The translations under genes and the position numbers were made by a program. This document shows positions 1 to 64,000 of a DNA stretch of 64,000 bases, piece after piece. Position 1 is the stretch's first letter. Every line of letters begins with the position of its first letter. The stretch is from Tequatrovirus NIC06P2. The DNA is taken from the sequence record OZ035760.1, one strand, 5' to 3'. The notes beneath the pieces were generated by a model. That model searched no databases and was not told where the DNA came from. It was given only the letters and a program-made list of their open reading frames with translations.

Positions 1-26
1 AACAGTTTGACCTAAAAAGAATTTCA

Positions 27-314
27 TTAGAACCTCATTTGAAAACCGTGCGATTTAACATTACCGCCGCCAATATCAGAAATGTTAATTTCACGCGCAA
101 TTGAAGGGTCAATGTCAATTTCGCGATTGAGTTTAGTGATAGCTAAAGTATCACGCCCATTTACTGTACGGAATTCTAAAGGACAAACCACATCAACGTA
201 GTTTTTAATCGATTCGCTAGTAGGTTGCAAATGTGCAGGAAGGTCTTTAGGTGCCTTTGAGAAAACAACTTCACAGAAATTTTTGCGGGTATCAAAATAA
301 GTAGTCATAAACAT
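27..314 (-). CDS. hypothetical protein (gene 30.x-region ORF)
   Basis: Minus-strand ORF; preferred start MFMTTYF (GAGG Shine-Dalgarno ~9 nt upstream). The 112-aa track ORF would read through the hairpin at 332-345. Confidence 0.5.
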   Translation of the reverse strand: MFMTTYFDTRKNFCEVVFSKAPKDLPAHLQPTSESIKNYVDVVCPLEFRTVNGRDTLAITKLNREIDIDPSIAREINISDIGGGNVKSHGFQMRF

Positions 315-331
315 AGTATTTTCCTCAGTAA

Positions 332-345
332 GGGGCCGAAGCCCC
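332..345 (+). other. GC-rich GNRA-loop hairpin (ggggc-cgaa-gcccc) followed by T-rich tract on plus strand
   Basis: Perfect 5-bp stem with cgaa loop seen directly; lies between two minus-strand ORFs; the U-run is on the plus (antisense) side. Confidence 0.4.
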
Positions 346-354
346 TGTTTTATT

Positions 355-720
355 TTAAATATCAAATTCGTTAAGAACTACATCAAAGATTGCTTCAAGA
401 TGCTCAGGTTTAGCTCTGTTACTCAAAATATGACGAATCCAAGTTTTAACCAGAAGCTTACGATTAGCGCCATTCCAGCAAGGATGGGTCCCTAAATCGC
501 GTTGACGAAAATCATCATCCAGAGCGATTTTAAAGTTGGAACCTTCCATTGTGATTGAAACCGTGATGCCATTTTCAAATCGCATATAAACGTAATTAGG
601 AGTCATATACTGTTCAATTTCGCATACTGATCCATTTTGATGTTTCCAAAGGCAAATAGTATCAATAGAACCTGCAATACCATTAGAAACATATTTACGT
701 TCAAAGTTGATGTAGTTCAT
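355..720 (-). CDS. hypothetical protein (121 aa)
   Basis: Complete ORF in six-frame track, co-oriented with flanking early genes; early promoter immediately upstream. Confidence 0.55.
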   Translation of the reverse strand: MNYINFERKYVSNGIAGSIDTICLWKHQNGSVCEIEQYMTPNYVYMRFENGITVSITMEGSNFKIALDDDFRQRDLGTHPCWNGANRKLLVKTWIRHILSNRAKPEHLEAIFDVVLNEFDI

Positions 721-754
721 TTTTATTCTCCGAGATGTTTAATTGCGGTACAGG

Positions 755-786
755 TATATAATATCATATCCTGTACCAAAGTAAAC
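755..786 (-). promoter_or_regulatory. candidate T4-type early promoter (-35 GTTTAC, A/T-rich -10)
   Basis: Reverse complement reads GTTTAC-17 nt-TATTAT just upstream of the ORF starting at 720. Confidence 0.45.
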
Positions 787-788
787 AA

Positions 789-1121
789 TTATTTTACTAC
801 TTTCCAGTGCTTCATGTCAAGTTTACCAACTTTTTTCATCTTCTCAATCAAACGTTCGGCACGTTGGCGAGCTGTAACATAATACCATTCGCCTAATTCA
901 TTTTGTTCAATTTTTCCAACGATTACTGTATTCAATTCATAAATCCAACCAGTAAAGAAATTATGAACTTGGATTGTAAAGGTGAAATCTGTTCCCATAC
1001 CTTCTGTTGTTTCTACTTCAATAATATCACCTTCAACTGCCATTAAGAACCACATAGTTTCATCATATTTACCATTGAAGCATTTAGTTTTAACTGCAGC
1101 GTTCAGATTAATCGTTTTCAT
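789..1121 (-). CDS. hypothetical protein (110 aa)
   Basis: Complete minus-strand ORF. Confidence 0.55.
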   Translation of the reverse strand: MKTINLNAAVKTKCFNGKYDETMWFLMAVEGDIIEVETTEGMGTDFTFTIQVHNFFTGWIYELNTVIVGKIEQNELGEWYYVTARQRAERLIEKMKKVGKLDMKHWKVVK

Positions 1122-1202
1122 TTTATTCTCCTTTGTTTGTGTAAGATAATACTATCACAAAGGAACCATACTGTAAACAACTTTGTGCAATCTTTGGAAA
1201 AT

Positions 1203-1226
1203 AAAAAAGGACTCCCGAAGGAGTCC
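1203..1226 (-). terminator. intrinsic terminator (ggactcc-cgaa-ggagtcc stem-loop plus U-run on minus strand)
   Basis: 7-bp perfect stem with GNRA loop followed by T6 on the minus strand, directly after the stop of ORF 1232..1408. Confidence 0.7.
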
Positions 1227-1231
1227 TCAAC

Positions 1232-1408
1232 TTATGCTTTCTGCTTACCAAAACGAGAAGCATCATCTCGAAGAACCGCACGTGCTCGGCGCATGATCTT
1301 CTCAACAGTTTGATTGATACGAGAGTTCGACCCACGCTTGTAACCAGCGCGTTTAGAATCACCAACTTTCTTTTCAACTGCTTTCTTTGCTTTAGCTTGT
1401 TTTGCCAT
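1232..1408 (-). CDS. small basic protein (about 58 aa from MAKQAKAKK; alternative start at 1450)
   Basis: ORF with Lys/Arg-rich sequence ending right at a strong terminator; start choice uncertain. Confidence 0.45.
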   Translation of the reverse strand: MAKQAKAKKAVEKKVGDSKRAGYKRGSNSRINQTVEKIMRRARAVLRDDASRFGKQKA

Positions 1409-1696
1409 TATAAATTCTCTTTTAAATGAAAATGCAGGACTTATTGGCATTGCCTGCGCAAGCCCTCAAGGGGAACATAGGTTTTGAATATTTACCGACA
1501 GGATAACCATAAACCTCGTCATCATACCACCAAGACTTACACAGATAACACTTTTCTGACGCATGATAGTAACATTCAAGAGGTACACCATAAAACTGCC
1601 GGGGTCTTAAAACTATAATGATTCGCAAATCATTAATCAGACAGTTCGATGGCTCCTCGATTTTAGCTCACACTAAGGCAGTGAATCTCCAATAAA

Positions 1697-1945
1697 TTAC
1701 TTCAGTGTTACCACAAAGTGACGAACTGCTTTTCGTGCAGCAGAAGCCAAAGGCTTAGCATATTTAAGTTCATCTTTTTCCTGAAGCTCAGCAGCTAATG
1801 CAGTTTGAGCAGGATTCAGATGTTTGAAATAACGCAGGATTTCAAGAGCTTCGGCTTCAACATCAATAGATGCGCCATAGTTTTCGTGACCATTATTCCA
1901 TGCGTTTCGTTGCAGTTCAAGAGCGTGTTGTAATTGTTTAATCAT
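1697..1945 (-). CDS. rIII: rIII lysis-inhibition accessory protein (82 aa)
   Basis: Size and sequence match recalled T4 RIII; position between 30.x ORFs and gene 31 as in T4. Confidence 0.85.
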   Translation of the reverse strand: MIKQLQHALELQRNAWNNGHENYGASIDVEAEALEILRYFKHLNPAQTALAAELQEKDELKYAKPLASAARKAVRHFVVTLK

Positions 1946-2092
1946 TTAAAAATTCTCGTTAGAGATTAAAACTCGGTAGTCACGTTCTTCTGAATTTCAT
2001 CTTCTTTCGACAGATCTCTCAGTTGTAGACTACCACGTAGAATTGTTCGGTTAACTTATTATTCCGACACCCAATTCATATTATTATTTATA

Positions 2093-2428
2093 TCACTTAT
2101 AAAGACACGGAATAGCTTTATAGTGACAGGTAACAAATTTTTGTTTAATTTCTTTTGGCTGCTTAAGACCCAGAGCTACAAAAGGATGTGGAACATTTCG
2201 AATTTGACCAACTGGAAGAGAAGTCAAATCACCAACTTCGCAGAAACCTTCAGGAACATCAGGACCGACAGAGTGAACTACACACAGTTCAGGAACTTCA
2301 CCTTGGACACGTTTACCAATAATAAGTCCTGATTCTGTGACTTCTTCATCACCAGCTTGTGCAGGTTCAGAAACTAAAATAACATATTCACCGACAGCAC
2401 GAATTGGTAGCTGTTGTACTTCAGACAT
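2093..2428 (-). CDS. 31: gp31 co-chaperonin (GroES analogue, 111 aa)
   Basis: Length and synteny (rIII-31-cd) as in T4; sequence consistent with T4 gp31. Confidence 0.85.
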
Positions 2429-2484
2429 TGTTTTTCCTTTTTGTTAACAGATGAATTAATAATAACAAATAATTCTTAAAGCAT

Positions 2485-2793
2485 TTATTTACCAATAAAT
2501 TGGAGTAAATGCTCAACTTTCATACCATTAACAGAAATCAATTTGTCAATAGAAAAACCTCGCCATGCACCAAGTTCAACATCAAATACTGGAATCATGT
2601 CAGTAGATTCTTTCCGAGTAGATTCAGTTAATTTACCAGTTTGCATGGTTGGCATAAAGTCTGCGTCACGAGTACCTTTCATAGTACGAATAGTACCATC
2701 AGACTTTTCAAAAACTACGTTTGAAACACCCATGGACAATTTAGTTTTCAAAATTTCACGAATTGCTACTTTCTGCTCAGTTGTCAGTTTCAT
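2485..2793 (-). CDS. hypothetical protein (31.1 position, 102 aa)
   Basis: Complete ORF between gene 31 and cd. Confidence 0.55.
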   Translation of the reverse strand: MKLTTEQKVAIREILKTKLSMGVSNVVFEKSDGTIRTMKGTRDADFMPTMQTGKLTESTRKESTDMIPVFDVELGAWRGFSIDKLISVNGMKVEHLLQFIGK

Positions 2794-3033
2794 TTATTTA
2801 CCTATCACAGTTTTAATATGAGTTGTTCCACGTTCTTTAAGGGTGGAAAGTAATTTTTGGCATTTTTCTAAATCAGATTTCCAACTATATGGTCTATCAA
2901 TACTAGTCCAATCAGTTTTATAATACTGTTTCCATTTAGAGAAAAAATATTTCTTATACTCTACAGCAAATGAGATGTTCTCATTAGAATAAGAACTAAT
3001 TGCTGTGAGCTTTACCAAACGAAATTTCATCAT
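2794..3033 (-). CDS. hypothetical protein (31.2 position, 79 aa)
   Basis: Complete ORF abutting cd. Confidence 0.5.
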   Translation of the reverse strand: MMKFRLVKLTAISSYSNENISFAVEYKKYFFSKWKQYYKTDWTSIDRPYSWKSDLEKCQKLLSTLKERGTTHIKTVIGK

Positions 3034-3611
3034 TCACCACAGAATTCGTTGATATTTTCCCAGTTTAACTTATTCAAGTTTTTCTTAGGAACATTAAACA
3101 CTTCAATACCTGCATTTCGCAAAATATCATCCCAACCAGGTTTATTTTTGTCGTATGTTTCGCAATAAACTAGTTTTTTAATTCCAGATTGAGCTATCGC
3201 TTTTGCGCAATCCGGACATGGAGAAAGTGTTACATACATAGTAGCACCTTCAATAGAAGAACCATTTCGTGCAGCAAACAAAATTGCATTTAGTTCAGCA
3301 TGAATTTCATTTTTAGATGACCATTCCGAGTGAGCACTACGATGTTCTTTTGCCAAGACAAAACGATCAGTTGAACCAAATGATACGCATTCAGGCTTAT
3401 GGCCTTGAATGATAGTATGTTTAGGCTTATTCAACAACCATCCTTGCTCAGCAGCATAATCACAACAGTTCACACCCCCTGCGGGTGAACCATTATACCC
3501 AGTAGAAATAATACGTCCATTCTTTTCAATTACTGCTCCTACCTTCCAGGAGCAACATTTTGATTCTTGTGATACTAAATATGCAATTTGAAGTACTGTA
3601 CTCGCTTTCAT
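3030..3611 (-). CDS. cd: dCMP deaminase (193 aa)
   Basis: Cytidine/deoxycytidylate deaminase zinc-binding signature (HAE...PCxxC) and T4 Cd length; synteny. Confidence 0.9.
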   Translation of the reverse strand: MKASTVLQIAYLVSQESKCCSWKVGAVIEKNGRIISTGYNGSPAGGVNCCDYAAEQGWLLNKPKHTIIQGHKPECVSFGSTDRFVLAKEHRSAHSEWSSKNEIHAELNAILFAARNGSSIEGATMYVTLSPCPDCAKAIAQSGIKKLVYCETYDKNKPGWDDILRNAGIEVFNVPKKNLNKLNWENINEFCGE

Positions 3612-3946
3612 TTCATAATCACCAGATAAGCAGATTTAGCAGTTTCAACACGATAAATTTCGTGACGAAGTTTAGTTATACTTTTAATAATAGAACTAAT
3701 TATATTCTGCCCATCTTTAAAGCGGTTTTTCTTGTCAATAAAAATTGCGCCAATCATCTTTTTGTGAAGCTCAACTGGATACTTCGTCACAATAATAGCA
3801 TCATATACAGAAGGATGAATACTATTCACCAGAGTATCATTCATTAAAGTTATTCTAATGAACTGCGCTGTTTCAGAATCAAGCGCTCTATGATCGCCAG
3901 TATCATTTTCAAGACAATTATCAATTATATCAGTTAAATTCATCAT
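3608..3946 (-). CDS. hypothetical protein (cd.x region, 112 aa)
   Basis: ORF translationally coupled to neighbours (overlapping stop/start). Confidence 0.5.
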   Translation of the reverse strand: MMNLTDIIDNCLENDTGDHRALDSETAQFIRITLMNDTLVNSIHPSVYDAIIVTKYPVELHKKMIGAIFIDKKNRFKDGQNIISSIIKSITKLRHEIYRVETAKSAYLVIMK

Positions 3947-4179
3947 AGTACGCCATACACCCTTTGTGCTTCAACTAATCCATCAAAATCCAATTTGAGA
4001 TGTGTTATTTGGTCACCATCACCTGGATTCACAATTACTAATACTGAACGAGGAGTTTCGGTAATAACGCGAACCGATGTTTCTGGAAATCGTTCAGAAA
4101 CCTTATTTACCAATTCCTGAGCAAATAGTTTAACTTTTTCTTGGAATTCTTTAACAGTAATTGGTTTTTCACTTAGCAT
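3943..4179 (-). CDS. hypothetical protein (78 aa)
   Basis: Complete ORF; early promoter upstream. Confidence 0.5.
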   Translation of the reverse strand: MLSEKPITVKEFQEKVKLFAQELVNKVSERFPETSVRVITETPRSVLVIVNPGDGDQITHLKLDFDGLVEAQRVYGVL

Positions 4180-4204
4180 TTTGTTTTCCTCATTTGTTTT
4201 GGTA

Positions 4205-4239
4205 GAGCTATAATATCACAACTCTACCATAAAGTAAAC
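4205..4239 (-). promoter_or_regulatory. candidate early promoter (GTTTAC -35)
   Basis: Reverse complement GTTTAC-17 nt-ATATTAT upstream of ORF starting at 4179. Confidence 0.4.
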
Positions 4240-4241
4240 TA

Positions 4242-4517
4242 TTAAATTGCTTTGAATTCTGATGTCTGCGATTCAAAACGAATATCACCTTTGATGACTA
4301 ACTCAGCGTCAAGACCGAATACGACAATGATATGCGCGGAACCTGGATACAGCGTAATGGCAATAGAATCCACCTGGTCTGGAAGCAAAGTGTTCAATAC
4401 ATGAGTCACTTGAGCATGAATTCGAAGCTCGGCTGCGTTATCAAGCTTTTCAAACATATTATTAGCGATAATTTGGCTAAAAACTACTTCTACGATTTTA
4501 GAATAAGTCGGAAACAT
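4242..4517 (-). CDS. hypothetical protein (91 aa)
   Basis: Complete ORF. Confidence 0.5.
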   Translation of the reverse strand: MFPTYSKIVEVVFSQIIANNMFEKLDNAAELRIHAQVTHVLNTLLPDQVDSIAITLYPGSAHIIVVFGLDAELVIKGDIRFESQTSEFKAI

Positions 4518-4519
4518 AT

Positions 4520-4712
4520 TTACCTCACATAATTTTCTTCAAGCCAATCAATAACATCCAACGCATTATCAAAAGTTGAACCATCTACTTTTTCTTCTGT
4601 TTCATAATCAAGAACATCTAAGCCTAATCTTCCGTTAACAATAGGCCATAAACAAAATAGATATTTCTTTTCTTTTTCAATTTTATCACAAAGACGATAA
4701 ATCTTTTCTAGG

Positions 4713-4720
<8 letters not shown>
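4520..4720 (-). CDS. hypothetical protein (66 aa)
   Basis: Complete ORF. Confidence 0.45.
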
Positions 4721-6135
<1,415 letters not shown>

Positions 6136-6369
6136 TTATTTTTTCTCAACCAATGATTGAATATAATCATGCAGGTCTTTAGATGCTTTACCCCACTTAT
6201 TTTGATATTCATTTTTGAGATTAGCGCGTGATTGAGCTAATAAAACATCATTAGTTGGAGGTAAAGATTCTAATCGCTGAATCTGGCGTCCATAAATCAT
6301 TGCAGCCATCTCGGATTCATAAATCAATCCTTTAAGATGTTCAAATTGATGCCATGAAATCATTTGCAT
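6136..6369 (-). CDS. hypothetical protein (77 aa)
   Basis: Complete ORF. Confidence 0.5.
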   Translation of the reverse strand: MQMISWHQFEHLKGLIYESEMAAMIYGRQIQRLESLPPTNDVLLAQSRANLKNEYQNKWGKASKDLHDYIQSLVEKK

Positions 6370-6659
6370 TTATCCTCTTTTAACTCTTGACGATAATAAC
6401 ATATCATAGTTTTCTGGTCATGTACATATCGTTTTACATCATTAAGCCAAATACGAAATTCCTGGGAATCTTCAAATGGCATACCGACCCAAGCTTTACC
6501 ATCGATAACTTTAACTTGCCAAGATAGTTTAGCTTCATCATATGACTTTATTTGTACAGGCCAATTAGGATGAACTGTTTCTTTCTTTACTTCTAGAGGC
6601 TTTGTCGAACAACCAACTAGAAGACCAATAGATAATATTACTGCTGATAGTTTAATCAT
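6360..6659 (-). CDS. putative lipoprotein (99 aa; signal peptide with LVGC lipobox)
   Basis: N-terminus MIKLSAVILSIGLLVGCSTKP has hydrophobic core and lipobox Cys. Confidence 0.55.
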   Translation of the reverse strand: MIKLSAVILSIGLLVGCSTKPLEVKKETVHPNWPVQIKSYDEAKLSWQVKVIDGKAWVGMPFEDSQEFRIWLNDVKRYVHDQKTMICYYRQELKEDKCK

Positions 6660-7009
6660 TTAGAAAGGTCCTGGATGTCTTCTGCGAACTTGTTGAAGGA
6701 GTTGTTGATTTGTTTTTCAACCAATCCTGGCTTATGAGCCACCACATCCGCCTTCTTTGCGTCTTTGCGCAGTTTTTCATTTTCACGCTCAATAGCAGCA
6801 ATTGCCTCACGATTTTTATTATTCATCGCATCAATATAATTATACTGAATTCGCAAATTATTTAATGCTAAGGCGTTTTCATTGGCCGTTTTTGTAATTT
6901 CAGTAACTGATGTTTCTAATCTTTCTACCTTATTTTTTAAAATAATAGATGTTCCGCCAAATGCTATTACAAGTAATAGCAATCCAGCTGTAAAATTACT
7001 TACATGCAT
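6656..7009 (-). CDS. hypothetical membrane-anchored coiled-coil protein (117 aa)
   Basis: N-terminal hydrophobic helix (AGLLLLVIAFGG) followed by charged helical region. Confidence 0.5.
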   Translation of the reverse strand: MHVSNFTAGLLLLVIAFGGTSIILKNKVERLETSVTEITKTANENALALNNLRIQYNYIDAMNNKNREAIAAIERENEKLRKDAKKADVVAHKPGLVEKQINNSFNKFAEDIQDLSK

Positions 7010-7506
7010 AAAGTTTTAATAACCTCTATAATATCGTCTTGAGAAAGACCGTTAATTAAAATATGATGTTCAGCTGGAGATTTAGAAATTTTAAAGCATG
7101 CCTCAACATCTTCTGCCATATCCGATGCACTACGATTTGGATTACTAATACCAAGGCGGTGTTTTCCCGTCAAAGGATTAACGATGATATAGCATTTGCA
7201 GCTATTGATATGAACATTGGGTTGAGTCTGATTAATGAACACTTCACAATCATACTTAGCGAGTTGATTTTCTAAAAAGACTTTCATCTCTTCAACCGCA
7301 TCAGGAAGCATATCACGGGCTTGCTCAAGACGACGATTTCGATATTCTTTAATGGTCGTTTTCCGCTTGACTTGCTTAGCTAAATCTTTCTTAAGATCAG
7401 TGATATATCCAACTCGACGATTTCCTTTGAATACAGAAATCCCATCTGTAGTATCACCGTATGCTTCAACGACCATTTCAGTAGTAATAAGCTGCAAATC
7501 CATCAT
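7000..7506 (-). CDS. alc: Alc, inhibitor of host transcription (168 aa)
   Basis: Size and position (pseT region-alc-rnlA) as in T4; sequence consistent with T4 Alc. Confidence 0.8.
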   Translation of the reverse strand: MMDLQLITTEMVVEAYGDTTDGISVFKGNRRVGYITDLKKDLAKQVKRKTTIKEYRNRRLEQARDMLPDAVEEMKVFLENQLAKYDCEVFINQTQPNVHINSCKCYIIVNPLTGKHRLGISNPNRSASDMAEDVEACFKISKSPAEHHILINGLSQDDIIEVIKTLCM

Positions 7507-7530
7507 AAAGTCCTCATGTTATGTCAGTAA

Positions 7531-7564
7531 GACTACTATAACACAACACGAGGGACTTGTAAAC
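7531..7564 (-). promoter_or_regulatory. candidate early promoter
   Basis: GTTTAC on minus strand with TATAGT -10 upstream of alc. Confidence 0.4.
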
Positions 7565-7567
7565 AGC

Positions 7568-9155
<1,588 letters not shown>

Positions 9156-9159
9156 AATA

Positions 9160-9177
9160 AAATGGGCCTTGCGGCCC
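9160..9177 (-). terminator. hairpin (gggcc-gcaa-ggccc) plus short U-tract after nrdB
   Basis: 5-bp GC stem with tetraloop between nrdB stop and denA start. Confidence 0.5.
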
Positions 9178-9182
9178 ACTCC

Positions 9183-9685
9183 TTAAAAATATTTTTTAAA
9201 ACTCATCATAACTTTATCATCAACATCATTATCAATCTGTGCAACAAGGTAAGATGACAGTTCTACTTCTTGTGGCGCGGATTGAACATTATCAGAATTA
9301 AGATATTCACGAATCCAAGGATATGGATGTTTAACCGGAGCATCGGTAATTGGGCATGGAAGACCACACTGTTTCATACGAGATACAGTTAAGTAATCAA
9401 TAAAGCTCCACATGCTATTTGTATTTAATCCAGGAACATCGCCATCTTTAAATAAATGAACTGCCCAATCTTTTTCTTGGCGGTTAACTTCCATGAAAAT
9501 ATCAACTGCTTCTTGTTCACACTCTTGAGCAATTTTAACCCATTCATCGCCATCAGTGCCAAGTTGAAGTTGACGAATAATATATTGAGTGCCTTTAAGG
9601 TGAAGCTGCTCATCACGTGCAATGAACTTCATAATCTTGGCATTACCTTCCATGATTTCCATATTCTTGTGGAAGTTAAAGGTAC
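9183..9685 (-). CDS. nrdB: ribonucleotide reductase small subunit NrdB, exon 2
   Basis: Encodes ...TFNFHKNMEIMEGNAKIMKFIARDEQLHL..., matching the C-terminal half of class Ia RNR beta. Inferred 3' splice site follows an intron-terminal G at 9686. Confidence 0.75.
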
Positions 9686-10776
9686 CGTTATGTTCGATTG
9701 AGCTCGCTAATTCTCAACCCGTTCTCTTATGAACTGCTACATATTACTATGCAGACCAGACTATATCACAATCCCAGAGGGATTCTCCCCATTTCGAGTC
9801 GCTTGACCCTACGTCCGAAGACTAGTCGTTGAACCTTGCTTTGCAATTGTCGCCGTGCCATCGTTTATATGTTGATGGTGATAAATCTTTCTTATCACAA
9901 TATGGACAATTCAATTGAATTCTATTTGGATTTAATTTACATCTGTCATTATGTTTTAGATAAAATCCAGGACCTTTACCAATGTGACCGCAGAAATCAC
10001 ATGTGATTTCTTTTTGTGCAGGATGGGTCCCGTTCTTAACCATTTCTAATGTTTTTGCTGATGTTCTTTTCTTATGGTCTTCTGACAAGAAATGATGTGA
10101 ACCGTCATTTACCCGTTTTGATTGAGTTTCTGACTGCATTTTACCACCGCAAAATACATGAGTACCTTCTTTTATAGCTGCAATATTGCGTTCTTTAACT
10201 TTTGCAATATGCTCAGCTTGTTGAAAATTATGTATACCTAATGCAACTCTATTTAAATTAGATTTACGCTGTATTTCACCGTCTAAAAGATGAAATGTAC
10301 CATTTTCTATCTTAGATTTAATAGAGGCAATATTTTTAGCTCGTACTTCAGGGATATTAAAAATCTGGATTTCTCTAGATTTTGCGGCTTTAGAAGCTAA
10401 TTCAGAAATTTCTTCAGGAGAATATTTCATTCTAAGCTTTATAGCATGACAAGCCTGGTAATCTTTTTGAGCTAAATGTATATCATAATGTTCCTGTATA
10501 GAAAGGCACATCAAATTATCTAAATCATTATTTTCACGGTTACCGTCTTTATGATGGATTTCGTATGTTCTTCCATCAGAATCTTTAGGTATAGGTCCGT
10601 TAGCATCTATCCAAATTTTTCTATAGTTCAATTGTGCATCCTCTTAAAAGTATAATCATATTTATATTATACTAATTAAAGGTGCAAGCAAAACCTTGGC
10701 TGCTAGTTTTCCTATAAAGGACTTTCCAGCAATTAAAGGAGTTTTCGATAAACGTTACCGTTTAAAGGCGCATTTT
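9686..10776 (-). mobile_element. group I intron in nrdB (about 1.09 kb) carrying a homing endonuclease ORF
   Basis: In-frame stop directly after ...RFYVSFA in exon 1. Joining after the exonic U at 10777 to 9685 restores the conserved motif YVSFAC-TFNF. The intron contains a 269-aa HNH ORF. Confidence 0.7.
9822..10631 (-). CDS. I-TevIII: intron-encoded HNH homing endonuclease, I-TevIII-like (269 aa, full length)
   Basis: HNH motif (EIHHKDGNRENNDLDNL...H) plus C-terminal Cys/His zinc-finger-like region; location inside the nrdB intron. Confidence 0.8.
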   Translation of the reverse strand: MNYRKIWIDANGPIPKDSDGRTYEIHHKDGNRENNDLDNLMCLSIQEHYDIHLAQKDYQACHAIKLRMKYSPEEISELASKAAKSREIQIFNIPEVRAKNIASIKSKIENGTFHLLDGEIQRKSNLNRVALGIHNFQQAEHIAKVKERNIAAIKEGTHVFCGGKMQSETQSKRVNDGSHHFLSEDHKKRTSAKTLEMVKNGTHPAQKEITCDFCGHIGKGPGFYLKHNDRCKLNPNRIQLNCPYCDKKDLSPSTYKRWHGDNCKARFND

Positions 10777-11452
10777 ACGCAAAAGATACATAAAAACGAA
10801 TAGCTTCTAAGGCATTAATAACGTGTAAACAGAGGTAAAGAGACTTCATTAAAGCACGTTTAGCTTCGGCTTCTTGTTTAATAGCTCGGTTTAAACGAAA
10901 GTCGGCATCAGGAGATTCTTTAGCTAGTTCTACAAATTCTTTAGCATTTTCCCATTCACGGGTTTTAACCAAGACATCATCATAATAGCGACCGATAGAT
11001 TCAGCACGTTTCATGATAGCTTCATCTAATACAATCTCATCAAATACCTTCGATGGATCAGTATAAAGATTTCGCATGATATGAGTATATGAACGACTGT
11101 GAATAGTTTCACTAAAAGTCCACGTAGCAACCCATGTATCAAGACTTGGGTCTGAAATTAATGACATAAGTACAGCAGACGGTGCACGACCCTGAATGCT
11201 ATCTAGAAGTGATTGATACTTCAGGTTATTAGTAAAAATATCCTGCTGATATTGAGGAAGCTTATTAAATTGTGCAGCATCCATCATCAAGTTTACTTCT
11301 TCAGGACGCCAGAAAAATGATAAGGACTTCTCTGTAAGTTCTTCAAATACTCGATGCCGTTGAATATCATAACGCGCAATACCAAGACCTGAACCAAAAA
11401 ACATAGGTTCTTTTAAAACATCAACTGGATTTGTATTAAAAACTGTGCTCAT
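10777..11452 (-). CDS. nrdB: ribonucleotide reductase small subunit NrdB, exon 1
   Basis: Encodes the N-terminal half of RNR beta ending ...ALEAIRFYVSFA; di-iron/tyrosyl radical region is recognisable. Confidence 0.8.
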
Positions 11453-11503
11453 AAATTTTCCACTTAGTTAATAGTTGGTGACTCGTCCGTGAGTCAAATT
11501 ATA

Positions 11504-13768
11504 TCATAATTTACAGGATGAACAATCTTCAGCTTTTGGAGTTTCTATTTCATAATCATCAGTACCAGAACCATCGCGGGTATTATGATAATAGAAATTT
11601 TTTCCGCCAAAATACCAGAAATACAAAAGGTCATCAATCATTATTGACATTGGAACCTTTCCTTTTGGAAAAATCTGCGGGTCATAGTATGTATTCGCTG
11701 AAGCTGATTGACATACCCATTTCAGCATAATAGCTACCTGCGTAAGATAAGGTTTATTACCTTTCTTAGCTAATTTCCACGTATAATCATAGAGGTCTAT
11801 GTTATGTTCAATATTGGGCACGACTTGATTAAAGGAACCCTCTTTTGATTCTTTAACAGAGACTGGTCCACGTGGAGGCTCGATACCGTTTGTACTGTTA
11901 GAAACTTGGGAAGATGACTCACATGGCATAAGTGCTGATAATGTGCTATTACGGATGCCAAAGAGCTTAAGGTCTTCCCGCAACGCCGACCAGTCACAAA
12001 CGTATTTTGGAGCTGCGATTTGGTCAATCTTTTTATTGTACCAGTCGATAGGTAATTCGCCTCGAGACCAACGAGTGTCTGAATAATATTCGCAAGGTCC
12101 TTTTTCTTTGGCGAGCTTAATGGATGCTTTAATGAGTCCATACTGTAATCTCTCAAATAGTTCATGTGTTAAATCGTTAGCATCTTCATAAGAAGCAAAG
12201 TTACTTGCTAGCCAAGCTGCATAGTTGGTAACACCTACACCGAGGTTACGACGCTTTTTAGCTTTTTCTGCTTCAGGAACTGGATATCCTTGGTAATCCA
12301 ACAGATTATCAAGAGCACGAACTTGAACTTCTGCCAATTCATTAATTTTATCTTGGTCTTGCCAGTCAAAATTATCTAATACGAATGCAGAAAGAGTACA
12401 CAATCCAATTTCAGCATCAGGGCTATTCACATCATTTGTTGGAATAGCAATTTCACAACACAAGTTACTCTGACGAATAGGTGCCTTTTCACGAATAAAC
12501 GGAGTATAGTTATTCGTATTATCAATGAACTGTACATAAATCCTTGCTGTTCCTGATCGTTCAGTCATGAGCAATTCAAATAGTTCACGAGCTTTAATAC
12601 GCTTTTTACGAATATTAGGGTCTTTTTCTGCTGCTTCGTATAATTCACGGAAACGGTCTTGGTCTTTAAAATAAGAATAATAAAGCTCTCCACCCATTTC
12701 ATGTGGACTGAACAAAGTAATGTAATCGTTCTTTCCGAATCGTTCCATCATCAAATCATTCAGCTGAACACCATAATCCATATGACGAATGCGGTTTTCT
12801 TCTACGCCTTTGTTATTTTTCAAAACGAGAAGATTTTCAACTTCCAAATGCCAAATAGGATAATAAGCAGTAGCAGCGCCGCCACGAATTCCACCCTGTG
12901 AGCATGATTTAACAGCAGTCTGAAAATGTTTCCAAAAAGGAATAACACCAGTATGGCGTACTTCACCCATGCCAATCTTAGAACCTTCGGCACGAATCAT
13001 ACCAACGTTAATACCAATTCCAGCGCGTTTAGAGATATATTCAACAATTGAAGCGGAAGCCTTATTGATAGACTTCAATGAATCTCCTGCCTCAATAACA
13101 ACACATGAACTAAACTGCCGAGTCGGAGTACGGCAACCAGCCATAATAGGAGTTGGCAATGAAATCTGTCGAGTAGATACTGCTTCATAAAAACGAATAA
13201 CATGTTTTAATCTATCAACAGGTTCATCTTGATGCAATGCCATTCCAATAGTCATAAATGCAAACTGTGGAGTTTCATAAATTTGACCAGTGGTTTTATC
13301 TTTAACTAGATATTTTTCTTTTAATTGCATCGCCCCGGAATAAGTAAATTCCATATCCCGCTCGTGCTTAATTTTTGATTCTAAAAATGTAATTTCTTCT
13401 GCTGAATATTTTGACAATAATTCAGGGTCGTATTTACCTTCATTTACACAGTAAGAAATATGGTCAATAAATGAACGTGGTTCATACTGCCCATAAACAT
13501 GCTTACGAAGAGCAAACATTAAACAACGTGCAGCTACATATTGATAATCAGGCTCTTCAACCGAAATAGAATTCGCAGCGGCCTTAATGACAATAGTCTG
13601 AATATCATCAGTTGTCATTCCATCACGGAGATAAGATTTAATATTTTCATATAATTCATAAGGATCTACTGATGTTCCTTCAGCTGCCCAAGATAAAACT
13701 TTAATAATTTTTTGTGGGTCAAAGCTCTGAGAAACACCACTACTTTTGATAACATTAATTAATTGCAT
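11504..13768 (-). CDS. nrdA: ribonucleotide reductase large subunit (754 aa)
   Basis: Class Ia RNR alpha signatures (ATP cone, active-site Cys region NLCCEI, C-terminal CxxC...CSSC); T4 NrdA length. Confidence 0.95.
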   Translation of the reverse strand: MQLINVIKSSGVSQSFDPQKIIKVLSWAAEGTSVDPYELYENIKSYLRDGMTTDDIQTIVIKAAANSISVEEPDYQYVAARCLMFALRKHVYGQYEPRSFIDHISYCVNEGKYDPELLSKYSAEEITFLESKIKHERDMEFTYSGAMQLKEKYLVKDKTTGQIYETPQFAFMTIGMALHQDEPVDRLKHVIRFYEAVSTRQISLPTPIMAGCRTPTRQFSSCVVIEAGDSLKSINKASASIVEYISKRAGIGINVGMIRAEGSKIGMGEVRHTGVIPFWKHFQTAVKSCSQGGIRGGAATAYYPIWHLEVENLLVLKNNKGVEENRIRHMDYGVQLNDLMMERFGKNDYITLFSPHEMGGELYYSYFKDQDRFRELYEAAEKDPNIRKKRIKARELFELLMTERSGTARIYVQFIDNTNNYTPFIREKAPIRQSNLCCEIAIPTNDVNSPDAEIGLCTLSAFVLDNFDWQDQDKINELAEVQVRALDNLLDYQGYPVPEAEKAKKRRNLGVGVTNYAAWLASNFASYEDANDLTHELFERLQYGLIKASIKLAKEKGPCEYYSDTRWSRGELPIDWYNKKIDQIAAPKYVCDWSALREDLKLFGIRNSTLSALMPCESSSQVSNSTNGIEPPRGPVSVKESKEGSFNQVVPNIEHNIDLYDYTWKLAKKGNKPYLTQVAIMLKWVCQSASANTYYDPQIFPKGKVPMSIMIDDLLYFWYFGGKNFYYHNTRDGSGTDDYEIETPKAEDCSSCKL

Positions 13769-14085
13769 AAGTCCTCAACTTGAAAATCGTCTTTAAACAA
13801 TCGGTTAACTATATGAGCTATTATATCACCATGACACGGCTTTGGTTTACATGTGCATCCTAGCCTCATTCCACGTAAAGGCTCTAAATGTGCTTTAGTT
13901 ATTTCTCCGGATTTAATTCGACGTATAAAATCTTTTTTGAATAATTCAATGGCAGCCTCCCGGCTGCCAGCATCTTTACCGACGTAATTTCCCCAAAATG
14001 TACCGCGGTGAATATTAACATCAAAGTCGGATTTGTATTTATTCACTACCCGGCATAGACGGCCCACGCTGGAATAATTCGTCAT
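13759..14085 (-). CDS. hypothetical protein (nrdA.1 position, 108 aa)
   Basis: Complete ORF overlapping the nrdA start. Confidence 0.5.
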
Positions 14086-14302
14086 ATTGTTTTTCCGTTA
14101 ATACAGTAATATCGTAGTAACAGTCAGAAGAAGTTTTAACTGTGGAAATTTTATTGTCAAAATATTCACGAGTCATTTTATGAGTATAGTATTTTTTACC
14201 ATAAATGGTAATAGGCTGTTCTGGTCCTGGAACTTCTAACTCGCTTGGGTTAGGAAGTGTAAAAAGAACTACACCAGAAGTATCTTTAAATCGTAAAATC
14301 AT
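14039..14302 (-). CDS. hypothetical protein (nrdA.2 position, 87 aa)
   Basis: Complete ORF coupled to the td stop. Confidence 0.5.
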
Positions 14303-15159
14303 ATTGCCATTTTCCCTTTAATTGCTGGATGCGATTCATAATTTTCAAGGATAAAATCTTTCGGTTTCATGTATTCAGTTAACCAGTAAAGCTGTGTTTC
14401 GGTGTCACAATTTCCAAACTCTATAGGCCAGTCAATTTTAAGTTCGCACAGTTCTTTAGGCTCACGACGTAAAATTTCTTTACATTGCTCAGTATGATTC
14501 ATATAGATGTGAGTATTACCACCAGAAAATATCAAATCTCCTGGGATAAGATTACACATCTTAGCCACAATATGCGTCAAGGCAGCGTACGAGGCAATGT
14601 TGAATGGCAAGCCCAAGAAAACATCTACACTTCTTTGGTACCATTGTAAATCAAGATAACCATTACGCACATTAAACTGATAGAACATATGACAGGGCGG
14701 TAATGCCATTTGATTGATTTCAGCTGGATTCCATGCTGAAACGATTTGACGTCGATCAGTTGGTAATTTTTTAATACGATCAATAGTTTCAACTAATTGA
14801 TCCACACCACCGAAATCACGCCATTGTTTACCGTATATAGGACCAAGTTCACCACTATGATATCCTAGGTCTTTAGCCTGGTTTTCATAGTTATCGTCCC
14901 AAATAGTTTTACCTTGAATAAGACTACCATGAGTGCGAAGACGTAAATCATTAACATTGGTAGAACCGGAAATAAACCATAGAAGCTCAGCAATGCATGC
15001 ATTCCAGGCGAGCTTTTTAGTTGTTACTGCAGGAAAACCTTTGGTTAAATCCCAACGCAATTTAGTACCGAACAAAGCAATTGTTCCTGTGCCCGTTCGA
15101 TCATCGGTTTCATAGCCATTTTCAAAAATGTCTTTAATTAAATCTTGGTATTGTTTCAT
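14299..15159 (-). CDS. td: thymidylate synthase, uninterrupted (286 aa)
   Basis: Full-length TS with catalytic region PPCHMFYQF in a single ORF; no intron. Confidence 0.95.
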
Positions 15160-15203
15160 TTAGTACCTTATATAAATTATAATACATTTTATGAAGCTAA
15201 TAA
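15160..15203 (-). promoter_or_regulatory. candidate middle promoter (MotA-box-like GCTTCA about 12 nt upstream of TATAAT)
   Basis: Reverse complement reads ...tagcttcataaaatgtatTATAATtta... immediately upstream of the td start. Confidence 0.3.
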
Positions 15204-15551
15204 TTAATACGGTTTAGCATCAAATTTTCTCTCAATTTCAGGCGTGAAATATAATTCTTTACCGCGTTTGGAAAAACGACCAATAATATGATAATTATTC
15301 TCATCAAACGTGATATTACCAATATCCATAGCTTTCAACCAAATATCGATATTTCTATCCAGCTTTATGTCAAAATTCCAATACGGAGAACTATTACCGA
15401 AAATACTGCAAGCGGATTCAGTGAAACAACTGCTATAAATCTTGTCTTTAGGAACTACTAATTGATAGACGCCTTTAATAAACTGAGGACCCTGCCATTT
15501 TGGTTGTTTCGCGTCTTTTTCTAATAGAATAGGGTAATAATTAAAATTCAT
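15204..15551 (-). CDS. hypothetical protein inserted between frd and td (115 aa)
   Basis: Complete ORF occupying a 411-bp spacer between frd stop and td start. Confidence 0.5.
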   Translation of the reverse strand: MNFNYYPILLEKDAKQPKWQGPQFIKGVYQLVVPKDKIYSSCFTESACSIFGNSSPYWNFDIKLDRNIDIWLKAMDIGNITFDENNYHIIGRFSKRGKELYFTPEIERKFDAKPY

Positions 15552-15570
15552 ATTTCCGCCACGCGTTATT

Positions 15571-16397
<827 letters not shown>

Positions 16398-16407
16398 ATT
16401 ATTTTCC

Positions 16408-16650
16408 TTAAACAGACTTTTTCACAATTTTCCAATCAGCTTTAAACTGTTCAACGTCAGAATGGTAAATCCAGAATCCTGCGCTTTCTCCATCCTCATA
16501 AAGAGGGCATCCATCACATTCACCTTCCCATCCCATACCACGTAAAAGATGTTCAGCTTTTTCAACAAGTTCAGAATCTTTACCGATGATATTAAAATAC
16601 CATTTACCTCTAACTTCTGAATCTTTGATGCTTTGGCGTTGTAATCTCAT
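16408..16650 (-). CDS. hypothetical protein (80 aa)
   Basis: Complete ORF with early promoter/leader upstream. Confidence 0.5.
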   Translation of the reverse strand: MRLQRQSIKDSEVRGKWYFNIIGKDSELVEKAEHLLRGMGWEGECDGCPLYEDGESAGFWIYHSDVEQFKADWKIVKKSV

Positions 16651-16705
16651 TTTATTCTCCTTAGTTGATAGGGTAATAGTATCACACTACTACCCTGATG
16701 TAAAC
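16651..16705 (-). promoter_or_regulatory. early promoter and leader (GTTTAC...ATACTATTACCCTATCAACTAAGGAG)
   Basis: Conserved promoter/leader cassette repeated at other loci in this window. Confidence 0.5.
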
Positions 16706-17070
16706 TACTTTTTGAAAGTTTTTCGCAAAAGTTCAATGATTTCGTCTACATTGTTTTCATCTACAATGCAGTGAATTTTTGTTACGCCATAAACCTGGTC
16801 TTTGACTTCATCTTCTTCAGAAGTCGGTTCTTTATACTCACGAAAACAATGAAATTCGTCTTCACAAACGTTAAAGTAAAAATGCTTTCCATTTGCACAT
16901 TCAATGTGTTTTATTGCTCTAAATCCATCAGCAAAGAAAGCTTCTTTAACTTCAAACCACCCGCCATTTTCTTCAATAATTTTAACTATTGATGAATTAG
17001 AACGTGGGCGATAATTAATAAATGTATCAATAAGTCTTGGAACAAGTTCATACTTTTTGCCAATATACAT
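16705..17070 (-). CDS. hypothetical protein (121 aa)
   Basis: Complete ORF. Confidence 0.5.
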   Translation of the reverse strand: MYIGKKYELVPRLIDTFINYRPRSNSSIVKIIEENGGWFEVKEAFFADGFRAIKHIECANGKHFYFNVCEDEFHCFREYKEPTSEEDEVKDQVYGVTKIHCIVDENNVDEIIELLRKTFKK

Positions 17071-17113
17071 TACGTTTTCCTCATTTTAACGGGCTATAAT
17101 AGCCTCTTGATAA

Positions 17114-17341
17114 TTATTGTTCAATCAGTCCCATGTAAAATTCTGCGTCTTCAGAATCCATGCCATCACAATATTCATTAGCCATAAAGCGGGTGAGGTC
17201 TTCAAGAGGACCTTCAATAACGATTTGAATACTCCAATACTTAGAATCTTGCACGCTTGTGATACTAAGTTCAGGATAACGATTACGAATAATCTCTTCA
17301 ATATATTCAAAATCAACGATGTCAATATCAACTTTAGCCAT
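17114..17341 (-). CDS. hypothetical acidic protein (75 aa)
   Basis: Complete ORF downstream of the gene 32 terminator and an early promoter. Confidence 0.5.
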
Positions 17342-17415
17342 ATTATTTTTCCCCTTTAATTATCAGCAGTATTGCCGATAGTTGTATAGTACCATGGAAG
17401 GACAAGGATGTAAAC
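17342..17415 (-). promoter_or_regulatory. early promoter and leader (GTTTAC ... GGTACTATACAACTATCGGCAAT)
   Basis: GTTTAC -35 with downstream conserved leader; follows the gene 32 terminator. Confidence 0.5.
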
Positions 17416-17440
17416 CGTTTTGTGAAAAAATTTTTGAAAT

Positions 17441-17465
17441 AAAAAAGGGGACCTCTAGGGTCCCC
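17441..17465 (-). terminator. intrinsic terminator downstream of gene 32
   Basis: ggggacc-ctag-aggtcccc stem-loop followed by T6 on the minus strand directly after the gene 32 stop. Confidence 0.8.
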
Positions 17466-17487
17466 AATTAATTAGTAATATAATCTA

Positions 17488-18396
17488 TTAAAGGTCATTC
17501 AAAAGGTCATCTAGGTCCGTGTCATCAGCACTAGATGAACTGCCAGAGCTTGAGCTCATAAAATCATCTTCAGTTTTTGTATTGAAGTCATCAACATTGA
17601 ATGCATCCAAATCATCAGCAACTTTATCAGCTTTCTTAGCAGCAGTTGCAGCGGCACCGCCCATCACAGCAGTTCCCATGACTTGACCGAATTTAGTGCT
17701 CAGTTCTTCAAACGATTTGAATTTATCTTTAGAAGTCATTTCAGAAAGGTCAACCATTTGTTCGAACAGTTCTTTCTGGAAAGATTCATCGTCAATGTTT
17801 GGAATCGCAGATTGATTCAGGAATTTAGATTCGTCGTAGTTACTAAATCCAGAAACCTGTTTAACTTTCAGTACAAAGTTAGCACCTTCCCACGGACAAG
17901 TTACATCAACTGGAGTTTCACCCATTTCAACATCAACCGCAATCATCGCGTTGATTTTATCCCAGATTTTCTTACCGAAGCGGTATTTAAATACTTTACC
18001 TTCGTTTTCTGGAGCAGCTGGGTCTTTTACAACAAGAATGTTAGCCCAGTAAGAAGTTTTACGTTTAACAAGACTGTACTCTTTATTGTCAGTGTTGTAC
18101 AGATCATTTTTACTGATGTATTGACATACTGGGCAAGAATCGTAATCACCGTGGGTAGATGAACATGTTTCAATATACCATTTACCATTTTTCTTGAAAC
18201 CGTGATTTACAAGAATTGCGAATGGTGCTTGTTCATCATTTTTAGACGGAAGAAAACGAATTACTGCTTGACCGTTACCCGCATTGTCGAGTTTCAGTTT
18301 CCACTCGCCTTTATCTTCAGAAGAAAAACCACCTTTATTTCCAGCCAGTTTAGCCATTTGTGCAGCGAGTTCAGCAGTAGATTTACGTTTAAACAT
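17488..18396 (-). CDS. 32: single-stranded DNA-binding protein gp32 (302 aa)
   Basis: Matches T4 gp32 including the zinc-binding region (H...[14 protein letters not shown]) and the acidic Ser/Asp-rich C-terminal tail. Confidence 0.95.
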
Positions 18397-18456
18397 TTTT
18401 ATTTCCTTTTTAATTTAATTAACAGTTGGTGCTATGACGATGTATGACCTCATAGC
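18397..18456 (-). promoter_or_regulatory. gene 32 translational operator (A/U-rich unstructured leader plus upstream pseudoknot hairpin)
   Basis: Leader reads UUAAUUAAAUUAAAAAGGAAAUAAAA-AUG, preceded by stem gcuauga...ucauagc; this is the known gp32 autoregulatory architecture. Confidence 0.65.
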
Positions 18457-18495
18457 TGGTCAGTGAGATAATTATAATCTATTTATAACAAGCAA

Positions 18496-19149
18496 TTAAT
18501 ACTTACAAGATTTCACAGTTTCAATGAAAACATTTTTAGCTTTCTGTGAATCAATATTTAAAATTTTTCTATAAGCCTTTAACTTTATAGAATAATTATT
18601 CCAGACTAAATTATCAGTCTGATCATCATGTTTATCAATTATATTTAAAAACGAATCAAGCAAGATAAACGTCTCAAACGAAATTATGTTCGATTGTAGA
18701 AGTTTAAAAATATAACTTGATTGAACTTTTGGATTATACTCAAAGATTTCTTTAAAAGCAGAAACTTCAACTTTTTTACTAAAATAATAAATGTTGCGAA
18801 TATCTTCTTCAAACTTAAATTTAATTTGCTTTAAGCGTCCGATATATTCACGATAAAACACAAGTGCATCAGCGTCAGAGATGTCACCAATCCAAGCATC
18901 TTGGTTAGCAACCAAATTACTTATAAAGATTAAAGCAAGTTCCTTTAATTTATATTTTTCTGATAACTTCTGGAAAAAATACTTATCCCTTCGCTTTTGA
19001 TAAGCGGCATCAGACACCCGCATGCACCAATTATACTTAATTACATCATACTTTCCATTCATATGCTGTTTTATCATTAAGTATAATTTATAAACTGATT
19101 TACCATCAATGTATCTTTCACCACCAGCAGGCATGCGGAGTTTAATCAT
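18496..19149 (-). CDS. 59: gp59 helicase loader (217 aa)
   Basis: Matches T4 gp59 length and sequence; synteny 32-59-33. Confidence 0.9.
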   Translation of the reverse strand: MIKLRMPAGGERYIDGKSVYKLYLMIKQHMNGKYDVIKYNWCMRVSDAAYQKRRDKYFFQKLSEKYKLKELALIFISNLVANQDAWIGDISDADALVFYREYIGRLKQIKFKFEEDIRNIYYFSKKVEVSAFKEIFEYNPKVQSSYIFKLLQSNIISFETFILLDSFLNIIDKHDDQTDNLVWNNYSIKLKAYRKILNIDSQKAKNVFIETVKSCKY

Positions 19150-19484
19150 AGTAGAAAATCTAATGTATTAGTTTTTTCACAACGAACAACAGAAGGACGT
19201 AAAAGATTTTCGTCGATAGCTTCTGACTGAATTTTTTCAATTATACCCGAAGGAATAAATTTAGCAAATTGAGTTTCAGGAATAGAGTTTTCTTCCAAGA
19301 ATGCTGTCGTAGCTTCAAGATAACTCATTCCAAACTCTTCTACCATTTTTTCAATAATAAATCCATTTTCTTGACGATCAAGAAGCTTTGCTATTTCATC
19401 CTTTTCTTTCTTAATTGAAAGTTCTTTTTCTGAAAGACCGGTCTCATCGACCGGACGAATATCATTTAGAGAAAACTGTGTCAT
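19146..19484 (-). CDS. 33: gp33 late transcription co-activator (112 aa from MTQFSL)
   Basis: Matches T4 gp33; track ORF has 3 extra N-terminal codons. Confidence 0.85.
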   Translation of the reverse strand: MTQFSLNDIRPVDETGLSEKELSIKKEKDEIAKLLDRQENGFIIEKMVEEFGMSYLEATTAFLEENSIPETQFAKFIPSGIIEKIQSEAIDENLLRPSVVRCEKTNTLDFLL

Positions 19485-19731
19485 AAAGTTCAACTACCTC
19501 TTCAGTTTCAGCTTCAAACACATCACGGTTATCTTTATGATACAAAGCTAATAGACGATTAAACATCTTACCATCAACGCCAAGTTCATCTTTGGCACGA
19601 ATTCGAATATCTTTAATCAGTTCATTATAACCGGAAATTTTCAGTTTATGATCAGATGCTTCTTTAATAAATTTAGCCAAGTCTTCGCCATGGATAGCTT
19701 CATCAAATTCAACCATTTCTTTTTTAGCCAT
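19462..19731 (-). CDS. dsbA: DsbA double-stranded DNA-binding protein (89 aa)
   Basis: Size and position between rnh and 33 as in T4. Confidence 0.8.
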   Translation of the reverse strand: MAKKEMVEFDEAIHGEDLAKFIKEASDHKLKISGYNELIKDIRIRAKDELGVDGKMFNRLLALYHKDNRDVFEAETEEVVELYDTVFSK

Positions 19732-19739
19732 TATTCACC

Positions 19740-20657
19740 TCAAAATTCATTAATGCTATTAGTTAATTTAGAAAGACCCGCTTTTACAAAATATGAATAA
19801 ATTTTGCCACGCGGTGGTAATTTATATGAATTATAGTAATTCACAATGTTTGAAGCAATATTATCAGGAATATAATCAAAATCAATTAGAACTAGATTTT
19901 CTTTATAACGATTATATTCAGATTCTGTGAGAAGCACCTTAGCTTGCTCACGGTCATTAGCAATAGCTTCAACGATTGAAGTTTTCATTGAAGGAGTTCG
20001 TTCACCTTCAACTCTGGTAAACCAAAAGTCAGATCGTACTTTAACTGAAGCAACGTTATCCTTTTTGTCGCCTTTAAGGATTTTAGTCATACAGTCAATT
20101 TCAGCAGAACCGCTTTTAATTTTAACCCATTTCTTGTGCATCGGTGACCATTGCTTAACATTTGGGTATTTGTGAAGTTGAGTAAAGTCACCATCCGATG
20201 AAATGATTAAAATCTTGTGTCCTTCTAAAGAGAACTTTTTAACAAGAACAGCAATGTGGTCATCTGCTTCATACTTATCAATATCCATAACAATGTATGG
20301 CATATAAGCTTTCAATTCATCTATAACTTTATGGCTGGATTCAAAATAACCTTCCCAGTCCCAAGTCGATTCTTCTCGTGCTTTTCCACGGTTTTTCTTA
20401 TAATAATACGCGAAATCACGACGCCAATATCCAGATTTCGCGTTATCAATACACAGTACAATTTTAGTGTATCCAAGAGTTTTTGCTTTTTTGACATTAA
20501 ACTTAATTGAGTTCAATATCAAATGACGAACCATTGATAAATTAATTTTTTCTTTATCTGGAAAGTTTACCAAAGCAGTTGAAAGCGCAATTTGACTAAA
20601 GTCAATTAAGCAGATTCCTTCTTTGTAATCTTCATCCAGCATCATTTCTAAATCCAT
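19740..20657 (-). CDS. rnh: RNase H / 5'-3' exonuclease, FEN-like (305 aa from MDLEMM)
   Basis: FEN-family acidic active-site residues; T4 Rnh length; synteny. Confidence 0.9.
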   Translation of the reverse strand: MDLEMMLDEDYKEGICLIDFSQIALSTALVNFPDKEKINLSMVRHLILNSIKFNVKKAKTLGYTKIVLCIDNAKSGYWRRDFAYYYKKNRGKAREESTWDWEGYFESSHKVIDELKAYMPYIVMDIDKYEADDHIAVLVKKFSLEGHKILIISSDGDFTQLHKYPNVKQWSPMHKKWVKIKSGSAEIDCMTKILKGDKKDNVASVKVRSDFWFTRVEGERTPSMKTSIVEAIANDREQAKVLLTESEYNRYKENLVLIDFDYIPDNIASNIVNYYNSYKLPPRGKIYSYFVKAGLSKLTNSINEF

Positions 20658-20672
20658 ATGAACCTCGTTCAA

Positions 20673-20716
20673 TTAGTGAGATTTCTATTATATACCATCC
20701 AAATCTTAAAGTAAAC
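20673..20716 (-). promoter_or_regulatory. candidate early promoter for rnh (GTTTAC -35, TATAATA -10)
   Basis: Reverse complement GTTTAC...TATATAATAG upstream of rnh; divergent from the gene 34 late promoter. Confidence 0.45.
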
Positions 20717-20719
20717 AAG

Positions 20720-20727
20720 TATAAATA
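20720..20727 (+). promoter_or_regulatory. late promoter TATAAATA upstream of gene 34
   Basis: Exact TATAAATA about 35 nt upstream of the gene 34 ATG, with AGGAG Shine-Dalgarno. Confidence 0.75.
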
Positions 20728-20761
20728 CTTATTATTGAAAACACAATAGGAGCCCGGGAGA

Positions 20762-23700
20762 ATGGCCGAGATTAAAAGAAAGTTCAGAGCAGAAGATGGT
20801 CTGGACGCAGGTGGCGATAAAATAATCAACGTAGCTTTAGCTGATCGTGCCGTAGGAACTGACGGTGTTAACGTTGATTACCTAATTCAAGAAAACACAG
20901 TTCAACAATACGATCCAACTCGTGGATATTTAAAAGATTTCGTAATCATTTATGATAACCGCTTTTGGGCTGCTATAAATGATATTCCAAAACCAGCAGG
21001 AGCTTTTAATAGCGGACGCTGGAGAGCATTACGTACCGATGCTAACTGGATTACGGTTTCATCTGGTTCATATCAATTAAAATCCGGTGAAGCAATTTCG
21101 GTTAATACTGCAGCTGGAAATGACATCACGTTTACTTTACCATCTTCTCCAATTGATGGTGATACTATCGTTCTCCAAGATATTGGAGGAAAACCCGGAG
21201 TTAACCAAGTTTTAATTGTAGCTCCAGTACAAAGTATTGTAAACTTTAGAGGTGAACAAGTACGTTCAGTACTAATGACTCATCCAAAGTCACAGCTAGT
21301 TTTAATTTTTAGTAATCGTCTGTGGCAAATGTATGTTGCTGATTATAGTAGAGAAGCTGTAATTGTAACACCAGCGAATACTTATCAAGCACAATCAAAC
21401 GATTTTATCGTACGTAGATTTACTTCTGCTGCACCGATTAATATTAAACTTCCAAGATTTGCTAATCATGGCGATATTATTAATTTCGTCGATTTAGATA
21501 AACTAAATCCGCTTTATCATACAATTGTTACTACATACGATGAAACGACTTCAATACAAGAAGTTGGAACTCATTCCATTGAAGGCCGTACAACGATTGA
21601 CGGTTTCTTGATGTTTGATGATAATGAGAAATTGTGGAGATTGTTTGACGGGGATAGTAAAGCGCGTTTACGCATTATAACGACTAATTCTAATATTCGT
21701 CCAAATGAAGAAGTTATGGTATTTGGTGCGAATAACGGAACAACTCAAACAATTGAGCTTAAGCTTCCAACTAATATTTCTGTTGGTGATACTGTTAAAA
21801 TTTCCATGAATTACATGAGAAAAGGACAAACAGTTAAAATCAAAGCTGCTGATGAAGATAAAATTGCTTCTTCAGTTCAATTGCTGCAATTCCCAAAACG
21901 CTCAGAATATCCGCCTGAAGCTGAGTGGGTTACAGTCCAAGAATTAGTTTTTAATGGTGAAACTAATTATGTTCCAGTTTTAGAGCTTGCTTATATAGAA
22001 GATTCTGATGGAAAATACTGGGTTGTACAGCAAAACGTTCCAACTGTAGAAAGAGTAGATTCTTTAAATGATTCTACTAGAGCAAGATTAGGCGTAATTG
22101 CTTTAGCTACACAAGCTCAAGCAAATGTCGATTTAGAAAATTCTCCACAAAAAGAATTAGCAATTACTCCAGAAACGTTAGCTAATCGCACTGCTACTGA
22201 AACTCGCAGAGGTATTGCAAGAATAGCAACTACTGCTCAAGTGAATCAGAACACCACATTCTCTTTTGCAGATGACCTTATCATTACTCCTAAAAAGCTG
22301 AATGAAAGAACTGCTACAGAAACTCGTAGAGGTGTCGCTGAAATTGCTACGCAGCAGGAAACTAATACAGGTACTGATGATACTACAATCATTACTCCTA
22401 AAAAGCTTCAAGCTCGTCAAGGTTCTGAATCATTATCTGGTATTGTAACTTTTGTATCTACTGCAGGTGCTACTCCAGCTTCTAGCCGTGAATTAAATGG
22501 TACGAATGTTTATAATAAAAACACTAATAATTTAGTTGTTTCACCTAAAGCTTTGGATCAGTATAAAGCTACGCCTACTCAACAGGGTGCAGTAATTTTA
22601 GCAGTTGAAAGTGAAGTAATTGCTGGACAAAGTCAGCAAGGATGGGCAAATGCTGTTGTAACGCCAGAAACGTTACATAAAAAGACATCAACTGATGGAA
22701 GAATTGGTTTAATTGAAATTGCTACGCAAAGTGAAGTTAATACAGGAACTGATTATACTCGTGCAGTCACTCCTAAAACTTTAAATGGTCGTAAAGCAAC
22801 TGAAAGTTTAAGTGGTATAGCTGAAATTGCTACACAAGTTGAATTCGACGCAGGCGTCGACGATACTCGTATCTCTACACCATTAAAAATTAAAACCAGA
22901 TTTAATAGTACTGATCGTACTTCTGTTGTTGCTCTATCTGGATTAGTTGAATCAGGAACTCTCTGGGACCATTATACACTTAATATTCTTGAAGCAAATG
23001 AGACACAGCGTGGTACACTTCGTGTAGCTACACAGGTTGAAGCTGCTGCAGGAAAATTAGATAATGTTTTAATAACTCCTAAAAAGCTTTTAGGTACTAA
23101 ATCTACTGAAGCACAAGAAGGTGTTATTAAAGTTGCAACTCAGTCTGAAACTGTGACTGGAACGTCAGCAAATACTGCTGTATCTCCAAAAAATTTAAAA
23201 TGGATTGTGCAGAGTGAACCTACCTGGGCAGCTACTACTGCGATAAGAGGTTTTGTTAAAACTTCATCTGGTTCAATTACGTTCGTTGGTAATGATACGG
23301 TAGGTTCAACACAGCCATTAGAATCATATGAGAAAAATAGCTATGCAATATCACCATATGAATTAAACCGTGTATTAGCAAATTATCTGCCGTTAAAAGC
23401 AAAAGCTGTAGATAGTAATTTATTGGATGGTCTAGATTCATCTCAGTTCATTCGTAGGGATATTGCACAGACGGTTAATGGTTCACTAACCTTAACCCAA
23501 CAAACGAATCTGAGTGCCCCTCTTGTATCATCTAGTACTGCTACGTTTGGTGGTTCAGTTTCGGTAAATACATTAACTATTTCTAAAACTGGAACAGCAG
23601 CTCGTCTGATTTTTGAGAAAGGACCTCAAACTGAAACTAACCCAGCGCAGACGATGACTATCAAAGTTTGGGGAAACCAGTTTAGTGGCAGACCAGATTC

Positions 23701-24631
23701 AACGCGTTCTACTGTATTTGAAGTTGGTGATGAAACATCTCATCACTTTTATTCTCAGCGCAATACAGCTGGAAAGATATTGTTTAATATCAATGGTACT
23801 GTAATGCCGATAGATGTAAATGCTTCTGGTTCATTGAATGCGAATGGCGTTGCAACATTTGGTAATTCAGTTACTGCTAATGGAGAATTTACCAGTAAAT
23901 CAGCAAATGCTTTTAGAGCAATAAATGGAAATTACGGATTCTTTATTCGTAATGCTGGTAATGACACCTATTTTATGCTCACTGCAGCCGGTGATCAGTT
24001 TGGTGGATTTAATGGATTACGTCCATTATCAATTAATAATCAATCCGGTCAAGTTACAATTGGTGAAGGGCTTATCATTAGTAAAGGTGGAGCAACAATT
24101 AACAGCGGTGGTTTAACTGTTAACTCGAGAATTCGTTCTCAGGGTACTAAAACATCTGATTTATATACCCGTGCGCCAACATCTGATACTGTAGGATTCT
24201 GGTCAATCGATATTAACGATTCAGCCACTTATAACCAGTTCCCAGGTTATTTTAAAATGGTTGAAAAAACTAATGAAGTGACTGGGCTTCCATACTTAGA
24301 ACGTGGCGAAGAAGTTAAATCTCCTGGTACATTGACTCAGTTTGGTAACACACTTGATTCGCTTTACCAAGATTGGATTACTTATCCAACGACGCCAGAA
24401 GCGCGTACCACTCGCTGGACACGTACCTGGCAGAAAACCAAAAACTCTTGGTCAAGTTTTGTTCAGGTATTTGACGGAGGTAACCCTCCTCAACCATCTG
24501 ATATCGGTGCTTTACCATCTGATAATGCTACAATGGGAAATCTTACTATTCGTGATTTCTTACGAATTGGTAATGTTCGCATTGTTCCTGACCCAGTGAA
24601 TAAATCTGTTAAATTTGAATGGGTTGAATAA
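20762..24631 (+). CDS. 34: long tail fibre proximal subunit gp34 (1289 aa)
   Basis: T4 gp34 length; internal repeats of the ATxxETxxG...IATQ...GTD...ITPKKL type; first gene of the 34-38 late cluster. Confidence 0.95.
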   Translation: MAEIKRKFRAEDGLDAGGDKIINVALADRAVGTDGVNVDYLIQENTVQQYDPTRGYLKDFVIIYDNRFWAAINDIPKPAGAFNSGRWRALRTDANWITVSSGSYQLKSGEAISVNTAAGNDITFTLPSSPIDGDTIVLQDIGGKPGVNQVLIVAPVQSIVNFRGEQVRSVLMTHPKSQLVLIFSNRLWQMYVADYSREAVIVTPANTYQAQSNDFIVRRFTSAAPINIKLPRFANHGDIINFVDLDKLNPLYHTIVTTYDETTSIQEVGTHSIEGRTTIDGFLMFDDNEKLWRLFDGDSKARLRIITTNSNIRPNEEVMVFGANNGTTQTIELKLPTNISVGDTVKISMNYMRKGQTVKIKAADEDKIASSVQLLQFPKRSEYPPEAEWVTVQELVFNGETNYVPVLELAYIEDSDGKYWVVQQNVPTVERVDSLNDSTRARLGVIALATQAQANVDLENSPQKELAITPETLANRTATETRRGIARIATTAQVNQNTTFSFADDLIITPKKLNERTATETRRGVAEIATQQETNTGTDDTTIITPKKLQARQGSESLSGIVTFVSTAGATPASSRELNGTNVYNKNTNNLVVSPKALDQYKATPTQQGAVILAVESEVIAGQSQQGWANAVVTPETLHKKTSTDGRIGLIEIATQSEVNTGTDYTRAVTPKTLNGRKATESLSGIAEIATQVEFDAGVDDTRISTPLKIKTRFNSTDRTSVVALSGLVESGTLWDHYTLNILEANETQRGTLRVATQVEAAAGKLDNVLITPKKLLGTKSTEAQEGVIKVATQSETVTGTSANTAVSPKNLKWIVQSEPTWAATTAIRGFVKTSSGSITFVGNDTVGSTQPLESYEKNSYAISPYELNRVLANYLPLKAKAVDSNLLDGLDSSQFIRRDIAQTVNGSLTLTQQTNLSAPLVSSSTATFGGSVSVNTLTISKTGTAARLIFEKGPQTETNPAQTMTIKVWGNQFSGRPDSTRSTVFEVGDETSHHFYSQRNTAGKILFNINGTVMPIDVNASGSLNANGVATFGNSVTANGEFTSKSANAFRAINGNYGFFIRNAGNDTYFMLTAAGDQFGGFNGLRPLSINNQSGQVTIGEGLIISKGGATINSGGLTVNSRIRSQGTKTSDLYTRAPTSDTVGFWSIDINDSATYNQFPGYFKMVEKTNEVTGLPYLERGEEVKSPGTLTQFGNTLDSLYQDWITYPTTPEARTTRWTRTWQKTKNSWSSFVQVFDGGNPPQPSDIGALPSDNATMGNLTIRDFLRIGNVRIVPDPVNKSVKFEWVE
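22150..23200 (+). repeat. in-frame imperfect tandem repeats within gene 34 (about 40-aa units)
   Basis: DNA motifs attactcctaaaaagct (22283, 22391, 23077) and actgctac[t/a]gaaactcg[c/t]agaggt (22190, 22311) recur; the protein repeats are visible. Confidence 0.6.
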
Positions 24632-24639
24632 GAGGTATT

Positions 24640-25755
24640 ATGGAAAAATTTATGGCAGAGTTTGGACAAGGATATGTCCAAACGCCATTTTTATCGGAAA
24701 GCAATTCAGTAAGATACAAAATAAGTATAGCGGGTTCTTGCCCGCTTTCTACAGCAGGACCATACGTTAAATTTCAGGATAATCCTATCGGAAATCAAAC
24801 ATTTAGCGCAGGCCTTCATTTAAGAGTTTTTGACCCTTCCACCGGAGCATTAGTTGATAGTAAGTCATATGCTTTTTCGACTTCAAATGATACTACATCA
24901 GCTGCTTTTGTTAGTTTCATGAATTCTTTGACGAATAATCGAATTGTTGCTATATTAACTAACGGAAAGGTTAATTTTCCTCCTGAAGTAGTATCTTGGT
25001 TAAGAACCGCCGGAACGTCTGCCTTTCCATCTGATTCCATATTGTCAAGATTCGACGTATCATATGCTGCTTTTTACACTTCTTCTAAAAGAGCTATTGC
25101 ATTAGAGCATGTTAAACTGAGTAATAGAAAAAGCACAGATGACTATCAAACTATTTTAGATGTTGTATTTGACAGTTTAGAAGATGTTGGAGCTACCGGG
25201 TTTCCAAGAAGAACGTATGAAAGCGTTGAGCAATTTATGTCAGCGGTTGGTGGAACTAATAACGAAATTGCGCGTCTACCAACTTCAGCTGCTATAAGTA
25301 AATTATCTGATTATAATTTAGTTCCTGGTGATGTTCTTTATCTTAAAACACAACTATACGCTGACGCTGATTTACTTGCTCTTGGAACTACAAATATATC
25401 TATCCGTTTTTATAATTCATCTAATGGATATATTTCCTCGACACATGCTGAATTTACTGGACAAGCTGGTGTTTGGGAATTAAAGGAAGATTATGTAGTT
25501 GTTCCAGAAAACGCAGTAGGATTTACGATATATGCACAAAGAACTGCACAAGCTGGCCAAGGTGGCATGAGAAATTTAAGCTTTTCTGAGGTGTCAAGAA
25601 ATGGTAGTATTTCGAAACCCGCTGAATTTGGCGTCAATGGTATTCGAGTTAATTATGTCTGTGAATCCGCTTCACCTCCGGATATAATGGTACTTCCTAC
25701 ACAAGCATCGTCTAAAACTGGTAAAGTGTTTGGGCAAGAATTTAGAGAAGTATAA
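24640..25755 (+). CDS. 35: long tail fibre hinge connector gp35 (371 aa)
   Basis: Size and position immediately after gene 34. Confidence 0.9.
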   Translation: MEKFMAEFGQGYVQTPFLSESNSVRYKISIAGSCPLSTAGPYVKFQDNPIGNQTFSAGLHLRVFDPSTGALVDSKSYAFSTSNDTTSAAFVSFMNSLTNNRIVAILTNGKVNFPPEVVSWLRTAGTSAFPSDSILSRFDVSYAAFYTSSKRAIALEHVKLSNRKSTDDYQTILDVVFDSLEDVGATGFPRRTYESVEQFMSAVGGTNNEIARLPTSAAISKLSDYNLVPGDVLYLKTQLYADADLLALGTTNISIRFYNSSNGYISSTHAEFTGQAGVWELKEDYVVVPENAVGFTIYAQRTAQAGQGGMRNLSFSEVSRNGSISKPAEFGVNGIRVNYVCESASPPDIMVLPTQASSKTGKVFGQEFREV

Positions 25756-25760
25756 ATTGA

Positions 25761-25783
25761 GGGAGCCTTCGGGTTCCCTTTTT
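25761..25783 (+). terminator. intrinsic terminator after gene 35
   Basis: gggagcc-uucg-gguuccc hairpin followed by T5. Confidence 0.7.
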
Positions 25784-25786
25784 CTT

Positions 25787-25794
25787 TATAAATA
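25787..25794 (+). promoter_or_regulatory. late promoter TATAAATA upstream of gene 36
   Basis: Exact TATAAATA about 24 nt upstream of the gene 36 ATG. Confidence 0.75.
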
Positions 25795-25817
25795 ATATTA
25801 AAATAAAGGGGCATACA

Positions 25818-26507
25818 ATGGCTGATTTAAAAGTAGGTTCAACAACTGGAGGCTCTGTCATTTGGCATCAAGGAAATTTTCCATTGAATCCAGCCGGTGA
25901 CGATGTACTCTATAAATCATTTAAAATATATTCAGAATATAACAAACCACAAGCTGCTGATAACGATTTCGTTTCTAAAGCTAATGGTGGCACAGATTCT
26001 CAAGGTTTCCAAAAAGAAGTAGAATTTAAAAAAGGTGTTAAGATTTCTGCAACGTTTTCTGGCGGTTCAAACCTGAATGGGTTATATTCTGGCAATGGAG
26101 ATGGAGCTTCCAGAGAAAAAGCTAACATGGATTTACGTTCATGGTACGGCATTGGTATTTGGAACTCATGCACAGGTGATGGGATCCAGGGACGCACAAT
26201 CTGGTTTAATGTCAGGCGTGGTACAGTTGAAACACTTGGCGATATTGTTTCGGGCAAACAAGTTATTTCTAATGCTTCAGGACCGACCGGCCCAGCACAC
26301 TTAACTCGCAAAGATTATGTTGATGGAGCAATAAATAATGTTACAGCAAATGCGAACTCTAGAGTGTTGCGTTCTGGTGACACTATGACAGGTAATTTAA
26401 CGGCGCCAAACTTTTTCTCGCAGAATCCCGCATCTCAACCTTCACATGTTCCACGATTTGACCAAATCGTAATTAAGGATTCTGTTCAAGATTTCGGCTA
26501 TTATTAA
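25818..26507 (+). CDS. 36: long tail fibre distal connector gp36 (229 aa)
   Basis: Position and size; shares the GDTM(T/S)GNLT motif with the gp37 N-terminal region. Confidence 0.9.
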
Positions 26508-26515
26508 GAGGACTT

Positions 26516-29500
26516 ATGGCTACTTTAAAACAAATACAATTTAAAAGAAGCAAAACCGCAGGTGCACGTCCTGCTGCTTCAGTATTAGCCGAAGGTGAAT
26601 TGGCTATAAACTTAAAAGATAGAACAATTTTTACTAAAGATGATTCAGGAAATATCATTGATTTAGGTATTGCTAAAGGCGGCCAGGTTGATGGTGATGT
26701 GACTATCAATGGTAAATTAACATTAAATGGCGCGTATGTTCAGACGCTGGCTGGTATTAATACTACGGGTGGTATTAATTCTGGGGCCGCTATAAGTGCA
26801 ACAACTTATTATGCTCGGTCTGGTTCTTTTTATGCTCGTGCTCCAGATGCCAATGCGAATACACATGTTTGGTTTGAAAATAACAATGGTATAGAACGTG
26901 GTGTGATTTGGGCTGTTCCGAACACTTCAGACCTAGGCTCGGTACGTATTCGAGCAAAAACCACAGGCGGTGTTTTCGCCGGCGAGTACAGTTTCCGCTC
27001 TGATGGCCGATTTGATGTTCCTGTAGCAGTTAAAATCGGCGGAGCAGCGATGCTAACCAAAGATGGCAACATTACCTCTGGTTCTATGTTTGGCGGTAAC
27101 CTTAACAACTATTTGACTTCTATTAAAAATGACATTGTTGCTGGTGATAATAAGAAAGTAAGTAAAACCGGTGACACGATGTCCGGCAACTTGACTATTA
27201 ACGCTAACTTAAAAGTCGAAAACTCTAATGGAACGTTTGTTGATTTAGGTTCAGAGAACTCTGATAAGTATAGCAGATTAACTCTTGCTCGTAAAATTGG
27301 CGATGGCGCTGGTGTAGCAATGCTTAAAGTTACTCCTGAAGGAAACGTGCAATTTGGTTATCAACCTACAGTTGCTACTCCATCTCCTACCAAGTATATT
27401 CTAATTAAACCTAACGGTCTTGAAGTAGAAGGTGATTTAGTTTTTAAGCAAACTTATCGTGGTGTTGAAGAAGCATTTGATATTACTGATCAGACTATTG
27501 ACCTTAATAGCCTTATTATTAGAGGATCAGATTTAGGTACTCGTAAGCTGTATAAATGCAGATCATCTGGAGGTGGTTCTAATATATTGAACAAACCTAC
27601 ATCTGACGGCAACTTTACTCTTGAAGTTCTGTCTTTACGCAAGGTTTCTGATACCGATTGGTCATGTAAGCAGACCTTTACTACAAAGAACAATAATGTT
27701 GTAGGCGTATATGTTCGCTACGGGCAAGGCGGCTCATGGTCTGCATGGCAAGAAGTTGTATCTGGCGTTCAGCCAATTAATTTAGGTGGTACTGGAGCAA
27801 CTTCTGCAGCTGCTGCCCGTAATAACCTTGGTGTTGGTGCAGGCCAAACTGTAACATTCGGTAATTTAGTTACCACCGATTTAACTGCAAACGGAAACGT
27901 TAGATTAGTTGGAAGACTGAACTTTGGTTCTAATTCTCAGTCGGCTGGTGTATTACGCGCCAACGAAGGTGGGGCTGTTGTTTTAAGTTCTGCAAGTGGT
28001 GCAAACATCCACATCAGAGCGGGCGGCGATACTTCTACTGGTGAAACTCGCTTTGAGCCAAATGGCAACGTTGTAGTTGGTGGAGCTATTACAACATCTC
28101 AGCGTATTACAGTTAATGCTGCCACCGATGCTATTGTTGTTAACGCTCCAACTCAAGCATCATCCAACTATATTCAGGGTCGTAAAGCTGGTGTCGCTAA
28201 ATGGTATGTCGGCATTGGCGATGATGGTGATGCAGTACGTCTACATAACAATGTATATTACCATGGTATTGGATTGAGCGCTGATACTGTCGATATTACC
28301 AAGCCTCTTAAAGTCGGAAATGCCAAACTAGGAACTGATGGTAATATCACCGGTGGTTCTGGCAATTTTTCTAACTTGAACACAACATTAAACCGTAAAG
28401 TTAATGTTGGTACATGGTCAGGTGTTGATAAAGTAGTAGGTTGGTACTGGTACAAATTTGCTACTGTAACAATGCCACAATCTGCATCTACCGCGCGTTT
28501 CAAAATTATCGGCGGGAATGGTTATAATGCTAATGCTCCTGAACAAGCATCTGTAAGTGAAATTGTTCTTAGAACTGGTAATAATAATCCTAAATCTATT
28601 AATGCGGTGCTGTGGTCTAGCACTAGTACCGGCCCGTCAAACATTGCTACAGTGAATACATCTGGCGATAATTATGATGTATATGTATACATGGGCAATT
28701 TTGCCCAATCTTTATTGGTTGAATATGATGCTACAGATACTCGTTATATTTCGGTAATCGGTCTTAATGGTGCATCTCAATCACCGGTAGAAGAGCTTCC
28801 TGTGAATAATGTTAAAGGTCGTGTTTTTAAACTTCTTAATAACAGCTCGGGTGTTTTTGATGCAGATAGTTCTAATATTTCTACAAACGCAACTTTTGTG
28901 GCAAATACTCCTTTAGGATTCCGTCACAAATCTAACGGCGACGAAAGTGGCTCTGCCGCTACTCTGCTTTATAATGATGGTACTACGTTCCACATATTAT
29001 TAACAGATAAAAATACCAATACTGATAGAACTAAAGCCTCTGGTTCTTATAATAGCTTGAGACCTTTTTCTATCGATATCGCTTCAGGTAAAGTAACTAT
29101 TTCACACTCTATGAGCGTTTTTGGGGTATCAGAGTTTTATACTGGCCTTAACATCAAAAATAATGGAATTAACTTTGATAAGTCTGGTGCTAACCCGAGA
29201 AACATGAGAATATTCCATGCCGGAGATGCCACACGTGGTAACCGTATTGAAATTGCTGATGATTCAAGTTATTTGGTTTATTTCCAACGTTTACCGGGCG
29301 GCGCTAACCAGTGTACATTTAACTCTGCTGCTCTTTCTGGTATAACACAGACTAACTCTTTTGGTATTAATACAACAAATGCATGGGGTGGTAACTCAAT
29401 TACAATAGGTGATAACGATACTGGTTTTAGACAAGTAGGCGATGGGCTTTTAGAAGCGTGGGCGAACAATGTTAAAGTTGTTAGATTCACCTCAGGTGAA

Positions 29501-29845
29501 GTTTATTCCGAGAAAAACGTCAACGCTCCTAATGTTTACATTCGTTCTGATGTTCGCTTGAAATCTAATTTCAAACCTATTAAAAATGCGCTCGAAAGGG
29601 TTGAGCAACTTGATGGTTTAATCTATGACAAAGCTGAATATATAGGCGGTGAACCTGCTCAAACAGAAGCGGGTATTATAGCTCAAACGTTGCAAGACGT
29701 TTTACCAGAAGCAGTCCGTGAATCAGAAGACAGCAAGGGTAATAAAATACTCACTGTTTCTTCTCAAGCCCAGATTGCTCTTCTGGTTGAAGCTGTGAAA
29801 ACACTTTCTTCTCGTGTAAAAGAACTTGAATCTAAACTTATGTAA
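26516..29845 (+). CDS. 37: long tail fibre distal subunit gp37 with C-terminal intramolecular chaperone domain (1109 aa)
   Basis: Position; the C-terminal 98 aa (from DVRLKSNF...) show the peptidase S74 autochaperone motif (...NAL..V..L.G..Y...E.......TE.G.IAQ....VLPEAV). Confidence 0.9.
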
Positions 29846-29846
29846 A

Positions 29847-29864
29847 AGAGGGCTTCGGCCCTCT
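29847..29864 (+). other. stable UUCG-loop hairpin between genes 37 and 38
   Basis: agagggc-uucg-gcccucu directly after the gene 37 stop; not followed by a clean U-run. Confidence 0.45.
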
Positions 29865-29875
29865 AAGGATTTTTA

Positions 29876-30658
29876 ATGGCAATTGTAGGTGTTCCTGGCT
29901 GGATTGGTGAATCTGCCGTGAATGAAACTGGACAACGTTGGATGGATGCTGCAATGAGAGCAGTTCGTGTTTCAGTTCCCGGTTGGATGAGCTCAATGGC
30001 TGGACAATCTAAAGAAATTATTCACACGCTTGGAGCAGACCATAACTTCAATGGTCAATGGTTCCGAGATAGGTGTTTTGAGGCAGGTAGTACACCTATA
30101 GTGTTTAATATTACAGGTGATTTAGTATCATATTCTAAAGATGTTCCTTTATTCTTCATGTATGGAGATACACCGAATGAATATGTTCAGTTGAATATAC
30201 ACGGCGTAACGATGTATGGACGTGGCGGTAATGGCGGTAGCAATAGTCCTGGCTCAGCTGGAGGTCATTGTATTCAAAATGATATTGGTGGGAGACTAAG
30301 AATTAATAATGGTGGAGCTATTGCTGGCGGCGGCGGTGGCGGTGGCGGCGGATATTATTCTCCTTTTTCACAAATGAGATTGACCTTTGGCGGCGGTGGC
30401 GGTCGTCCTTTTGGTGCGCCAGGCGGATCTATTGATATGCAATCAGGCGCGACTGGTGGTACTATTTCTGCACCTGGCTCAGGATCCGTGAATGGTATCT
30501 ATAATGGCGGAAACGGTGGTGAAGTAGGTTCCGCGGGAGGTAGATGCAATATTCGCGGTCAAGGATCTGAATATAATGGCGGCGCTGCTGGTTATGCTGT
30601 CATAGGGTCCGCTCCAACGTGGCAAAATGTTGGAGCAATATATGGTCCAAGAGTATAA
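29876..30658 (+). CDS. 38: gp38 tail-fibre tip adhesin, T2-type (260 aa; glycine-rich motifs)
   Basis: Multiple poly-Gly motifs ([39 protein letters not shown]) separated by variable segments; follows gene 37. Confidence 0.85.
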
Positions 30659-30688
30659 TGTGAATAAATACCCTTAAAAGGAGGGTCT

Positions 30689-31345
30689 ATGGCAGCACCT
30701 AGAATATCATTTTCGCCCTCTGATATTCTATTTGGTGTTCTAGATCGCTTGTTCAAAGATAATGCTACCGGGAAAGTTCTTGCTTCCCGGGTAGCTGTCG
30801 TAATTCTTTTGTTTATAATGGCGATTGTTTGGTATAGGGGAGATAGTTTCTTTGAGTACTATAAGCAATCAAAGTATGAAACATACAGCGAAATTATTGA
30901 AAAGGAAAGAAATGCACGCTTTGAATCTGTCGCCCTGGAACAACTCCAGATAGTTCATATATCATCTGAGGCAGACTTTAGTGCGGTGTATTCTTTCCGC
31001 CCTAAAAACTTAAACTATTTTGTTGATATTATAGCATACGAAGGAAAATTACCTTCAACAATAAGCGAAAAATCACTTGGAGGATATCCTGTTGATAAAA
31101 CTATGGATGAATATGCAGTTCATTTAAATGGACGTCATTATTATTCCGACTCAAAATTTGCTTTTTTACCAACTAAAAAGCCTACTCCCGAAATAAACTA
31201 CATGTACAGTTGTCCATATTTTAATTTGGATAATATCTATGCTGGAACGATAACCATGTACTGGTATAGAAATGATCATATAAGTAATGACCGCCTTGAA
31301 TCAATATGTGCTCAGGCGGCCAGAATATTAGGAAGGGCTAAATAA
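30689..31345 (+). CDS. t: holin T (218 aa)
   Basis: Matches T4 holin: short cytoplasmic N-terminus, single TM segment (VAVVILLFIMAIVW), large periplasmic domain. Confidence 0.95.
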   Translation: MAAPRISFSPSDILFGVLDRLFKDNATGKVLASRVAVVILLFIMAIVWYRGDSFFEYYKQSKYETYSEIIEKERNARFESVALEQLQIVHISSEADFSAVYSFRPKNLNYFVDIIAYEGKLPSTISEKSLGGYPVDKTMDEYAVHLNGRHYYSDSKFAFLPTKKPTPEINYMYSCPYFNLDNIYAGTITMYWYRNDHISNDRLESICAQAARILGRAK

Positions 31346-31618
31346 TTATTTGTTCGTATACATCTCTAGATATCGATATACACCCTCAAAACCCTCGTTG
31401 AATTCGTCGATGAGGGTTTTCTTATCTTCTTGAGTTAATTCAGAAACAATTTTACGGAATGAATTCTGATTTAATTTTCTACCTTCATGCGTTACTCCAA
31501 TCTCATTCAGAAATGCAATAAAATTAGCACGATTCTCAACAATATCTTCTCTGGAAAATTTAATCAAAATAGAAGCAACAGTAATAATTTCACGAACTGT
31601 ATCAATATTTTTATTCAT
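31346..31618 (-). CDS. asiA: anti-sigma70 factor AsiA (90 aa)
   Basis: Matches T4 AsiA length and sequence; convergent with gene t. Confidence 0.9.
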   Translation of the reverse strand: MNKNIDTVREIITVASILIKFSREDIVENRANFIAFLNEIGVTHEGRKLNQNSFRKIVSELTQEDKKTLIDEFNEGFEGVYRYLEMYTNK

Positions 31619-31630
31619 TAACTATACCAC

Positions 31631-31783
31631 TCAATTAGTTGACTTTGTTATAATATCATCAGACGCTTGATTTGTAAACTGGTCTGTGTTATTTTCTTCA
31701 AAAATTTTTTCTACGAATTCCTTGAACGATTCACGTTCCTGAGCTACATTATGCTCGATTACCTTTTCAAGATTATGACTCAT
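31631..31783 (-). CDS. small acidic ORF (50 aa; asiA.1 position)
   Basis: ATG overlaps the arn stop (ATGA); below the track size cut-off, translated by hand. Confidence 0.4.
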   Translation of the reverse strand: MSHNLEKVIEHNVAQERESFKEFVEKIFEENNTDQFTNQASDDIITKSTN

Positions 31784-32058
31784 TCGAAATAATCTTCAAT
31801 TTCATAATCATGGACATAAATCATTATAGTTTTTAATACATCATCAATACTTTTTCCTGGAGCTGGAATTACGTAAAAATATCCTGCTTTTGAGAGGTCT
31901 TTATAAGTTCCAATCAAGAAATCATTATTCTCAAGATGTAGTTCTTCAACTAATTCATTAACAATTGAGTGGTATAAATTTGGTAGAAACTTATATAGCT
32001 TTTCTAGAATATCAATTTTGATTGTGTATTGAACTACGGATTGAGAATCAATAATCAT
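31780..32058 (-). CDS. arn: Arn anti-restriction protein (92 aa)
   Basis: Size, acidic composition and position next to asiA as in T4. Confidence 0.8.
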   Translation of the reverse strand: MIIDSQSVVQYTIKIDILEKLYKFLPNLYHSIVNELVEELHLENNDFLIGTYKDLSKAGYFYVIPAPGKSIDDVLKTIMIYVHDYEIEDYFE

Positions 32059-32141
32059 AGACCTTCCCCTTATGTTTCTGTTTGCGATTAGATTCTTTAA
32101 ACGCTTTCTTCTTATCCTTATGAACAGAAGCTTTATTAAAA

Positions 32142-32360
32142 TTATGTTTTGCGACTAAATTGTTCATAGTGCTGAATTACCTCTCTTAAACATTTGCATG
32201 TGAATGAGAACTTTTTAGCTACACCACATTCAAATATATGTTCTCTTAAATCACGTGTATCAGTATATCCCATCTCAACAATAAAATGCCTTATTAGATT
32301 TTTATCTTTATCATTGAGAGAGTTAAAATAATCGGATTTTGAATTAATTTCCCTGGTCAA
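32142..32360 (-). CDS. hypothetical protein (72 aa)
   Basis: Complete ORF. Confidence 0.45.
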   Translation of the reverse strand: MTREINSKSDYFNSLNDKDKNLIRHFIVEMGYTDTRDLREHIFECGVAKKFSFTCKCLREVIQHYEQFSRKT

Positions 32361-32640
32361 ATTGAATCACCTTCAGTTGACGTTTTAGCTCTTTTATCAT
32401 TTCTTCGTTCATCGCAATATAAAGATCGCGTAGAGCAGGTTTTAGCATTCCATTTACTGGAGAACTAAATGGGCACACATAATCTTTTCCTACGAGCTTT
32501 TTAGTGAATTCCATATTACAGAACTGAAATGCCGGTTCATTGGCATAAATTCCCCATTTGGTTGACATCATTTTATTGGCATATTCCAGTGCCTGGATTT
32601 GATTCATAATTCCATCAATTTGAAACTTTTTAATATTCAT
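32344..32640 (-). CDS. hypothetical protein (98 aa)
   Basis: Complete ORF. Confidence 0.5.
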   Translation of the reverse strand: MNIKKFQIDGIMNQIQALEYANKMMSTKWGIYANEPAFQFCNMEFTKKLVGKDYVCPFSSPVNGMLKPALRDLYIAMNEEMIKELKRQLKVIQFDQGN

Positions 32641-33101
32641 TAGTAAAGGTCCTCAGAGTAAAGTTCTTTTTCATTACCACCACGTTCAATACGTACTTGT
32701 CCAGCGTAAGTTGCAATAATCATTGCTTCTTCACGTGTCCAATAATTACTATATTGGTCAATAAACCCTTGGTCATCATCACAAACTTGCTGAGTAACTA
32801 ATTGAGGTTTAACTACATCTAAAACTTCTGCCATATCTTTAGAATAATGACGAGCACCTGGAATAATAAGAGTTCGTCCATCTTTTAATTTAAAACGGTT
32901 GGCTGCACAGACAATTCGTCGTTGATACTTTTGGTTTTCATCCCAATACACAGTCTGCCAACAGATTTCAGGAACTTCATCTAAAACATTTTGTTCTGTA
33001 TATTCACCGCCGTAAGAAGCTAATTTAGCAGCCAGACTTTCCGGAGTCTCACGCGACAAAGCTTTATCTAACAGAGCTAAACGTTCTTTAAAAGTTTTCA
33101 T
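32640..33101 (-). CDS. hypothetical protein (153 aa)
   Basis: Complete ORF with coupled start/stop to neighbours. Confidence 0.55.
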
Positions 33102-33427
33102 TTAAACCATCCTTTAATACGTTGCCACAAAGTTTTCTGCTGAGCTTTGTTAACACCAATTGAGCGAATAACCGGTTGAGATTCCTGGAATTCTTTATAA
33201 TCATCAAGGTAAATTTCGTAAGCTGCATCTGTAAATGAACTTATTGCTGCCATAAAATTATTGCGAATACCTACTGGAGCATCTTTACTTTCACGAATAA
33301 TCATGTATTTACCAGTCTTAATCTTTACGATAGTTCCAAGATAAGCTCCATGGTACCAAATATCCCAACCCTCTTGAGTAGGTTCTGCACAACGACGAAG
33401 TTCATTAACGATTTCTAACTTGTTCAT
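33098..33427 (-). CDS. hypothetical protein (109 aa)
   Basis: Complete ORF. Confidence 0.5.
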
Positions 33428-33437
33428 TATTTATTCC

Positions 33438-34073
33438 TCACAGTTCAGATGCTACAATGATTACAGCTTCAATGTTTTCTGCCGAGCGTTTAATGTCAAG
33501 ATACACATTACCGTTTTTAGCGATTTTACATGACATTCCGATATCAGTAAATTTCTGAATATGATGTTCCATCATTTTGTATCCAAAAATTCGCATATTT
33601 CCATTGTTGTTAATTTCAAAATTACGAATTCCGTGAGTACGTTTTTCTAAAATAGCGAGATAGTTACTACGATAAGTTTCAACCTTTTTAAGAACAAATC
33701 CATTTTCATCTAGCAGTTTTAACATGAGGTCTTTATCTTCTTCCATATCGGAAGTAATCTCGCGAGCTTTACGAGTTGCTCGTTTTTTCAGCAGTTCCGG
33801 AGCATTTTCTTGTGCATATAAAGTTGCTGCGTTTGAAATAATATCCTGAGCTTCACCAGTAATGATTAATCCATCACCAGATTTCTCCACCAGGCCTTTT
33901 TTAATCAATACCCCAATATTACTATTAACTACTGCGTTACCTAAATCTGGATGCACCTCACGAACTTCTGCAGCTGTAATGAAATCTTTCTTAGCAATAG
34001 TAATTAAAATCGCAGCAGTTTTTTCATTCAGAACATCGTTAGAAGCTTTGATGATGTAAGTTACTTTAGACAT
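33438..34073 (-). CDS. motA: MotA middle-transcription activator (211 aa)
   Basis: Matches T4 MotA length and sequence. Confidence 0.9.
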   Translation of the reverse strand: MSKVTYIIKASNDVLNEKTAAILITIAKKDFITAAEVREVHPDLGNAVVNSNIGVLIKKGLVEKSGDGLIITGEAQDIISNAATLYAQENAPELLKKRATRKAREITSDMEEDKDLMLKLLDENGFVLKKVETYRSNYLAILEKRTHGIRNFEINNNGNMRIFGYKMMEHHIQKFTDIGMSCKIAKNGNVYLDIKRSAENIEAVIIVASEL

Positions 34074-34144
34074 TTTCTAATCTCCGTAATTCTGTATCAG
34101 TAGTTGATAGTTGTATAGTACCACAGTATGCTTTGGTTGTAAAC
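34074..34144 (-). promoter_or_regulatory. early promoter and leader upstream of motA
   Basis: GTTTAC -35 with GGTACTATACAACTATCAACTAC leader; near-duplicate of the cassette at 17342-17415. Confidence 0.5.
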
Positions 34145-34168
34145 CGTTTTGTGAAAAAAATTTAAAAT

Positions 34169-34194
34169 AAAAAAGGGAGAGCCTCGGCTCTCCC
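34169..34194 (-). terminator. intrinsic terminator
   Basis: gggagagcc/ggctctccc stem followed by T-run on the minus strand. Confidence 0.7.
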
Positions 34195-34199
34195 TAAAA

Positions 34200-34349
34200 T
34201 TACTGCATGACTGTGATAACTGTCATGATAACACGTTGAATTCCGAACGCAAGAAGACCTCCTGCTACGGCTGGAACAACACCTAAACCCGCCAGTAAAA
34301 TGCTACCGGATACTAATGCAGCGCTTGTAATACCAATGAATGGACTCAT
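34200..34349 (-). CDS. small hydrophobic peptide (49 aa; motA.1 position)
   Basis: ATG overlaps the gene 52 stop (ATGA); predicted TM peptide MSPFIGITSAALVSGSILLAGLGVVPAVAGGLLAFGIQ... Confidence 0.4.
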   Translation of the reverse strand: MSPFIGITSAALVSGSILLAGLGVVPAVAGGLLAFGIQRVIMTVITVMQ

Positions 34350-35674
34350 TTGATTTCCTCTAAATCTTTGGTGTATTCTGTAACTACATCAGTAGTTTTC
34401 CAATATTCGTTTTCTTCTTTTTTAGCTTTAGCTTCTTCTGCAAGTTTCTTTGCTTCGTCGGAAGTCATATGAAAAATATTCATTCCGACTAGTTTATCAA
34501 CATAAGAAGAATACATATCGATTTTCGAAAGTTCTTCGGTCAGTTCTTTACGAGTTTTACCCTGTACAACAATTTCACCTGAAATTACTTTCTTAATGAA
34601 ATGCGCCTTGGCAAAGGCTAAACGAAAAGCGGACTCAGTTTCTTTAATTTTGTTATCAATTCGTTTTTGGACATAAGTTTTACGAACTTCAACAAAGTCT
34701 TTAATTAAATCAACTACGTTATCGTAAACTTGTAGTTTTCCTTTCTCATTAATAACGGTAATATTCTGAGAACGACGCTCAATCAACCCGAAGTCTTTCA
34801 TAATTTTTGCATGGCGTTCTTCTTCGTTATCGCTCAAAGAATATTCTTTACGGAATTTAACTTTGAATCCAAAACCATGCTCACCACAAGCATCATCCCA
34901 TGTAATGAAGCCTTTATCTTCAAGTGGGTCTAAAATTTTACTCACGTAAGTTTCACGATCATACTTATACGGAATCTCAGTGATATGCATTTGAGTTCGT
35001 GAAGTAAACTTATATGTTCCACGAATTTCATATTGTCCATCAATTTCAACGACTTCACCACGAAATTCTGGGAATTCTACCTTCGGTTTAGTTACTTTCT
35101 TTCCTTGAAGAGCTTGCAGTACAGCTTTCTTGACAGAAGAAACACTATGAGGAAGAATGTAAGTTGCATAACCAGTTGCAATACCGGAAACGCCATTAAG
35201 AAGAACAGTAGGAATAACAGGCAAATAGAAAGCAGGCGGAATGTGTTCTTTATCTTGATGTACCGGAGCATATTCAGTATCTTTATATACGTTATAGAAA
35301 TTTTTACTTACACGAGCAAAAATATAACGACTTGCCGCTGCCTTTTGGACAGTACGAGAACCAAAGTTTCCTTGACCATCTAACAGAGGAAAATTATTAT
35401 TCCAAGTGTTAGCCATCAAAGCACCTGCGTCTTGCGCAGAGTTTTCACCATGATGATATCCAAGGTCCGCTACACCGCCTGCGATAGAAGCGAGTTTGTG
35501 AAACTTATCTTTATTTCCTCGTGCCAAATCAAGAGCTCGAGCAATAACAAATCGTTGAACTGGCTTAAATCCGTCAATCATATTTGGGATAGCACGATTT
35601 TCAACCGTGTACATAGCATAAGCCAATGCTTCATTATCAATGATACTTTTTAAATCGCGATTATTCAGTTGCAT
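34346..35674 (-). CDS. 52: DNA topoisomerase II medium subunit gp52 (442 aa)
   Basis: GyrA-like breakage-reunion domain with active-site Tyr region; T4 gp52 length. Confidence 0.9.
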   Translation of the reverse strand: MQLNNRDLKSIIDNEALAYAMYTVENRAIPNMIDGFKPVQRFVIARALDLARGNKDKFHKLASIAGGVADLGYHHGENSAQDAGALMANTWNNNFPLLDGQGNFGSRTVQKAAASRYIFARVSKNFYNVYKDTEYAPVHQDKEHIPPAFYLPVIPTVLLNGVSGIATGYATYILPHSVSSVKKAVLQALQGKKVTKPKVEFPEFRGEVVEIDGQYEIRGTYKFTSRTQMHITEIPYKYDRETYVSKILDPLEDKGFITWDDACGEHGFGFKVKFRKEYSLSDNEEERHAKIMKDFGLIERRSQNITVINEKGKLQVYDNVVDLIKDFVEVRKTYVQKRIDNKIKETESAFRLAFAKAHFIKKVISGEIVVQGKTRKELTEELSKIDMYSSYVDKLVGMNIFHMTSDEAKKLAEEAKAKKEENEYWKTTDVVTEYTKDLEEIK

Positions 35675-35678
35675 AAAT

Positions 35679-35819
35679 TTACCATACTAGTGAATGTAGT
35701 GCCATAATAACATCAGAAATGAAAAGCACGACTTGAATTAATCCAAACATTACTCCATAATATAGTGCTACCAATAAAGCAGCAAGGGCTAATGAATAGC
35801 CCAAGATTTTCTTAATCAT
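35679..35819 (-). CDS. small hydrophobic peptide (46 aa)
   Basis: Hand-translated ORF MIKKILGYSLALAALLVALYYGVMFGLIQVVLF...; below the track cut-off. Confidence 0.3.
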   Translation of the reverse strand: MIKKILGYSLALAALLVALYYGVMFGLIQVVLFISDVIMALHSLVW

Positions 35820-35970
35820 TAGTAGATAACAACACAAATGTTAAATATGCACACATACCCTGGGCTAAAGCTTGTGAAAACACACTGCTGGCATCGATAC
35901 AGATAGTTAAAACACATGCTACTATCCAACAAATAAATGAAATAACTCCTAATAATTTTGCAATATTCAT
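35812..35970 (-). CDS. small hydrophobic peptide (52 aa)
   Basis: Hand-translated ORF MNIAKLLGVISFICWIVACVLTICIDASS...; overlaps the next ORF by 8 nt. Confidence 0.3.
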   Translation of the reverse strand: MNIAKLLGVISFICWIVACVLTICIDASSVFSQALAQGMCAYLTFVLLSTND

Positions 35971-36066
35971 AATATTCTCCTCAACTATTTTTAAAACCTA
36001 AAATACCAAAGTTTTTAAAATTATTACGATAGAACTGCATCACATGTTCGTTATGGAAATTACTCA

Positions 36067-36525
36067 TTAATATGCCTGCAAAACAAATTTAAAGTTATCA
36101 GCCAACATACGGTTCATTTCTTCAAGCGTTTGATACTCAGAATGATGGTTACGAGTAAACGCCAAAGCTAACTGACCTTTTCCAAATCCTGTCGTCAGAG
36201 GTTTCATCTTAGAAGCAGGCAGATAAAACACTGTGTATGGAACATTGTTATTTGCAATAGTACGCGCAAGTTGAGACCGGCGTTGACGAATATGACTTAA
36301 AACCGCACTGAATCCTTGCTTAGAACGCTGATTACCTACATAAAATCGTGCAGACACACATGGATTACTAAATGGACGACCATCTAATTTACTTACTAAA
36401 AAGTAAAATCCAGGTTTAGATAAAATATCTTTATGTGGAGTTCCTAAAAACCATTCACCACCCTTGATTGTACCAATAACAGTAGCGCCTGCGTTGTTCA
36501 GATCAGTAACAGTCATATATTTCAT
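36067..36525 (-). CDS. ndd: Ndd nucleoid disruption protein (152 aa from MKYMTV)
   Basis: Matches T4 Ndd; track ORF has a 16-codon N-terminal extension. Confidence 0.85.
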
Positions 36526-36585
36526 ATTAATTTCCTCTAAATTATTTTCTACTCCAAGGCCGCATGAATACACACGGCCATTAAA

Positions 36586-36801
36586 TTAATCGTCGCAGTC
36601 GACGCTCAATTCCCAAAACTCTTCTACGGTATAAGTTTCAGTATCATTTTCAATACAGAAACGTTCATTACTGTTATTTACTAAAGTAGCGTTAACTGTC
36701 GGTTTCTCGCTGGTGCTCTTAAGAGGCGAAACACGAATTAACTGATCACCGTTATCTAAACAAAAAATTTCACCAACTTTTACATCTTTAAAAATTTTCA
36801 T
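36586..36801 (-). CDS. hypothetical protein (71 aa)
   Basis: Complete ORF. Confidence 0.45.
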   Translation of the reverse strand: MKIFKDVKVGEIFCLDNGDQLIRVSPLKSTSEKPTVNATLVNNSNERFCIENDTETYTVEEFWELSVDCDD

Positions 36802-36916
36802 AATTCACCTCAAGGAGTATAAAATCCAAATGCAGTTGTTGACCATCCCATCCAATATGGAAAATTTGCACCAATGTAAAACATAAGAATATAAAACCAA
36901 ATGTTTAGTAAATTCA

Positions 36917-37135
36917 TCATTTTACACCATTCCAAATTGTTTCAACTACGGATTTTAAACCATTTTGATGAATATCAATTCCGACTACTGTCATCAAATA
37001 GATTCCAACTACAACTGAACCTAAGGCAAAAATCAGCATGAAAATGAATAAAGCCGGAAAAATATTATCGAAAAACCATTCAATAAATGTAAAAGCACTG
37101 CGTTTACGCTTCATATTTTCCTCACATAAATCCAA
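36917..37135 (-). CDS. small membrane protein (72 aa)
   Basis: Two predicted hydrophobic helices. Confidence 0.45.
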   Translation of the reverse strand: MDLCEENMKRKRSAFTFIEWFFDNIFPALFIFMLIFALGSVVVGIYLMTVVGIDIHQNGLKSVVETIWNGVK

Positions 37136-37235
37136 AGTAAACGTTTAATACATCAATCATTAAAACGATTGGGAATATACTCAAAACTAATAATATTATA
37201 ACTACATTCCATATAGCTTTAATAATCTTTTTCAT
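37122..37235 (-). CDS. small membrane peptide (37 aa, MKKIIKAIWNVVIILLVLSIF...)
   Basis: Starts directly after the conserved early promoter/leader; the longer 82-aa track ORF reads through the promoter. Confidence 0.4.
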   Translation of the reverse strand: MKKIIKAIWNVVIILLVLSIFPIVLMIDVLNVYFGFM

Positions 37236-37293
37236 TTTCTGTTCCTCCGTAGTTGATAGGGTAATAATACCACAGAGGAACAGTCTTGTAAAC
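37236..37293 (-). promoter_or_regulatory. early promoter and leader (GTTTAC...GGTATTATTACCCTATCAACTACGGAGGAAC)
   Basis: Conserved cassette shared with 16651-16705 and 37743-37799. Confidence 0.5.
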
Positions 37294-37478
37294 AACTTTT
37301 TTAAAAATATTCGTAATAAATGTGAATACCAACTACTACCGCTGAAACCTGTGCAACCCACCACGCACAAGCAATAAGTACAGAATTCATAATTTTCATA
37401 ATAACCTCATTACAAAAGTAAATGTTAAACAAATTACTGGAATACTAATTAACCAAACAAAACACCACCACAGTGAAC

Positions 37479-37742
37479 TCATAGCTCAATCTCAATGATT
37501 TCAAGATTATTTTCTTTAATAGCTTTCTTTAAATCATCGTAAATAAGAACTTCCCAAGAATTGTTTAAATCACCATTCAACAAACGCTCTTGTTGCAATT
37601 TATCAGTAAGATATGGTTGATCTGATTCATATTTAGACAATCCCAATGAAATAAATGATGTTGCATCATCAATTTCAGAATATTGTACATAAACAAATTC
37701 ACCTGTGATTTTATGTTTAACATAAAAGAATTTAAATTTCAT
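37479..37742 (-). CDS. hypothetical protein (87 aa)
   Basis: Complete ORF with promoter/leader cassette upstream. Confidence 0.5.
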   Translation of the reverse strand: MKFKFFYVKHKITGEFVYVQYSEIDDATSFISLGLSKYESDQPYLTDKLQQERLLNGDLNNSWEVLIYDDLKKAIKENNLEIIEIEL

Positions 37743-37799
37743 TTTTGTTCCTCCGTAGTTGATAGGGTAATAGTACCACGGTCCTTGTGGTATGTAAAC
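37743..37799 (-). promoter_or_regulatory. early promoter and leader (GTTTAC...GGTACTATTACCCTATCAACTACGGAGGAAC)
   Basis: GTTTAC -35, 17-nt spacer, conserved leader with GGAGG Shine-Dalgarno. Confidence 0.55.
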
Positions 37800-37815
37800 T
37801 AGTTTATGAAAATTT

Positions 37816-38373
37816 TTAGATGGAAAGATACCATCCGTTGTAGTTGCTTTTTCGCACTACCTTACGAAGGTCTTCTCTATCCCCAATGAACTTCGGAGTG
37901 TACTGGATGACACCTGGATGAATTTCTTTAGTGTTGAATATAATTATACAGTCCGCGACTTGATGATTTAGAATGGGCCCTAGATTTATTCCAGAACCGT
38001 ATGGATACTCTCCGCTGCATCCTGTTGTTACCGAAATCCAACGTGAGTCAGTTTGATGTGTCTTAACTTCTACACGAAGCCCACAGTATTTTGGATGTGC
38101 TAAAACATCCCATGCATATGTGTACGGATCATCGACATCTTCTTGGCCTTTATTGACATATCCGCTTAGCCAATCTGCCACAAAAAACTCTGCGTACACA
38201 GCGATACGGCATCTTTCGATAACTTCTGCCTTATCCTGATTTGGGTTCTGTTTTAAAGAGTATCTTACAGTATCAGCAATTTTGACCTTCATTTCATTGG
38301 TTAAATCGCTGTTCGATAGAGTAAATGTCGGAATCTGAAATAGTCTCTGTAACCCAGGATTCGTTTTCTGCAT
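37816..38373 (-). CDS. denB: endonuclease IV (185 aa)
   Basis: Matches T4 DenB length and sequence. Confidence 0.85.
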   Translation of the reverse strand: MQKTNPGLQRLFQIPTFTLSNSDLTNEMKVKIADTVRYSLKQNPNQDKAEVIERCRIAVYAEFFVADWLSGYVNKGQEDVDDPYTYAWDVLAHPKYCGLRVEVKTHQTDSRWISVTTGCSGEYPYGSGINLGPILNHQVADCIIIFNTKEIHPGVIQYTPKFIGDREDLRKVVRKSNYNGWYLSI

Positions 38374-38441
38374 TTAAACTTTCCTTTATGTCGGAATCAC
38401 TGATATTCATATAATAAATCATAATTTCTCTTAAAACAAAA

Positions 38442-38453
38442 GGGCCGAAGCCC
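38442..38453 (-). terminator. hairpin gggc-cgaa-gccc with flanking U-run (after denB.1-position ORF)
   Basis: Stem-loop followed by TTTTGTTTT on the minus strand; identical hairpin recurs at 38670-38681. Confidence 0.55.
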
Positions 38454-38458
38454 TTATT

Positions 38459-38653
38459 TTATTTGAATTGTGCAATTCTTTTCTCTAGACATTCAGCATA
38501 AGATTTCATTGAGATGAACTGTGAAAGTAACAGTTCTTGCTCAACTGCGTTAACTGTTAGAAACTTTGTGCTTTCTAAAAATTTGCTCAGTGCATTAATT
38601 TTGAGCATTAATTGATCGTATTCTTCTTTTACTCGTGCTTGATAACCTAACAT
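38459..38653 (-). CDS. hypothetical protein (64 aa; denB.1 position)
   Basis: Complete ORF bracketed by two identical hairpins. Confidence 0.5.
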   Translation of the reverse strand: MLGYQARVKEEYDQLMLKINALSKFLESTKFLTVNAVEQELLLSQFISMKSYAECLEKRIAQFK

Positions 38654-38669
38654 AATTTTCCTTAGTTAA

Positions 38670-38681
38670 GGGCCGAAGCCC
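38670..38681 (-). other. hairpin gggc-cgaa-gccc at the rIIB stop (second copy)
   Basis: Same 12-nt hairpin with matching flanks (aagggccgaagcccttattt); no U-run on the minus strand. Confidence 0.45.
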
Positions 38682-39620
38682 TTATTTAAATTGTTCAGTA
38701 ACGTCTTCAACTACTTCGTATTGGCAGGTACGCATTTTAGCATCGTTGTAATCAATCGGAATTGATACTACATCACGCGGATGTACTTTAACTTTTACAA
38801 CTCGGCTGGTTGAACTGCCAAAGTGACGAATATAAGATTTAGAACACACATGCAGACCACGAGAACAAGTTTGTGTATCATCGTCATTCACACGAGTACG
38901 TGGCATTTTAACTACTTTACCCGGACTGTTATCAAAGGTGTTTGAGTGACAGTCAAAGTAGTTGTCACGAACTACTTTCCAAGCATAGAAGTAACCATCT
39001 TCGGTGATTTCAATATCGTTTGCTACCAAGAAATCAAAGAGTCGAGATACCGCTTTTTGGCTTGGGTTTTCCAACAGATTTTCCAGGAACGGAAAATAAA
39101 ATTCAAAGTTTTCACCTTTTTCCATCGAGTCAAGAATACGATCAATTAAACCAGACCGCAATTCAATATTTTGATAGAACAAGCTTCCACCTTCAATTCG
39201 AACATCACCGGAAATATATTTTTCAACAGCGCGACGAACGTTAATTTTTTGCGCAGCTTCTTCCAGCTTATCCGCTACAAGCAGATTAAGAATTTCCTGG
39301 AAGTTTGAATGAGTATTAGGAGTTGCGTTATAAGTTACACCGTCAACAGTAATTGAAATGAATTTTTTAGATGCATTCCAAATAATGTCAGATTTAGCAA
39401 CCGGAGCAATAACTGCATCGCTATTAACTTTAACTGTAATATCACCGCTAATAGTAACTTTAGGGCGTTTAGCTTCTTCAGCATTTTTCAAAACACGACG
39501 GATTGTGTCAACCGATACACCTTGCCAATCAGCCAATTCCTGTTGGGTGTAATTACCACTTGAGTACAGCTTAACAATTTCAGCTTGTTCGTTTTTGGTC
39601 AGGCATTTAATATTGTACAT
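38682..39620 (-). CDS. rIIB: rIIB (312 aa)
   Basis: Matches T4 rIIB length and sequence; adjacent to rIIA. Confidence 0.95.
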   Translation of the reverse strand: MYNIKCLTKNEQAEIVKLYSSGNYTQQELADWQGVSVDTIRRVLKNAEEAKRPKVTISGDITVKVNSDAVIAPVAKSDIIWNASKKFISITVDGVTYNATPNTHSNFQEILNLLVADKLEEAAQKINVRRAVEKYISGDVRIEGGSLFYQNIELRSGLIDRILDSMEKGENFEFYFPFLENLLENPSQKAVSRLFDFLVANDIEITEDGYFYAWKVVRDNYFDCHSNTFDNSPGKVVKMPRTRVNDDDTQTCSRGLHVCSKSYIRHFGSSTSRVVKVKVHPRDVVSIPIDYNDAKMRTCQYEVVEDVTEQFK

Positions 39621-39631
39621 AATTTTCCTTA

Positions 39632-41809
39632 TTAGGCCGCAAGGGCCTTCATAGTTTTAGCGATTTGGGAAACTTCATCATCGCTCAAAGAGTTGCGATA
39701 ACCGATGAAGTCGGAAACAATACTGAATTTCTTGGTAAACTCAGCAACCATTTTATCACTATTTTTTGAAGCATTACGTGATAATTCATCAAAAAGATTA
39801 GTTACCGTCCAGATGTCATGACCGATGGTATCTTTTCCACCATTAAAATATACACCCTGTAATGAACTAACCATATTAGCGAGTCGTGTATATTCTTCAG
39901 AAACTTCATCTACACTGAAGTACTTCATCATAAAATCTAGCTCAGGATACTTGATAATTTTATCAATATATCGTTTAGCTGAACTTGAATAACCTACATA
40001 CTTATCATAATCTACATCATCAAAAGCATCTACATATAAATCACGCAAAGCTTCAAAAATACATTGGCACTGACCGAGTTCTTTTACCTTTTTCTGTAAA
40101 AGCGGACGAATAACATAAAATTCATTAATGCCAATAAGATTAGCCATACGAATCAAAATATTCATAGATGGATGACAAAGAGATGTAGTACCATCCATAG
40201 AGAAAATATCAGAACGATGCATATACGCTACATAACCAGTAATTTCATCTGCTTCTGACGTAAGTGTAAACAGTTCCTCTTTTTCCCAACGCCCGTCTTT
40301 AATTTCAAACTTAAATGCTGTAGCAGCTTTAGGACGAGGAGCTTTACTTTTAACTACCTTTGGAATATAGCTTTTAACTAAAGCTTCAATTTCTGACAAA
40401 TAATGAATGTTAACTTCATCACTTTCAAACATCGCCATAATATCAGGAAGCAAATCAATCTGCGATTCTACTTCTGGATTAATAAACAGAAGACGTTCGT
40501 TGTGATGAATATTCAAAGTGTTATTAAATTCACTATCATCTAACGCACGTGCTAATCCACGGACAATATTAACACGATTTTTAATATTATCAATAACGAT
40601 ATTAATTTTTGTTGTATTAATACCAAACAGACGATAACTTGATGCAACGGCTGAAGTTTCATGACTTTGCTTAATGCGCTTCAGTCGAGGGTCAAGATTT
40701 ACTTCATACACAACTCCTGCATTGCATAACTTACTATCAGGTTCAAACATACTCTGCATCTTCTTATATGACAGATTTTTAGTCGTGAATTTGACTGAAT
40801 TACTAATCATATAATCTCGAGCAGAATACCCCATCTTCATCAATTCACGATATGTGTGACGAGGAGATGTAGATTCTTTAAATCGTTTTACATCTTCATT
40901 AAATGCTTTCTCACTGAGTTCTTTAACTCGTTCAATAATATTTTTACGAGTACGATCATCAAGTGAAAGAGCCTCGCGAGATGGAGCAATATCAAGTGAA
41001 CCCATTGGAAACTTAATGTAATTCACTTCATTGCGAATGCTTAACCAGTTGCGGTCTCTAATAACACCATCAATAGGATAAACAATACCGCCATAGATAG
41101 CATATAATCCACCACGATCTGGCCAGTATCTTTCTGGATTTACACCGTAATAATCATCAAAATCCGGAAAATAATCAATTTCGCGGTCAAGACCATTAAT
41201 GATAGCCAAATCTTTGAACGGTCGCATGATATAAGAAACTTCATAAGCAAAGTTTCTAAAGTCTTTTTCTTCAACTGGAACTACGATTTCAATACCAGTT
41301 TTATCATCTGGACCCATTTCTTTTACGAATGTAGGTTTAATCTGTGGACCATCACCATCCATGTAAGCTACATAACCACGAATTTCACCTTTATGATACG
41401 AAGTAATACTAAACGTATCAGTATAACTAAACGGAGATTTAGAACCTAAACCAAATCCGCCAATGAAATCGTTAGATTCAGCCTTAGATGAACTGAAGTA
41501 TGAATTATACAGACCAGGAGAATTATCATCACCCTGAATATCAAAATCACTCATACCCGGACCAAAATCTCGACAAACAAATCGTGGATCTAAACGTCCA
41601 GGAACTTGTATGATAAATTTTTCAGGATTTCCATTGAGAGCATGGGCATCAATCATGTTGGTAATCAATTCACGGACTACTGCGCGAATTTTGTTTGTAT
41701 ACAAATCAGATGACAGAATTTTAAATACTTTAGGAGATGCTGTGATGCTAAATGCTTTTGATTTAGAACCATTACCAAGAATTGTTTCTTTTTCAGTGGT
41801 GATAATCAT
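39632..41809 (-). CDS. rIIA: rIIA (725 aa)
   Basis: T4 rIIA length; N-terminal GHKL-type ATPase-like region; synteny. Confidence 0.95.
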
Positions 41810-41819
41810 AATTTCCTCA

Positions 41820-42023
41820 TTAATTCATATTACGCTTAATAACTTCAGCAACTTCTAGTAATTCATCTTTAGTTGCGGTGTCGGATTGAATTTTATCTCT
41901 AATATCCTTAAAGCGGTTTTTAAATTCTTCGGCTTCTCCCATATCGAAAAAGCGTTGAATGATTCTATATTCTCGATGAACTGCTTTATCAAAAAGTTCT
42001 AAATTTACTTTATATGATTTCAT
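41820..42023 (-). CDS. hypothetical protein (rIIA.1 position, 67 aa)
   Basis: Complete ORF between the gene 39 stop and rIIA. Confidence 0.55.
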
Positions 42024-42078
42024 TTCAATATCCTCATTTGCCCAATTAATTATACCACATCCTTGTGGTAAAGTAAAC
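42024..42078 (-). promoter_or_regulatory. candidate early promoter (GTTTAC at 42073-42078)
   Basis: Reverse complement GTTTACTTTACCACAAGGATGTGGTATAATTAA upstream of the rIIA.1 ORF. Confidence 0.5.
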
Positions 42079-43898
42079 TACTGGCTCATCCATTCTTTAC
42101 GAAGGTCAGCGTTATCTCCCATGAGCATTTCAAAAAGCTCTTTCCAATTCTCAGGAAGTTTAACAACATCATATACTGGATTTTGAATCATCTCACGATA
42201 TTCAGATTTTTCCAAAGAGCCAAGTCCTTTAATATAACGGATGCTATGTTTAGGTAGAGCATCTTTGGCACTCTCATATTCAGCGACTGTATAAAACCAT
42301 TCTTGTTTTTTACCGACCTGAGCGATGATTACAGGAGTTTTGACAAAGCGAATTCGTCCTTGCTCAAACAATTCTGGCCAATTACTAAAAAATCCGAGCA
42401 GAGAAGGATAAATGCTTCCTAGACCATCATGGTCAGCATCAGTCATAATAGCAATATTATGATAATTCAAGTTTTCAGCTTTTTCACCGAGAACTAATCC
42501 AGTGATTGCGCAAATATCAAATAGTTCTTTGTTTTTAAGCATATCAGCATATGACATACCCCAACTGTTGAGAACTTTACCACGTAATGGATAACCACCG
42601 TGAAGTTCTTTATCACGAACATCAATAAGATATCCGATAGCCGAATCACCCTCAGTCAAGAAAAGAGTAGTATCAGCATCTTTACCACAAAGATTCGCTT
42701 TAATATGTTTATGAACCTTAGCTTTAGAAGCCTTTTTAGCTGCTTTAGTTTCTGCTGCTTTTTCTGCCGCTAATTTACGAGCCAAAGCAGCTTCAATAAT
42801 CGGCATTAGAATTGCTTCATTATTTAGAATAGCACGTGAAATCTTTTTAGCATCAAGCTGAATATGACTACGGATTTCACCAAATGGAGAAGTCAAGCGC
42901 TCTTTAGTTTGAGAATCAAATCGCATGTTTTTCATATCACGAACAAACATAACGATAGTCAAACATTCTTTAACACGTGCTTTAGTTACATCAATTTTGA
43001 ACTTACGTTTGATTTGTGGAATAAGGTCTTCACAAATATCATCCATAACACAGTCAATGTGATGGCCACCATTCTTAGTGTGGATGTTATTGACGTATGT
43101 TAATTGACGAAAACCATCCGGTGAACGACCAACCGCAATAGAACAATTTTCTTGTTCTTGAACAATAGCATGCTCATCATATTGGCGTGCATATTTCTTA
43201 AAATTGCCCTGAACCTTTTTACCATTAAAGGTAAATTGAATATCAGGATAAACAACAGCAAGTGTCTGGAGACGATCTAGTGTAATGTCAAGATAAACTT
43301 GGGACAGCTCATTAGTTTCAAATGACATAAAATCAGGAATGAAAGTAACACGAGTTCCTTTCCATTTTCCAGGAATATCTTCCCATGATTTATTTTCCAT
43401 GCCGTTTGAACAACGAACTACAATATTATTTTGACCATCACCAGTTTCACCGACAAACATCACAGAAAAAATGTTTGTCAAACTAGAACCAACACCATTC
43501 ATACCACCGGTGACGCGCTCTTTATCATCACCGAAGTTACCACCTGCTTTTGGAATAGTCCACGCAGCAACAGGTCCAGGAATTTCTTCACCGGTAGGTG
43601 TTTTAACCATCGCTTGTGGAATACCGCGACCGTTATCTTCAACTGTTACTTGATTGTTTTTAATAGTAACATTAATTTTATTTGCGAATTTAAACTTAGT
43701 ACGAATACCTTCATCTACTGAGTTATCGATAATTTCATCAATAAGCTTAACAAGACCAGGTACATACTGAACACTTTCCCATTTACCAAACAGAAAGCGC
43801 TCATGCATTTCATTAGCAGAAGAGCCAATGTACATGCCGCTACGCTTTTTGATATGTTCAATATCGCTCAGAATTTTAATTTCATTCTTAATCATCAC
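42078..43898 (-). CDS. 39: DNA topoisomerase II large subunit, single fused gp39 (606 aa; covers T4 genes 39 and 60)
   Basis: GyrB-like ATPase (GHKL) and TOPRIM regions in one uninterrupted ORF; no internal gap, no mobA. Confidence 0.9.
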   Translation of the reverse strand: MMIKNEIKILSDIEHIKKRSGMYIGSSANEMHERFLFGKWESVQYVPGLVKLIDEIIDNSVDEGIRTKFKFANKINVTIKNNQVTVEDNGRGIPQAMVKTPTGEEIPGPVAAWTIPKAGGNFGDDKERVTGGMNGVGSSLTNIFSVMFVGETGDGQNNIVVRCSNGMENKSWEDIPGKWKGTRVTFIPDFMSFETNELSQVYLDITLDRLQTLAVVYPDIQFTFNGKKVQGNFKKYARQYDEHAIVQEQENCSIAVGRSPDGFRQLTYVNNIHTKNGGHHIDCVMDDICEDLIPQIKRKFKIDVTKARVKECLTIVMFVRDMKNMRFDSQTKERLTSPFGEIRSHIQLDAKKISRAILNNEAILMPIIEAALARKLAAEKAAETKAAKKASKAKVHKHIKANLCGKDADTTLFLTEGDSAIGYLIDVRDKELHGGYPLRGKVLNSWGMSYADMLKNKELFDICAITGLVLGEKAENLNYHNIAIMTDADHDGLGSIYPSLLGFFSNWPELFEQGRIRFVKTPVIIAQVGKKQEWFYTVAEYESAKDALPKHSIRYIKGLGSLEKSEYREMIQNPVYDVVKLPENWKELFEMLMGDNADLRKEWMSQ

Positions 43899-43947
43899 TT
43901 ATCCTCGTTTGGTTTCGGGAATATTATACTCCGGTAATCATAAAGCT

Positions 43948-43965
43948 AAAGGCCCGAAGGCCTTT
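43948..43965 (-). other. hairpin aaaggcc-cgaa-ggccttt (bidirectional terminator-like)
   Basis: Perfect 7-bp stem with GNRA loop flanked by A-run and T-run; lies between gene 39 start and the upstream ORF stop. Confidence 0.45.
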
Positions 43966-44234
43966 TATTTAAAACGAATAGTTGAATCCTTAAAGAACAG
44001 CCCAGAACATACTGTTCCTTCTACTTTCTGCCCAGTAGGTCCAATAGCACGAAATCCAGTATGTTGGAAATCATTTTCAGAGCAACCGAACCAATTATAT
44101 CCAGTGATTTCAATATTAGTAAAACCACTTGAAGACAAAACTTTGGTTGCATTATCAGCATCAGTACATCCTATTAAAGACACTGCTAATACTAATGCTG
44201 CGATAGAACGATTAACATATTTCATAATTTTCAC
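43965..44234 (-). CDS. putative lipoprotein (89 aa; signal peptide with LIGC lipobox)
   Basis: MKIMKYVNRSIAALVLAVSLIGCTD... has a classical lipoprotein signal. Confidence 0.55.
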   Translation of the reverse strand: MKIMKYVNRSIAALVLAVSLIGCTDADNATKVLSSSGFTNIEITGYNWFGCSENDFQHTGFRAIGPTGQKVEGTVCSGLFFKDSTIRFK

Positions 44235-44602
44235 TTAAATTTAATGGCTTGAAGGAGACTAATAATTCTTAAACGGCTTCTTTCATCTTTAACTGTAAAA
44301 GAAAGAGGATCGCCAGATTTCATAGTGATAGTGCATTCAAAATCAAAATCTTCGGAAACTTCTTTGAAGAAGTCAAATTCTTCATCATAAATTAGAACAT
44401 TACTCTGACAACTATGAAGAATTTTTCCATCATTTCCAGATGCTGTACTAATCATTGTAACATTATGACCTTTCATATCTTCAACGATAAATTCACTAGT
44501 CAATATTACAGCATTAATAGAACTATTCCTATTACTAGCAGAAAGTAGATATTTCTGTTCTTCACCTTCACGAATGCAATATTTCTTACCGATTTTAAAC
44601 AT
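44231..44602 (-). CDS. hypothetical protein (123 aa)
   Basis: Complete ORF. Confidence 0.5.
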   Translation of the reverse strand: MFKIGKKYCIREGEEQKYLLSASNRNSSINAVILTSEFIVEDMKGHNVTMISTASGNDGKILHSCQSNVLIYDEEFDFFKEVSEDFDFECTITMKSGDPLSFTVKDERSRLRIISLLQAIKFK

Positions 44603-44604
44603 AA

Positions 44605-44781
44605 TTACCCTTTAAGTAAGTCGTAAAAACCACCATTCACATGCTTAGGAGCAGAAGGCCGACGAGTAGACAAACGATGACATTTAGGGCAAACATCATT
44701 TTCTCGTTCAGAAATCTTTTTAATTTTTTCATATTCATGCCCGCAATCTTCGGATTGGCATTTATAATCATACATTGGCAT
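44605..44781 (-). CDS. small zinc-ribbon protein (58 aa; CxxC...CxxC)
   Basis: Hand-translated: MPMYDYKCQSEDCGHEYEK...CPKCHRL...; AAGGA Shine-Dalgarno; start overlaps upstream stop. Confidence 0.45.
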   Translation of the reverse strand: MPMYDYKCQSEDCGHEYEKIKKISERENDVCPKCHRLSTRRPSAPKHVNGGFYDLLKG

Positions 44782-44783
44782 AA

Positions 44784-45209
44784 TTATTCCTTAAAATGAG
44801 CTTTCAGCATTTGATACAAAGACCATGCCTGTTCATTATTTTCAATAGTAACTTTCATGACTGGGAATTCTGTGAAATCTTCTATTTGTTCTTGCTCTTT
44901 CTCTTCCTGCTCTTGCTCTTCAGCTGCCTGGTATGGATTTTCAACTTCATCAAAGAATTCAGCTTCGCTAGTAGAAAGCCAAATAAAATCTTCATCCAAA
45001 ATATCTTTACCGGAGGATAATGCCAATCTTCCAGTAGATGTCACAATTTTAGTAGGACGACCAAGATAGTCAATATCTATAACTTTAAAAGGTTCCATAC
45101 CTAAACGTCGTGCATAAATTCCGTTTTCAGTGTGGTCTTTAATAAAAGCTTCTTGAGCTTGTTTATTTTTAAATTGATACCATTTATTAACTTCAAATTT
45201 AATAGCCAT
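44784..45209 (-). CDS. hypothetical acidic protein (141 aa)
   Basis: Complete ORF; Glu/Gln-rich central tract. Confidence 0.5.
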
Positions 45210-45424
45210 TAATAAATTTCCTTCCAGTAAGTTGTACCGTCTTCAGTGATTTCACGGAATACACCGTAAATCGGTTGTTTATCACCAACCTTTTCATACA
45301 CATAAACCGAAGTCAAGTGAATAAACTTGATGGTGTGTTCCTTTTGAACTACTACCAAATCTGGATCAAATAATACATCTTCAAATTCGTCATTAGTGCA
45401 ATTCTGAACAATTTTACGTTTCAT
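45209..45424 (-). CDS. hypothetical protein (71 aa)
   Basis: Complete ORF coupled to the downstream gene. Confidence 0.5.
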
Positions 45425-45437
45425 TACAATTTCCTCA

Positions 45438-45719
45438 TTAATTGAACAGTGGAGCGATGCGTTTCAGAAGAGTAGCAGCACCTTTAGCGAATTTTACATC
45501 ATGAAAAACAGTTTCTTCTTCCGTTACAACACGAGCTTTAATGTTTTCACAATCCCAATTTTTGCGAACAATCTTCAAAAGCTGCAGTAAATCTTTACAT
45601 TCAGCAATATCGATAACACATCCACGAGAATCTTCCATTATAGCACGATAACCGTAAGCCATACCATAATCGTTGAAAGATTGCTCGATGATAATTAAGT
45701 TTTCCATTTTATTCTCCAA
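45438..45719 (-). CDS. hypothetical protein (93 aa)
   Basis: Complete ORF. Confidence 0.5.
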   Translation of the reverse strand: MENKMENLIIIEQSFNDYGMAYGYRAIMEDSRGCVIDIAECKDLLQLLKIVRKNWDCENIKARVVTEEETVFHDVKFAKGAATLLKRIAPLFN

Positions 45720-45803
45720 GTTGTTTTCTGTATCAGTAGTTGATATTGATATAGTACCATAATCAACTACTGATGTATATAGTTTTATGAAAAAATTTAA
45801 ACT

Positions 45804-46295
45804 TTATGCATAGCGAGCTTTGCTGTAGTGTTTAATCCAACTTTCAGGAATGACTTTGTATGTTCCTAAAAATACCACATTGTACAGCTTAACACCATCT
45901 TCTACCCATTGATCAGTAATGTATGCACACATAGCGCGAGTACGCTGAGGAAGTGGTTGTCCACCTTCGGTAAATTCAAACTCATAAGGAGCAATGAACT
46001 TGATAGCTTGACCAAGTTTCCACTTAAAGTCTACACCTACATGTGAAGTATCAATCGTTTCAATTCCTTTAGCAGGAACAGCTTTCAAAAACGCAGATTC
46101 AAGAAATTTCGCGCGAACATAACCAAACTGAGGTTTAGACTTTCCATCTTTAGGAATGATACGCACTTTTACTTCAGAATCTTCATCTTTAACGCCGTGT
46201 TTAAGCTGAATGCTTACAATTTCGACCAATTTTCCTGCTGCTTTAGAACGGGATTTATCAGATACACGAGCAATTTCACCAATATTAATAATCAT
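45804..46295 (-). CDS. motB: MotB (163 aa)
   Basis: Matches T4 MotB size and sequence. Confidence 0.8.
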   Translation of the reverse strand: MIINIGEIARVSDKSRSKAAGKLVEIVSIQLKHGVKDEDSEVKVRIIPKDGKSKPQFGYVRAKFLESAFLKAVPAKGIETIDTSHVGVDFKWKLGQAIKFIAPYEFEFTEGGQPLPQRTRAMCAYITDQWVEDGVKLYNVVFLGTYKVIPESWIKHYSKARYA

Positions 46296-46370
46296 AGTTA
46301 TTTCTCACTTGTTAAAAAGATTTTATACTCCGCGGGACCATTATACTCTGGTCCCAAGAGTTTGTAAACT
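46296..46370 (-). promoter_or_regulatory. early promoter upstream of motB (GTTTAC -35, GTATAAT -10)
   Basis: Reverse complement GTTTAC-17 nt-GTATAAT; -10 is embedded in the inverted repeat gggaccaga/tggtccc. Confidence 0.55.
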
Positions 46371-46371
46371 A

Positions 46372-46914
46372 TTAATTCAAAATAGCTACCACTGCACTAC
46401 GAGGTACTACGCTAAAATCACCTGCATGAACAACGTTCAGAAGTTCAACACCATCTTCAATCCATTGGTCTGTTACCCAACCACAGACCGAAATAAATGG
46501 AGTCTTGATAGCTACCGCATGAGTTAGAAGGTCGGTAGGGTCTTGTTCTTCAACTTCTTGGAACAGGATGAACTCATCTTCATAAACCAGGTTTTTCTTT
46601 ATTTTGTTATTATCTAACCGGCGACCGTGGATGACGTAAGATTTGTCAAACCACTCACTTTTGGCAAATTCTTCAACAATAAATTCGCCTTCGCCAAAAA
46701 CATCAGTCAGAGTTTTATGACCGGAAATCAAGGCATTAGTTTTAATTTTAGGTTCAACCAGTTTGTAGGTTTTGCCGATTTCAATAGCGGTAGTCATAGT
46801 AGGTTCCTTAATTTCCAGCGGTTTAACAGGGCATACATAAGTGCTTACAACATCAAAATCAATCAGTTTAGCTACCGGATTTGGTATGTATTCAGGATTA
46901 TAATTAAATTTCAT
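46372..46914 (-). CDS. MotB-like paralogue (180 aa; shares the MotB C-terminal motif)
   Basis: C-terminus CGWVTDQWIEDGVELLNVVHAGDFSVVP aligns with MotB CAYITDQWVEDGVKLYNVVFLGTYKVIP. Confidence 0.55.
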   Translation of the reverse strand: MKFNYNPEYIPNPVAKLIDFDVVSTYVCPVKPLEIKEPTMTTAIEIGKTYKLVEPKIKTNALISGHKTLTDVFGEGEFIVEEFAKSEWFDKSYVIHGRRLDNNKIKKNLVYEDEFILFQEVEEQDPTDLLTHAVAIKTPFISVCGWVTDQWIEDGVELLNVVHAGDFSVVPRSAVVAILN

Positions 46915-46916
46915 AA

Positions 46917-47417
46917 TTATCTCATTTCAATAAAATCTACGAGTTCAGCATGCGATTTGCGGAACATTACTTGGTGCCCGCCAATGATAACTTGGTCATC
47001 TGGCACTTCGTATACAGCAAGATAAAATCCTTTAGAAGCTAATTCTTCACGCTCTTCTCGTGTGAACCATCTCATCATATCATATTCACTAGCGAAAGCA
47101 AAATGATAAAGACCTATAAACCATCCGGGAATATGATATTCTACTCCAACATAATCTTTCTTGAACTTAGTATTAATTACTATATTAGCGTTTTTAACTA
47201 ATAGTTTATCTTCGTGTGGTAAAGGAATTCTTTTATTATTATCGCTATGATGCATAAAATTAGGTCTGTCATAACCTACGTGTAATAGCCACTCTTCGCT
47301 CCATGAATCTATTATACTCCTATACGGCGTTATTTGAACACAAAGATTTCGACGTATTGTTATAGCATCTTCATAATCAAGAATACTAAACGATGATTCA
47401 ACACGATAAATTTTCAT
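46917..47417 (-). CDS. hypothetical protein (166 aa from MKIYRVESSF)
   Basis: Track ORF start at 47456 lies inside the promoter/leader; the shorter start follows the leader. Confidence 0.5.
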   Translation of the reverse strand: MKIYRVESSFSILDYEDAITIRRNLCVQITPYRSIIDSWSEEWLLHVGYDRPNFMHHSDNNKRIPLPHEDKLLVKNANIVINTKFKKDYVGVEYHIPGWFIGLYHFAFASEYDMMRWFTREEREELASKGFYLAVYEVPDDQVIIGGHQVMFRKSHAELVDFIEMR

Positions 47418-47474
47418 TTTATTATCCTCAGTAGCTATGGTGTTATAATACCACAACTAACCGAGGAAGTAAAC
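47418..47474 (-). promoter_or_regulatory. early promoter and leader
   Basis: GTTTAC (47469-47474) with leader GGTATTATAACACCATAGCTACTGAGGATAAT. Confidence 0.5.
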
Positions 47475-47480
47475 AACTTT

Positions 47481-48164
47481 TTATCGTTTTGTTGGAAGAG
47501 ACAGAGGATCGCACTCTTCCTCTGATGGAGCATCTTCAAGACCCATAGCGTATCGCAAAGCATACTTCATCATCAGGATGTCTTTCGCACAGTCATGAAT
47601 AGAATTATGCGCAACAAATCCATCTAAAGTTCCCTTTGGAAGGGGACACGTTGTCATATCACGAACAAGTAGAAGTGCTTCAATTCTGGTACGAATATCA
47701 CGCTGATTCCAAAATTTACAAGGTTCTAACTTAAATGTATCAAGCTCATTCTCGGAAACGCCGTTAAGACGTTGAATATCGCGAATGAGATCGACTAAAA
47801 TTGGAAAATCAAACGACATTCCACGGCACCAGCCTTGAGATTTCCAAGGATCGATATTATGCGCATTGATGTAATCATTAAATTTTGCAATACCATCGAT
47901 AGTGCTTACATCTTCATCTGATGGCGCAATATTTTTTCGAGCTTCAGGAGATTGATTCTTCCACCATTCGATAGTGCTTTTAGTAAAAAGACGATGTCCT
48001 TTTTGGCTTTTTAAATCAAATTTGATTTTAATGCCACGTGAAACTAATTCATCAAATGTTTCAACGACTTCTGGATTAGGGTCAAAAGCAATTACAGCCA
48101 AATCAATAACAGCTGCTTTTTCACCGCTTCCCATTGTTTCAAAATCTATAATAAAATCAAACAT
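47481..48164 (-). CDS. dexA: exonuclease A, DnaQ-like 3'-5' exonuclease (227 aa)
   Basis: DEDD exonuclease motifs (FDFETMG; ...HNSIHD) and T4 DexA length. Confidence 0.85.
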   Translation of the reverse strand: MFDFIIDFETMGSGEKAAVIDLAVIAFDPNPEVVETFDELVSRGIKIKFDLKSQKGHRLFTKSTIEWWKNQSPEARKNIAPSDEDVSTIDGIAKFNDYINAHNIDPWKSQGWCRGMSFDFPILVDLIRDIQRLNGVSENELDTFKLEPCKFWNQRDIRTRIEALLLVRDMTTCPLPKGTLDGFVAHNSIHDCAKDILMMKYALRYAMGLEDAPSEEECDPLSLPTKR

Positions 48165-48439
48165 TAAATTTTCCTTGCTAAATCGCGAATTTGACCTACA
48201 GTATAATCTTGGATATAAACTTTATTAATAGGCTCATCAATAAATTTTGCCATAGATTCAATATCTTTTTGTATCTCTTCAAGACTGTATACTATCTTTA
48301 AAGCTTTTTCGCGAATAGTAATATTTTCAGGACTAGAATTTTCCTCAATGACAGCTTTAACATTTGTCATAAGAGATTTAAACTGATGCAAACTTAATTC
48401 AATCATTAATAACCGCCTTATAAAGATGGCTAATTTCAC
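48164..48439 (-). CDS. hypothetical protein (91 aa; tandem paralogue family member)
   Basis: C-terminal half resembles the next ORF (...LEEIQKDIESMAKF...DYTVGQIRDL vs ...LEEIERDLIALEFF...DYVLGEISHL). Confidence 0.5.
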   Translation of the reverse strand: MKLAIFIRRLLMIELSLHQFKSLMTNVKAVIEENSSPENITIREKALKIVYSLEEIQKDIESMAKFIDEPINKVYIQDYTVGQIRDLARKI

Positions 48440-48659
48440 CTAAAACATAATCACTGATTGTAACAGTTTTTACTTCACCACAAAAGAATTCTAACGCAAT
48501 TAAATCTCGTTCAATTTCTTCTAATTGAAGCATTAACTTGCCTGATTCAGTTTTCACGTTTTTGCGATTTTTACTATAAGCCAATTCATAAATTTCATTT
48601 ACTTTATCTTGAAGAAGATAAAACTGATCTTTAGTTATTTCCACGAATAGATTCCTCAA
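48399..48659 (-). CDS. hypothetical protein (86 aa; tandem paralogue family member)
   Basis: See the previous ORF. Confidence 0.5.
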   Translation of the reverse strand: MRNLFVEITKDQFYLLQDKVNEIYELAYSKNRKNVKTESGKLMLQLEEIERDLIALEFFCGEVKTVTISDYVLGEISHLYKAVIND

Positions 48660-48891
48660 ATTTAATTAGTAATTTACAGACACTTTCATCTAGTGTAATT
48701 ACCGTATCTGTATTACTGTGATATGATTGTTTTTCAATTCGTTTAATTGCTAATATAGTATCACTTATAAGATAAAGCTTATGAAGGAGCTCAGCTCCTG
48801 TTACCATAACATCGAGATTATCTTGCTTATTAGTATGCTTCCTTATACCATCTATTAGACGATTTAAATATTTTGAATTGATGTTAATCAT
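48631..48891 (-). CDS. hypothetical protein (86 aa)
   Basis: Complete ORF immediately downstream of dda. Confidence 0.5.
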   Translation of the reverse strand: MININSKYLNRLIDGIRKHTNKQDNLDVMVTGAELLHKLYLISDTILAIKRIEKQSYHSNTDTVITLDESVCKLLIKFEESIRGNN

Positions 48892-48897
48892 ATAGCC

Positions 48898-50217
48898 TCA
48901 CACATAAAACACATCATAACGACCACGGGTAACACCAACATAAAGAAGTTGTTGAGCTAATTCAGCATCTGCATAATGAATACAAGGCGTATAAATGAAA
49001 GCACGGTCTACAGACATACCCTGAGCTTTATGGAATGTTGATGCAGGAAGTGCTTTCACTTTACTAAACTGTGATTTAGCATCCCAAAAATCACTCCACG
49101 GAGCTTTTCCGCCTTTATTCCAATTTTTATAAGTTTCTGCCGTTTTACCTAAAAATAAGTTAAACTTATACAGCTCTTCATCAGATGAAATTATTTTAAT
49201 CTTTTCACGATAATATTCATCATCGCCGTAAGTTTCTACTGTCAAATCCCAATGACGAATTAGATATTCTCCAGAAACACCACGAGCTTTAACAAAGGTT
49301 GATGTATACTCTGCTTCTATAATACGAACTAATTGTCCGTTATTAAAAATAATTTCTGACACAGGCTTTCCATCAATTTTATATGTTTTAATTAATGGTT
49401 CCTGCATTACAATAATTTCGCCGACAATAAAATCTTTATCAGTTTCAAAAATCTTTTTGCGAATAATATTGTTTAACTTATCAACAGATTTATTCGTAAA
49501 TGCCATTACGCGATTTTCAAACAAATCATCTAGTGATTTGACGATTGAAAAATAATTTACCATAAAATCGCGTAAAGCGGTATCACCAGTAAATCCACGT
49601 ACTCCATGCCCGTCAACAACTTTATCATAAATCCACTTACCGTTGCGAACATCAGTAGCTACATCAATAATAGGAGCATTACTGCGTTTAACTTCAGTAA
49701 GTTCACACTGATAAAAATCTTTGTGTGTAAAGAATGGACTGATATAAGCAGTATTTTCTCCTGGATCAACAGGTCTAATTTGCTTATTATCACCTATTCC
49801 AATTATAGTACACCAAGGTGGAATAGTTGAAAGCAGAATTTTAAATAGCTTTCTATCATACATTGACACTTCGTCGCAGATTAATACCCTGCATTTAGCT
49901 AAATCTGGTACTTCCTTCTGTTCAAAAAGAACGTTTTCTTCATACGTAACTGGGTTAATTTTAAGAATACTGTGAATAGTACTCGCTTCTTTCCCTGACA
50001 GTTTTGAAAGAATCTTTTTAGCTGCATGAGTAGGAGCTGCTAAAATAATACCAGTTTCACCCGTAGATATTAAAGCTTCAATGATGAACTTAGTAAGAGT
50101 AGTCTTACCAGTACCAGCAGGTCCATTAATAGTTACATGATGTTTCTTTTCTTTAATAGCCCTCATAACGATGTTAAAGGCATTTTTCTGGCCTTCTGTC
50201 AAATCATCAAATGTCAT
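48898..50217 (-). CDS. dda: Dda DNA helicase (SF1B, 439 aa)
   Basis: Walker A GPAGTGKTT, Walker B (LICDEVSM), matches T4 Dda. Confidence 0.95.
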   Translation of the reverse strand: MTFDDLTEGQKNAFNIVMRAIKEKKHHVTINGPAGTGKTTLTKFIIEALISTGETGIILAAPTHAAKKILSKLSGKEASTIHSILKINPVTYEENVLFEQKEVPDLAKCRVLICDEVSMYDRKLFKILLSTIPPWCTIIGIGDNKQIRPVDPGENTAYISPFFTHKDFYQCELTEVKRSNAPIIDVATDVRNGKWIYDKVVDGHGVRGFTGDTALRDFMVNYFSIVKSLDDLFENRVMAFTNKSVDKLNNIIRKKIFETDKDFIVGEIIVMQEPLIKTYKIDGKPVSEIIFNNGQLVRIIEAEYTSTFVKARGVSGEYLIRHWDLTVETYGDDEYYREKIKIISSDEELYKFNLFLGKTAETYKNWNKGGKAPWSDFWDAKSQFSKVKALPASTFHKAQGMSVDRAFIYTPCIHYADAELAQQLLYVGVTRGRYDVFYV

Positions 50218-50525
50218 CGTAAATTCCCTGCAATTGGTATACTAACAATACGCCCAGTATCTAAAATTCGCTGATATAATCTTTGTGTGTCTACGTCAGG
50301 CTTAACATGTTTAACTTCTATTTTATTAAACCAAAATTTACGTGGAGTCTCAACTAATCTTGGAATTCCCTTACCTAAAGCTAGTTGATACTGCTCTTTA
50401 AGAGTGGTAAATACTTTATCAGCAATCTTCCATTCAAAAAATACAGCAGGACGATGTTCATCAAGCGGAACTGGCGCAGTAAATCCGTCTTTGTCTCGGT
50501 AAACTATCGCGTATACATAAACCAT
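50214..50525 (-). CDS. hypothetical protein (dda.1 position, 103 aa)
   Basis: ORF overlapping the dda start. Confidence 0.5.
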   Translation of the reverse strand: MVYVYAIVYRDKDGFTAPVPLDEHRPAVFFEWKIADKVFTTLKEQYQLALGKGIPRLVETPRKFWFNKIEVKHVKPDVDTQRLYQRILDTGRIVSIPIAGNLR

Positions 50526-50526
50526 A

Positions 50527-51273
50527 TTATCCTCGGATAAGTTTAAAAATTGAACAATTTAGCGGGTATCCTCTTTTCAGTTTAAGTTTATCAATAAAAG
50601 ACAAGTTTTGATACCGCTCTACACCTTGAATAATTTTATCACACATATCATATTGCATTTCTGCTTCTGACAACTTTTTCACAATTTTCCAATCCGAGCC
50701 TTTAAGAAGAACGTTCAGTTTAACAACTTCAGCGCCTTCTGCTATGCGAGAACCATCAATACGAGCTTTAAGCGCTATAATTCTTAGCTTAATGTCAGAG
50801 GTCTGTTTTGATTTAGAAAGCTGAGAAATGTGTTCAATTCGGTTTTCACGTTTTTTCTGTATAGCTTTAATTTGATTATAAGTCTTTTTGATTTTAGCCC
50901 ATTTCTTTTCATCTAAATTTAGTTTATGAACTTTTTTCGCAGATGAACGACCAATTCGCAAAGCAAACAAATCACGCTTTTCGATTAACTCTTCTAAAGT
51001 ATAATCAGAACGAAATGTATTATACTTTTTCTTTACTGCAATAACATTCCCTTTAATGTATCCAACGTTATTATCAAAACGTTCTAATGATAATTTCTCT
51101 CCTTCAATACGATTATCAAAAGGTTCTCCCGAGTAAGCACAAACTTTTTGATCTAAAATGTTCTTAATGTAATTGAAGTCTAAGTTAAAATCTTTAGAAC
51201 GTCTTTTTGCAGATGCCTGAGTATGCTCTAGACGACGTTTAATTTTACGAATTTGGCTATTAGACAGCTTCAT
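50527..51273 (-). CDS. srd: Srd-like basic protein (248 aa)
   Basis: Position between dda and modA and size fit T4 srd; assignment from synteny and length only. Confidence 0.5.
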   Translation of the reverse strand: MKLSNSQIRKIKRRLEHTQASAKRRSKDFNLDFNYIKNILDQKVCAYSGEPFDNRIEGEKLSLERFDNNVGYIKGNVIAVKKKYNTFRSDYTLEELIEKRDLFALRIGRSSAKKVHKLNLDEKKWAKIKKTYNQIKAIQKKRENRIEHISQLSKSKQTSDIKLRIIALKARIDGSRIAEGAEVVKLNVLLKGSDWKIVKKLSEAEMQYDMCDKIIQGVERYQNLSFIDKLKLKRGYPLNCSIFKLIRG

Positions 51274-51339
51274 ATTTTTCTCACATCTTACGGACGGTTA
51301 ACTACTTATACTATAACATTTTTACTTTAACTTGTAAAC
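51274..51339 (-). promoter_or_regulatory. candidate early promoter (GTTTAC at 51334-51339)
   Basis: Reverse complement GTTTACAAGTTAAAGTAAAAATGTTATAGTATAAG upstream of srd. Confidence 0.45.
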
Positions 51340-51396
51340 AACTTTATGTAAAAATGCTTTAAAAATTTCATGGTATAATGAATCTAAGTCCTTCCA

Positions 51397-51999
51397 TTAT
51401 AGATTAAATCCTTCAAAATCAAGAGTATAGATAGTGTATGTTGAATACTTTTTGTACTCATATCTATCTGCAATTCTAAATACGCTTCCAGCTGGTATCA
51501 TTACTTCTTGTTCATCTGAAACTAATTCCATATTACGATAACGATGACTATCCGGAAACTTAAAGTTTGGATTGTATTCTTTACAGCGTAGAGCTTTTAT
51601 AGCATACTCCTGGAAATTGAATACCATAGGAGCTTTGAATTCAAAAATAACTTGTGTGTTATACTCTAAACCAGAAGCAAAATGTAGAGCTATATTTTTA
51701 TCATATGAAGCTGATACGACTTTATCAAATGTAATAATATCAATTCCTTGATTTAATACTTGTTTAGTCTCAGCTGGAACACCTCTCCAAAGAGGTTTAT
51801 CGTTTGGTTCCAAACGATATTTGATTATTTCATTTAACCAAGAATGATCGTCTGGTTTATTAGTAATACAATGAATTAAAAGTTCAATTTCAGATAAATT
51901 AAACCCTTCAGAAAGTAATTCTTCACGAATAGAAGCACGCACCGATGCATCCATTGATTTTATTTTAAAATCTTTTAGTTGCATTACTGAGTATTTCAT
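51397..51999 (-). CDS. modA: ADP-ribosyltransferase ModA (200 aa)
   Basis: ART R-S-E motifs (LWRGV ... SAS ... EQEVMIP); tandem with modB. Confidence 0.85.
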   Translation of the reverse strand: MKYSVMQLKDFKIKSMDASVRASIREELLSEGFNLSEIELLIHCITNKPDDHSWLNEIIKYRLEPNDKPLWRGVPAETKQVLNQGIDIITFDKVVSASYDKNIALHFASGLEYNTQVIFEFKAPMVFNFQEYAIKALRCKEYNPNFKFPDSHRYRNMELVSDEQEVMIPAGSVFRIADRYEYKKYSTYTIYTLDFEGFNL

Positions 52000-52619
52000 T
52001 CAACTACCTCAATATCATATACTTTAAATGTTCCAAATGAATCGTGTAATTTTTCTTTTGAAATAGAAGTTATTTTATACTTTCCAATTGGAATCATCCA
52101 TTCTTGTTCACGCACAATCATCATTAAGTTATCAGTACGCTCTGAATCTAATCCATCAGTATCTTCATACGTGTACTTAAACTCAGTATTAGGAGAAGAA
52201 AGTATAATATCGCTGATATGGTCAGAATAATTAAAAGCTTTATTAGTTTTTAAGCGAAGTATTATTTTAGTAAAATATTCAGCGTAAGAAAAAGAACATG
52301 CTGTGAGCAAACTAGTAGTAAATGAATCTACTCTATTCGTTGAAAACACTTCTCCAACTTGTAAATCTTTAATAAGTTCTTCTGTTGATTTTGATATACC
52401 ACGATATAACTGATAAGGTGATTTAGTTAAATGCTTTTTAATGATTTTATTCAATTGCCGATGAAGAGCTTCATTCTTTTTGGCTTCCATACATTGCCAA
52501 AGAACTGACTGCTCAAAGTCAGTAAATTTTTCACAGACCTTTTTATACATATCATATTGAAAATCAACGCTTTCAGCTTTTATAGATAACTGTTCAACAT
52601 CTGCAAGATTAATAATCAT
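51996..52619 (-). CDS. modB: ADP-ribosyltransferase ModB (207 aa)
   Basis: ART motifs (LYRGIS ... FSTN ... EQEWMIP); paralogue of modA. Confidence 0.85.
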   Translation of the reverse strand: MIINLADVEQLSIKAESVDFQYDMYKKVCEKFTDFEQSVLWQCMEAKKNEALHRQLNKIIKKHLTKSPYQLYRGISKSTEELIKDLQVGEVFSTNRVDSFTTSLLTACSFSYAEYFTKIILRLKTNKAFNYSDHISDIILSSPNTEFKYTYEDTDGLDSERTDNLMMIVREQEWMIPIGKYKITSISKEKLHDSFGTFKVYDIEVVE

Positions 52620-52675
52620 GATAGCCTCCGTATACTTCAGAAGCTATCATATCATCGTTAGAAAGGAAAGTAAAC
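52620..52675 (-). promoter_or_regulatory. candidate early promoter
   Basis: GTTTAC at 52670-52675 (reverse complement) with A/T-rich -10 upstream of modB. Confidence 0.45.
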
Positions 52676-52686
52676 AACTTTTTGAA

Positions 52687-52869
52687 TTATTTTGCCCAGG
52701 GAGCCCAAGGCGGAGGGTCAAGATGGTATGAAGCTAGTTCTTCTAGAAGAGCATCTGGGGCTTCAATTCCATAATTCTGTAATACTATACGGTACTCTTT
52801 CTTATAATCACTAGAATCATTCTGGATATTCGTAGAATGATTATCTTCTAACATCTCAAATAAATCCAT
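52687..52869 (-). CDS. hypothetical acidic protein (60 aa)
   Basis: Complete ORF. Confidence 0.45.
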   Translation of the reverse strand: MDLFEMLEDNHSTNIQNDSSDYKKEYRIVLQNYGIEAPDALLEELASYHLDPPPWAPWAK

Positions 52870-52877
52870 ATTAATTC

Positions 52878-53348
52878 CTAGCGATAAAAACCAAAATGAC
52901 GATTAGCTTCAGCAATCTTTCTTTCTTCTTCGGACATTCTCCAGCGTAGTCCAACATCAAAATGAGCCCAGACCATTTTAACAAATGCGTGTATGTCTTT
53001 AATATCTTCAATAATGAATGTTTTACTTTTCGAAGGTTGACTCGCTAATTTAACCTTATCATCTTCAAACAGGTCAAAAAGACCATATTCATGAGCTCTT
53101 TTATAGCCTTTAATAGTTAAAGCTTCGGAAGAAGAAAACGGTGAATCAGTATTTTGCAAAATATCTTCAGTATGCTTTATAATTAGAATAATATTTTCTG
53201 GATATTTTCTTTCTTTTATATCTTTAATTAAAAAATCCGGATTTTCTGCTAAAGGAATAATTAATGAGCATTTTTTATCAAGTGTATTTACTGATTTACC
53301 TTCTTTAGACATAAATTCTATTGAATAATGTTTTGCTACTTCAATCAT
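52878..53348 (-). CDS. hypothetical protein (156 aa)
   Basis: Complete ORF. Confidence 0.5.
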
Positions 53349-53501
53349 GGGATTTCCTTTTGCCTACTAATGGACCATCGGGAATTTTGTTTTCCTGGAT
53401 ATATTTCTCATTTTCTTCCATCATTTTACTACCTATTTTAAGAAGCAAATCCATTGCTTCATTTGCTTTAGCTTTAGCCTCTTCTAACGTCATATCTTTG
53501 T

Positions 53502-53705
53502 TCATGATTTATCACCATAGATGTCTCTCATCAATTTAAGCGCTGAGCGTTCTAATTTCTTTTCTTTCTCAGCACTAATCATTGATTTCATCCATTCTTC
53601 CGATTCGTTCTGCATTTCTTTATTTGCTTGTTCAACCCAACCATCATCAATATACATTGAGTTTGGTCTATTGAACCATTCAAGCATTTTCTTCAGAGCT
53701 TTCAT
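53502..53705 (-). CDS. hypothetical protein (67 aa)
   Basis: Complete ORF. Confidence 0.45.
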
Positions 53706-54177
53706 TTGTTTTACCTAAAACAATAGTAGGAGCATCGTCAAATTCATGAATTTTTAGCAAATTTGGATTTAAATTATTCCATAAAGAGGTAATAAAATAT
53801 GATAAAGCATCTTCGTCCACAATTATAAACTTATTTCCTTTATCTATTTCCCAACTATATGCTGAATCATATGAATAAAAAGATAAAGGTTTATCATTAT
53901 ATTTTTCTGTGTTAACATTAATGTATTCTGATTTAGTAAATGCTTCAATTGCTCTAAATGGAATATTTTGTACAGTTTCAATAATACCAATCTTTTTAAG
54001 TTTTATTTCAGCATCTTCTGGAACTGGCATTGAAACGAAATTTTTTACGAGATACATTGGGTCACAATAACCCTTATCAATCATTACAGCTACAGTAATT
54101 GGAACATCTTTAGCAAACGACATGCTATTACTGCTAATATACATTTCAAACAAAATCGCTTCCATAATTTTCCTCAA
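53680..54177 (-). CDS. hypothetical protein (165 aa)
   Basis: Complete ORF. Confidence 0.5.
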
Positions 54178-54515
54178 TCACAAGATGTGGATGAACAACT
54201 AGAATCACAAGAACTTCCACATGAATCGCCCGTCCATACATGAACAGGAACATTAGTATCATATGAATCAGAACTAGACTGTGTATTCTGTGCATTAGAT
54301 GATGTAGTAGGTACTGACCAACGCCAAGGATTTTTATAATATTCTTGGGCTTCTTCATAAGTCATAGTGACTGCTTCTACTGTTCCATCTCCCATATAAA
54401 CATACTCAACTACAGTTAAAGGAAGGTCGTCATTTGAAATAGGAACTACACCTTCCCCAGGAACTGTAGAGAAAAAATCCGTAAAGAAATTTTTAAACCA
54501 ATTAAAGATAAACAT
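54174..54515 (-). CDS. hypothetical protein with Cys/Ser-rich C-terminal tail (113 aa)
   Basis: C-terminus ...[19 protein letters not shown]; hydrophobic aromatic N-terminus. Confidence 0.5.
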
Positions 54516-54721
54516 TACAAAAAGCCTCTTTTGAATTCAACTTGCTTCTCGCCATAATCGTATCGAATCTCTGCATTAAATTCAACAGAACCATCTGCGT
54601 ACATCATAAATGAATGCACAACAACTTCTGTAGACCATGGTTGCAATTCATATTTCTTCATTACGTGTCGTGAAATGATAATATCTAAATCTTCATTCGG
54701 TTTAATCCAACGATTTAACAT
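54515..54721 (-). CDS. hypothetical protein (68 aa)
   Basis: Complete ORF with early promoter upstream. Confidence 0.5.
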   Translation of the reverse strand: MLNRWIKPNEDLDIIISRHVMKKYELQPWSTEVVVHSFMMYADGSVEFNAEIRYDYGEKQVEFKRGFL

Positions 54722-54778
54722 AGCGCTCTCCTCTATAAGATAATTCTATTATACCATACTCATTTTGATATGTAAACC
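54722..54778 (-). promoter_or_regulatory. candidate early promoter (GTTTAC at 54773-54778)
   Basis: Reverse complement GTTTACATATCAAAATGAGTATGGTATAATAG; follows the soc terminator. Confidence 0.5.
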
Positions 54779-54785
54779 ATTTAAA

Positions 54786-54809
54786 TGAAAAAAGGACTCC
54801 CGAAGGAGT
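54786..54809 (-). terminator. intrinsic terminator downstream of soc (same hairpin as at 1203-1226)
   Basis: ggactcc-cgaa-ggagtcc followed by T-run on the minus strand. Confidence 0.75.
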
Positions 54810-54819
54810 CCTTGAATTA

Positions 54820-55056
54820 TTAACCACCTATTTCTGTTGGCGTAAACATTGCAGCATTCTTAGTTTTCCAGTCAGCTGCATCAGAAACTACAGTAGAATA
54901 TGCTGCCTTTTCAGAAGGAAAGGTCTGATAATGAGAATCTGCAATACGATGCTCGTTAGAATAGATTTCAAACGGAACAGAAACTTCCATACCTTTAACT
55001 TCTTTGCCTTCACCTGCTGGATGAGTAAAGGTCTTGATGTTAACGAAACCGCCCAT
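54820..55056 (-). CDS. soc: small outer capsid protein Soc (78 aa)
   Basis: Conserved Soc motifs (YVNIKTF..., HYQTFPSEKAAYSTV) and late promoter upstream. Confidence 0.9.
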   Translation of the reverse strand: MGGFVNIKTFTHPAGEGKEVKGMEVSVPFEIYSNEHRIADSHYQTFPSEKAAYSTVVSDAADWKTKNAAMFTPTEIGG

Positions 55057-55087
55057 AATAAACTCCTTTATTGTTTAATTACAGGTG

Positions 55088-55095
55088 TATTTATA
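55088..55095 (-). promoter_or_regulatory. late promoter TATAAATA for soc
   Basis: Plus-strand TATTTATA is TATAAATA on the minus strand, about 32 nt upstream of the soc ATG. Confidence 0.7.
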
Positions 55096-55942
55096 AACCA
55101 TTTTCAAATCTCTTTATCATGTTTATATAATTTTCGTCAGGATAACCTAGGCTAACTGCTAACTTTCTAAAATTGACATATTTAGGTTTGTTGTTATTAA
55201 TCCATAATTCTCTAAGCTCTTTTTCATAATTCCATTTAAGTTGATTTCTGCGTGCAATTTTGCTTAAAGTTTTTCCTTTAGCTTTTAAAGCTTTTTCAGA
55301 TGACTGTTTTAATTTTTGAATATTTAAAACTTCTTCTATAGATAAATTATTTTCCTTTGAATATCTTATGCAAAAATCTTTTACTACGGCTATTAGGCAA
55401 TTTTTGTGAGTACCTAAAATTTCTGGATTATTTTCTTCAACTAAAATTCCCCAATATCTTCGATAGCGAGGCATATCCCTTGAAATCCAGTCATTATACC
55501 AAAAATCAAAGTTGGAATACATGAAAGATTTTCTTTTGCGAAGAGTATCTTGGTTTATCCATTGCTCACGTTTATCAGCCCATAACTTAATAGTAAAGTC
55601 TTTCTCTAAGTCAGAAAGCTTCTTAAATTGCGAGCTATTTACTGAGGTCATTCTCTGGAATGCATTCAGCAATCCAAATCTTCCAGTTGAACATAAGAGA
55701 TAGTGAACATATATGTGTTGATATATTGGGAGATATACTCTATTCCAAGGATATGTTTTAAAATCACTGTACTCAGGAAATGCGCATTTAGGAAGTATAT
55801 GATGGGCTTCTGTTTTAGATTTAATGTGAGTGTTTAACTTATACTTATCTATAATTTTTAAATACTCATCTAAAAGTTCCCATTGCGGGAACTTTTCTTT
55901 AAGAGCAGATTTGAAATTAATATCCATTATCTTGACGTTCAA
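55091..55942 (-). CDS. putative free-standing HNH homing endonuclease (283 aa)
   Basis: HNH-like core (TEAHHILPK...N...H) near the N-terminus, basic C-terminal half; occupies the soc-56 spacer and overlaps the 3' end of gene 56. Confidence 0.5.
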   Translation of the reverse strand: MNVKIMDINFKSALKEKFPQWELLDEYLKIIDKYKLNTHIKSKTEAHHILPKCAFPEYSDFKTYPWNRVYLPIYQHIYVHYLLCSTGRFGLLNAFQRMTSVNSSQFKKLSDLEKDFTIKLWADKREQWINQDTLRKRKSFMYSNFDFWYNDWISRDMPRYRRYWGILVEENNPEILGTHKNCLIAVVKDFCIRYSKENNLSIEEVLNIQKLKQSSEKALKAKGKTLSKIARRNQLKWNYEKELRELWINNNKPKYVNFRKLAVSLGYPDENYINMIKRFENGL

Positions 55943-56435
55943 AATTATGTTTGTTCTTCAGATAATAAAGTTTAAAGATTTCTTCTGCTGTAAGACCAAG
56001 ACCTTGGAACATGTTCAGAACAAAATGAAGAATATCAATCATTTCGAATTTAATTTCTAACTGATCCTGTGGAGACAAATCAGTAATCAAAGTTTCACGG
56101 CGTTCACCATGCTGCGACTTCCAAGGTTTCCATACAGCAGATGCATCTTTTTCGCCATTGCTCATACCGCCAAGAGAAGTTAGAAGTTCGCGGAATTCAT
56201 CATCAATATAATCTTTCTGATTACGCAGCCAATCAACAACTTCACCTGCGGTAGCCAAATCATCAGGATGACGGTTATATTCAGGTTTATCTTTAGCTAA
56301 ACGAATCTGTAAAGATTTCTGCATATCAAGCATTACCTGCAGCGGGTCTTTTTCATCACCGAGAATATCCCAATATTCATTTTGAGCTTTATCAGCGCCT
56401 TCGATCAGTTGACTACATTCGTTGAAATGTGGCAT
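55917..56435 (-). CDS. 56: dCTPase/dUTPase gp56 (172 aa)
   Basis: Matches T4 gp56 size and sequence (MazG-like NTP pyrophosphatase). Confidence 0.9.
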   Translation of the reverse strand: MPHFNECSQLIEGADKAQNEYWDILGDEKDPLQVMLDMQKSLQIRLAKDKPEYNRHPDDLATAGEVVDWLRNQKDYIDDEFRELLTSLGGMSNGEKDASAVWKPWKSQHGERRETLITDLSPQDQLEIKFEMIDILHFVLNMFQGLGLTAEEIFKLYYLKNKHNFERQDNGY

Positions 56436-56508
56436 GTTATTTTTCCTTTCAATTCATGGGTTAGTAGATTAATTATACAATAAATATATAAAGCAATAAG
56501 GAGGACAT

Positions 56509-56709
56509 ATGGTACAAAAATTAATGGCACTTGTTAATGCCATAAAAGGTAATAAGAAACGTATAGCTTTTACTATTTCTGCTATGGTAGGAATTTTACT
56601 CTGGAACTTTATTCTATCACCTGTTGCAATTGCACATGGTATTAATATTCCAGTAGTTACTCTTGATACATTTGTAGATTTAGCATTTGCTTTAGTTGGG
56701 TTGATTTAA
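56509..56709 (+). CDS. small membrane protein on the plus strand (66 aa)
   Basis: Strong AAGGAGG Shine-Dalgarno 7 nt upstream of the ATG; two hydrophobic segments; convergent with gene 61, stops overlap. Confidence 0.45.
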   Translation: MVQKLMALVNAIKGNKKRIAFTISAMVGILLWNFILSPVAIAHGINIPVVTLDTFVDLAFALVGLI

Positions 56710-57734
56710 ATCTTAGCATATTTAGATAGCCGCATTTTAGCCATCAACCCCTGTGCAATATTATTTTTCATATATTCCATAATTTGTTCAGGGGTTGCAC
56801 CTTCCTTTCTAATCATATCATTAACATCTTTTGATTTCCAGGGAGATTTATCCCAAAACATAACCCTTTCTCCTGCATCAACTAATTTAGTCATTCGTTT
56901 AATAGTGTCAGGGTGACGAGGTTCATTATCTAAAACCCACACTCGTCTATCTTTAAATGGAACAACTTCTAGGTCTAATTGACCACCCGTAATAGCTATA
57001 CCATTTTCAATAAAAAGTGAATCTATAGGTCCTTCTAGAACATATACATCACCATCTTTAACTCGTTCGACTCCATAGATTTTTGTTGCCTCAGGATAAG
57101 CTTTGATGGTGATATATTTTTGAGGAGCATCTTTCTTTAATGCGCGTCCTTGAAAAGACTCAGCTTTTCCATTAGCATTATAAATTGGAATAACAAGACG
57201 AGGCTCAGAAATTTCCTTTTTATATGTTCCCGGTGCTATGCTATTAACCAATTTAGGCCATTCGGTTGTAAACCAAAGATATTTCCATTTATCCTTTGGA
57301 ATACAACGAGCTTTTACATATTTTATAATTGGATGGTCTTCCGCCAGTTTATCTAATCTAACACATGACGGAAGAGATTTAATTATTTTCTTCTCAGGTT
57401 GTTTAGGAAGTTCTTTAGGTTTTTCTACTGGACGACTTTTACCTTTTTCTTTTCTTATTTCAAAGATATACTCACGATATAAATCAGGTTCAAACTCCTT
57501 TAAATATATTCCGATTGGTGCATGATAGTTACAGTTATAACAATGAATATTTCCTTCATTATTATCACCATAATACCATCCACGAGCTTTATTCTGGTCT
57601 GTTTTTGAATCTCCACAAACAGGGCATCTAAACCGTAATTTAAAAGTTGAACTATTATTTACTTGTGTGAATTTAGGTAAATGAGCTAATGCACGGTATG
57701 CGAACTCATTATCAATCCAAGGTATTGATGACAT
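56706..57734 (-). CDS. 61: DNA primase gp61 (342 aa)
   Basis: N-terminal zinc-ribbon (CPVCGD...CYNC) and TOPRIM region; T4 gp61 length. Confidence 0.9.
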   Translation of the reverse strand: MSSIPWIDNEFAYRALAHLPKFTQVNNSSTFKLRFRCPVCGDSKTDQNKARGWYYGDNNEGNIHCYNCNYHAPIGIYLKEFEPDLYREYIFEIRKEKGKSRPVEKPKELPKQPEKKIIKSLPSCVRLDKLAEDHPIIKYVKARCIPKDKWKYLWFTTEWPKLVNSIAPGTYKKEISEPRLVIPIYNANGKAESFQGRALKKDAPQKYITIKAYPEATKIYGVERVKDGDVYVLEGPIDSLFIENGIAITGGQLDLEVVPFKDRRVWVLDNEPRHPDTIKRMTKLVDAGERVMFWDKSPWKSKDVNDMIRKEGATPEQIMEYMKNNIAQGLMAKMRLSKYAKI

Positions 57735-57736
57735 TT

Positions 57737-57901
57737 TTACTCTTCTTTTTCTTTAGATTCCTCTTTTTTCTTTTTAGGAATCTGTTCAGGACCTTTATTT
57801 ACTACAGCGCCTGACGTTGTTCCAGTAGAGATATTTTCAGGACTACCACCTGAATCTCCAGCGACCATATCTTCTTTGATAAATTCTTTAAACGTTTTCA
57901 T
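57737..57901 (-). CDS. small ORF (54 aa; 61.1 position)
   Basis: Hand-translated MKTFKEFIKEDMVAGDSGGSPENIST...KKKEESKEKEE; stop abuts the gene 61 start. Confidence 0.4.
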   Translation of the reverse strand: MKTFKEFIKEDMVAGDSGGSPENISTGTTSGAVVNKGPEQIPKKKKEESKEKEE

Positions 57902-57913
57902 ATTAGCCTCTAA

Positions 57914-58207
57914 TTATTCACCTACCACTTCAGCGATGATATTTTTATTATTAAAGTTTTTATCACAATACAGAACGTAATTATACTGCATTACACCACC
58001 AGACTTAAGCTGTTTTTGCACTTCAGCTTTCATTTCAGGACGATCACGCTCAACGATATTCATAATATCTGCTTCAATTTGAGTTTCAACCTCAGTCTGA
58101 TCCGCAGTCATAGACCATTCGCACAAATCTTTATCATAACCTGCCATAGCAGGCTGAGCAGCACAAGAAGCTAAAGCAAAAATTGTAGCAAAGATAAATT
58201 TTTTCAT
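57914..58207 (-). CDS. sp: Spackle periplasmic protein (97 aa from MKKFIFAT; signal peptide)
   Basis: Signal peptide MKKFIFATIFALASCAAQPAMA; size and position (61.3 locus) match T4 Sp; track ORF start lies in the promoter region. Confidence 0.6.
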   Translation of the reverse strand: MKKFIFATIFALASCAAQPAMAGYDKDLCEWSMTADQTEVETQIEADIMNIVERDRPEMKAEVQKQLKSGGVMQYNYVLYCDKNFNNKNIIAEVVGE

Positions 58208-58266
58208 GATTAATCTCCTCAGTAGTTTATGTTTATATAGTATCTCAATTTCCAATAAAAGTAAAC
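58208..58266 (-). promoter_or_regulatory. candidate early promoter and leader upstream of sp
   Basis: GTTTAC at 58261-58266 (reverse complement) with A/T-rich -10 and GAGG Shine-Dalgarno. Confidence 0.45.
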
Positions 58267-58268
58267 AG

Positions 58269-58568
58269 TTATTTTAAAACTTTTGCGTAATCACATGTTA
58301 CAAACTGTTTCTCTAGCTTAACGATCTTACGAAAATACCTTTTACACTGACGAATCTGCCGCTTCGTAGGGCGAACAGCAAACTTAATAAATTCCACTCG
58401 ACCAAATGGAGGACTTTCTTCTGCTGGAATATCTAACGCCAATTCCCACGTATCGGCAATAAGTGCTTTGAATTGCGTATTTTTCCTGACGTTATACGGA
58501 GTAGGTTTAAATAAAACAATATGCATATTATCCTCGGCAATCCACTTCACATACTTTCTTGTCATCAA
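58269..58568 (-). CDS. hypothetical basic protein (99 aa; 61.4 position)
   Basis: Complete ORF. Confidence 0.5.
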   Translation of the reverse strand: MMTRKYVKWIAEDNMHIVLFKPTPYNVRKNTQFKALIADTWELALDIPAEESPPFGRVEFIKFAVRPTKRQIRQCKRYFRKIVKLEKQFVTCDYAKVLK

Positions 58569-58710
58569 TGAAAGCTTTAACTAATGCTTTATTAACATCA
58601 GCATATTGAGTAGTAGCCCATTGAACGTCATCTTTCATCATTGTGATTTCTTTAGTAAACGTGCTTTCATTCTTAAACCACCCCATAAAAACTACCTTTA
58701 CCAATTCCAT
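58528..58710 (-). CDS. dmd: Dmd antitoxin, discriminator of mRNA degradation (60 aa)
   Basis: Matches T4 Dmd (MELVKVVFMGWFKNES...) in length and sequence; position just upstream of gene 41. Confidence 0.85.
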   Translation of the reverse strand: MELVKVVFMGWFKNESTFTKEITMMKDDVQWATTQYADVNKALVKAFIDDKKVCEVDCRG

Positions 58711-58768
58711 AACAATCTCCCCATTTAACCAACAAGACTACTATACCATAGTCTTGTCAGCTTGTAAA

Positions 58769-60196
58769 CTAAAATTTTAATTCATTCGCCAAAGCATCTA
58801 ACTGAGCTCGAGTCGATTCGTTTCTTTGATAGCGATTCTGTTCAGCCTGAATCTGTTGTGAACCTGCTACCTCACTCACTTCAGTTGGAGTAGAATCTTG
58901 TTCAATTTCTACCCATTTCTGATTTCCTTTTTGAACACCCATCAAAAACTTATTCCACTTATTCTTATCACCATATCGTGATTTGATTTGCTTAATGAGT
59001 TGTTGTTCAGCAGCTGCTAGCTCCTCGGTTTCAATGACCGCAAGCATAAAATCAGCTGTTGCTGGAAGACCAGCAGATTCTGCGATATCACTCATGTTAA
59101 CATCAGAAGAGTCCCAAGCTTGTTTACCAACCTGTGCTGCAGTCCAAAGAACAGTTTCGGTTTCAACAGCCAGAGCACGCAATTCCTCTGCGATAGCTTT
59201 AACAGTTGTGTAACTATTTTCTGAATAAACTCTAATGCGGCAAGATTTACAAATACCTAGATAGTCGACAATAATGATTGTTGGAACAAAATTCTTCTTG
59301 AGCTTCAATTCGTTTAAAAGTGATCGAAATGTATTAGCGTCTGCTCCACCAGTAGGATATTGCTTAACGATTAAACGACCAAGGGTAGATTTCTCACGCC
59401 ATTTTTCCATTTTTCCTTTATATTCAGCGTAAGAAATATGTCCATCATCAATATCGTCAAGAGAAACATCGAGCATGTTAGCATCAATACGTTTAGCACA
59501 GACTTCTTCTGCCATTTCCATGGAGATATAAAGAACGTTATGACCAAGCTGCAAATAATCTGCTGCTAATGAACAAAGTCCTAATGATTTACCAACGTTA
59601 ACGCCAGCCATTAAAACGTTCAGTGTTCCAGTCTCAGCTCCGCCTTTAGTAATTTTGTTTAGAATTCTGAGTTTAAATGGAACCTTACGAGCTTTATTCA
59701 TATAAGATAGCCAACGCGCTTCATAGTCATCCATCCAATCATGACCAACGTAGCTATCAAATGAAATTGATAATGCTTGGCGCATGATGTCAGGAATAGC
59801 ACCTACATCTGGCATTTTCTTATTTCGTTTTTCCGGAGGAAGCTCAGCATTAGTTTGAATTTCGATTATTTTAGACGTAGCATTAAACATCGCCCTTTGC
59901 TGAACATATTTTTCTGTTTCTTTTATTAACCAACTGTGGTCTTCCGGAGAATCAGCCAGTTTTGAAATAAGTGTTTTTACACCAGAATATTCTGTTTCAG
60001 TAAATGAACTATTTTCTAATGCAACATTTAACGCATTAATAGATGGAACGCTATGGTACTCATTAACATGAGATTTAATTAATTTGAATGTATTTTTAGC
60101 TGGACCACTTTCAAAATATTCTGAATCCATATATGGCCAAACTTTTGAAAAATAAGCTTGATCAAATATAAGATGAGAAAGAATAATTTCTACCAC
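58769..60196 (-). CDS. 41: replicative DNA helicase gp41 (475 aa)
   Basis: DnaB-family motifs (Walker A GVNVGKS; ...IIIVDYLG...) and T4 gp41 length. Confidence 0.95.
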   Translation of the reverse strand: MVEIILSHLIFDQAYFSKVWPYMDSEYFESGPAKNTFKLIKSHVNEYHSVPSINALNVALENSSFTETEYSGVKTLISKLADSPEDHSWLIKETEKYVQQRAMFNATSKIIEIQTNAELPPEKRNKKMPDVGAIPDIMRQALSISFDSYVGHDWMDDYEARWLSYMNKARKVPFKLRILNKITKGGAETGTLNVLMAGVNVGKSLGLCSLAADYLQLGHNVLYISMEMAEEVCAKRIDANMLDVSLDDIDDGHISYAEYKGKMEKWREKSTLGRLIVKQYPTGGADANTFRSLLNELKLKKNFVPTIIIVDYLGICKSCRIRVYSENSYTTVKAIAEELRALAVETETVLWTAAQVGKQAWDSSDVNMSDIAESAGLPATADFMLAVIETEELAAAEQQLIKQIKSRYGDKNKWNKFLMGVQKGNQKWVEIEQDSTPTEVSEVAGSQQIQAEQNRYQRNESTRAQLDALANELKF

Positions 60197-60205
60197 ACTT
60201 ACTCC

Positions 60206-60568
60206 TTAAAAGAATTTAAACTTTTTCTTTGACCTTTTATTAAATGCATCTTGTAGTTGCATTGTAATACATTTTTCTACATGAGGAGCTAACTCAGCTT
60301 TTCTTTCTTGGTCAAGAACAGCAAAGTCCATTACGACTTTTCCATCAACCCAATCTAATTTTGTCACATACACAATGTGTGTAGAACCATCTTCTAGTTT
60401 AATGACAATCTCCTGGATAACATTTTCCATAGCGGATTTAATTATCTTAAGAGACTCATTAAAAAGACGTTCTTTTCTTTCTTCTTCCCCCTCCGAAGAG
60501 GGGGATTCATCGATAATTTCTAGATCTAAATCTAAATCATCTTTATTCATTAAATTCTTCCATATCAC
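60206..60568 (-). CDS. 40: gp40 head vertex assembly chaperone (120 aa)
   Basis: Size and position between uvsX and 41. Confidence 0.6.
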   Translation of the reverse strand: MIWKNLMNKDDLDLDLEIIDESPSSEGEEERKERLFNESLKIIKSAMENVIQEIVIKLEDGSTHIVYVTKLDWVDGKVVMDFAVLDQERKAELAPHVEKCITMQLQDAFNKRSKKKFKFF

Positions 60569-61724
60569 TTAACTGTTCGAGGTCAGTTTCTAAATCAGCA
60601 GCTGATTTACTTTTACTTTCTGGAGATTTAAATTTTTCAACCTTTGAGTTAATCAATTCATCAACTTCAGCTTCAACAATTTCATTACTATCAATAGCAC
60701 CTAACTGATAAGCACGTTTAATAGCATCTCGGAATGGTTGATGCTTAAATAAAGGACCCCAGAATGTAGTGCAGTTGGTATCTTTTGCACGCCAAGATTT
60801 TTCTTCGCGAATCATCTCACCGGTTTCTTCATCAAGAAATTCACGGGCATACCAGCCATTTTTAGGTTTTACTACAAATCCTAATTCTAGAGCCATATCT
60901 AACAATCCAGAATAAGGATCGATACCACCGTCAAATTTAACATCAATAAAGAATTTACTTTTTTCTTTAACGGTACGAGATTTTTCTACATTTAGAACAA
61001 ATTGATACCCCTGAAGATCAGAACCATCTTTAATTTGACGTTTACCGATAATGAATACAGTATCAGCCGAATACATTACGCCTGTACCGCCTGTCATCAC
61101 GGTTTTACTAAACATTTCAATTGTTTCAATTGTATGGTTAACCGCAACGCACGGAATATTTTTAATGCTAAAATAAGGAGTAACAATACGGAATAATGAC
61201 TTCAGTGATTTAGCACGAGTCATATCTGCCACAGATTTTTCATTCAAGGCATCTTCCGTTTCTTTCTTAGAAGCCATATTACCGATTGAGTCGATGAATA
61301 CAATAACCTTTTCACCACGCTCAATAGTTTCAAGCTGATTCACCATATCAATTTTCAGCTGTTCAACTGATTGGATTGGCGTATGAATTACTCGTTCCGG
61401 GTCAACACCCATAGACTTAAGATAAGCCGGAGTGATACCAAACTCTGAGTCATAGAACAAACAGATAGCATCAGGATACTTATTCAAATAAGCTGCTACC
61501 ATTGTCAGTGACATATTAGATTTAAAATGTTTAGAAGGCCCTGCGAAAATAGTTAAACCAGACTGCATACCACCATCAATCGCACCGCTAATTGCAATAT
61601 TAAGCATTGGAATTTTTGTACGAATTACATCCTTTTCATTAAAGAATTTAGATGTAGTCAGTTCAGCAGTCATTTTAGAAGTGGAAGCTTTAATCAAACG
61701 GGATTTTAAATCTGCAATAGACAT
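60543..61724 (-). CDS. uvsX: UvsX recombinase (RecA-like, 393 aa)
   Basis: Walker A GPSKHFKS, matches T4 UvsX; acidic C-terminal tail. Confidence 0.95.
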   Translation of the reverse strand: MSIADLKSRLIKASTSKMTAELTTSKFFNEKDVIRTKIPMLNIAISGAIDGGMQSGLTIFAGPSKHFKSNMSLTMVAAYLNKYPDAICLFYDSEFGITPAYLKSMGVDPERVIHTPIQSVEQLKIDMVNQLETIERGEKVIVFIDSIGNMASKKETEDALNEKSVADMTRAKSLKSLFRIVTPYFSIKNIPCVAVNHTIETIEMFSKTVMTGGTGVMYSADTVFIIGKRQIKDGSDLQGYQFVLNVEKSRTVKEKSKFFIDVKFDGGIDPYSGLLDMALELGFVVKPKNGWYAREFLDEETGEMIREEKSWRAKDTNCTTFWGPLFKHQPFRDAIKRAYQLGAIDSNEIVEAEVDELINSKVEKFKSPESKSKSAADLETDLEQLSDMEEFNE

Positions 61725-61801
61725 TCATTTTTTCCATAGGCATCATTATATTTTCCTCACTGGTTAAAGATAGAGTAATTATAACACAATAAATTTAGGC
61801 A

Positions 61802-62644
61802 TTAATCAACTGCTATTGGATGAATAGCATTAAACTTATGAAATGCTTCTGATTTTTCTTTACGAGAAACACACATGCGAAGAACCTTTAATGGCTCGTC
61901 TTCTTCACCCAACGATTTTCGTTTTTCAATATTAGAAGTTTTCCAACGAGCTTGCTCTGGAAACTCTCTATTGATTTGCTCAAGCGCTCTATTATGTTTA
62001 GAATTACTGCGAATTGAACTGCACCCGCCAGGAGCTTGTGCTTTTCCAGATACAACCAGATATTTGAACAAGGCCAAATGCGGATAACCTTGATTAATTA
62101 AATTGAGAAATGCATACATATCTTCGCATAAATCAATTTTTCCATACCCAATTTGTTCTGTGGTAAGTTTTCCGAGGTCATACCATGTATTCGTGAATCC
62201 GTATGAATTTTCACGATAATTACCCCAAGATGAAGTAATTTTAAAAATTGGTAGACGAGCATGACCGTGATAATACCCGCAATCCATGGCATCTTCAACG
62301 TATTGAATCAATTCATAGAACTGTTCACGAGTTAATTGATTAATTTTATCTACACATCGGCGATCATCTCTTTTTCGCATTGAACTCATACGAATAGTAG
62401 TATCATCGTCAATCATCCAGATTCGTTGACCTGCATACATATCAGTAATTGCTTTACGAGTACCGGCAATTCCGTTTACATCATCAGGAATAGTTACAAT
62501 TTTAGCTTTAGACCCATAGGCATCATAATAAGCTTTTTCTTCATGTTCACGTACTACGATATGAGGTTCATAATCAGTCGGAAACATATCAAGGGCAGAA
62601 ACTGCCCCTACACGTTGATAGCTCGGAATTACGAATTGAATCAT
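61802..62644 (-). CDS. putative GT-A fold glycosyltransferase at the T4 beta-gt position (280 aa)
   Basis: DxD-type motif (WMIDDDTT); sits between uvsX and gene 42 where T4 carries beta-gt but does not resemble it; consistent with a T2/T6-type enzyme. Confidence 0.55.
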   Translation of the reverse strand: MIQFVIPSYQRVGAVSALDMFPTDYEPHIVVREHEEKAYYDAYGSKAKIVTIPDDVNGIAGTRKAITDMYAGQRIWMIDDDTTIRMSSMRKRDDRRCVDKINQLTREQFYELIQYVEDAMDCGYYHGHARLPIFKITSSWGNYRENSYGFTNTWYDLGKLTTEQIGYGKIDLCEDMYAFLNLINQGYPHLALFKYLVVSGKAQAPGGCSSIRSNSKHNRALEQINREFPEQARWKTSNIEKRKSLGEEDEPLKVLRMCVSRKEKSEAFHKFNAIHPIAVD

Positions 62645-63282
62645 TTAAGTGCCTTACATTTGTCAAAATGGTATCTTGTCATATTTGGCCCACGTCCTTT
62701 TAGTCCGCAATGCGGACATATTTTTTCTATCAAATTATGAGGTTTTCCTTTACGATTTTTAGACATCGTTTCTTTAATTATTTTAGCTTTTTCTACGCCA
62801 AAAATTTCTTCATAAGTTTTACCAGAATTTTCCTTGGCTCGATTTATAATTCCATATGCCTGCTCATTTTTACCATACATTGGATTACCTTCGCCTTTCA
62901 TTCTTTTAGAATGATCAGGACGCTTGATTCCACGAAAGGCATTTCCGCACTTATATCTTTCTTCTGGAGATAGTTTTTTACCGTACATTCCATTTAATTT
63001 GCCTGGAAAACTTCCTCCCCATGCTTCATTCTTTAAATTATATGAATCCGGACAATTAGCAGCATCTAAACAAGTTAAAATAATTTCTTCAACCTGTCTA
63101 AACATTGGTCCTTCATATAATATTTCTTTATTAAAGAATTTTATTCCATATTTCTTTTTAGCATGTTGCCAAACTACACCCGAACCATCATAATTCGGGT
63201 TGTGACCATCATGACTTCCTATATACCACTTTTTAGTTTTAGGATGTTTATACTTATAAACATGTGGCACATTTACTTCCAT
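62641..63282 (-). CDS. GIY-YIG homing endonuclease, Seg-like (213 aa)
   Basis: N-terminal GIY-YIG motif (HVYKYKH...KKWYIGSHDG), NUMOD3-like repeats (NGMYGKKLSPEER; GEGNPMYGKNEQ), C-terminal CPHCG zinc finger. Confidence 0.7.
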   Translation of the reverse strand: MEVNVPHVYKYKHPKTKKWYIGSHDGHNPNYDGSGVVWQHAKKKYGIKFFNKEILYEGPMFRQVEEIILTCLDAANCPDSYNLKNEAWGGSFPGKLNGMYGKKLSPEERYKCGNAFRGIKRPDHSKRMKGEGNPMYGKNEQAYGIINRAKENSGKTYEEIFGVEKAKIIKETMSKNRKGKPHNLIEKICPHCGLKGRGPNMTRYHFDKCKALK

Positions 63283-63998
63283 TTTCCAGTATAATCCTTT
63301 TTAGCAATATGAGTCTCACCGGTGTTCCACCAATGGTCAACTAAATAAAACTGATTTTCGTACACATGAAGACTTCCAACGTTCCATATAATAGAACCTG
63401 CTTTATATTGCCGCGATGGGTCGCCTGCATTCAAATCAGATACTAATTTATATAGTACGTATTTTTGCCAAGCATAATCATTACGATAGCCTGCCCAGCA
63501 ATCATTGCTTCTCATGCTAACAACCGCATTGACTTTCTTATCACGAATCAGGTACTGTACTGTATTAGTACACATGAAATCTGACATGCCATCTTTATTG
63601 TAGTCAAACTGCATAGATGGACGAGTATAAATCATGATACCACGTCGAGAATCAGGATTTTGACCAAGTTCAGCTAAACACATATCATACTGGGCATAGT
63701 TATCTTCTGACCAGATAGCCCAACCATAATTTGAGTTAATTTCGCCTTTAGAAGATGCTACCTGTTGCCAAATCTTCGGTGTTTCACCCGGAATATCTTT
63801 AACAAACAGACTTTGAGACTTGTACCATTCAAGTTCACGCTGAATGTATTCATCATTAAGAGCGCCAAAAATAAACGGTTCATCTGCTACAAATGATGCG
63901 CCAATAATTTCAATAGTTTTAACACCAGTTTTATCAACTACGAAATCTTTTTCCTTTAATGCAGTTCCCAAATAAAAACGGATTTCTTCAACTGTCAT
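63273..63998 (-). CDS. 42: dCMP hydroxymethylase gp42 (at least 241 aa; N-terminus may extend past the window edge)
   Basis: Thymidylate-synthase-like fold with T4 gp42 sequence (MTVEEIR...); the ORF start is 2 nt from the window end. Confidence 0.9.
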   Translation of the reverse strand: MTVEEIRFYLGTALKEKDFVVDKTGVKTIEIIGASFVADEPFIFGALNDEYIQRELEWYKSQSLFVKDIPGETPKIWQQVASSKGEINSNYGWAIWSEDNYAQYDMCLAELGQNPDSRRGIMIYTRPSMQFDYNKDGMSDFMCTNTVQYLIRDKKVNAVVSMRSNDCWAGYRNDYAWQKYVLYKLVSDLNAGDPSRQYKAGSIIWNVGSLHVYENQFYLVDHWWNTGETHIAKKDYTGKWK

Positions 63999-64000
63999 AG

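Follow-up and report, generated by a model that had tools for sequence, protein, structure and literature searches.

Two identical copies of a short sequence lie more than 50 kb apart in a 64,000-nt stretch of DNA from Tequatrovirus NIC06P2 (hereafter the window, meaning that whole stretch), which raises the questions of what the element does, why its two copies match and whether so distant a pair of direct repeats has any consequence for the genome. A preliminary description had seen in them a terminator hairpin of 24 nt that might serve as a substrate for homologous recombination or deletion and might represent a shared mobile module. We conclude that the element is an ordinary T4 terminator of a known kind: reference T4 carries it too, annotations of related phages list it, and it belongs to a type of cassette described in the literature.

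The repeated hairpin and its gene context

A search of the window for the 24-mer AAAAAGGACTCCCGAAGGAGTCCT returned exactly two occurrences, both on the plus strand, at 1204-1227 and 54789-54812, confirming the verbatim repeat and shifting its original coordinates (1203-1226 and 54786-54809) by 1 and 3 nt, respectively. One additional identical base to the left of the 24-mer extends the repeat to 25 nt (Table 1), and the 25-nt copies are in direct orientation with a start-to-start spacing of 53,585 bp. No third copy of the 24-mer was present in the window when up to three mismatches were allowed, and two matches were obtained in none of 100 dinucleotide-preserving shuffles. The flanks outside the 25 nt are unrelated (38 nt align at 87%, beyond which matches are scattered), and neither copy of the repeat is accompanied by element ends, target-site duplications or flanking direct repeats. 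Megablast of both regions retrieved Tequatrovirus (T4-like) phages by the hundred, with identities of 95-99%, and reference T4 (NC_000866) carries an identical 25-mer after gene 30.9 and after soc, indicating that the repeat is a long-sequenced property of T4 itself. The chance that it is an assembly or sequencing artefact is negligible, since reference T4 has both copies and so do hundreds of relatives that were sequenced independently.

Reading the minus strand, the copies do lie where they had been placed, after a small basic ORF at 1232, which is gene 30.9, and after soc. Copy 1 follows the 30.9 stop codon by 3 nt and is upstream of 30.8, and copy 2 follows the soc stop codon by 6 nt and is upstream of mrh.2.

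Table 1. Coordinates, strands and particulars of the features of the window discussed in the text.
Feature	Position	Strand	Particulars
Exact repeat, copy 1	1203-1227	not assigned	25 nt; plus strand reads AAAAAAGGACTCCCGAAGGAGTCCT
Exact repeat, copy 2	54788-54812	not assigned	25 nt; same as AAAAAAGGACTCCCGAAGGAGTCCT
Terminator hairpin 1	1207-1228	-	GAGGACUCC-UUCG-GGAGUCCUU; 8 Watson-Crick pairs and 1 G-U pair, C(UUCG)G tetraloop
U-tract of terminator 1	1198-1208	-	UUUUUUAUUUU; first two U double as last stem pairs
Terminator hairpin 2	54792-54813	-	AAGGACUCC-UUCG-GGAGUCCUU; 9 Watson-Crick pairs
U-tract of terminator 2	54783-54793	-	UUUUUUCAUUU
Gene 30.9	1232-1408	-	58-aa basic protein; closed by terminator 1
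Early-type promoter of 30.8	1149-1178	-	GTTTACA, 17 nt, TG-n-TAGTAT; TTTACA-17-TAGTAT spans 1177-1149
Gene 30.8	789-1121	-	Pfam Phage_30_8, E=7e-59; Shine-Dalgarno AAGGAG at 1128-1133, then ATG
soc (small outer capsid protein)	54820-55056	-	78 aa; Pfam Soc, E=8e-20; closed by terminator 2
Late-promoter consensus match	55088-55095	-	TATAAATA; upstream of soc
Early-type promoter of mrh.2	54748-54777	-	GTTTACA, 17 nt, TG-n-TATAAT, 11/12; TTTACA-17-TATAAT spans 54776-54748
Gene mrh.2	54515-54721	-	Shine-Dalgarno GAGGAG at 54728-54733, then ATG
Early-promoter repeats	1123-1196, 16650-16723, 34089-34162, 37238-37311, 37744-37817, 45725-45798, others	-	repeat families
Gene 32 terminator	17447-17465	-	GGGGACC-CUAGA-GGUCCCC and U6; related to the second hairpin type
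Plus-strand terminator	25759-25780	+	GAGGGAGCC-TTCG-GGTTCCCTT and T-tract; one G-U pair; same hairpin set
Further repeated UUCG hairpin family	318-355, 38427-38464, 38655-38692	-	(A)AGGGGC or AAGGGC-TTCG-GCCC(C)TT

The minus-strand RNA of each copy reads AGGACUCC-UUCG-GGAGUCCU followed by U6, with a C-G pair closing the UUCG loop (...CUCC-UUCG-GGAG...) and the U6 directly 3' of GGAGUCC in both cases; the base preceding AGGACUCC-UUCG-GGAGUCCUU on the minus strand is G or A. The predicted fold energies are -16.4 kcal/mol (z -4.0) for hairpin 1 and -15.1 kcal/mol (z -3.2) for hairpin 2, none of 200 shuffles yielded an equally stable fold, and a terminator scan picked up both hairpins. A T-tract on the plus strand is absent at both copies, indicating that the hairpins act in one direction only. 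The GGAG of the 3' arm, a candidate RegB cleavage site, is base-paired within the stem. The orthologous elements are already annotated in relatives: at the 30.9 site, phage wV7 has a rho-independent terminator on record for hairpin 1, and at the soc site, three overlapping annotations in phage Kha5h mark hairpin 2 as a rho-independent terminator. A search of the whole window with Rfam at gathering thresholds gave no hits, so the hairpins are covered by no known RNA family. If td and nrdB sit as they do in T4, this phage would be without the group I introns that T4 has in the two genes.

Very likely, each copy supplies the hairpin and the U-tract of a Rho-independent terminator acting on minus-strand transcripts, and the two owe their identity to selection and not to a recent event. 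The reading of the element as a terminator hairpin is borne out by the predicted fold, the U-tract, the position after stop codons, the annotation in relatives and the compensatory changes described below. Literature searches for direct 3'-end mapping of transcripts from 30.9 and soc gave no usable result, and we infer actual termination and mRNA stabilisation at both copies. In the proposed sequence of events, AGGACUCC-UUCG-GGAGUCCU would fold on leaving RNA polymerase, the C(UUCG)G tetraloop would aid fast nucleation of the hairpin, and the U6 tract after the stem would permit release of the transcript. Copy 1 would in this way end the early/middle transcripts of gene 31-rIII-30.9 and copy 2 those of soc, and the 3'-terminal hairpin probably also shields the upstream mRNA from 3' exonucleases.

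Together with the sequence that follows it, each hairpin has the anatomy of a PeSL (promoter-early stem-loop) cassette. These cassettes were defined in RB49/phi1, with tests of terminator activity for the stem-loops (Arbiol et al., 2010; PMC2839356), and were extended to the T4/PST pair with the promoter consensus TTTACW-N17-TAYWAT (Comeau et al., 2014; PMC4122927). At both copies the order is stem-loop, sigma-70-like early promoter, Shine-Dalgarno sequence and ATG of the next gene; the promoter (-35) starts 29 nt after the hairpin at copy 1 and 15 nt after it at copy 2, and an upstream TG is present in both promoters. The promoter at copy 2 fits the consensus in full, and the -10 element at copy 1 (TAGTAT) fits it at five of six positions. 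The early promoter 15-29 nt past the hairpin would restart transcription for 30.8 or mrh.2, and since a terminator is followed by a restarting promoter, each site combines the two in one cassette, as in the PeSLs described in the literature. Upstream of soc there is, in addition, TATAAATA, a match to the established late-promoter consensus of T4.

Similar parts are found elsewhere in the window. Repeat families of 32-75 nt with 60-80% identity prove to be minus-strand T4 early promoters (GTTTAC...TATAAT types), and several of these repeats, including those at 17377-17451 and 34106-34180, directly adjoin terminator hairpins. The terminator on the plus strand (Table 1) presumably lies within the tail-fibre gene block, to judge from its T4 map position. 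In the further repeated UUCG hairpin family, the flanks of the three members are 68-82% identical over 38 nt, and two of the three copies are without a clear U-tract.

Conservation and mosaic boundaries at the two sites

We next consider the distribution of the element in related phages. A 40-nt query around copy 1 matched 1948 places in 1148 phage records, with two match places in most Tequatrovirus records among the matches listed. In soc and 30.9 loci of T4-like phages taken from IMG/VR, a hairpin with a U-tract is found at both sites across T4-like genera, and RNAalifold predicts the same 8-bp helix at each site. Compensatory double changes that keep the pairing occur in five of the eight pairs at the soc site (30 sequences) and in four of the eight at the 30.9 site (28 sequences). 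The loops are more variable than the stems and include UUCG, UACG, UCCG, AGAA, AUAU and the complement CGAA.

One form of loop variation stands out at either site: the perfect stem AGGGACTCC...GGAGTCCCT encloses TTCG in some phages and CGAA in close relatives (loci L108, L109 and L111 at the soc site; L141, L146 and L147 at the 30.9 site). Such loop flips are what an inversion of the entire palindrome would produce, and they take the UUCG tetraloop out of the RNA.

Both sites border gene replacements or deletions. Compared with T4 (locus L078), identity is 90-100% through mrh.2, its promoter and the hairpin, and drops to 50-70% exactly where the hairpin gives way to soc, the soc allele of the window encoding 78 aa that are 47% identical to the 81-aa Soc of T4. 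Further along, an ORF at 55091-55942 (283 aa) occupies the place of T4 segF, a GIY-YIG endonuclease gene; relatives have it listed as an HNH or homing endonuclease, and Pfam gave no match for the 283-aa product. At the other site, a 95%-identical relative (IMG/VR contig 2974742932, L023) is without the segment corresponding to window positions 357-1125 (30.8 and 30.7), the deletion beginning directly past the 30.9 cassette and ending beside another UUCG hairpin (331-346). Among phages at a greater distance, resemblance to the window stops just past the Shine-Dalgarno sequence and start of the 30.9 cassette, so that no counterpart of 30.8 is detectable there. This pattern of boundaries is what the PeSL model predicts for cassettes that act as linkers, and it bears on the single cassettes with their neighbours rather than on the pair 53.6 kb apart. 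PeSL cassettes have been proposed as recombination linkers in T4-type phages (PMC2839356 and PMC4122927).

Another rearrangement touches soc itself. In two T4-like contigs of 148-175 kb (L058 at 3733-5353, L073 at 1120-2737), soc is followed by a 504-aa ORF whose N-terminus is Soc-like by eye (motifs, with no score attached), and both soc and this ORF end in an identical GGACTCC-TTCG terminator, 1.6 kb apart. The arrangement points to a tandem duplication that took in both soc and its terminator.

Origin of the shared stem

The wide occurrence of the hairpin offers a first answer to the question of why the two copies match. A GGACUCC-type stem is carried at both sites across many T4-like genera and would be maintained by structural selection; the two hairpins would be alike because both sites have carried this stem under such selection. 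A long-standing shared sequence under structural selection fits the wide distribution of GGACUCC at both sites, albeit selection on structure alone does not fully account for the same stem at two non-homologous sites. Occasional copying of the hairpin between sites may have contributed to the identity.

How often the two sites agree bears on this contribution. The GGACUCC stem is common to both sites in 11 of the 23 T4-like contigs that hold both, and in four of these the loop matches as well. In Tequatrovirus, both sites have A-U as their eighth base pair, and in another lineage (contigs 2974556567, 2974573174 and 2706796299) both have G-C. Stems within a genome differ at 1.87 positions, compared with 2.46 in shuffled pairings (permutation, p ~0.03), a value uncorrected for relatedness, so that concerted evolution is only a hint. 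As a background, we used a degenerate IMG/VR scan with GGNNNCC-UUCG-GGNNNCC-UUUU, an arbitrary, non-random sample among the matches listed, in which the ACT stem (GGACTCC) accounted for two of the 66 perfect stems (~3%) among the matches listed. The notion that GGACTCC is the universally best stem is not supported by this count.

A second, distinctive hairpin type, AUGGGAACC-YUWGU-GGUUCCCAU, follows 30.9 in three phages, soc in another and gene 32 in yet another. Homology between sites never extends past the hairpin. As DNA it reads ATGGGAACC-YTWGT-GGTTCCCAT (loci L267, L268 on contig 2974496990, L269, L270 and L272).

These observations can be read as traces of copying, in which the hairpins form a small repeated set that is moved or homogenised by short-patch conversion, template switching at palindromes or PeSL exchange. 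We hold this reading as a tentative possibility; it concerns the origin of the identity and is compatible with terminator function. It would explain why the GGACTCC stem, at ~3% of the listed background, stands at both sites in 11 of 23 contigs, why the eighth base pair covaries between sites, why stems within a genome are slightly more alike and how the second hairpin type came to three kinds of site in different phages, and PeSL recombination has been demonstrated by inverse PCR in RB49/phi1 (PMC2839356). However, the sites differ in many genomes, for example in 2974742932 (GGAAUCC versus GGACUCC) and in the JS98-like group, homology goes no further than the hairpin and is flanked by neither element ends nor target duplications, and the permutation test ignores relatedness among the phages. 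The exact 23-mer AGGACTCCTTCGGGAGTCCTTTT also occurs in unrelated environmental phage contigs (L045, L046, L053/L062, L064/L070, L044/L065), which makes an independent origin possible. In these contigs it stands several times directly after large ORFs that resemble major capsid protein genes (by appearance, with no profile check), and in L044/L065 two copies of AGGACTCCTTCGGGAGTCCTTTT are 213 nt apart.

Convergence or coincidence would dispense with any exchange between the sites, given that function fixes the U-tract, the UUCG loop, its closing C-G pair and the complementary arm, leaving only about seven free stem positions. Stable UUCG hairpins number at least nine in the window, and near-identical hairpins occur in Felixounavirus and phiEa21-4-like phages, both of which, like the recurrence of the exact 23-mer in unrelated phage contigs, point in this direction. 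Yet we consider convergence unlikely as the source of the identity: GGACTCC was no general favourite among the listed perfect stems, and the stem is essentially absent from E. coli (inexact matches in 17 of 5426 genomes, exact matches in none) but nonetheless stands at both sites in roughly half of the T4-like genomes examined. Functional constraint could have produced the match by coincidence alone, but this explanation is not sufficient.

Going further than copying between two sites, a lineage-specific set of hairpins (GGACUCC-UUCG, GGGAACC-CUAGU and GGGAGAC-UUCG) might be copied among non-homologous intergenic sites (30.9, soc, gene 32 and others) through very short conversion tracts limited to the palindrome, together with the inversions that flip the loop from UUCG to CGAA, and thereby yield the identity seen in the window; we regard this as rather doubtful. 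A bolder form of the copying reading would invoke a phage factor that recognises the GGACUCC/GGAGUCC stem.

The suggestion of a shared mobile terminator module can be kept in part. The PeSL anatomy and the replacements and deletions that both sites border speak for it, whereas only the 25-nt hairpin and U-tract are common to the two sites, no ends or target duplications accompany them, and reference T4 has the same identity. What survives is a module in a weak evolutionary sense only, a small hairpin set that is reused, possibly by copying.

Recombination between the copies and comparison with known systems

Next, we asked whether the pair is a functional substrate for recombination or deletion, with crossover between direct repeats reshaping the genome. 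The repeats are direct, small patches of homology (<50 bp) are reported to be enough in T4 (Singer, 1982, as cited in PMC2839356), and closely spaced PeSLs recombine into mini-circles (PMC2839356). The gene content argues against it, as the T4 interval between the copies holds genes 31, 32, 59, 33, 34-38, t, motA, 52 and rIIB. By the established T4 map, T4 positions 1-13,500 hold rIIA, 60, 39 and more genes. With essential genes in the 53.6-kb interval and the rest of the genome in the other arc, either deletion would be lethal, and the reciprocal duplication would go beyond the capacity of the capsid, given headful packaging. Using two chimeric queries that represent the possible recombinant junctions, with a match threshold of at least 80% coverage, we found neither junction in the 508 and 506 phage records that contain the parental halves, and wherever a T4-like phage in IMG/VR showed the exact 23-mer, its flanks were not chimeric. 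Crossover between the two copies is thus highly improbable as a force on this genome, and the proposal of a recombination or deletion substrate was not upheld by the gene content of the interval, by some 500 genomes or by the comparison of flanks in related phages, carried out in silico. The pair has no recoverable recombination consequence.

Both elements are standard T4 terminators, covered by the concepts of the UUCG tetraloop and the PeSL and of little import for the window as a whole. The outcome is useful in the negative: the repeat does not point to an unstable genome, and it is no new mobile element. That a few hairpin types recur at different sites, with loop flips and mosaic boundaries, is of modest value for understanding shuffling in T4-type hyperplastic regions, and the reuse of hairpins is also of modest value in choosing well-insulated terminator parts.

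Among known systems, PeSL cassettes (PMC2839356 and PMC4122927) share with the present sites a stem-loop directly upstream of an early promoter, a Shine-Dalgarno sequence and the start of the next gene, and both present sites are situated in regions of early genes, next to places where relatives have lost or replaced genes. In the recombination described in those papers, the PeSLs involved lie between a few hundred bp and a few kb from each other, whereas the present pair is separated by 53.6 kb with essential genes between and no recombinants found; identity is, moreover, limited to the stem-loop, the promoter parts having only their consensus in common. Canonical Rho-independent terminators of E. 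coli and its phages resemble the two hairpins in their G+C-rich stem of 8-9 bp, 4-nt loop, immediate U6 and position just past a stop codon, but the present sequence is essentially phage-specific, with no exact copy in the 5426 complete E. coli genomes, and a host-derived terminator was rejected. The T4 gene 32 terminator of the window has the same architecture with an early promoter next to it and differs in its stem and in its pentaloop, and the related hairpin type GGGAACC-CUAGU occurs at the 30.9 and soc sites of other T4-like phages. A further likeness is to the C(UUCG)G hairpins of T4 mRNA, in which UUCG tetraloops were first discovered (Tuerk et al., 1988, as recounted in PMC4371310). 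The C-G-closed UUCG loop and the intercistronic position in T4-type mRNA are shared and there is no difference of substance; the two hairpins belong to this class, and their identical stem, at 8-9 bp, is unusually long for it.

Follow-up and report, generated by a model that had tools for sequence, protein, structure and literature searches.

The part of the window around nrdB (the window being the whole 64,000-nucleotide stretch of Tequatrovirus NIC06P2 DNA that was analyzed, from record OZ035760.1) carries all of its genes on the minus strand, in the gene order of T4-like phages. From low to high coordinates these are rnlA (8728-7568), denA (9179-8745), nrdB (11452-9183) and nrdA (13768-11504), with two small open reading frames (ORFs) beyond nrdA (14085-13759 and 14302-14039) and then td, an extra 115-aa ORF and frd. 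The first exon of nrdB (10777..11452, minus strand), delimited from the ORF list and the sequence, begins with the ATG at 11452 and runs through 225 codons and into codon 226, of which it contributes the first base; this last exon base, U10777, marks the 5′ splice site. The exon ends in ...RFYVSFA, with GCG (10780-10778) as codon 225, and the following TAA (10777-10775) is a stop codon in an unspliced message. An RNR-like reading frame picks up again about 1.1 kb past this stop, so that both the position of the stop and the resumption of the frame are as the initial annotation had described them.

Joining T10777 to G9685 removes 1091 nt (10776-9686), creates a TGT (Cys) codon and gives a frame that reads ...YVSFAC-TFNFHKNMEIMEG... 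into exon 2 (9183..9685, minus strand, stop codon included), which we defined by this restored frame and by a continuous Pfam match. The predicted junction in the spliced RNA is ...UUUUGCGU/GUACCUUU... (the slash marking the joint), or UUUUGCGU/GUACCUUUAAC with a longer 3′ side. The spliced coding sequence of 1179 nt encodes a NrdB protein of 392 aa with a single match to the Pfam family Ribonuc_red_sm (PF00268; residues 33-335, E = 1.1e-36, 127 bits), and this small-chain match runs uninterrupted across the splice joint at residue 226. The spliced product is thus a full-length small chain of the kind that defines a class Ia RNR beta subunit.

The splice sites can be fixed by comparison with phages that lack the insert. 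A 500-nt junction query, made by joining the terminal 250 nt of exon 1 to the initial 250 nt of exon 2, was matched without a break, at 96-98% identity, by the intronless nrdB alleles of NBG2, ECML-134, RB32, RB33 and others; NBG2, for example, reads ...TCTTTTGCATGTACCTTTAAC... where the window has TCTTTTGCGT, the intron and then GTACCTTTAAC. Because of the bases flanking it, the junction cannot be moved by even one position, and since the intronless alleles read straight across it, both splice sites are exact. The same alleles set the 3′ boundary, at which the final intron base is G9686 (omega-G), in agreement with the earlier proposal of a joint between 10777 and 9685 after an intron-terminal G. 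Overall, the window nrdB is 95-99% identical to intronless phage nrdB genes, and exon 1 is 94-95% identical to those of RB3, PD112 and NBG2. The codon for Ala225, immediately upstream of the insertion site, is GCG in intron-bearing alleles and GCA in the intronless NBG2.

The insert itself is a group I intron of the subgroup IA type, 1091 nt in length (9686..10776, minus strand), as judged from its identity to known introns, the intronless alleles and the mapping of its core. It is identical to the nrdB intron of phage RB3 at 1090 of 1091 positions (99.9%) and to that of Escherichia phage vB_EcoM_G2469 at all 1091 (100%). At least 80% of the intron is present in 84 phage records, and the full-length form occurs in about 80 deposited genomes. 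The RB3 intron (X59078, KM606994) shares with that of the window its host gene, its insertion site, its 1091-nt length and a 269-aa ORF in the same loop, as well as the TTG start, late promoter and hairpin associated with that ORF. The two differ by one nucleotide, which changes Asp23 in RB3 to Tyr23 in the window; the flanking exon 1 is only 94% identical, and RB3 carries mobE between nrdA and nrdB whereas the window does not. According to the citation in a later review, the RB3 nrdB intron with I-TevIII was discovered by Eddy & Gold 1991 (cited in PMC2988022); the enzyme was characterized by Robbins et al. 2007 (PMC1865063) and subsequently reviewed (PMC2988022). The insert is thus almost certainly the RB3-type nrdB group I intron with I-TevIII, an element whose identity was already known, and its presence here is an ordinary occurrence of a mobile phage group I intron described since 1991 and with an enzyme characterized in 2007.

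Rfam searches of the window gave no match to a group I intron, either at a permissive E-value in 9000-11600 or at gathering scores over the whole 64 kb. We attribute this to the ~830 nt (ORF plus leader) inserted in the P6a loop, a length that the covariance model cannot span. A natural ORF-less derivative of the intron, that of PD112, bypasses the difficulty. It is 304 nt long, and both its parts, the 139 nt at the 5′ end and the 165 nt at the 3′ end, agree with the window intron in all but a 2-nt deletion in the loop of the leader hairpin. The PD112 locus matched the Rfam Intron_gpI family (RF00028) over the full model (1-253) with 68.6 bits (E = 2.4e-16), the gathering score being 50. Through this proxy with an identical core, a group I catalytic core is predicted within 9686-10776, and the initial annotation of nrdB as split by a group I intron of about 1.09 kb is borne out. 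Elsewhere, an Rfam match to L20_leader at 9148-9274 scored 23.8 bits against a gathering score of 58.7 bits; it corresponds to a GC-rich hairpin past nrdB and was taken as chance.

We drew the helix layout from the PD112 Rfam alignment and the window sequence, and were able to map P1, P2, P3, P4, P5, P6, P6a, P7, P7.1, P7.2, P8, P9, P9.1 and P9.2, all on the minus strand and with standard pairs at 70 of 70 positions. The P1-P9 fold suggested as a check on the annotation can therefore be laid out in full. In P1 (10768..10780; helix mapping, with pairs kept in 6 of 6 sequences compared) the exon bases GCGU (10780-10777) pair with the internal guide GCGC (10771-10768), which places a U10777.G10771 wobble at the 5′ splice site. 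P2 is a hairpin with a GUAA loop (10749..10764; helix mapping and six-sequence comparison). It is followed by the 5′ strand of P3 (10736..10741, partner 9785-9790; PD112 Rfam alignment and helix mapping), by the P4-P5 domain with an A-rich J4/5 (10701..10731) and by the 5′ strands of P6 and P6a (10688..10700), whose partner at 9833-9844 lies inside the end of the ORF; P4-P5 and P6-P6a are each based on the Rfam alignment, helix mapping and the six-sequence comparison. The 5′ strand of P7, GACUA (9823..9827, partner 9759-9763; helix mapping), overlaps the I-TevIII stop codon TAG (9824-9822), and P7 together with P3 forms a pseudoknot; conserved GACUA and UAGUC blocks are visible in the Rfam consensus alignment. 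P7.1, with a UUCG loop, and P7.2 (9796..9822; mapping and six-sequence comparison) appear in the Rfam alignment as an insertion between P7 and the 3′ strand of P3. Helices P7.1 and P7.2 in this position mark subgroup IA, the class of the T4 introns. The layout is completed by the P8 hairpin (9770..9784), in which variation is confined to the loop, and by P9 with a GUAA loop, P9.1 and P9.2 (9698..9754); both of these regions are again based on the Rfam alignment, mapping and comparison.

The core was compared among six sequences, namely those of the window, the T4 type, LH2, Klebsiella phage EI, Pu-Krd-SF2 and Salmonella phage SEA1. Pairing was found in 418 of 418 pair cells, as against 33-46% when the partners were slid by 1-3 columns. 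Variation is limited to 13 columns of this alignment, and each of these either leaves pairing intact or lies in a loop, a joining region or the flanking exon. Compensatory changes were seen twice (A-U to G-C, once in P2 and once in P9), and three other changes involve wobble pairs. The P2 of SEA1 combines the compensatory change with a C-G to U.G change, P9 differs between RB3-type and T4-type sequences by its compensatory change and a G.U to G-C change, and in P6/P6a a U.G pair becomes U-A in T4-type sequences. Covariation gives the core modest backing, given that the six sequences are 98% alike and that the layout was derived from one of the six, and it is consistent with the Rfam result.

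These observations bear on whether the insert splices at all. It could be proposed instead that nrdB is permanently split or disrupted by a non-splicing mobile gene, with its halves made as separate polypeptides or the gene dead; many annotators do call two nrdB CDSs and a "hypothetical protein" at such loci, and the window itself gave no Rfam intron match. However, removal of the insert exactly restores both the frame and the intronless sequence, and the group I core is complete and about 98% identical to that of the T4 nrdB intron, a close relative for which self-splicing is established (PMC1865063). Exon 2, moreover, begins without a start codon or ribosome-binding site, its first ATG lying 8 codons in. 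We consider a permanently divided nrdB extremely improbable, and we proceed on the reading that the insert is a splicing group I intron. Every feature of membership in the RB3-type class that can be read from sequence was found in the window, and splicing and cleavage would follow by analogy with the work on RB3 and T4.

The ORF of the intron (9822..10631, minus strand), assigned by Pfam, PHROG and identity to RB3, encodes 269 aa from a TTG codon that lies 7 nt past the Shine-Dalgarno sequence AAGAGGA (10645-10639). It sits in the P6a loop, collinear with the ORF of the RB3 intron, and its last 22 nt have a second role in the core, where they supply J6/7, the 5′ strand of P7 and the 3′ strands of both P6 and P6a. 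Pfam HNH_3 matched residues 4-48 (E = 6e-13) and PHROG 12324, "intron-like DNA endonuclease", matched residues 1-269 of 269 (E = 1.9e-193). I-TevIII is a dimeric homing endonuclease with an HNH domain and two zinc fingers, in which alanine substitution of H26, H27, N39 or H48 abolishes cleavage and the zinc fingers are needed for DNA binding (PMC1865063). All four HNH residues are present in the window protein, as are two CX2CX12-13HX3C motifs (residues 211-231 and 242-263) that include C211/C214 and C242/C245. This agrees with the initial reading of a 269-aa HNH protein with a zinc-finger-like C-terminus. With 268 of 269 residues identical to RB3 I-TevIII, the sole difference being D23Y, the description "I-TevIII-like" understates the relationship; judged by its sequence, the protein is I-TevIII itself, in a Tyr23 allele. 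A search of PDB sequences with I-TevIII found no relative of solved structure, the single match (E = 0.29) being spurious.

The nrdB intron of T4 provides an informative comparison. It shares with the window intron the insertion site, a core that is ~98% identical, the promoter and hairpin region and the start and end of the ORF. However, it is only 598 nt long and lacks 491 nt of the ORF, whereas the ORF of the window is undeleted. The T4 endonuclease is inactive because the lost 491 nt include the HNH motif, and the T4 intron is mobilized only in trans, by MobE (PMC2790892). In RB55, a T4-type intron of 598 nt with the 491-nt internal deletion is annotated "I-TevIII (defective)". The statement in the initial annotation that the T4 intron is about 0.6 kb and its endonuclease truncated is therefore accurate, as is the statement that RB3 has a full-length version, that intron being 1091 nt, and alignment with both types places the window with the intact RB3 form and not with the T4 deletion.

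Tyr23 is the commonest I-TevIII allele in deposited phage genomes (66 records) and is also found in the diverged SEA1, whereas Asp23 occurs solely in RB3 and the sibling isolates RB5-RB10. The RB3 protein, the only form to have been studied biochemically, is thus a minority allele. Residue 23 lies three positions ahead of the catalytic H26/H27. It is conceivable, though we regard it as unlikely, that the RB3 Asp23 form is a hypomorphic laboratory allele, which might account in part for the low activity, weak binding and instability of the assayed enzyme, and that Tyr23 would perform markedly better; if so, a better homing enzyme would be in keeping with an intron that is perfectly identical in phages of different genera.

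Upstream of the ORF we found three candidate control elements, all on the minus strand. A scan for sigma-70 promoters and terminators gave nothing beyond the expectation from shuffled sequence. Because T4 late promoters are not of the sigma-70 type, the late-promoter consensus TATAAATA (10659..10666) was located by direct motif search; it lies 27 nt upstream of the I-TevIII start codon, inside the loop of a predicted RNA hairpin (10635..10686) whose 3′ arm pairs the Shine-Dalgarno sequence. This hairpin folds with a free energy of -14.9 kcal/mol (z = -3.4), and 1 of 200 shuffled sequences folded equally well. The third element, TTTTGCTTGCACCTTTAATT (10674..10693), is an operator-like copy of the homing site, identical at 17 of 20 positions to the exon junction TTTTGCGT/GTACCTTTAACT; none of 500 shuffles reached 17 of 20. 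Late and middle promoters are known within T4 introns, sequestration of the ribosome-binding site by a hairpin has been described for I-TevI-III, and a putative operator for I-TevIII autorepression resembles the homing site (PMC2988022).

Combining the anatomy, the identity to a characterized element and the core described above with the published work on RB3 and T4, we infer how the intron would splice, move and be regulated in the window phage. The intron RNA would fold into the subgroup IA core and excise itself by a guanosine-initiated, two-step transesterification, joining U10777 to G9685 and yielding the normal 392-aa NrdB. In early and middle nrdB transcripts the hairpin would hide the ribosome-binding site of I-TevIII, whereas late transcripts, starting at TATAAATA in the loop, would lack the 5′ arm of the hairpin and leave the site free, so that I-TevIII would be translated late in infection. 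The homing-site copy that closely precedes the promoter is probably an operator for autorepression. After cleavage of an intronless allele by I-TevIII, double-strand-break repair would copy the intron, along with some flanking exon, into the cut allele.

Comparison with G2469 (MK327934), a Mosigvirus and thus a member of another genus, agrees with the last of these steps. The two phages have the same intron and the same I-TevIII protein, although the ORF is annotated as a hypothetical protein in G2469, and their 100% identity extends over the intron plus 49 nt of upstream exon 1 and 67 nt of downstream exon 2. Elsewhere in nrdB, identity falls to 58-94% per 50-nt window; the whole exons are 82.6% and 83.5% identical, and the remainder of nrdB only ~83%. 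A block of identity centered on the intron in this way reads as a homing footprint, of the kind left by co-conversion. The comparison is a clear case from nature of an intron homing between genera, the co-converted tracts being short (49 and 67 nt). By comparison, the intron of SEA1 (Gelderlandvirus) is 90.7% identical to that of the window and its exons are 76-80% identical.

The footprint also bears on whether the endonuclease is active. As in T4, the intron might splice with its endonuclease carried as a non-functional passenger, in which case the element would persist only through vertical inheritance or by hitch-hiking with a neighboring endonuclease. The assayed RB3 enzyme had a very low specific activity, a Kd of ~0.8 µM and a homing frequency of only 4.3% (PMC1865063), the T4 version is defunct and depends on MobE, and the window protein carries a substitution (D23Y) near the active site. 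Against this, the ORF is full length and keeps all catalytic and zinc-binding residues, the substituted Tyr23 is the residue of the 66 deposited genomes and of SEA1, and the window has no mobE that could mobilize the intron in trans. Furthermore, the block held in common with a phage of another genus is centered on the intron insertion site and not on the MobE nick site, which is near nrdB nt 122-126 (PMC2790892). A passenger endonuclease is in our judgment improbable, and we favor an intron that carries a functional I-TevIII and is potentially mobile by its own means. Separately, we considered nrdB nt 91-160, the region round the MobE nick site, as a divider between mobE-plus and mobE-minus phages; it proved to be merely a variable patch that gives no clean partition.

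The arrangement resembles that of the T4 td and nrdD (sunY) introns, which carry I-TevI and I-TevII, respectively. These too are group I introns in genes of nucleotide metabolism, with a looped-out endonuclease ORF preceded by a late or middle promoter and a hairpin that sequesters the ribosome-binding site (PMC2988022). They differ in encoding GIY-YIG rather than HNH endonucleases and in interrupting other genes at other sites. In the window, td is intronless, so that a full-length nrdB intron is combined here with the absence of both mobE and a td intron. This combination, the Tyr23 allele and the cross-genus co-conversion are minor additions to the cited literature. For annotation, the exact coordinates and splice joint permit a correct joined nrdB CDS to be written; in many deposited genomes, that of G2469 included, each half of nrdB is annotated as a gene of its own and I-TevIII as a hypothetical protein.

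Alignment of the window with Escherichia phage vB_EcoM_G2469, a Mosigvirus, revealed a block of 100% identity (L006:852-2058 in the G2469 locus) that consists of the nrdB intron together with flanking exon sequence, 49 nt on the exon 1 side and 67 nt on the exon 2 side. Outside this block, the two nrdB genes are ~83% identical. As judged from these sequences, the identical block looks like the result of recent homing between genera, with short co-conversion tracts. The G2469 record annotates nrdB as two genes and I-TevIII, the HNH homing endonuclease encoded in the intron, as a hypothetical protein. A diverged I-TevIII ORF (~90% identical) was found intact at its full 269 aa in the Gelderlandvirus Salmonella phage SEA1 (L005:1046-1858), with the same TTG start; the database annotation of SEA1 begins this protein at an internal ATG, which yields a 229-aa product named hypothetical.

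At codon 23 (TAC, 10563-10565), the window I-TevIII has a Tyr, whereas the RB3 I-TevIII, which is the enzyme studied biochemically, has an Asp. The Tyr23 allele occurs in 66 phage records and the Asp23 allele in only 9, all of them from RB3 and RB5-RB10.

A natural ORF-less derivative of the intron, 304 nt in length, was found in Escherichia phage vB_vPM_PD112 (L002:1201-1504), in which the I-TevIII ORF is deleted except for its last 29 nt and the core is intact. This form is a third allele class of the nrdB intron, alongside those of RB3 (1091 nt) and T4 (598 nt). Phages CE1 and BYEP01 also appear to carry the ORF-less form, based on the spacing of their match pieces.

The nrdA stop and the nrdB start are separated by only 51 nt (11453-11503), and mobE is not present in this spacer. 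In contrast, T4 and RB3 carry mobE, a free-standing HNH endonuclease gene, between nrdA and nrdB (RB3 copy, L001:764-1495). Within nrdB exon 1, nt ~117-135 (11318-11336) show high nucleotide and amino acid variability across T4-like nrdB genes, and this patch overlaps the position of the MobE nick site that was mapped to nt 122-126 of T2 nrdB (PMC2790892). Comparison of the patch variants with the presence or absence of mobE in T4-like phages gave no clean partition.

The td gene for thymidylate synthase (14299-15159, minus strand) is one unbroken 286-aa ORF, so neither the td group I intron nor I-TevI is present in this phage, even though its nrdB intron is full length. Between frd and td lies a 115-aa ORF (15204-15551, minus strand) that matches PHROG 1928, of unknown function (E 8e-36); in T4, frd and td adjoin directly. 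A single 606-aa ORF (42078-43898, minus strand) occupies the position annotated by BLAST neighbours as the DNA topoisomerase II large subunit, a gene that in T4 is split into genes 39 and 60 with mobA in between. In this phage, the gene seems to be undivided and to lack the bypass element of gene 60.

Immediately 3′ of the nrdB stop lies a hairpin rich in G and C (GGGCCGCAAGGCCC, then ATTTTATT; 9160-9180, minus strand), which accounts for the weak Rfam L20_leader match. The hairpin overlaps the GTG that a mechanical ORF listing gives as the denA start; denA probably begins instead at the ATG at 9155, as it does in RB3, where the gene is 411 nt long.

Follow-up and report, generated by a model that had tools for sequence, protein, structure and literature searches.

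A repeated promoter/leader box in Tequatrovirus NIC06P2 as a probable set of T4-class early promoter cassettes

In the 64,000-nt stretch of Tequatrovirus NIC06P2 DNA analyzed here (record OZ035760.1; the whole stretch is referred to as the window), a conserved box recurs on the minus strand, directly before several early genes. These boxes are very probably early promoters of the T4 class joined to minimal leaders, that is, cassettes of the known PeSL (promoter-early stem-loop) type, whose copies are alike through paralogy and exchange. The box is real but ordinary: it is a unit of promoter, short leader and ribosome-binding site that is swapped between small genes and has already been described, and such extra conservation is already known from T4 early promoter cassettes (PeSLs) and their recombination history.

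The box and its sites

Hundreds of Tequatrovirus genomes are 95-98% identical to the window, which is collinear with T4 positions 129132-168903, followed by 1-26206; the names of downstream genes are taken from the T4 annotation. An early promoter/leader box reused before small ORFs had been proposed at 16651-16705, 37236-37293 and 37743-37799, with variants at 17342-17415, 34074-34144 and 47418-47474. At the three main places the sequences are present as described, on the minus strand, each interval running from the base that adjoins the ATG up to the -35 element. The -10 hexamer of the original prediction is found at two of them, but the third, at 37264-37269, reads TATTAT and not TACTAT. 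The variants prove to be true relatives, namely the early promoters of frd.3, motA and motB.2. Reuse before small ORFs is borne out by T4-class early promoters located 5' of frd.1, ndd.4, an 87-aa ORF and frd.3, and the box also precedes the larger genes motA and motB.2. The cassettes, with the ORFs of the three main sites, are as follows (SD, Shine-Dalgarno sequence):

16651..16705, minus strand: frd.1 cassette, type A; -35 GTTTAC at 16700-16705; TGn and -10 TACTAT at 16676-16681; +1 predicted at 16669 by homology to the promoter features of X75802; SD GGAGAATAAAA at 16650-16660, a perfect RegB/S1 consensus; ATG at 16648-16650
16408..16650, minus strand: frd.1 ORF, 80 aa, phrog_1254, function unknown, served by the cassette at 16705
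17342..17465, minus strand: frd.3 cassette, type B variant; -35 at 17410-17415; -10 at 17386-17391; UP-like TTTTTTCACAAAACG; terminator-like intrinsic hairpin at 17447-17465; ATG at 17339-17341, with 44 nt from -10 to ATG
34074..34195, minus strand: motA cassette, type B; -35 at 34139-34144; -10 at 34115-34120; predicted +1 at 34108; terminator-like hairpin at 34174-34195; GGAGATTAGAA (RegB site) at 34075-34085; ATG at 34071-34073
37236..37293, minus strand: ndd.4 cassette, type A; -35 at 37288-37293; -10 TATTAT at 37264-37269; predicted +1 at 37257; GGAGGAACAGA at 37238-37248; ATG at 37233-37235
37269-37283 and 37239-37253, minus strand: complementary arms of the ndd.4 cassette, in the spacer/extended -10 and in the leader/SD, respectively
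37122..37235, minus strand: ndd.4 ORF, 37 aa, phrog_3098, a predicted inner-membrane peptide in the T4 annotation
37743..37799, minus strand: cassette of the 87-aa ORF, type A leader; -35 at 37794-37799; -10 TACTAT at 37770-37775; predicted +1 at 37763; GGAGGAACAAA at 37744-37754; ATG at 37740-37742
37479..37742, minus strand: 87-aa ORF, phrog_2390, function unknown
47418..47474, minus strand: motB.2 cassette; -35 at 47469-47474; -10 TATTAT at 47445-47450; GGATAATAAAA at 47417-47427; ATG at 47415-47417; spacer complementary to the leader/SD

A PHROGs scan placed the products of frd.1, frd.3 (75 aa), ndd.4 and the 87-aa ORF, four of four, in families without known function. The 87-aa ORF is found in most Tequatrovirus records and is missing from T4 except for an apparent 8-codon remnant.

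The motif search and alignment that had been suggested as a check place the box far above chance. With Y permitted in the -10, the pattern GTTTAC-N17-RTAYTATTACCCTATCAACTAMGGAGRA has three exact matches in the whole window, each of them on the minus strand (16655-16705, 37243-37293 and 37749-37799), and none in 100 dinucleotide-preserving shuffles. Relaxed patterns yield 13-14 matches, more than any of 100 shuffles (means of 1.4-5.4, largest values of 6-11), and all 14 matches of the GTTTAC-anchored relaxed search lie on the minus, that is, coding strand. The probability that the repeats reflect a chance likeness of AT-rich intergenic DNA is practically nil: the genome is AT-rich, and a short motif such as CTATCAACTA is expected about five times by chance if one mismatch is allowed, but the shuffles, the strand bias and the position before the ATG, at a distance of approximately 25-45 nt in 19 of 19 curated promoters, refute such a reading.

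Relation to the T4 early promoter class

T4 early promoters contain UP, -35, TGn and -10 elements plus “additional regions of consensus” (PMC2988021; PMC1524935), and the consensus established by Liebig & Rueger (1989), Wilkens & Rueger and Miller et al. (2003) is summarized in the same two papers. Sites with GTTTAC-N17/18-TAnnnT and, behind it, an SD and an ATG number 19 in the window, on the minus strand, and 35 in T4, all of them on the early-gene strand; this set includes the promoters of asiA, motA, motB, alc, rnh and regB. The distance between the -10 and the ATG is usually 25-31 nt among the 19 window and 35 T4 promoters, and 25-44 nt in the six box sites. As in the T4 class, GTTTAC occupies positions -36 to -31 (in all six box sites and all 19 window promoters), a TGn motif adjoins TAnnnT (the extended -10 reads TG(G/A)TA(C/T)TAT in six of six box sites), and an A-rich UP element lies at -40 to -44, where AAAAAGT(A/T), CATAAACTA or CACAAAACG is found directly 5' of GTTTAC in every box site. 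Information content calculated from the 35 T4 promoters makes the UP, -35, TGTGG and -10 elements evident, with an A at -40 in 33 of the 35. A generic sigma-70 scan of the regions around frd.1, frd.3, motA, ndd.4 and the 87-aa ORF recovered each of these five box sites as TTTACA-17-TAYTAT with TG. In location, too, the sites agree with the T4 class, being on the early-gene strand and immediately before early genes, motA and asiA among them; several are orthologues of T4 promoters annotated in GenBank, and in the record of phage fPS-90 a “predicted early promoter” is annotated at the equivalent of 37767-37799. No essential difference from the class was encountered, although the sub-family picked out by the original prediction, TACTAT-TACCC/ACAAC-TATCAACTAC, is more alike than the class consensus demands.

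In the GenBank entry X75802, which covers the T4 ndd region, both ndd promoter features end at the A of CTATCAAC. Transcription should by homology start at the A that closes CTA in CTATCAAC, 7 nt past the -10, which in the window corresponds to 16669, 37257 and 37763. With such a start, TACCCT, 6 nt of the supposed leader box, would not be transcribed, and the real 5' UTR would measure about 20 nt; it is predicted to consist of AUCAACUACGGAGGAACAGAAA-AUG, most of which is Shine-Dalgarno sequence. The conserved TACCCT-ATCAACTAC would then span the predicted start site, comprising 6 nt of untranscribed discriminator and 9 nt that are transcribed. The consensus that follows the -10 in the 35 T4 promoters, A..aaCT-A(+1)-TCAAcTA, is modest (0.3-0.66 bit per position), and its genome-wide core around the start, C-T-A+1-T-C-A-A, which would contribute less to the likeness of the copies than their history does, probably reflects preferences for the start site and the initial transcript.

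Taken together, the elements suggest that each copy would act as a strong sigma-70 promoter, built from an A/T-rich UP element, GTTTAC, the TGn of an extended -10 and TAnnnT, and that an unstructured 5' UTR of about 20 nt with a GGAG(G) SD, an A-rich stretch and the ATG would allow a small early gene to be expressed strongly and at once. Two other classes of element were considered and dropped by inspection: a middle or late promoter, since neither a MotA box (TGCTT) nor TATAAATA is present at the box sites, and a sigma-dependent pause element, since no -10-like element lies 3' of the +1.

Exchange between cassettes

PeSLs have been described as composites of an AT-rich region, a -35, a -10, an SD and an ATG, with a stem-loop (Arbiol et al. 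2010, PMC2839356; Comeau et al. 2014, PMC4122927). Their crossovers have been mapped to the segment that separates the -10 from the SD/ATG, and the exchange at ndd.4/.5 between T4 and PST is a published example (PMC2839356; PMC4122927), and Arbiol et al. reported stem-loops “overlapping the -10 box” (PMC2839356). The window cassettes resemble PeSLs in several respects: the composite of AT-rich tract, -35, -10, SD and ATG is present in six of six box sites, some copies have a predicted stem-loop either upstream of the promoter (frd.3, motA) or over the -10 (frd.1, ndd.4, motB.2), the cassettes adjoin small ORFs without known function, and close relatives differ by indels or replacements with junctions in the segment from the -10 to the SD/ATG. 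The ndd.4/.5 locus itself is among the published examples. On the other hand, type-A copies are devoid of an upstream intrinsic terminator and the copy at 37799 has no significant stem-loop (z -0.22), and thus the full PeSL anatomy is not found in every copy.

The near-identity of the copies probably stems mainly from their history: the cassettes are paralogues that go on trading segments, by homologous recombination or gene conversion, and the breakpoints lie in the stretch from the -10 to the SD/ATG. The copies at 37293 and 37799, 506 bp apart, have 27 identical nucleotides in common (34 with one mismatch), and recombination between these neighbouring cassettes would be predicted to give a 506-bp minicircle. 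The upstream half of the 37799 copy is orthologous to the T4 ndd.6 promoter, while a leader of the ndd.4 type follows its -10, which identifies this copy as a recombinant; it looks like the product of a recent conversion from the ndd.4 cassette. The window version, with a type-A leader on the 87-aa ORF, is rare, since the best match reaches at least 99% in only 4 of 823 records. The exact 23-mer was located at only five loci in IMG/VR, too few for a survey, and an annotated phage collection was used instead.

Comparisons of whole loci point to the same mobility. Among the nine phages compared, the denB-proximal promoter (spacer ATACCACAAGGACYGTGG) is followed by four different leaders and three different downstream ORFs, and the 87-aa ORF is preceded by three different leaders; phage SG1 encodes an identical N-terminus of the 87-aa ORF behind a different leader. 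In T4, promoters that are not orthologous nevertheless have spacers in common, elements for which no recognition function is known, as is the case of imm.1, nrdC.8 and ndd.4 (AAGACYGTTCYTCC...) and of frd.3, which equals nrdC.10. Between identical flanks, 10 of the 18 positions of the window frd.3 spacer (17392-17409) are unlike T4 frd.3, and the spacer resembles that of T4 e.8, at 70.7 kb; as judged from sequence, the patch was exchanged between cassettes that lie far apart. Four arrangements of the frd.2-frd.1 interval are found among phages, and the T4 frd.1 locus carries, between promoter and frd.1, a 22-codon ORF that has no counterpart in the window, the junction lying between two CTAA-GGAG repeats.

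Altogether, 3 of the 19 window cassettes have a block replaced or deleted in relation to T4, with a leader deletion at 16705, a spacer replacement at 17415 and a junction at the -10 at 37799. In the remaining 16, the leader diverges from T4 by 1.6-2.1%, as against 2.8% for the spacer and 5.2% for the UP region; the leader is thus not detectably more constrained than the spacer, the counts being too small either way.

The 22-codon ORF of T4 (approximately 146015-146083, minus strand) is unannotated, encodes the hydrophobic MFAPYIMAAVMLVCLYLLIKAC and has its own SD; its place in the window corresponds to 16651-16669. It is kept in phages ESCO58 and Sa45lw and missing in the window and in O157 typing phage 7. 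At T4 167000-167025, an 8-codon mini-ORF, MKIAEIEL, overlaps the ndd.6 start, and its end matches the C-terminus of the 87-aa ORF (...EIIEIEL), of which it looks like a remnant; the leader of this mini-ORF and its initial codons (MKIA) agree with the imm.1 cassette of T4. A 68-aa ORF (MFTTAELKRAK...) is driven by the denB-proximal promoter in RB14 and T2, RB14 also retaining the 87-aa ORF behind it, and at least four gene contents are found in the denB-ndd.5 interval across Tequatrovirus.

The leader and the putative RegB/S1 site

The leader had been suggested to be a regulatory RNA element, for instance an RNase site. This suggestion holds for the GGAG(G/A)A part, which coincides with the published target of RegB/S1, but not for the conserved TACCCT-ATCAACTAC part: the leader has a minimum free energy (MFE) of 0, no Rfam family is matched, its divergence from T4 is not measurably below that of the spacer, and its likeness among copies follows their history of recombination. 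The RNase-site idea is consequently right for the last 11 nt or so of the box, where it coincides with established knowledge.

The target consensus of RegB/S1 is GGAGRAYARAA, with GGAGAAUAAAA as the T4 optimum (PMC1702504; PMC3014915). The target must be single-stranded (PMC1702504; PMC3014915), a G at position 5 has been reported to be helpful, and nothing specific is required 5' of the GGAG (PMC1702504). In T4, the motA RNA is a good RegB substrate (PMC1702504), the GGAU of motB.2 is cut, being one of only two cleaved GGAU sites, and the nrdC.8 site GGAGGAACACA, nearly the same as in the type-A copies, is “moderately cleaved”. The window leaders resemble such sites in that GGAG (frd.1, ndd.4, the 87-aa ORF and motA) or GGAT, GGAU in the RNA (motB.2), serves as the SD of an early gene and is followed by an A-rich 7-mer, which in the three type-A leaders, folded from the predicted +1, is predicted to be single-stranded. 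Mismatches to GGAGRAYARAA number 0 at frd.1, which matches GGAGAAUAAAA exactly, 1 at motA and at motB.2, whose T4 orthologues are cleaved experimentally, 2 at the 87-aa ORF and 3 at ndd.4; among the six box sites scored, the frd.3 cassette has no GGA(G/U) RegB motif. The type-A copies (GGAGGAACA...) deviate from the consensus at positions 7-8, plus position 10 in ndd.4, and the closest tested relative of their SDs GGAGGAACAGA and GGAGGAACAAA, which carry these 2-3 deviations, is the T4 nrdC.8 site, cleaved only moderately.

By homology to T4, RegB cleavage of the window leaders is inferred: the GGAG with its A-rich 11-mer would be a RegB target, aided by ribosomal protein S1, and RegB would shut off the early mRNAs a few minutes later, as expected from the published consensus and from T4 motA, motB.2 and nrdC.8. 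The regB gene is nearly universal in these phages, with matches in 1137 phage records, of which 500 reach at least 95% identity, and its T4 locus (62.3-62.7 kb) lies outside the window. Such a site spans only the last 11 nt or so of the box, leaving the conserved TACCCTATCAACTAC unexplained; since RegB needs nothing 5' of the GGAG, it does not account for TACCCT-ATCAACTAC.

Two further RNA candidates were rejected. A known structured leader was discarded because the Rfam scan of the whole window returned 0 family matches, and an autonomous fold of the leader was discarded because the three type-A leaders, folded from the predicted +1, have an MFE of 0 kcal/mol and are predicted to be single-stranded.

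Alternative explanations for the conserved leader

If the transcribed segment (AUCAACUAC plus the SD) were a dedicated cis-regulatory operator for a repressor such as RegA, or for another factor, conservation past the -10 would be expected. It is true that CTATCAAC(T) follows the -10 in T4 promoters with about eight unrelated spacers, that positions +1 to +8 carry 0.25-0.66 bit each in the 35 promoters, and that the segment is A-rich beside the AUG, as are RegA sites; a motif common to about eight unrelated spacer families could have selection on the leader as its source, besides recombination. An operator is nonetheless improbable, given that the leader forms no structure and belongs to no Rfam family, that RegB/S1 makes no demands 5' of the GGAG, that the 87-aa ORF functions with three different leaders among phages, and that the leader divergence of 1.6-2.1% is, on small counts, not clearly below the spacer value. 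By inspection, there is also no likeness to the RegA SELEX consensus AAAAUUGUUAUGUAA beyond A-richness.

A somewhat better case, although still a doubtful one, can be made for the leader being kept as the 3' arm of a promoter-spanning hairpin, which would silence read-through RNA, hide the RegB site and thus serve as a translational insulator. When RNA that includes the promoter is folded, a 15-bp hairpin results at ndd.4 (-23.2 kcal/mol, z -5.25) and a comparable one at motB.2 (-23.7 kcal/mol, z -5.9), both covering the SD; in read-through transcripts of these two genes, the spacer would pair with the leader/SD and fold the SD into the hairpin. The complementarity of the spacer is moreover much greater with its own leader than with those of other promoters, with cognate and non-cognate means of -11.95 and -7.38 kcal/mol in T4 and of -10.67 and -7.05 kcal/mol in the window, and none of 2000 permutations was as extreme as the real pairing, be it in T4 or in the window. 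The comparison took in all early promoters of the window and of T4, in the window for example those at 786, 4239, 7564, 46369, 47474 and 58769. Across eight sequences the ndd.4 stem is 97.5% paired, its variable positions still pairing by way of one-sided G-C/G-U changes; compensatory double changes are, however, absent, and the shuffle control has no discriminating power. The complementarity is also far from general: some 40% of the early promoters in the window and T4 show it, often with the SD included in the 3' arm, and among the box sites it is strong at ndd.4 and motB.2 only, with a moderate 12-bp stem over the -10 that leaves the SD uncovered at frd.1, weak and non-significant complementarity at frd.3, and no stem at the 87-aa ORF or motA cassettes. 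In addition, such stems have been read as potential terminators since 1986, when the repeats flanking the -10 of the ipIII, ipII, denV and regB promoters were so annotated in X04567, with the 3' arm on the ribosome-binding site of denV and regB, and the PeSL papers take them for terminators or attenuators (PMC2839356). They explain the match between spacer and leader within a copy, not the identity between copies.

A parallel does exist in the SD-sequestering hairpins of T4 genes e, soc, 49 and I-TevI, in which translation depends on the promoter used (PMC3014915). As in these genes, the ndd.4 and motB.2 promoters lie within the hairpin, the SD is in the 3' arm, and RNA that starts internally lacks the 5' arm. 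The T4 cases, in contrast, involve late promoters and were shown experimentally, whereas the box is an early promoter with a predicted effect, and most of its copies have no such stem. That the complementarity between spacer/extended -10 and leader/SD is itself a selected translational insulator is rather unlikely. If it were, RNA read through from upstream would be untranslatable and RegB-resistant at the gene in question, translation, followed by inactivation through RegB, would be confined to RNA from its own promoter, and pairing with the conserved GUGGU of the extended -10 would be part of the reason why the conserved ACUAC next to the SD, on its 5' side, is kept. So far such stems have been read only as potential terminators. 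The insulator idea is not needed to explain the box; T4-class cassettes that are related by paralogy and exchange remain the preferred explanation.

Other differences from T4 and significance of the cassettes

Outside the cassettes, gaps in the megablast alignment of the window with T4 were noted at 14574-14612, 18459-18495 and 11452-11508, and represent mobile-element differences. The window is devoid of the td intron with I-TevI, of segG between genes 32 and 59, and of the nrdB.1/mobE segment; an Rfam scan detected no group I intron in the window, which is consistent with the absence of the td intron. The distal tail-fibre region (genes 36-38; window positions 25990-30664) has almost no megablast match to T4, a mismatch that fits the known swapping of adhesin modules in T-even phages.

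Early promoters, their extended consensus, RegB sites within GGAG SDs and the shuffling of PeSLs are all in the T4 literature already, and the box is therefore of little consequence as a discovery. The window nevertheless offers a clean illustration of PeSLs at work, in which 3 of 19 cassettes have undergone block exchange at their boundaries in relation to T4 and one promoter is combined with four leaders in nine phages. The cassettes are also of help in annotation, as pointers to where very small early ORFs really begin, among them unannotated ones such as the 22-codon ORF of T4.

Follow-up and report, generated by a model that had tools for sequence, protein, structure and literature searches.

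The gap behind gene 32 of Tequatrovirus NIC06P2 (sequence record OZ035760.1) contains a hairpin and a promoter of which a similar version occurs a second time in the same genome, and the question arises what kind of element the two represent and how they came to be so alike. A preliminary description had taken the pair for a duplicated terminator-promoter cassette with a functional RNA structure. The stretch of DNA analyzed here, called the window in the following, is 64,000 nucleotides long, belongs to a Tequatrovirus and is ~98% identical to many T4-like coliphage genomes. All genes around the two segments lie on the minus strand. Cassette A occupies the gap between gene 32 and frd.3, whereas cassette B, which had been placed downstream of gene 52 in the same way as A downstream of gene 32, is located in the gap between motA.1 and motA. 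Thus, the placement is correct for gene 32 but holds only loosely for gene 52, which lies just before motA.1, so that motA.1 intervenes and the gene downstream of B is motA. The start codon of motA.1 overlaps the gene 52 stop codon (ATGA, 34346-34349), which suggests that this small membrane or periplasmic ORF may be translationally coupled to the topoisomerase subunit gp52. The coordinates of all features are compiled in Table 1.

Consensus scans yielded exactly one strong terminator and one TG-extended promoter for each of the two intergenic regions. Together with the folding analysis they bear out the preliminary reading, in which a hairpin resembling an intrinsic terminator, with its T-run, precedes an early promoter (sigma-70, extended -10) and its leader in each segment, and independent annotators have marked a terminator and an early promoter at the orthologous gene-32 site of phage ASO78A as well. 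The hairpin of A has a stem of 7 bp (6 GC) with a 5-nt loop, stands 32 nt upstream of the -35 hexamer and barely beats shuffled sequences in its 56-nt context (z = -1.8, with 12 of 200 shuffles as good), and that of B has a stem of 8-9 bp (6 GC in the 9-bp form) with a 4- or 2-nt loop and stands 30 nt upstream of the -35 hexamer. Judged from the sequence and from homology to T4, transcription would be expected to terminate and to initiate again at both sites in this phage, and the spacing would put the +1 of A near 17379. The frd.3 leader can form a hairpin next to this predicted start (17361-17380, minus strand; 8 bp, -9.2 kcal/mol, z = -3.0), in which a G-to-A change disrupts one pair in T4 and in the IMG/VR locus L004; a comparable structure is absent from the motA leader. 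The motA gene belongs to the early genes, and RegB cleaves its mRNA within the Shine-Dalgarno sequence (Hinton review, PMC2988021).

Table 1. Positions of cassettes A and B, their flanking genes, a third family member and the spacer alleles of site A.
Feature	Position	Strand	Evidence or occurrence
Gene 32 (ssDNA-binding protein) ORF, upstream of cassette A	17488..18396	-	98% matches annotated gp32
Gene 32 stop codon	17488..17490	-	ORF 17488..18396
A terminator hairpin GGGGACC-CTAGA-GGTCCCC	17447..17465	-	terminator scan; fold -14.3 kcal/mol; annotated rho-independent terminator in phage ASO78A
A T-run TTTTTTATTT, U-tract of terminator	17437..17446	-	sequence, terminator scan
A UP-element-like block AAAAATTTTTTCACAAA	17419..17435	-	14/15 specified UP consensus positions
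A -35 hexamer TTTACA, G before	17409..17414	-	promoter scan
A 17-nt spacer TCCTTGTCCTTCCATGG, including TG of extended -10; allele 1	17392..17408	-	comparison with relatives
A -10 hexamer TACTAT	17386..17391	-	promoter scan
A start-site region ACAACTATC, leader and Shine-Dalgarno (17351-17357)	17342..17385	-	sequence
frd.3 start codon, gene downstream of cassette A	17339..17341	-	ORF 17114..17341; T4 frd.3 annotation
motA.1, 49-aa ORF overlapping gene 52 end	34200-34349	-	T2 annotation
motA.1 stop codon, gene upstream of cassette B	34200..34202	-	ORF list; T2 annotation
B terminator hairpin AGGGAGAGC-CGAG-GCTCTCCCT	34174..34195	-	terminator scan; fold -19.0 kcal/mol, z = -4.6 vs shuffles
B T-run TTTTTATTTT	34164..34173	-	sequence, terminator scan
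B UP-element-like block TAAATTTTTTTCACAAA	34148..34164	-	13/15 UP consensus positions
B -35 hexamer TTTACA, G before	34138..34143	-	promoter scan
B spacer ACCAAAGCATACTGTGG, same in all relatives sampled	34121..34137	-	comparison with relatives
B -10 hexamer TACTAT	34115..34120	-	promoter scan
B start-site region ACAACTATC, leader ATCAACTACTGATACAGAA and Shine-Dalgarno with GGAG (34081-34087)	34074..34114	-	sequence
motA start codon	34071..34073	-	ORF 33438..34073; annotations of relatives
Third, weaker family member	45742-45816	-	61% in repeat search; -35 TATACA; no upstream terminator hairpin; leader as B
Spacer allele 1, TCCTTGTCCTTCCA	site A		this window, ASO78A, L004
Spacer allele 2, AGCATAAAGCTTTA	site A		T4; close variants in ECO4, UFV13
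Spacer allele 3, ACCAAAGCATACTG	site A		Lv5cm; close variant in Pu-Krd-SF7

The sequence strings on which the preliminary description had based the similarity of the two segments are all present: gatagttgtatagtacca occurs at 17377-17394 and 34106-34123, gtaaaccgttttgtgaaaaaa at 17410-17430 and 34139-34159, and aaataaaaaaggg followed by a GC hairpin is found in A and in B. A repeat search of the window returned the two as an ungapped direct repeat of 75 nt (17377-17451 vs 34106-34180) with 59 identical positions (79%), and the gapped alignment introduces a single 1-nt indel, which is located in the A/T block. With a base-composition null only ~1e-7 to 1e-10 pairs this alike would be expected by chance in the window, but this null was judged wrong and was replaced by a comparison within the promoter family. 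Here, we used the 16 minus-strand early-type promoters of the form GTTTAC[A/T]-N17-TAnnAT that occur in the 64 kb, including one at 45779 that was admitted with a degenerate -35 (TATACA), which gives 120 pairs in a 72-nt register. A and B are the most similar of all these pairs, with 76% identity over the 72 nt where the mean is 48% (sd 7.5, z = 3.7), so that the likeness does exceed what is expected for early promoters. Identity between A and B amounts to 81% in the UP block (family mean 41%), 100% in the TG/-10 block (76%) and 82% in the start-site (+1) block (42%), whereas identity in the spacer (36% vs 31%) and in the leader (26% vs 34%) does not rise above the background level of the 16 promoters. 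Since the excess is found only in the UP, TG/-10 and +1 blocks, the two copies resemble near-consensus members of a promoter family and not the products of a fresh duplication. Their UP blocks are the best or near-best among the 16 promoters, whereby scores of at least 14 are reached by 5e-5 and scores of at least 13 by 2.7e-4 of the 17-mers of the window. UP scoring was carried out with the E. coli consensus, which is said to go back to Estrem et al. in 1998. Overall, the term "duplicated" is justified in part; A and B do not represent a private duplication but belong to a dispersed, multi-copy family of T4 early promoters or PeSLs (promoter-early stem-loops).

Other members of this family are present in the window. 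The repeat search also assigned copy B to a six-member family of ~74 nt. The third, weaker member listed in Table 1 lies in a region (45706-45816, minus strand) upstream of a 93-aa ORF and has a leader, ATCAACTACTGATACAGAAAA, in common with motA and with a T4 promoter near 69.6 kb. An upstream GC hairpin with a T-run was detected at 4 of the 16 promoters, namely those at 1177, 17414, 34143 and 54776. Near-identical UUCG-loop terminators, GGACTCC-TTCG-GGAGTCC, are located at 1198-1235 and 54783-54820 (87% over 38 nt); an early promoter comes after both of them, with the hairpin 29 and 15 nt before the -35, respectively, and these are two further terminator-promoter cassettes of the A/B kind. 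In seven of the 16 early promoters (-35 at 1177, 4238, 16704, 20715, 37292, 45779, and 46368, minus strand) the -10 hexamer is bracketed by a perfect inverted repeat of at least 6 bp, with one arm in the spacer and the other within the 30 nt that follow the -10, for example CTGTTCCTC/GAGGAACAG at 37292 and TCAGTAGTTGAT/ATCAACTACTGA at 45779; ~1.5 such cases would be expected, and 1000 shuffles gave at most 6. At 1177 and 37292 the Shine-Dalgarno sequence falls within the downstream arm, and read-through transcripts of these two would mask the ribosome site while promoter-initiated ones would not. This arrangement presumably resembles the control style of T4 e/49/soc, and the bracketing repeats fit the PeSL subclass in which the stem-loop overlaps the -10 (PMC2839356). 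A family of three hairpins with conserved flanks (318-355, 38427-38464, and 38655-38692) reads GGGGCC-GAAG-CCCC on the plus strand and corresponds to a C(UUCG)G tetraloop on the minus strand; these are probably further terminators or RNA-stabilising hairpins. A different type of repetition was seen at 22166-23088, where coding motifs of 28-35 nt (ACTCCTAAAAAGCT...) recur every ~108-120 nt or multiples thereof, and which, being by position in the long-tail-fibre gene region, may represent repeated structural units.

With regard to the terminators, the preliminary description had interpreted the differing stems of A and B as compensatory change and thus as a hint for a functional RNA structure. 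This interpretation is not supported in that form, as the two hairpins are different terminators, unlike in length and sequence, and a comparison of two sequences has no power for a covariation test. The cassette at nrdC.10 combines the same promoter core with a third hairpin (GGGAGCC-TTCG-GGCTCCC), and a fourth one is that described above for the cassettes at 1177 and 54776. The occurrence of different hairpins with the same promoter core argues that terminators and promoters reassort. As in other intrinsic terminators, a G+C-rich stem, a short loop and a T-run are found 5-25 nt after the stop codon. UUCG-tetraloop terminator hairpins are common in T4, and at the gene-32 site UUCG is the loop in most other genera, whereas the Tequatrovirus loops are CUAGA/UCUAG in A and CGAG/CUCG in B. 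No covariation was observed within Tequatrovirus, where the stems are invariant at both sites in all Tequatrovirus and IMG/VR copies sampled. Only the loops vary within the genus, by reverse-complement flips between CTAGA and TCTAG in A and between CGAG and CTCG in B, where TTCG and CTTG also occur. These flips constitute small hairpin-loop inversions with identical stems, as seen when 17447-17465 and 34174-34195 are compared to the IMG/VR loci L015, L016, L006, L007, and L008.

In the covariance analysis across T4-like genomes that had been suggested, real compensatory variation showed up only among the gene-32 terminators of different genera. We compared this site in Tequatro-, Mosig-, Karam-, Jiaoda-, Gapriver-, Krisch-, Slopek-, and Tulanevirus as well as in an unclassified Klebsiella phage. 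In all nine genera a GC hairpin is located ~5-25 nt after the gene 32 stop codon, with differing stem sequences and mostly a UUCG loop; it is followed by a T-run in eight of them (absent in Slopekvirus), and an early-type promoter comes next in most of the nine. In a loop-anchored alignment of 11 genomes from these genera, 7 of 9 stem pairs are changed on both sides and 88% of the cells are paired, a figure that is partly circular because the sequences were trimmed around their own predicted hairpin, while the non-circular part of the result is that a hairpin is present at that position in every genome sampled. None of 500 shuffles reached the observed covariation score. What the cross-genus covariation reflects is a predicted terminator hairpin that is conserved, and not a new structured RNA. 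A stem-loop and an early-type promoter also stand ahead of the motA gene in six further genera, and the upstream block of motA in Mosigvirus, TTTTTTTCTCACAAAACAGTTTAC, is clearly related to A and B. No relative that lacks one of the cassettes but retains the flanking genes was seen among the genomes compared.

In order to follow the promoters themselves, the orthologous sites of T4, T2, UFV13, ECO4, Lv5cm, Pu-Krd-SF7, ASO78A, and IMG/VR contigs were compared. The motA promoter turned out to be essentially invariant among the relatives sampled, and the gene-32/frd.3 site was found to carry three discrete 14-nt spacer alleles within a 54-nt core that is constant apart from them. Allele 3 corresponds to the motA spacer, and sites A and B of Lv5cm are identical at 53 of the 54 core positions. 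Allele 2 is that of the T4 promoter between nrdC.11 and nrdC.10 (54/54), a region for which the depositors of the T4 record U76612 annotated a "terminator," a "-35," and a "-10, early promoter 54.4." Allele 1 agrees with the T4 promoter near 69.6 kb at 52 of 54 positions; its spacer was found at only two loci in IMG/VR, and a search of the window with up to 3 mismatches revealed it nowhere except at site A. Among ~545 records, ~305 are allele-1-like and ~57 allele-3-like, as assigned by BLAST identity bands and not by genome-by-genome inspection. Altogether, at least four loci have the 54-nt promoter core in common and exchange sequence.

The mosaic composition extends beyond the spacer. The B leader ATCAACTACTGATACAGAA is found again at 45779 and, in T4, at the 69.6-kb locus, and in some contigs the promoter orthologous to that at 37798 of the window has UP and +1 blocks of the A/B type. 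In one IMG/VR locus (L008; IMGVR_UViG_3300045988_128797, 1276-1699) cassette B and motA are separated by an inserted 345-bp module, which comprises a 75-aa ORF together with a stem-loop and an early promoter. A 22-nt stretch of the leader, TATCAAATAAATGAACTGAAAC, borders the module on both sides as a direct repeat, and the locus represents a textbook PeSL-type insertion. Taken together, the sharing of alleles, the mosaics of leader, UP and +1 blocks and the L008 module indicate recombination or gene conversion among the dispersed cassettes, which from the pattern of the sequences would be ectopic and, in the case of recombination, homologous. It might be that ectopic gene conversion has repeatedly acted on the gene 32/frd.3 promoter, with alleles copied from motA, nrdC.10 and the ~69.6-kb T4 locus while the motA copy is fixed, a proposal to which we give an even chance. 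It could also be that the allele sharing between loci reflects in part retained ancestral duplicates instead of recent conversion.

The similarity of A and B could in principle have arisen in other ways. One is pure convergence, whereby any strong T4 early promoter behind a terminator would come to look alike, with no shared ancestry and no exchange. This would agree well with the restriction of the excess identity to the polymerase-contact blocks, with spacer and leader at background, and with the fact that both UP blocks are near the generic consensus; T-runs of the TTTTTTATTT type also follow unrelated terminators, e.g., at 1177. However, positions outside any consensus are identical too (CA...C...ACGG beside the -35), and the exact 14-nt spacer of motA or nrdC.10 is present at site A of other genomes (53-54/54), although no known selection on the spacer sequence requires such an identity. 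Convergence as the sole cause is thus unlikely in our view. The opposite assumption, a recent private duplication of a ~80-bp cassette in this genome, is suggested by the rank of the 75-nt, 79% repeat as the best promoter pair in the window, but it is extremely unlikely given that both sites are found at the same places in ~500 Tequatrovirus genomes, in Mosigvirus and in others, that the terminator hairpins differ and the spacers are unrelated in this genome, and that the family has more than two members.

Two further possibilities concern the nature of the elements. A and B might be a dedicated structured RNA, i.e., an sRNA, an attenuator or a protein-binding operator, and not plain terminators. 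The conserved flanks, however, are promoter DNA (UP, -35, and -10), the stems vary freely across genera, and the loops are reverse-complemented in relatives without any other change, which argues that the loop sequence is not specifically read. Rfam gave no match at the gathering threshold over the whole window, and a search with both segments at E ≤ 1 produced best local scores of 13-22 bits against thresholds of 37-279, with terminator-like hits to unrelated sRNA models, so that a known structured RNA family was rejected. What speaks for such an RNA is that the hairpins are stable and conserved in position and that the gene 32 mRNA, the most stable T4 message, is heavily processed (PMC3014915), which makes a role as 3' stabiliser plausible and with which a 3' terminator hairpin would fit; on balance we rate it as very improbable. 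A miniature mobile element of the MITE- or REP-like type, transposing with its own terminator and promoter, would explain multiple intergenic copies of ~100 bp and insertions such as that in L008, but terminal inverted repeats and target-site duplications are absent, the copies are mosaics in which UP, spacer, +1 and leader blocks reassort independently, and the 22-nt repeat on either side of the L008 module comes from the leader itself, as homologous recombination predicts. Transposition of this kind is therefore exceedingly improbable.

Overall, it is very probable that A and B are terminator-plus-early-promoter cassettes that belong to the dispersed T4 early-promoter/PeSL family and exchange sequence with other members. 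According to this model, a G+C-rich hairpin with its U-tract would end the upstream unit, which is gene 32 in the one case and gene 52-motA.1 in the other, and at a distance of ~30 nt a very strong "early" promoter of the host sigma-70 type would restart transcription for frd.3 or motA. This promoter is composed of an UP element close to consensus, followed by GTTTACA, the 17-nt spacer, TGg-TACTAT and the conserved start region ACAACTATC, and the cassettes would swap sequence by ectopic homologous recombination or gene conversion. The unusual likeness of A and B would then be due to both being near-consensus in every block contacted by RNA polymerase, in combination with the exchange of sequence.

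Elements of this kind are already known, and A and B are also known individually through their T4 orthologues. Mapping of the gene 32 terminator and of the early promoter of motA in T4 reportedly dates from the 1980s-90s, with Krisch and Allet (in 1982), Belin et al. (in 1987) and Uzan et al. (in 1990) being named for this work, and T4 early promoters are said to have been listed by Miller et al. in 2003 and by Wilkens and Rueger in 1994. Our literature search found no T4 TSS or Term-seq data for the A and B sites. T4 early promoters are of the UP/-35/TGn/-10 type with extra conserved positions (Hinton, 2010; PMC2988021), and A and B show the same GTTTAC -35, 17-nt spacer, TG-extended -10, UP block, and conserved +1 positions. 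They are the orthologues of the T4 frd.3 and motA promoters, whereby the frd.3 spacer allele differs from that of T4.

The PeSLs were defined by Krisch's group, together with assays of promoter and terminator activity and with evidence for recombination (Arbiol et al., 2010; PMC2839356). For the PeSLs of phi1 and RB49, promoter and terminator activity was demonstrated in vivo by lacZ fusions and mini-circles were detected by inverse PCR (PMC2839356). A and B are intergenic in a T4-like phage, extend between the stop codon upstream and the Shine-Dalgarno/ATG downstream, and share a ~30 nt A/T-rich stretch with the UP matches given above. Both read TTTACA-N17-TACTAT with TG before the -10 and have a stable stem-loop just upstream of the promoter, which fits the PST/T4 PeSL consensus TTTACW-N17-TAYWAT with its stem-loop in the same place (Comeau et al., 2014; PMC4122927). 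Furthermore, they occur in multiple copies, as a 144-nt query of A hits ~5 places per Tequatrovirus genome in BLAST searches, and the site-A spacer alleles and L008 point to recombination between copies and to module insertion. Published PeSL work stresses hyperplastic regions and ORFans, whereas A and B flank the core genes 32 and motA and are in this respect conserved cases and not the typical "mobile" ones; frd.3 and motA.1 are small uncharacterized ORFs, and the A and B sites are positionally conserved across genera. Arbiol et al. (2010; PMC2839356) compared the PeSLs with the "morons" of phages and with integron cassettes, which are likewise self-contained units with their own promoter and terminator. 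In contrast to these, the regulatory sequence itself would be the recombination substrate here, and there is neither an integrase nor an attC-like site.

What is modestly new is the three-allele spacer polymorphism at the gene-32 site, with each allele matching another promoter. For annotation this means that both gaps should be labeled as "intrinsic terminator + T4 early promoter (PeSL-type)" and that no new RNA element needs to be introduced. The alleles of site A are a clean example from nature of what the PeSL recombination model describes, here at the site of a core gene. If the gene 32/frd.3 promoter does receive its alleles by ectopic conversion, dispersed T4 early promoters, those at core genes included, would evolve in concert via short conversion tracts, and the spacer swaps would constitute a natural series on the effect of the spacer on early promoter strength or on the response to Alt/ModA.

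Follow-up and report, generated by a model that had tools for sequence, protein, structure and literature searches.

A mosaic T2/S16-type long-tail-fibre tip module with predicted Tsx-type receptor loops in Tequatrovirus NIC06P2

Introduction

The gp37–gp38 tip complex of phage S16 (PDB 6F45; Dunne et al. 2018) is known from the descriptions of it given in PMC6851490 and PMC7917993. The cleavage site of S16 gp37 has been defined experimentally as DLNVS^SDRRIKK, and once gp37 is cleaved the strand equivalent to the NVYIR strand described below is the docking surface for gp38 (PMC7917993). The gp37 proteins of T2 and T6 are also processed at the C-terminus (Drexler 1986, as cited in PMC3157838). 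T2 gp37 is incompatible with PP01 gp38, and swapping in the N-terminal 113 aa from T2 rescues the combination (PMC12892980). Several receptors are on record for this group of adhesins. CM8 is Tsx/HepI-dependent by RB-TnSeq (bioRxiv 10.64898/2026.04.02.716166), and RB14 and other T6-like adhesins use Tsx (PMC3157838). Homologous recombination at the Gly-codon runs of g38 has already been published (Trojet 2011, PMC3157838), and the same mechanism is attributed to Tetart 1998 where that work is cited in PMC3157838.

Chaperone domains of the S74 kind are likewise found in endosialidases, the T5 L-shaped fibre and MYRF. The roles of the Ser/Lys dyad in S74 chaperones are reportedly those set out by Schulz et al. 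2010 and Garcia-Doval et al. 2015.

Here, we compare the g37–g38 locus of Tequatrovirus NIC06P2 with these systems. It very probably encodes a long-tail-fibre tip module of the T2/S16 type, with an autocleaving gp37, a gp38 adhesin carried in the virion, Tsx-type loops and a mosaic cassette structure, and we found no sequence evidence against this reading.

Results and discussion

The g37–g38 locus

The window examined is a stretch of 64,000 nucleotides of a Tequatrovirus genome (OZ035760.1), and all features described are on its plus strand. Gene 37 (26516–29845) encodes the 1109 aa distal long-tail-fibre subunit and was assigned from its ORF, Pfam and a structure-sequence match. Gene 38 (29876–30658), assigned from its ORF, Pfam and PDB matches, encodes a predicted monomeric tail-fibre-tip adhesin of 260 aa. 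Upstream are g34, g35 and g36, and downstream are holin t and asiA. A gap of 30 nt separates the two genes, so placing g38 immediately 3′ of the chaperone-ended g37. At 90% identity, the exact gp37 protein clusters with no other sequence, and the exact gp38 protein clusters with T6 gp38.

A motif search with TATAAATA, the consensus of T4-type late promoters, gave one copy 5′ of g36, at 25787–25794, and another at 20720, ahead of g34. The g36 copy is the likely start of a g36-g37-g38 late transcript on the suggestive evidence of its placement; the seven copies in the window are not above chance. A late promoter directly 5′ of g38 was considered and rejected, as the search placed copies before g34 and g36 only among these genes. 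Folding placed a GC hairpin, capped by a UUCG loop, between the two genes (29847–29864), where it abuts the Shine-Dalgarno of g38 on its 5′ side (AAGGA; 29865–29869). Its energy of −13.4 kcal/mol (z=−1.9) is not significant by itself. The hairpin is conserved in all tip types with differing stem sequences, and because the structure is conserved across loci it is retained here, as a side note.

The C-terminal chaperone domain of gp37

The last 99 aa of gp37 (Ser1011–Met1109; 29546–29842) make up an intramolecular chaperone/autoprotease domain at the extreme C-terminus of the protein. Peptidase_S74 (PF13884) matches aa 1011–1068 (E=1.8e-14; 54.2 bits versus a cutoff of 22) over profile positions 1–58 of 58, and the domain also matches the chaperone domain of S16 gp37 (6F45_A) and the S74-like domain of MYRF (7DC3). 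An S74-type chaperone had been recognised here in an earlier sequence-only reading, and the PF13884 match together with the Ser1011/Lys1016 motif bears this out. That reading began a domain of approximately 98 aa at 29549; the domain stands, but Ser1011 is at 29546, one codon earlier, and the released piece would therefore be 99 aa, not 98.

The motif at the domain boundary is NVYIR^SDVRLK, in which Ser1011 (29546–29548) and Lys1016 (29561–29563) are the predicted catalytic dyad, with the cut predicted between Arg1010 and Ser1011. VY[IV]R-SDxRxK was present wherever it was readable in related loci (22/22), and the motif aligns with the S16 cleavage site. S16 gp37 likewise has an autocleaving C-terminal chaperone with an S-D-x-R-x-K motif, but its chaperone domain is 113 aa and its pre-cut residue is Ser rather than Arg. 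The endosialidase, T5 and MYRF chaperones share the full PF13884 domain and the Ser...Lys dyad with its 5-residue spacing. Their upstream fibre domains are unrelated, and cleavage here is predicted to make a docking site for an adhesin, not to expose a final receptor-binding tip.

Preceding the chaperone is the gp37 distal tip (aa 755–1010; 28778–29545), which ends in the β-strand NVYIR and is approximately 93% identical to that of KFS-EC3. Residues 955–1107 align with S16 gp37 (6F45_A; E=1.5e-9). The distal end and chaperone are of the same class as those of T2: the final 167 aa are 77% identical and the domain measures 99 aa in both, although T2 gp37 is longer (1341 aa). By analogy with these proteins, we infer that gp37 is cleaved: it would trimerise with the aid of its own C-terminal 99 aa S74 chaperone, which would then cut itself off between Arg1010 and Ser1011 via the Ser1011/Lys1016 dyad and expose the NVYIR β-strand face of the trimer.

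The gp37 shaft (aa 1 to approximately 760; 26516–28794) has a different affinity. It shares approximately 95% nucleotide identity with Tequatrovirus BCH953P2, which has the arrangement of the type phage T4, where the gp37 C-terminus is the receptor-binding tip and gp38 is an assembly chaperone absent from virions. The shaft identity prompted us to consider a T4-type reading of this locus, which we regard as extremely improbable, as the tip and gp38 belong to different families here. BCH953P2 has a His-box needle domain and a T4-type gp38 of 183 aa; neither that domain nor a gp38 of about that size was found at the locus, where gp37 ends in the S74 domain and gp38 is a 260 aa protein of the PF05268 family. 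When gp37 was used in a structure-sequence search, only 6F45_A and the T7-like 4A0T were returned; the tip structure of T4 gp37 was not among the matches.

The gp38 adhesin

The homology of gp38 points to the T2/S16-type module. The protein matches GP38 (PF05268; E=7.3e-72) and Gp38_N (PF21721; E=3.5e-18) in Pfam and, in the PDB, the receptor-binding domain of PP01 gp38 (9V85; E=7.5e-78) and S16 gp38 (6F45_D; E=1.3e-48). The N-terminal attachment domain (aa 1–47; 29876–30016), which corresponds to Gp38_N, contains Trp9, Trp22 and Trp37, and these align with the three anchoring Trp of S16 gp38. Trp9 and Trp22 are invariant in the adhesin alignment, and Trp37 is present in every sequence but that of CM8. 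The domain is of the T2/FL12/JK38 type, with 46–47 of 47 residues identical (46 in T2, which also has an identical intergenic region). T6, RB14 and CM8 fall into another compatibility class in both proteins: they match this N-domain at just 30–32/47 residues, and the tip and chaperone region of their gp37, in which the chaperone domain is 113 aa, is approximately 41% identical. Across 22 loci, which fall into four classes, the type of gp37 tip and chaperone co-varies perfectly with the type of gp38 N-domain, a pattern consistent with the incompatibility observed experimentally between T2 gp37 and PP01 gp38 (PMC12892980).

The remainder of the protein is rich in Gly (24% of gp38 overall, 37% over aa 115–240), with runs of nine (aa 151–159) and five (aa 172–176). 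In an alignment of nine adhesins the Gly columns are invariant and the segments between them are variable, and the sequence-only description of a 260 aa protein with poly-Gly motifs and variable segments was thus correct. The region of Gly-rich motifs and hypervariable loops (aa ~115–240; 30218–30595) is the predicted receptor-binding domain, for which we infer a polyglycine-II (PGII) sandwich fold from the alignment of aa 39–260 to the sequence of the 9V85 crystal structure. S16 gp38 shares the β-helix and the Gly-rich motifs split by variable loops, but it binds Salmonella OmpC and its loop sequences are unrelated to those found here.

In the mechanism proposed, one gp38 monomer would dock on the NVYIR face through its N-terminal three-helix domain, with Trp9, Trp22 and Trp37 as prongs. 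It would then remain part of the virion and act as its receptor-binding adhesin, with its hypervariable loops carried on the PGII sandwich of Gly-rich motifs. The sequence-only reading had likewise favoured a T2-type over a T4-type architecture, with gp38 as tip adhesin and receptor choice set by the loops between the Gly motifs, and strong homology to characterised systems argues for both proposals.

Receptor prediction

An alignment with known adhesins had been suggested as a way to predict the receptor, and it gave a clear match. Over aa 48–260, which includes all of the hypervariable loops, gp38 is identical to CM8 at 211/213 positions and to RB14 at 210/213. The two substitutions that separate it from CM8 are T73A and N234D, of which only N234D is in a loop. 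HVS1–4 match the segments of the Tsx-dependent adhesins, as in the Tsx-specific T6-like subgroup. As the loops are those of T6, RB14 and CM8, we predict the nucleoside channel Tsx as the primary E. coli receptor.

The same architecture could serve a different primary receptor, namely OmpA (as for M1 and FL12), OmpF/FadL (T2-like) or OmpC (S16/PP01-like). OmpA specificity was weighed because no other DNA match was as good overall as that to FL12, and because M1, also an OmpA phage, gave an 88% partial hit. The N-terminal 159 aa of gp38 are identical to those of FL12, which is OmpA-dependent (PMC12032242), and OmpA type 1 adhesins are phylogenetically near the Tsx group (PMC12032242). However, comparison by segment argues against it. 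From HVS2 onwards gp38 diverges from FL12 (112/144 identical; aa 121–260), M1 (102/145) and T2 (71/146), the last of which targets FadL/OmpF, and aa 121–260 instead match the Tsx-dependent CM8 (139/140) and T6 (136/140), as well as RB14 (138/140). An engineered swap from HVS2 onwards is sufficient to change Tsx to OmpA specificity (bioRxiv 10.64898/2026.04.02.716166). Thus, we consider another primary receptor very unlikely. The prediction of Tsx carries a caveat, because single loop substitutions can switch receptor, as Q206L does in RB68 (OmpF to OmpW; bioRxiv 10.64898/2026.04.02.716166), and two substitutions separate this gp38 from that of CM8. The receptor may also vary with the host: on Yersinia, fPS-65, whose T6-like gp38 is 93% identical, relies on the inner-core heptose of LPS (PMC7917993). 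The gp38 of KarlGJung and Paracelsus are also 93% identical to the one described here, and the receptor requirements of PST, which has a T6-like gp38, are more complex (PMC3157838).

Mosaic structure and recombination junctions

Two junctions were located in the module. In g37, similarity to BCH953P2 stops and similarity to KFS-EC3 starts at a motif encoding SPVEELP (28778–28794); by alignment, the BCH953P2 match extends to query position 2279 and the KFS-EC3 match begins at 2263. The second junction is in g38, at a Gly-codon run (30314–30336). To its left 59/60 informative sites are FL12-like, and to its right 109/110 are CM8-like. FL12 is essentially identical in DNA sequence from the end of g37 through approximately gp38 aa 150, but diverges from the Gly-codon run onwards, in HVS2–4, and thus provides a natural parallel to the CM8xEV240 swap, engineered from Tsx to OmpA use (bioRxiv 10.64898/2026.04.02.716166). 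Judged by these alignments, the module is a recombinational mosaic: its gp37 shaft is common to a phage with a T4-type tip, the rest of gp37 (tip and chaperone domain) and the N-domain of gp38 are of the T2 type, and the receptor loops are of the T6 type.

The Gly-codon run

The nine Gly codons of GRM3 (aa 151–159) are an interrupted GGC/GGT/GGA tract, GGC GGC GGC GGT GGC GGT GGC GGC GGA. The run had been noted previously at 30331–30355; it is real, but lies at 30326–30352. It had also been proposed as a slippage-prone contingency tract, where changes in length would frequently generate host-range variants. The tract does have a period of 3 across 30326–30351, and among near-identical T6-like alleles the sole internal indels are in Gly-codon runs. 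PYps32T, a Yersinia isolate, has three additional codons (GGV) in GRM3, D5505 has lost one Gly codon from GRM4, and a 51 nt duplication in L011 is bordered by Gly runs. Against this, synonymous GGT and GGA codons break the tract, leaving (GGC)3 as the longest perfect run, and TRF gave a score of 38 (period 3, 82% matches), which is below the usual threshold of 50. Of 13 alleles compared, drawn from the T6-, M1-, FL12- and JK38-like groups, 12 have nine Gly despite heavy synonymous shuffling of GGC and GGT, and this constancy implies selection on length. Furthermore, the PGII core of the structure is built from Gly-rich motifs (PMC6851490), the deletion analysis related in PMC3157838 found single GRMs and HVSs to be essential, and host-range changes on record map to the loops. 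Apart from the rare indels in PYps32T and D5505, then, little of the slippage proposal stands, and a contingency tract is highly unlikely. The Gly-codon run looks more like a recombination site, of a kind already documented.

A broader proposal is that host range is repeatedly altered in nature by in-frame length changes or unequal exchange where g38 has Gly-codon runs. Changes of this kind, such as the additional GGV in PYps32T or the duplicated HVS2 of L011, might re-register PGII helices or duplicate a loop. We consider this unlikely, but if it were true, 30326–30352 would be a hotspot for both recombination and indels, beyond its role as a structural motif.

Conclusions

The module is an ordinary and well-studied kind of host-recognition cassette, carried by a T4-like coliphage, and modules of this kind are already known. 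Its value is practical rather than conceptual, and it opens no new question. The locus is a clean natural case of whole tip cassettes, T4-type versus T2-type, being swapped on a common gp37 shaft, and it illustrates a second known principle, in which a conserved Gly-codon run is the point where the specificity half of gp38 is swapped. The confident prediction of Tsx as receptor and of the gp37–gp38 compatibility class should help phage-cocktail design and adhesin-swap engineering.

Layout of the long-tail-fibre locus

The window is from a Tequatrovirus genome, that of a T4-like coliphage, and phages 96–97% identical to its first 20 kb include vB_Eco_BGP, WilhelmHis and phiD1. The long-tail-fibre locus consists of g34 (20762–24631), g35 (24640–25755), g36 (25818–26507), g37 (26516–29845; 1109 aa) and g38 (29876–30658; 260 aa), followed by the holin gene t (30689–31345) and, on the minus strand, asiA. 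The T4 late-promoter consensus is found directly 5′ of g34 and g36, but its total copies in the window do not exceed chance. Residues 58–127 of the hinge protein gp35 match Pfam ILEI (interleukin-like EMT inducer; PF15711) with E=6.4e-9 and 36.6 bits, which exceeds the curated threshold of 27.

In the g37–g38 spacer, a GC hairpin of 5–7 bp (29847–29864) adjoins the g38 ribosome-binding site on its 5′ side. In the window and 23 related loci, it precedes g38 in every tip class, T4-type included, frequently with a UUCG loop, and the stems vary in sequence while pairing is kept. In T4, stable C(UUCG)G hairpins of a similar kind occur between cistrons.

gp37 and gp38 are of the T2/S16 type

A full-length Peptidase_S74 domain ("chaperone of endosialidase") was found at residues 1011–1068 of gp37 (Pfam, E=1.8e-14). 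The domain opens with S1011-D-V-R-L-K1016, in which Ser and Lys are arranged as in the S74 family. Two further matches were found with the C-terminal 119 aa, one to the chaperone part of S16 gp37 (PDB 6F45_A) and a weaker one to an S74-like domain in myelin regulatory factor (7DC3). The sequence-only reading had recognised this domain, though its start at 29549 is one codon after Ser1011 (29546–29548). In S16, the chaperone domain of trimerised gp37 cuts itself off at DLNVS^SDRRIKK (PMC7917993, PMC6851490), and in T2 and T6, too, gp37 undergoes processing and receives a gp38 cap (PMC3157838, citing Drexler 1986). Taking the S16 work as the model, cleavage at the aligned site, NVYIR^SDVRLK, is predicted to free a 99-aa fragment, Ser1011–Met1109. 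Every feature that defines S74 chaperones and that sequence can test is present in gp37, with cleavage itself predicted.

The 260-aa gp38 was confirmed as glycine-rich (24% Gly overall, 37% in residues 115–240, with G9 and G5 runs). Pfam assigns it to GP38 (E=7e-72) and Gp38_N (E=3.5e-18), and two crystal-structure sequences are matched as well, those of S16 gp38 (6F45_D, E=1.3e-48) and of the receptor-binding domain of PP01 gp38 (9V85, E=7.5e-78; PMC12892980). In S16, one gp38 monomer, which carries its hypervariable loops on a polyglycine-II sandwich, is held by the exposed β-strand face of gp37 via three tryptophan prongs (PMC7917993, PMC6851490). These tryptophans align with Trp9, Trp22 and Trp37, and a single gp38 monomer would dock on the cleaved gp37 trimer in the same way. 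In the gp38 of Shigella phage CM8 (locus L001 of our comparison set), residue 37, the third conserved anchoring Trp elsewhere, is Leu (CLMSQ versus CWMSQ). CM8 is nevertheless viable and Tsx-dependent, and the Leu is either a tolerated change or a sequencing error.

A T4-type module would require a receptor-binding gp37 needle and a 183-aa gp38 chaperone. As gp37 lacks the His-box needle and gp38 belongs to a different family, that of the Gp38 adhesins, this was excluded, and the earlier assignment to the T2 type holds. All of the sequence-testable defining features of the T2/S16-type adhesin family are present, and location in the virion is predicted.

The module is a mosaic

No phage record spans at least 80% of the 4.1-kb module, and this exact gp37 stands alone in its cluster. 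The first 2279 nt of g37 (26516–28794) share 95% nucleotide identity with Tequatrovirus BCH953P2 (OZ035785.1; L030 3001–6621), yet that phage has a T4-type gp37 of 1013 aa, whose C-terminus is a His-box needle tip, and a T4-type gp38 chaperone of 183 aa. At 28778–28794, encoding SPVEELP, similarity passes to KFS-EC3, which shares approximately 93% protein identity over gp37 residues ~760–1109. Hence, T4- and T2-type tip cassettes are swapped on one shaft at SPVEELP. Within the shaft, 26864–28093 (g37 nt 349–1578) shares approximately 84% nucleotide identity with the distal tail-fibre genes found in numerous Klebsiella phages, including Mineola, KP182 and PhiKpNIH-6, which suggests a shaft module shared across genera.

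Between ~29694 and 30313 the window is virtually identical to FL12, and from 30337 until g38 ends it is virtually identical to CM8 (59/60 informative sites FL12-type to the left, 109/110 CM8-type to the right). The switch falls at 30314–30336, on the 5′ edge of the Gly-codon run, which matches the published proposal (Trojet 2011; Tetart 1998, cited in PMC3157838) that specificity is swapped by crossing over within conserved Gly-rich motifs. This natural junction mirrors an engineered CM8×EV240 recombinant, in which exchange from hypervariable segment (HVS) 2 onward alone switched the receptor from Tsx to OmpA (bioRxiv 10.64898/2026.04.02.716166).

Rare rearrangements at Gly-codon runs

The run at 30326–30352 (GGC GGC GGC GGT GGC GGT GGC GGC GGA) had been proposed as slippage-prone and a driver of host-range variation. 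It is interrupted, with (GGC)3 its longest perfect stretch versus (GGC)8 in FL12, and TRF called it at a relaxed threshold only (score 38). Nine Gly are found in 12 of 13 alleles of the T6/M1/FL12/JK38-like groups, though the GGC/GGT pattern differs in nearly every phage, implying that length is under selection. This fits the role of Gly-rich motifs (GRMs) as PGII helices (PMC6851490) and a published deletion analysis in which individual GRMs and HVSs were essential (PMC3157838).

The slippage idea does gain some support from near-identical alleles, in which internal indels were confined to Gly-codon runs. Two T6-like alleles, ~93% identical to the window gp38, carry them: Yersinia phage PYps32T (L027 51–842) has three additional codons in the 9-Gly run, GRM3 (GGC GGT/GTC, giving Gly-Gly-Val), and D5505 (L026 51–830) lacks one Gly codon in GRM4 (GGGGGRPFG). 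In IMGVR_UViG_2974787500_000001 (L011 4501–5334), a 17-aa HVS2 duplication bounded by Gly runs (HVS2 plus the following run in tandem, GGGGG-YYS...TF) extends gp38 to 277 aa, and looks like unequal exchange between two such runs. From these alleles, we conclude that rearrangement at Gly-codon runs occurs but is rare; slippage at high frequency as a driver of host range is not supported.

gp37 tips pair with gp38 N-domains

When the g37 3′ end and g38 were taken from 23 related loci (GenBank phages and IMG/VR), VY[IV]R-SDxRxK was retained in all 22 with a readable motif. The loci form four classes, given here with their chaperone domain lengths: A (99 aa; T2, FL12, JK38 and the window), B (113 aa; T6, CM8, RB14 and M1), C (111 aa; FL08) and D (105–106 aa; IMG/VR loci L015, L016 and L019). 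In each, the type of the gp37 tip and chaperone domain corresponds without exception to a single type of gp38 N-domain, as a physical gp37–gp38 interface predicts and in agreement with the finding that PP01 gp38 functions on T2 gp37 only with the T2 N-terminal 113 aa (PMC12892980). The record of Shigella phage JK38 (L010 353–4844) annotates two overlapping CDS (906 and 594 aa) for gp37, owing either to a frameshift or an error in sequencing, or to a distal fibre gene that is truly split.

Tsx is the predicted receptor

For receptor prediction, nine adhesins were aligned and scored segment by segment. Residues 1–47 of gp38 are identical to FL12 and JK38 (47/47) and nearly so to T2 (46/47), while residues 48–260 match CM8 at 211/213 positions (differences T73A and N234D) and RB14 at 210/213. 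Over residues 121–260, identity is 136/140 with T6, versus 112/144 with FL12 (OmpA), 102/145 with M1 (OmpA) and 71/146 with T2 (FadL/OmpF), and the exact protein clusters with T6 gp38 at 90% identity. CM8 depends on Tsx/HepI in RB-TnSeq (bioRxiv 10.64898/2026.04.02.716166), and RB14 and other T6-like adhesins need Tsx (PMC3157838). Given this near-identity to the CM8, RB14 and T6 adhesins, we predict that, on E. coli, Tsx serves as the primary receptor. The prediction is tempered by the ability of single loop changes to switch receptor (RB68 Q206L, OmpF to OmpW; bioRxiv 10.64898/2026.04.02.716166) and by the different behaviour on Yersinia of phages with a T6-like adhesin (PMC7917993, PMC3157838).

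Published work already covers this architecture and its mechanism, as well as what the hypervariable loops do and recombination at Gly motifs; the module described here is of a known kind, with a new combination of alleles.
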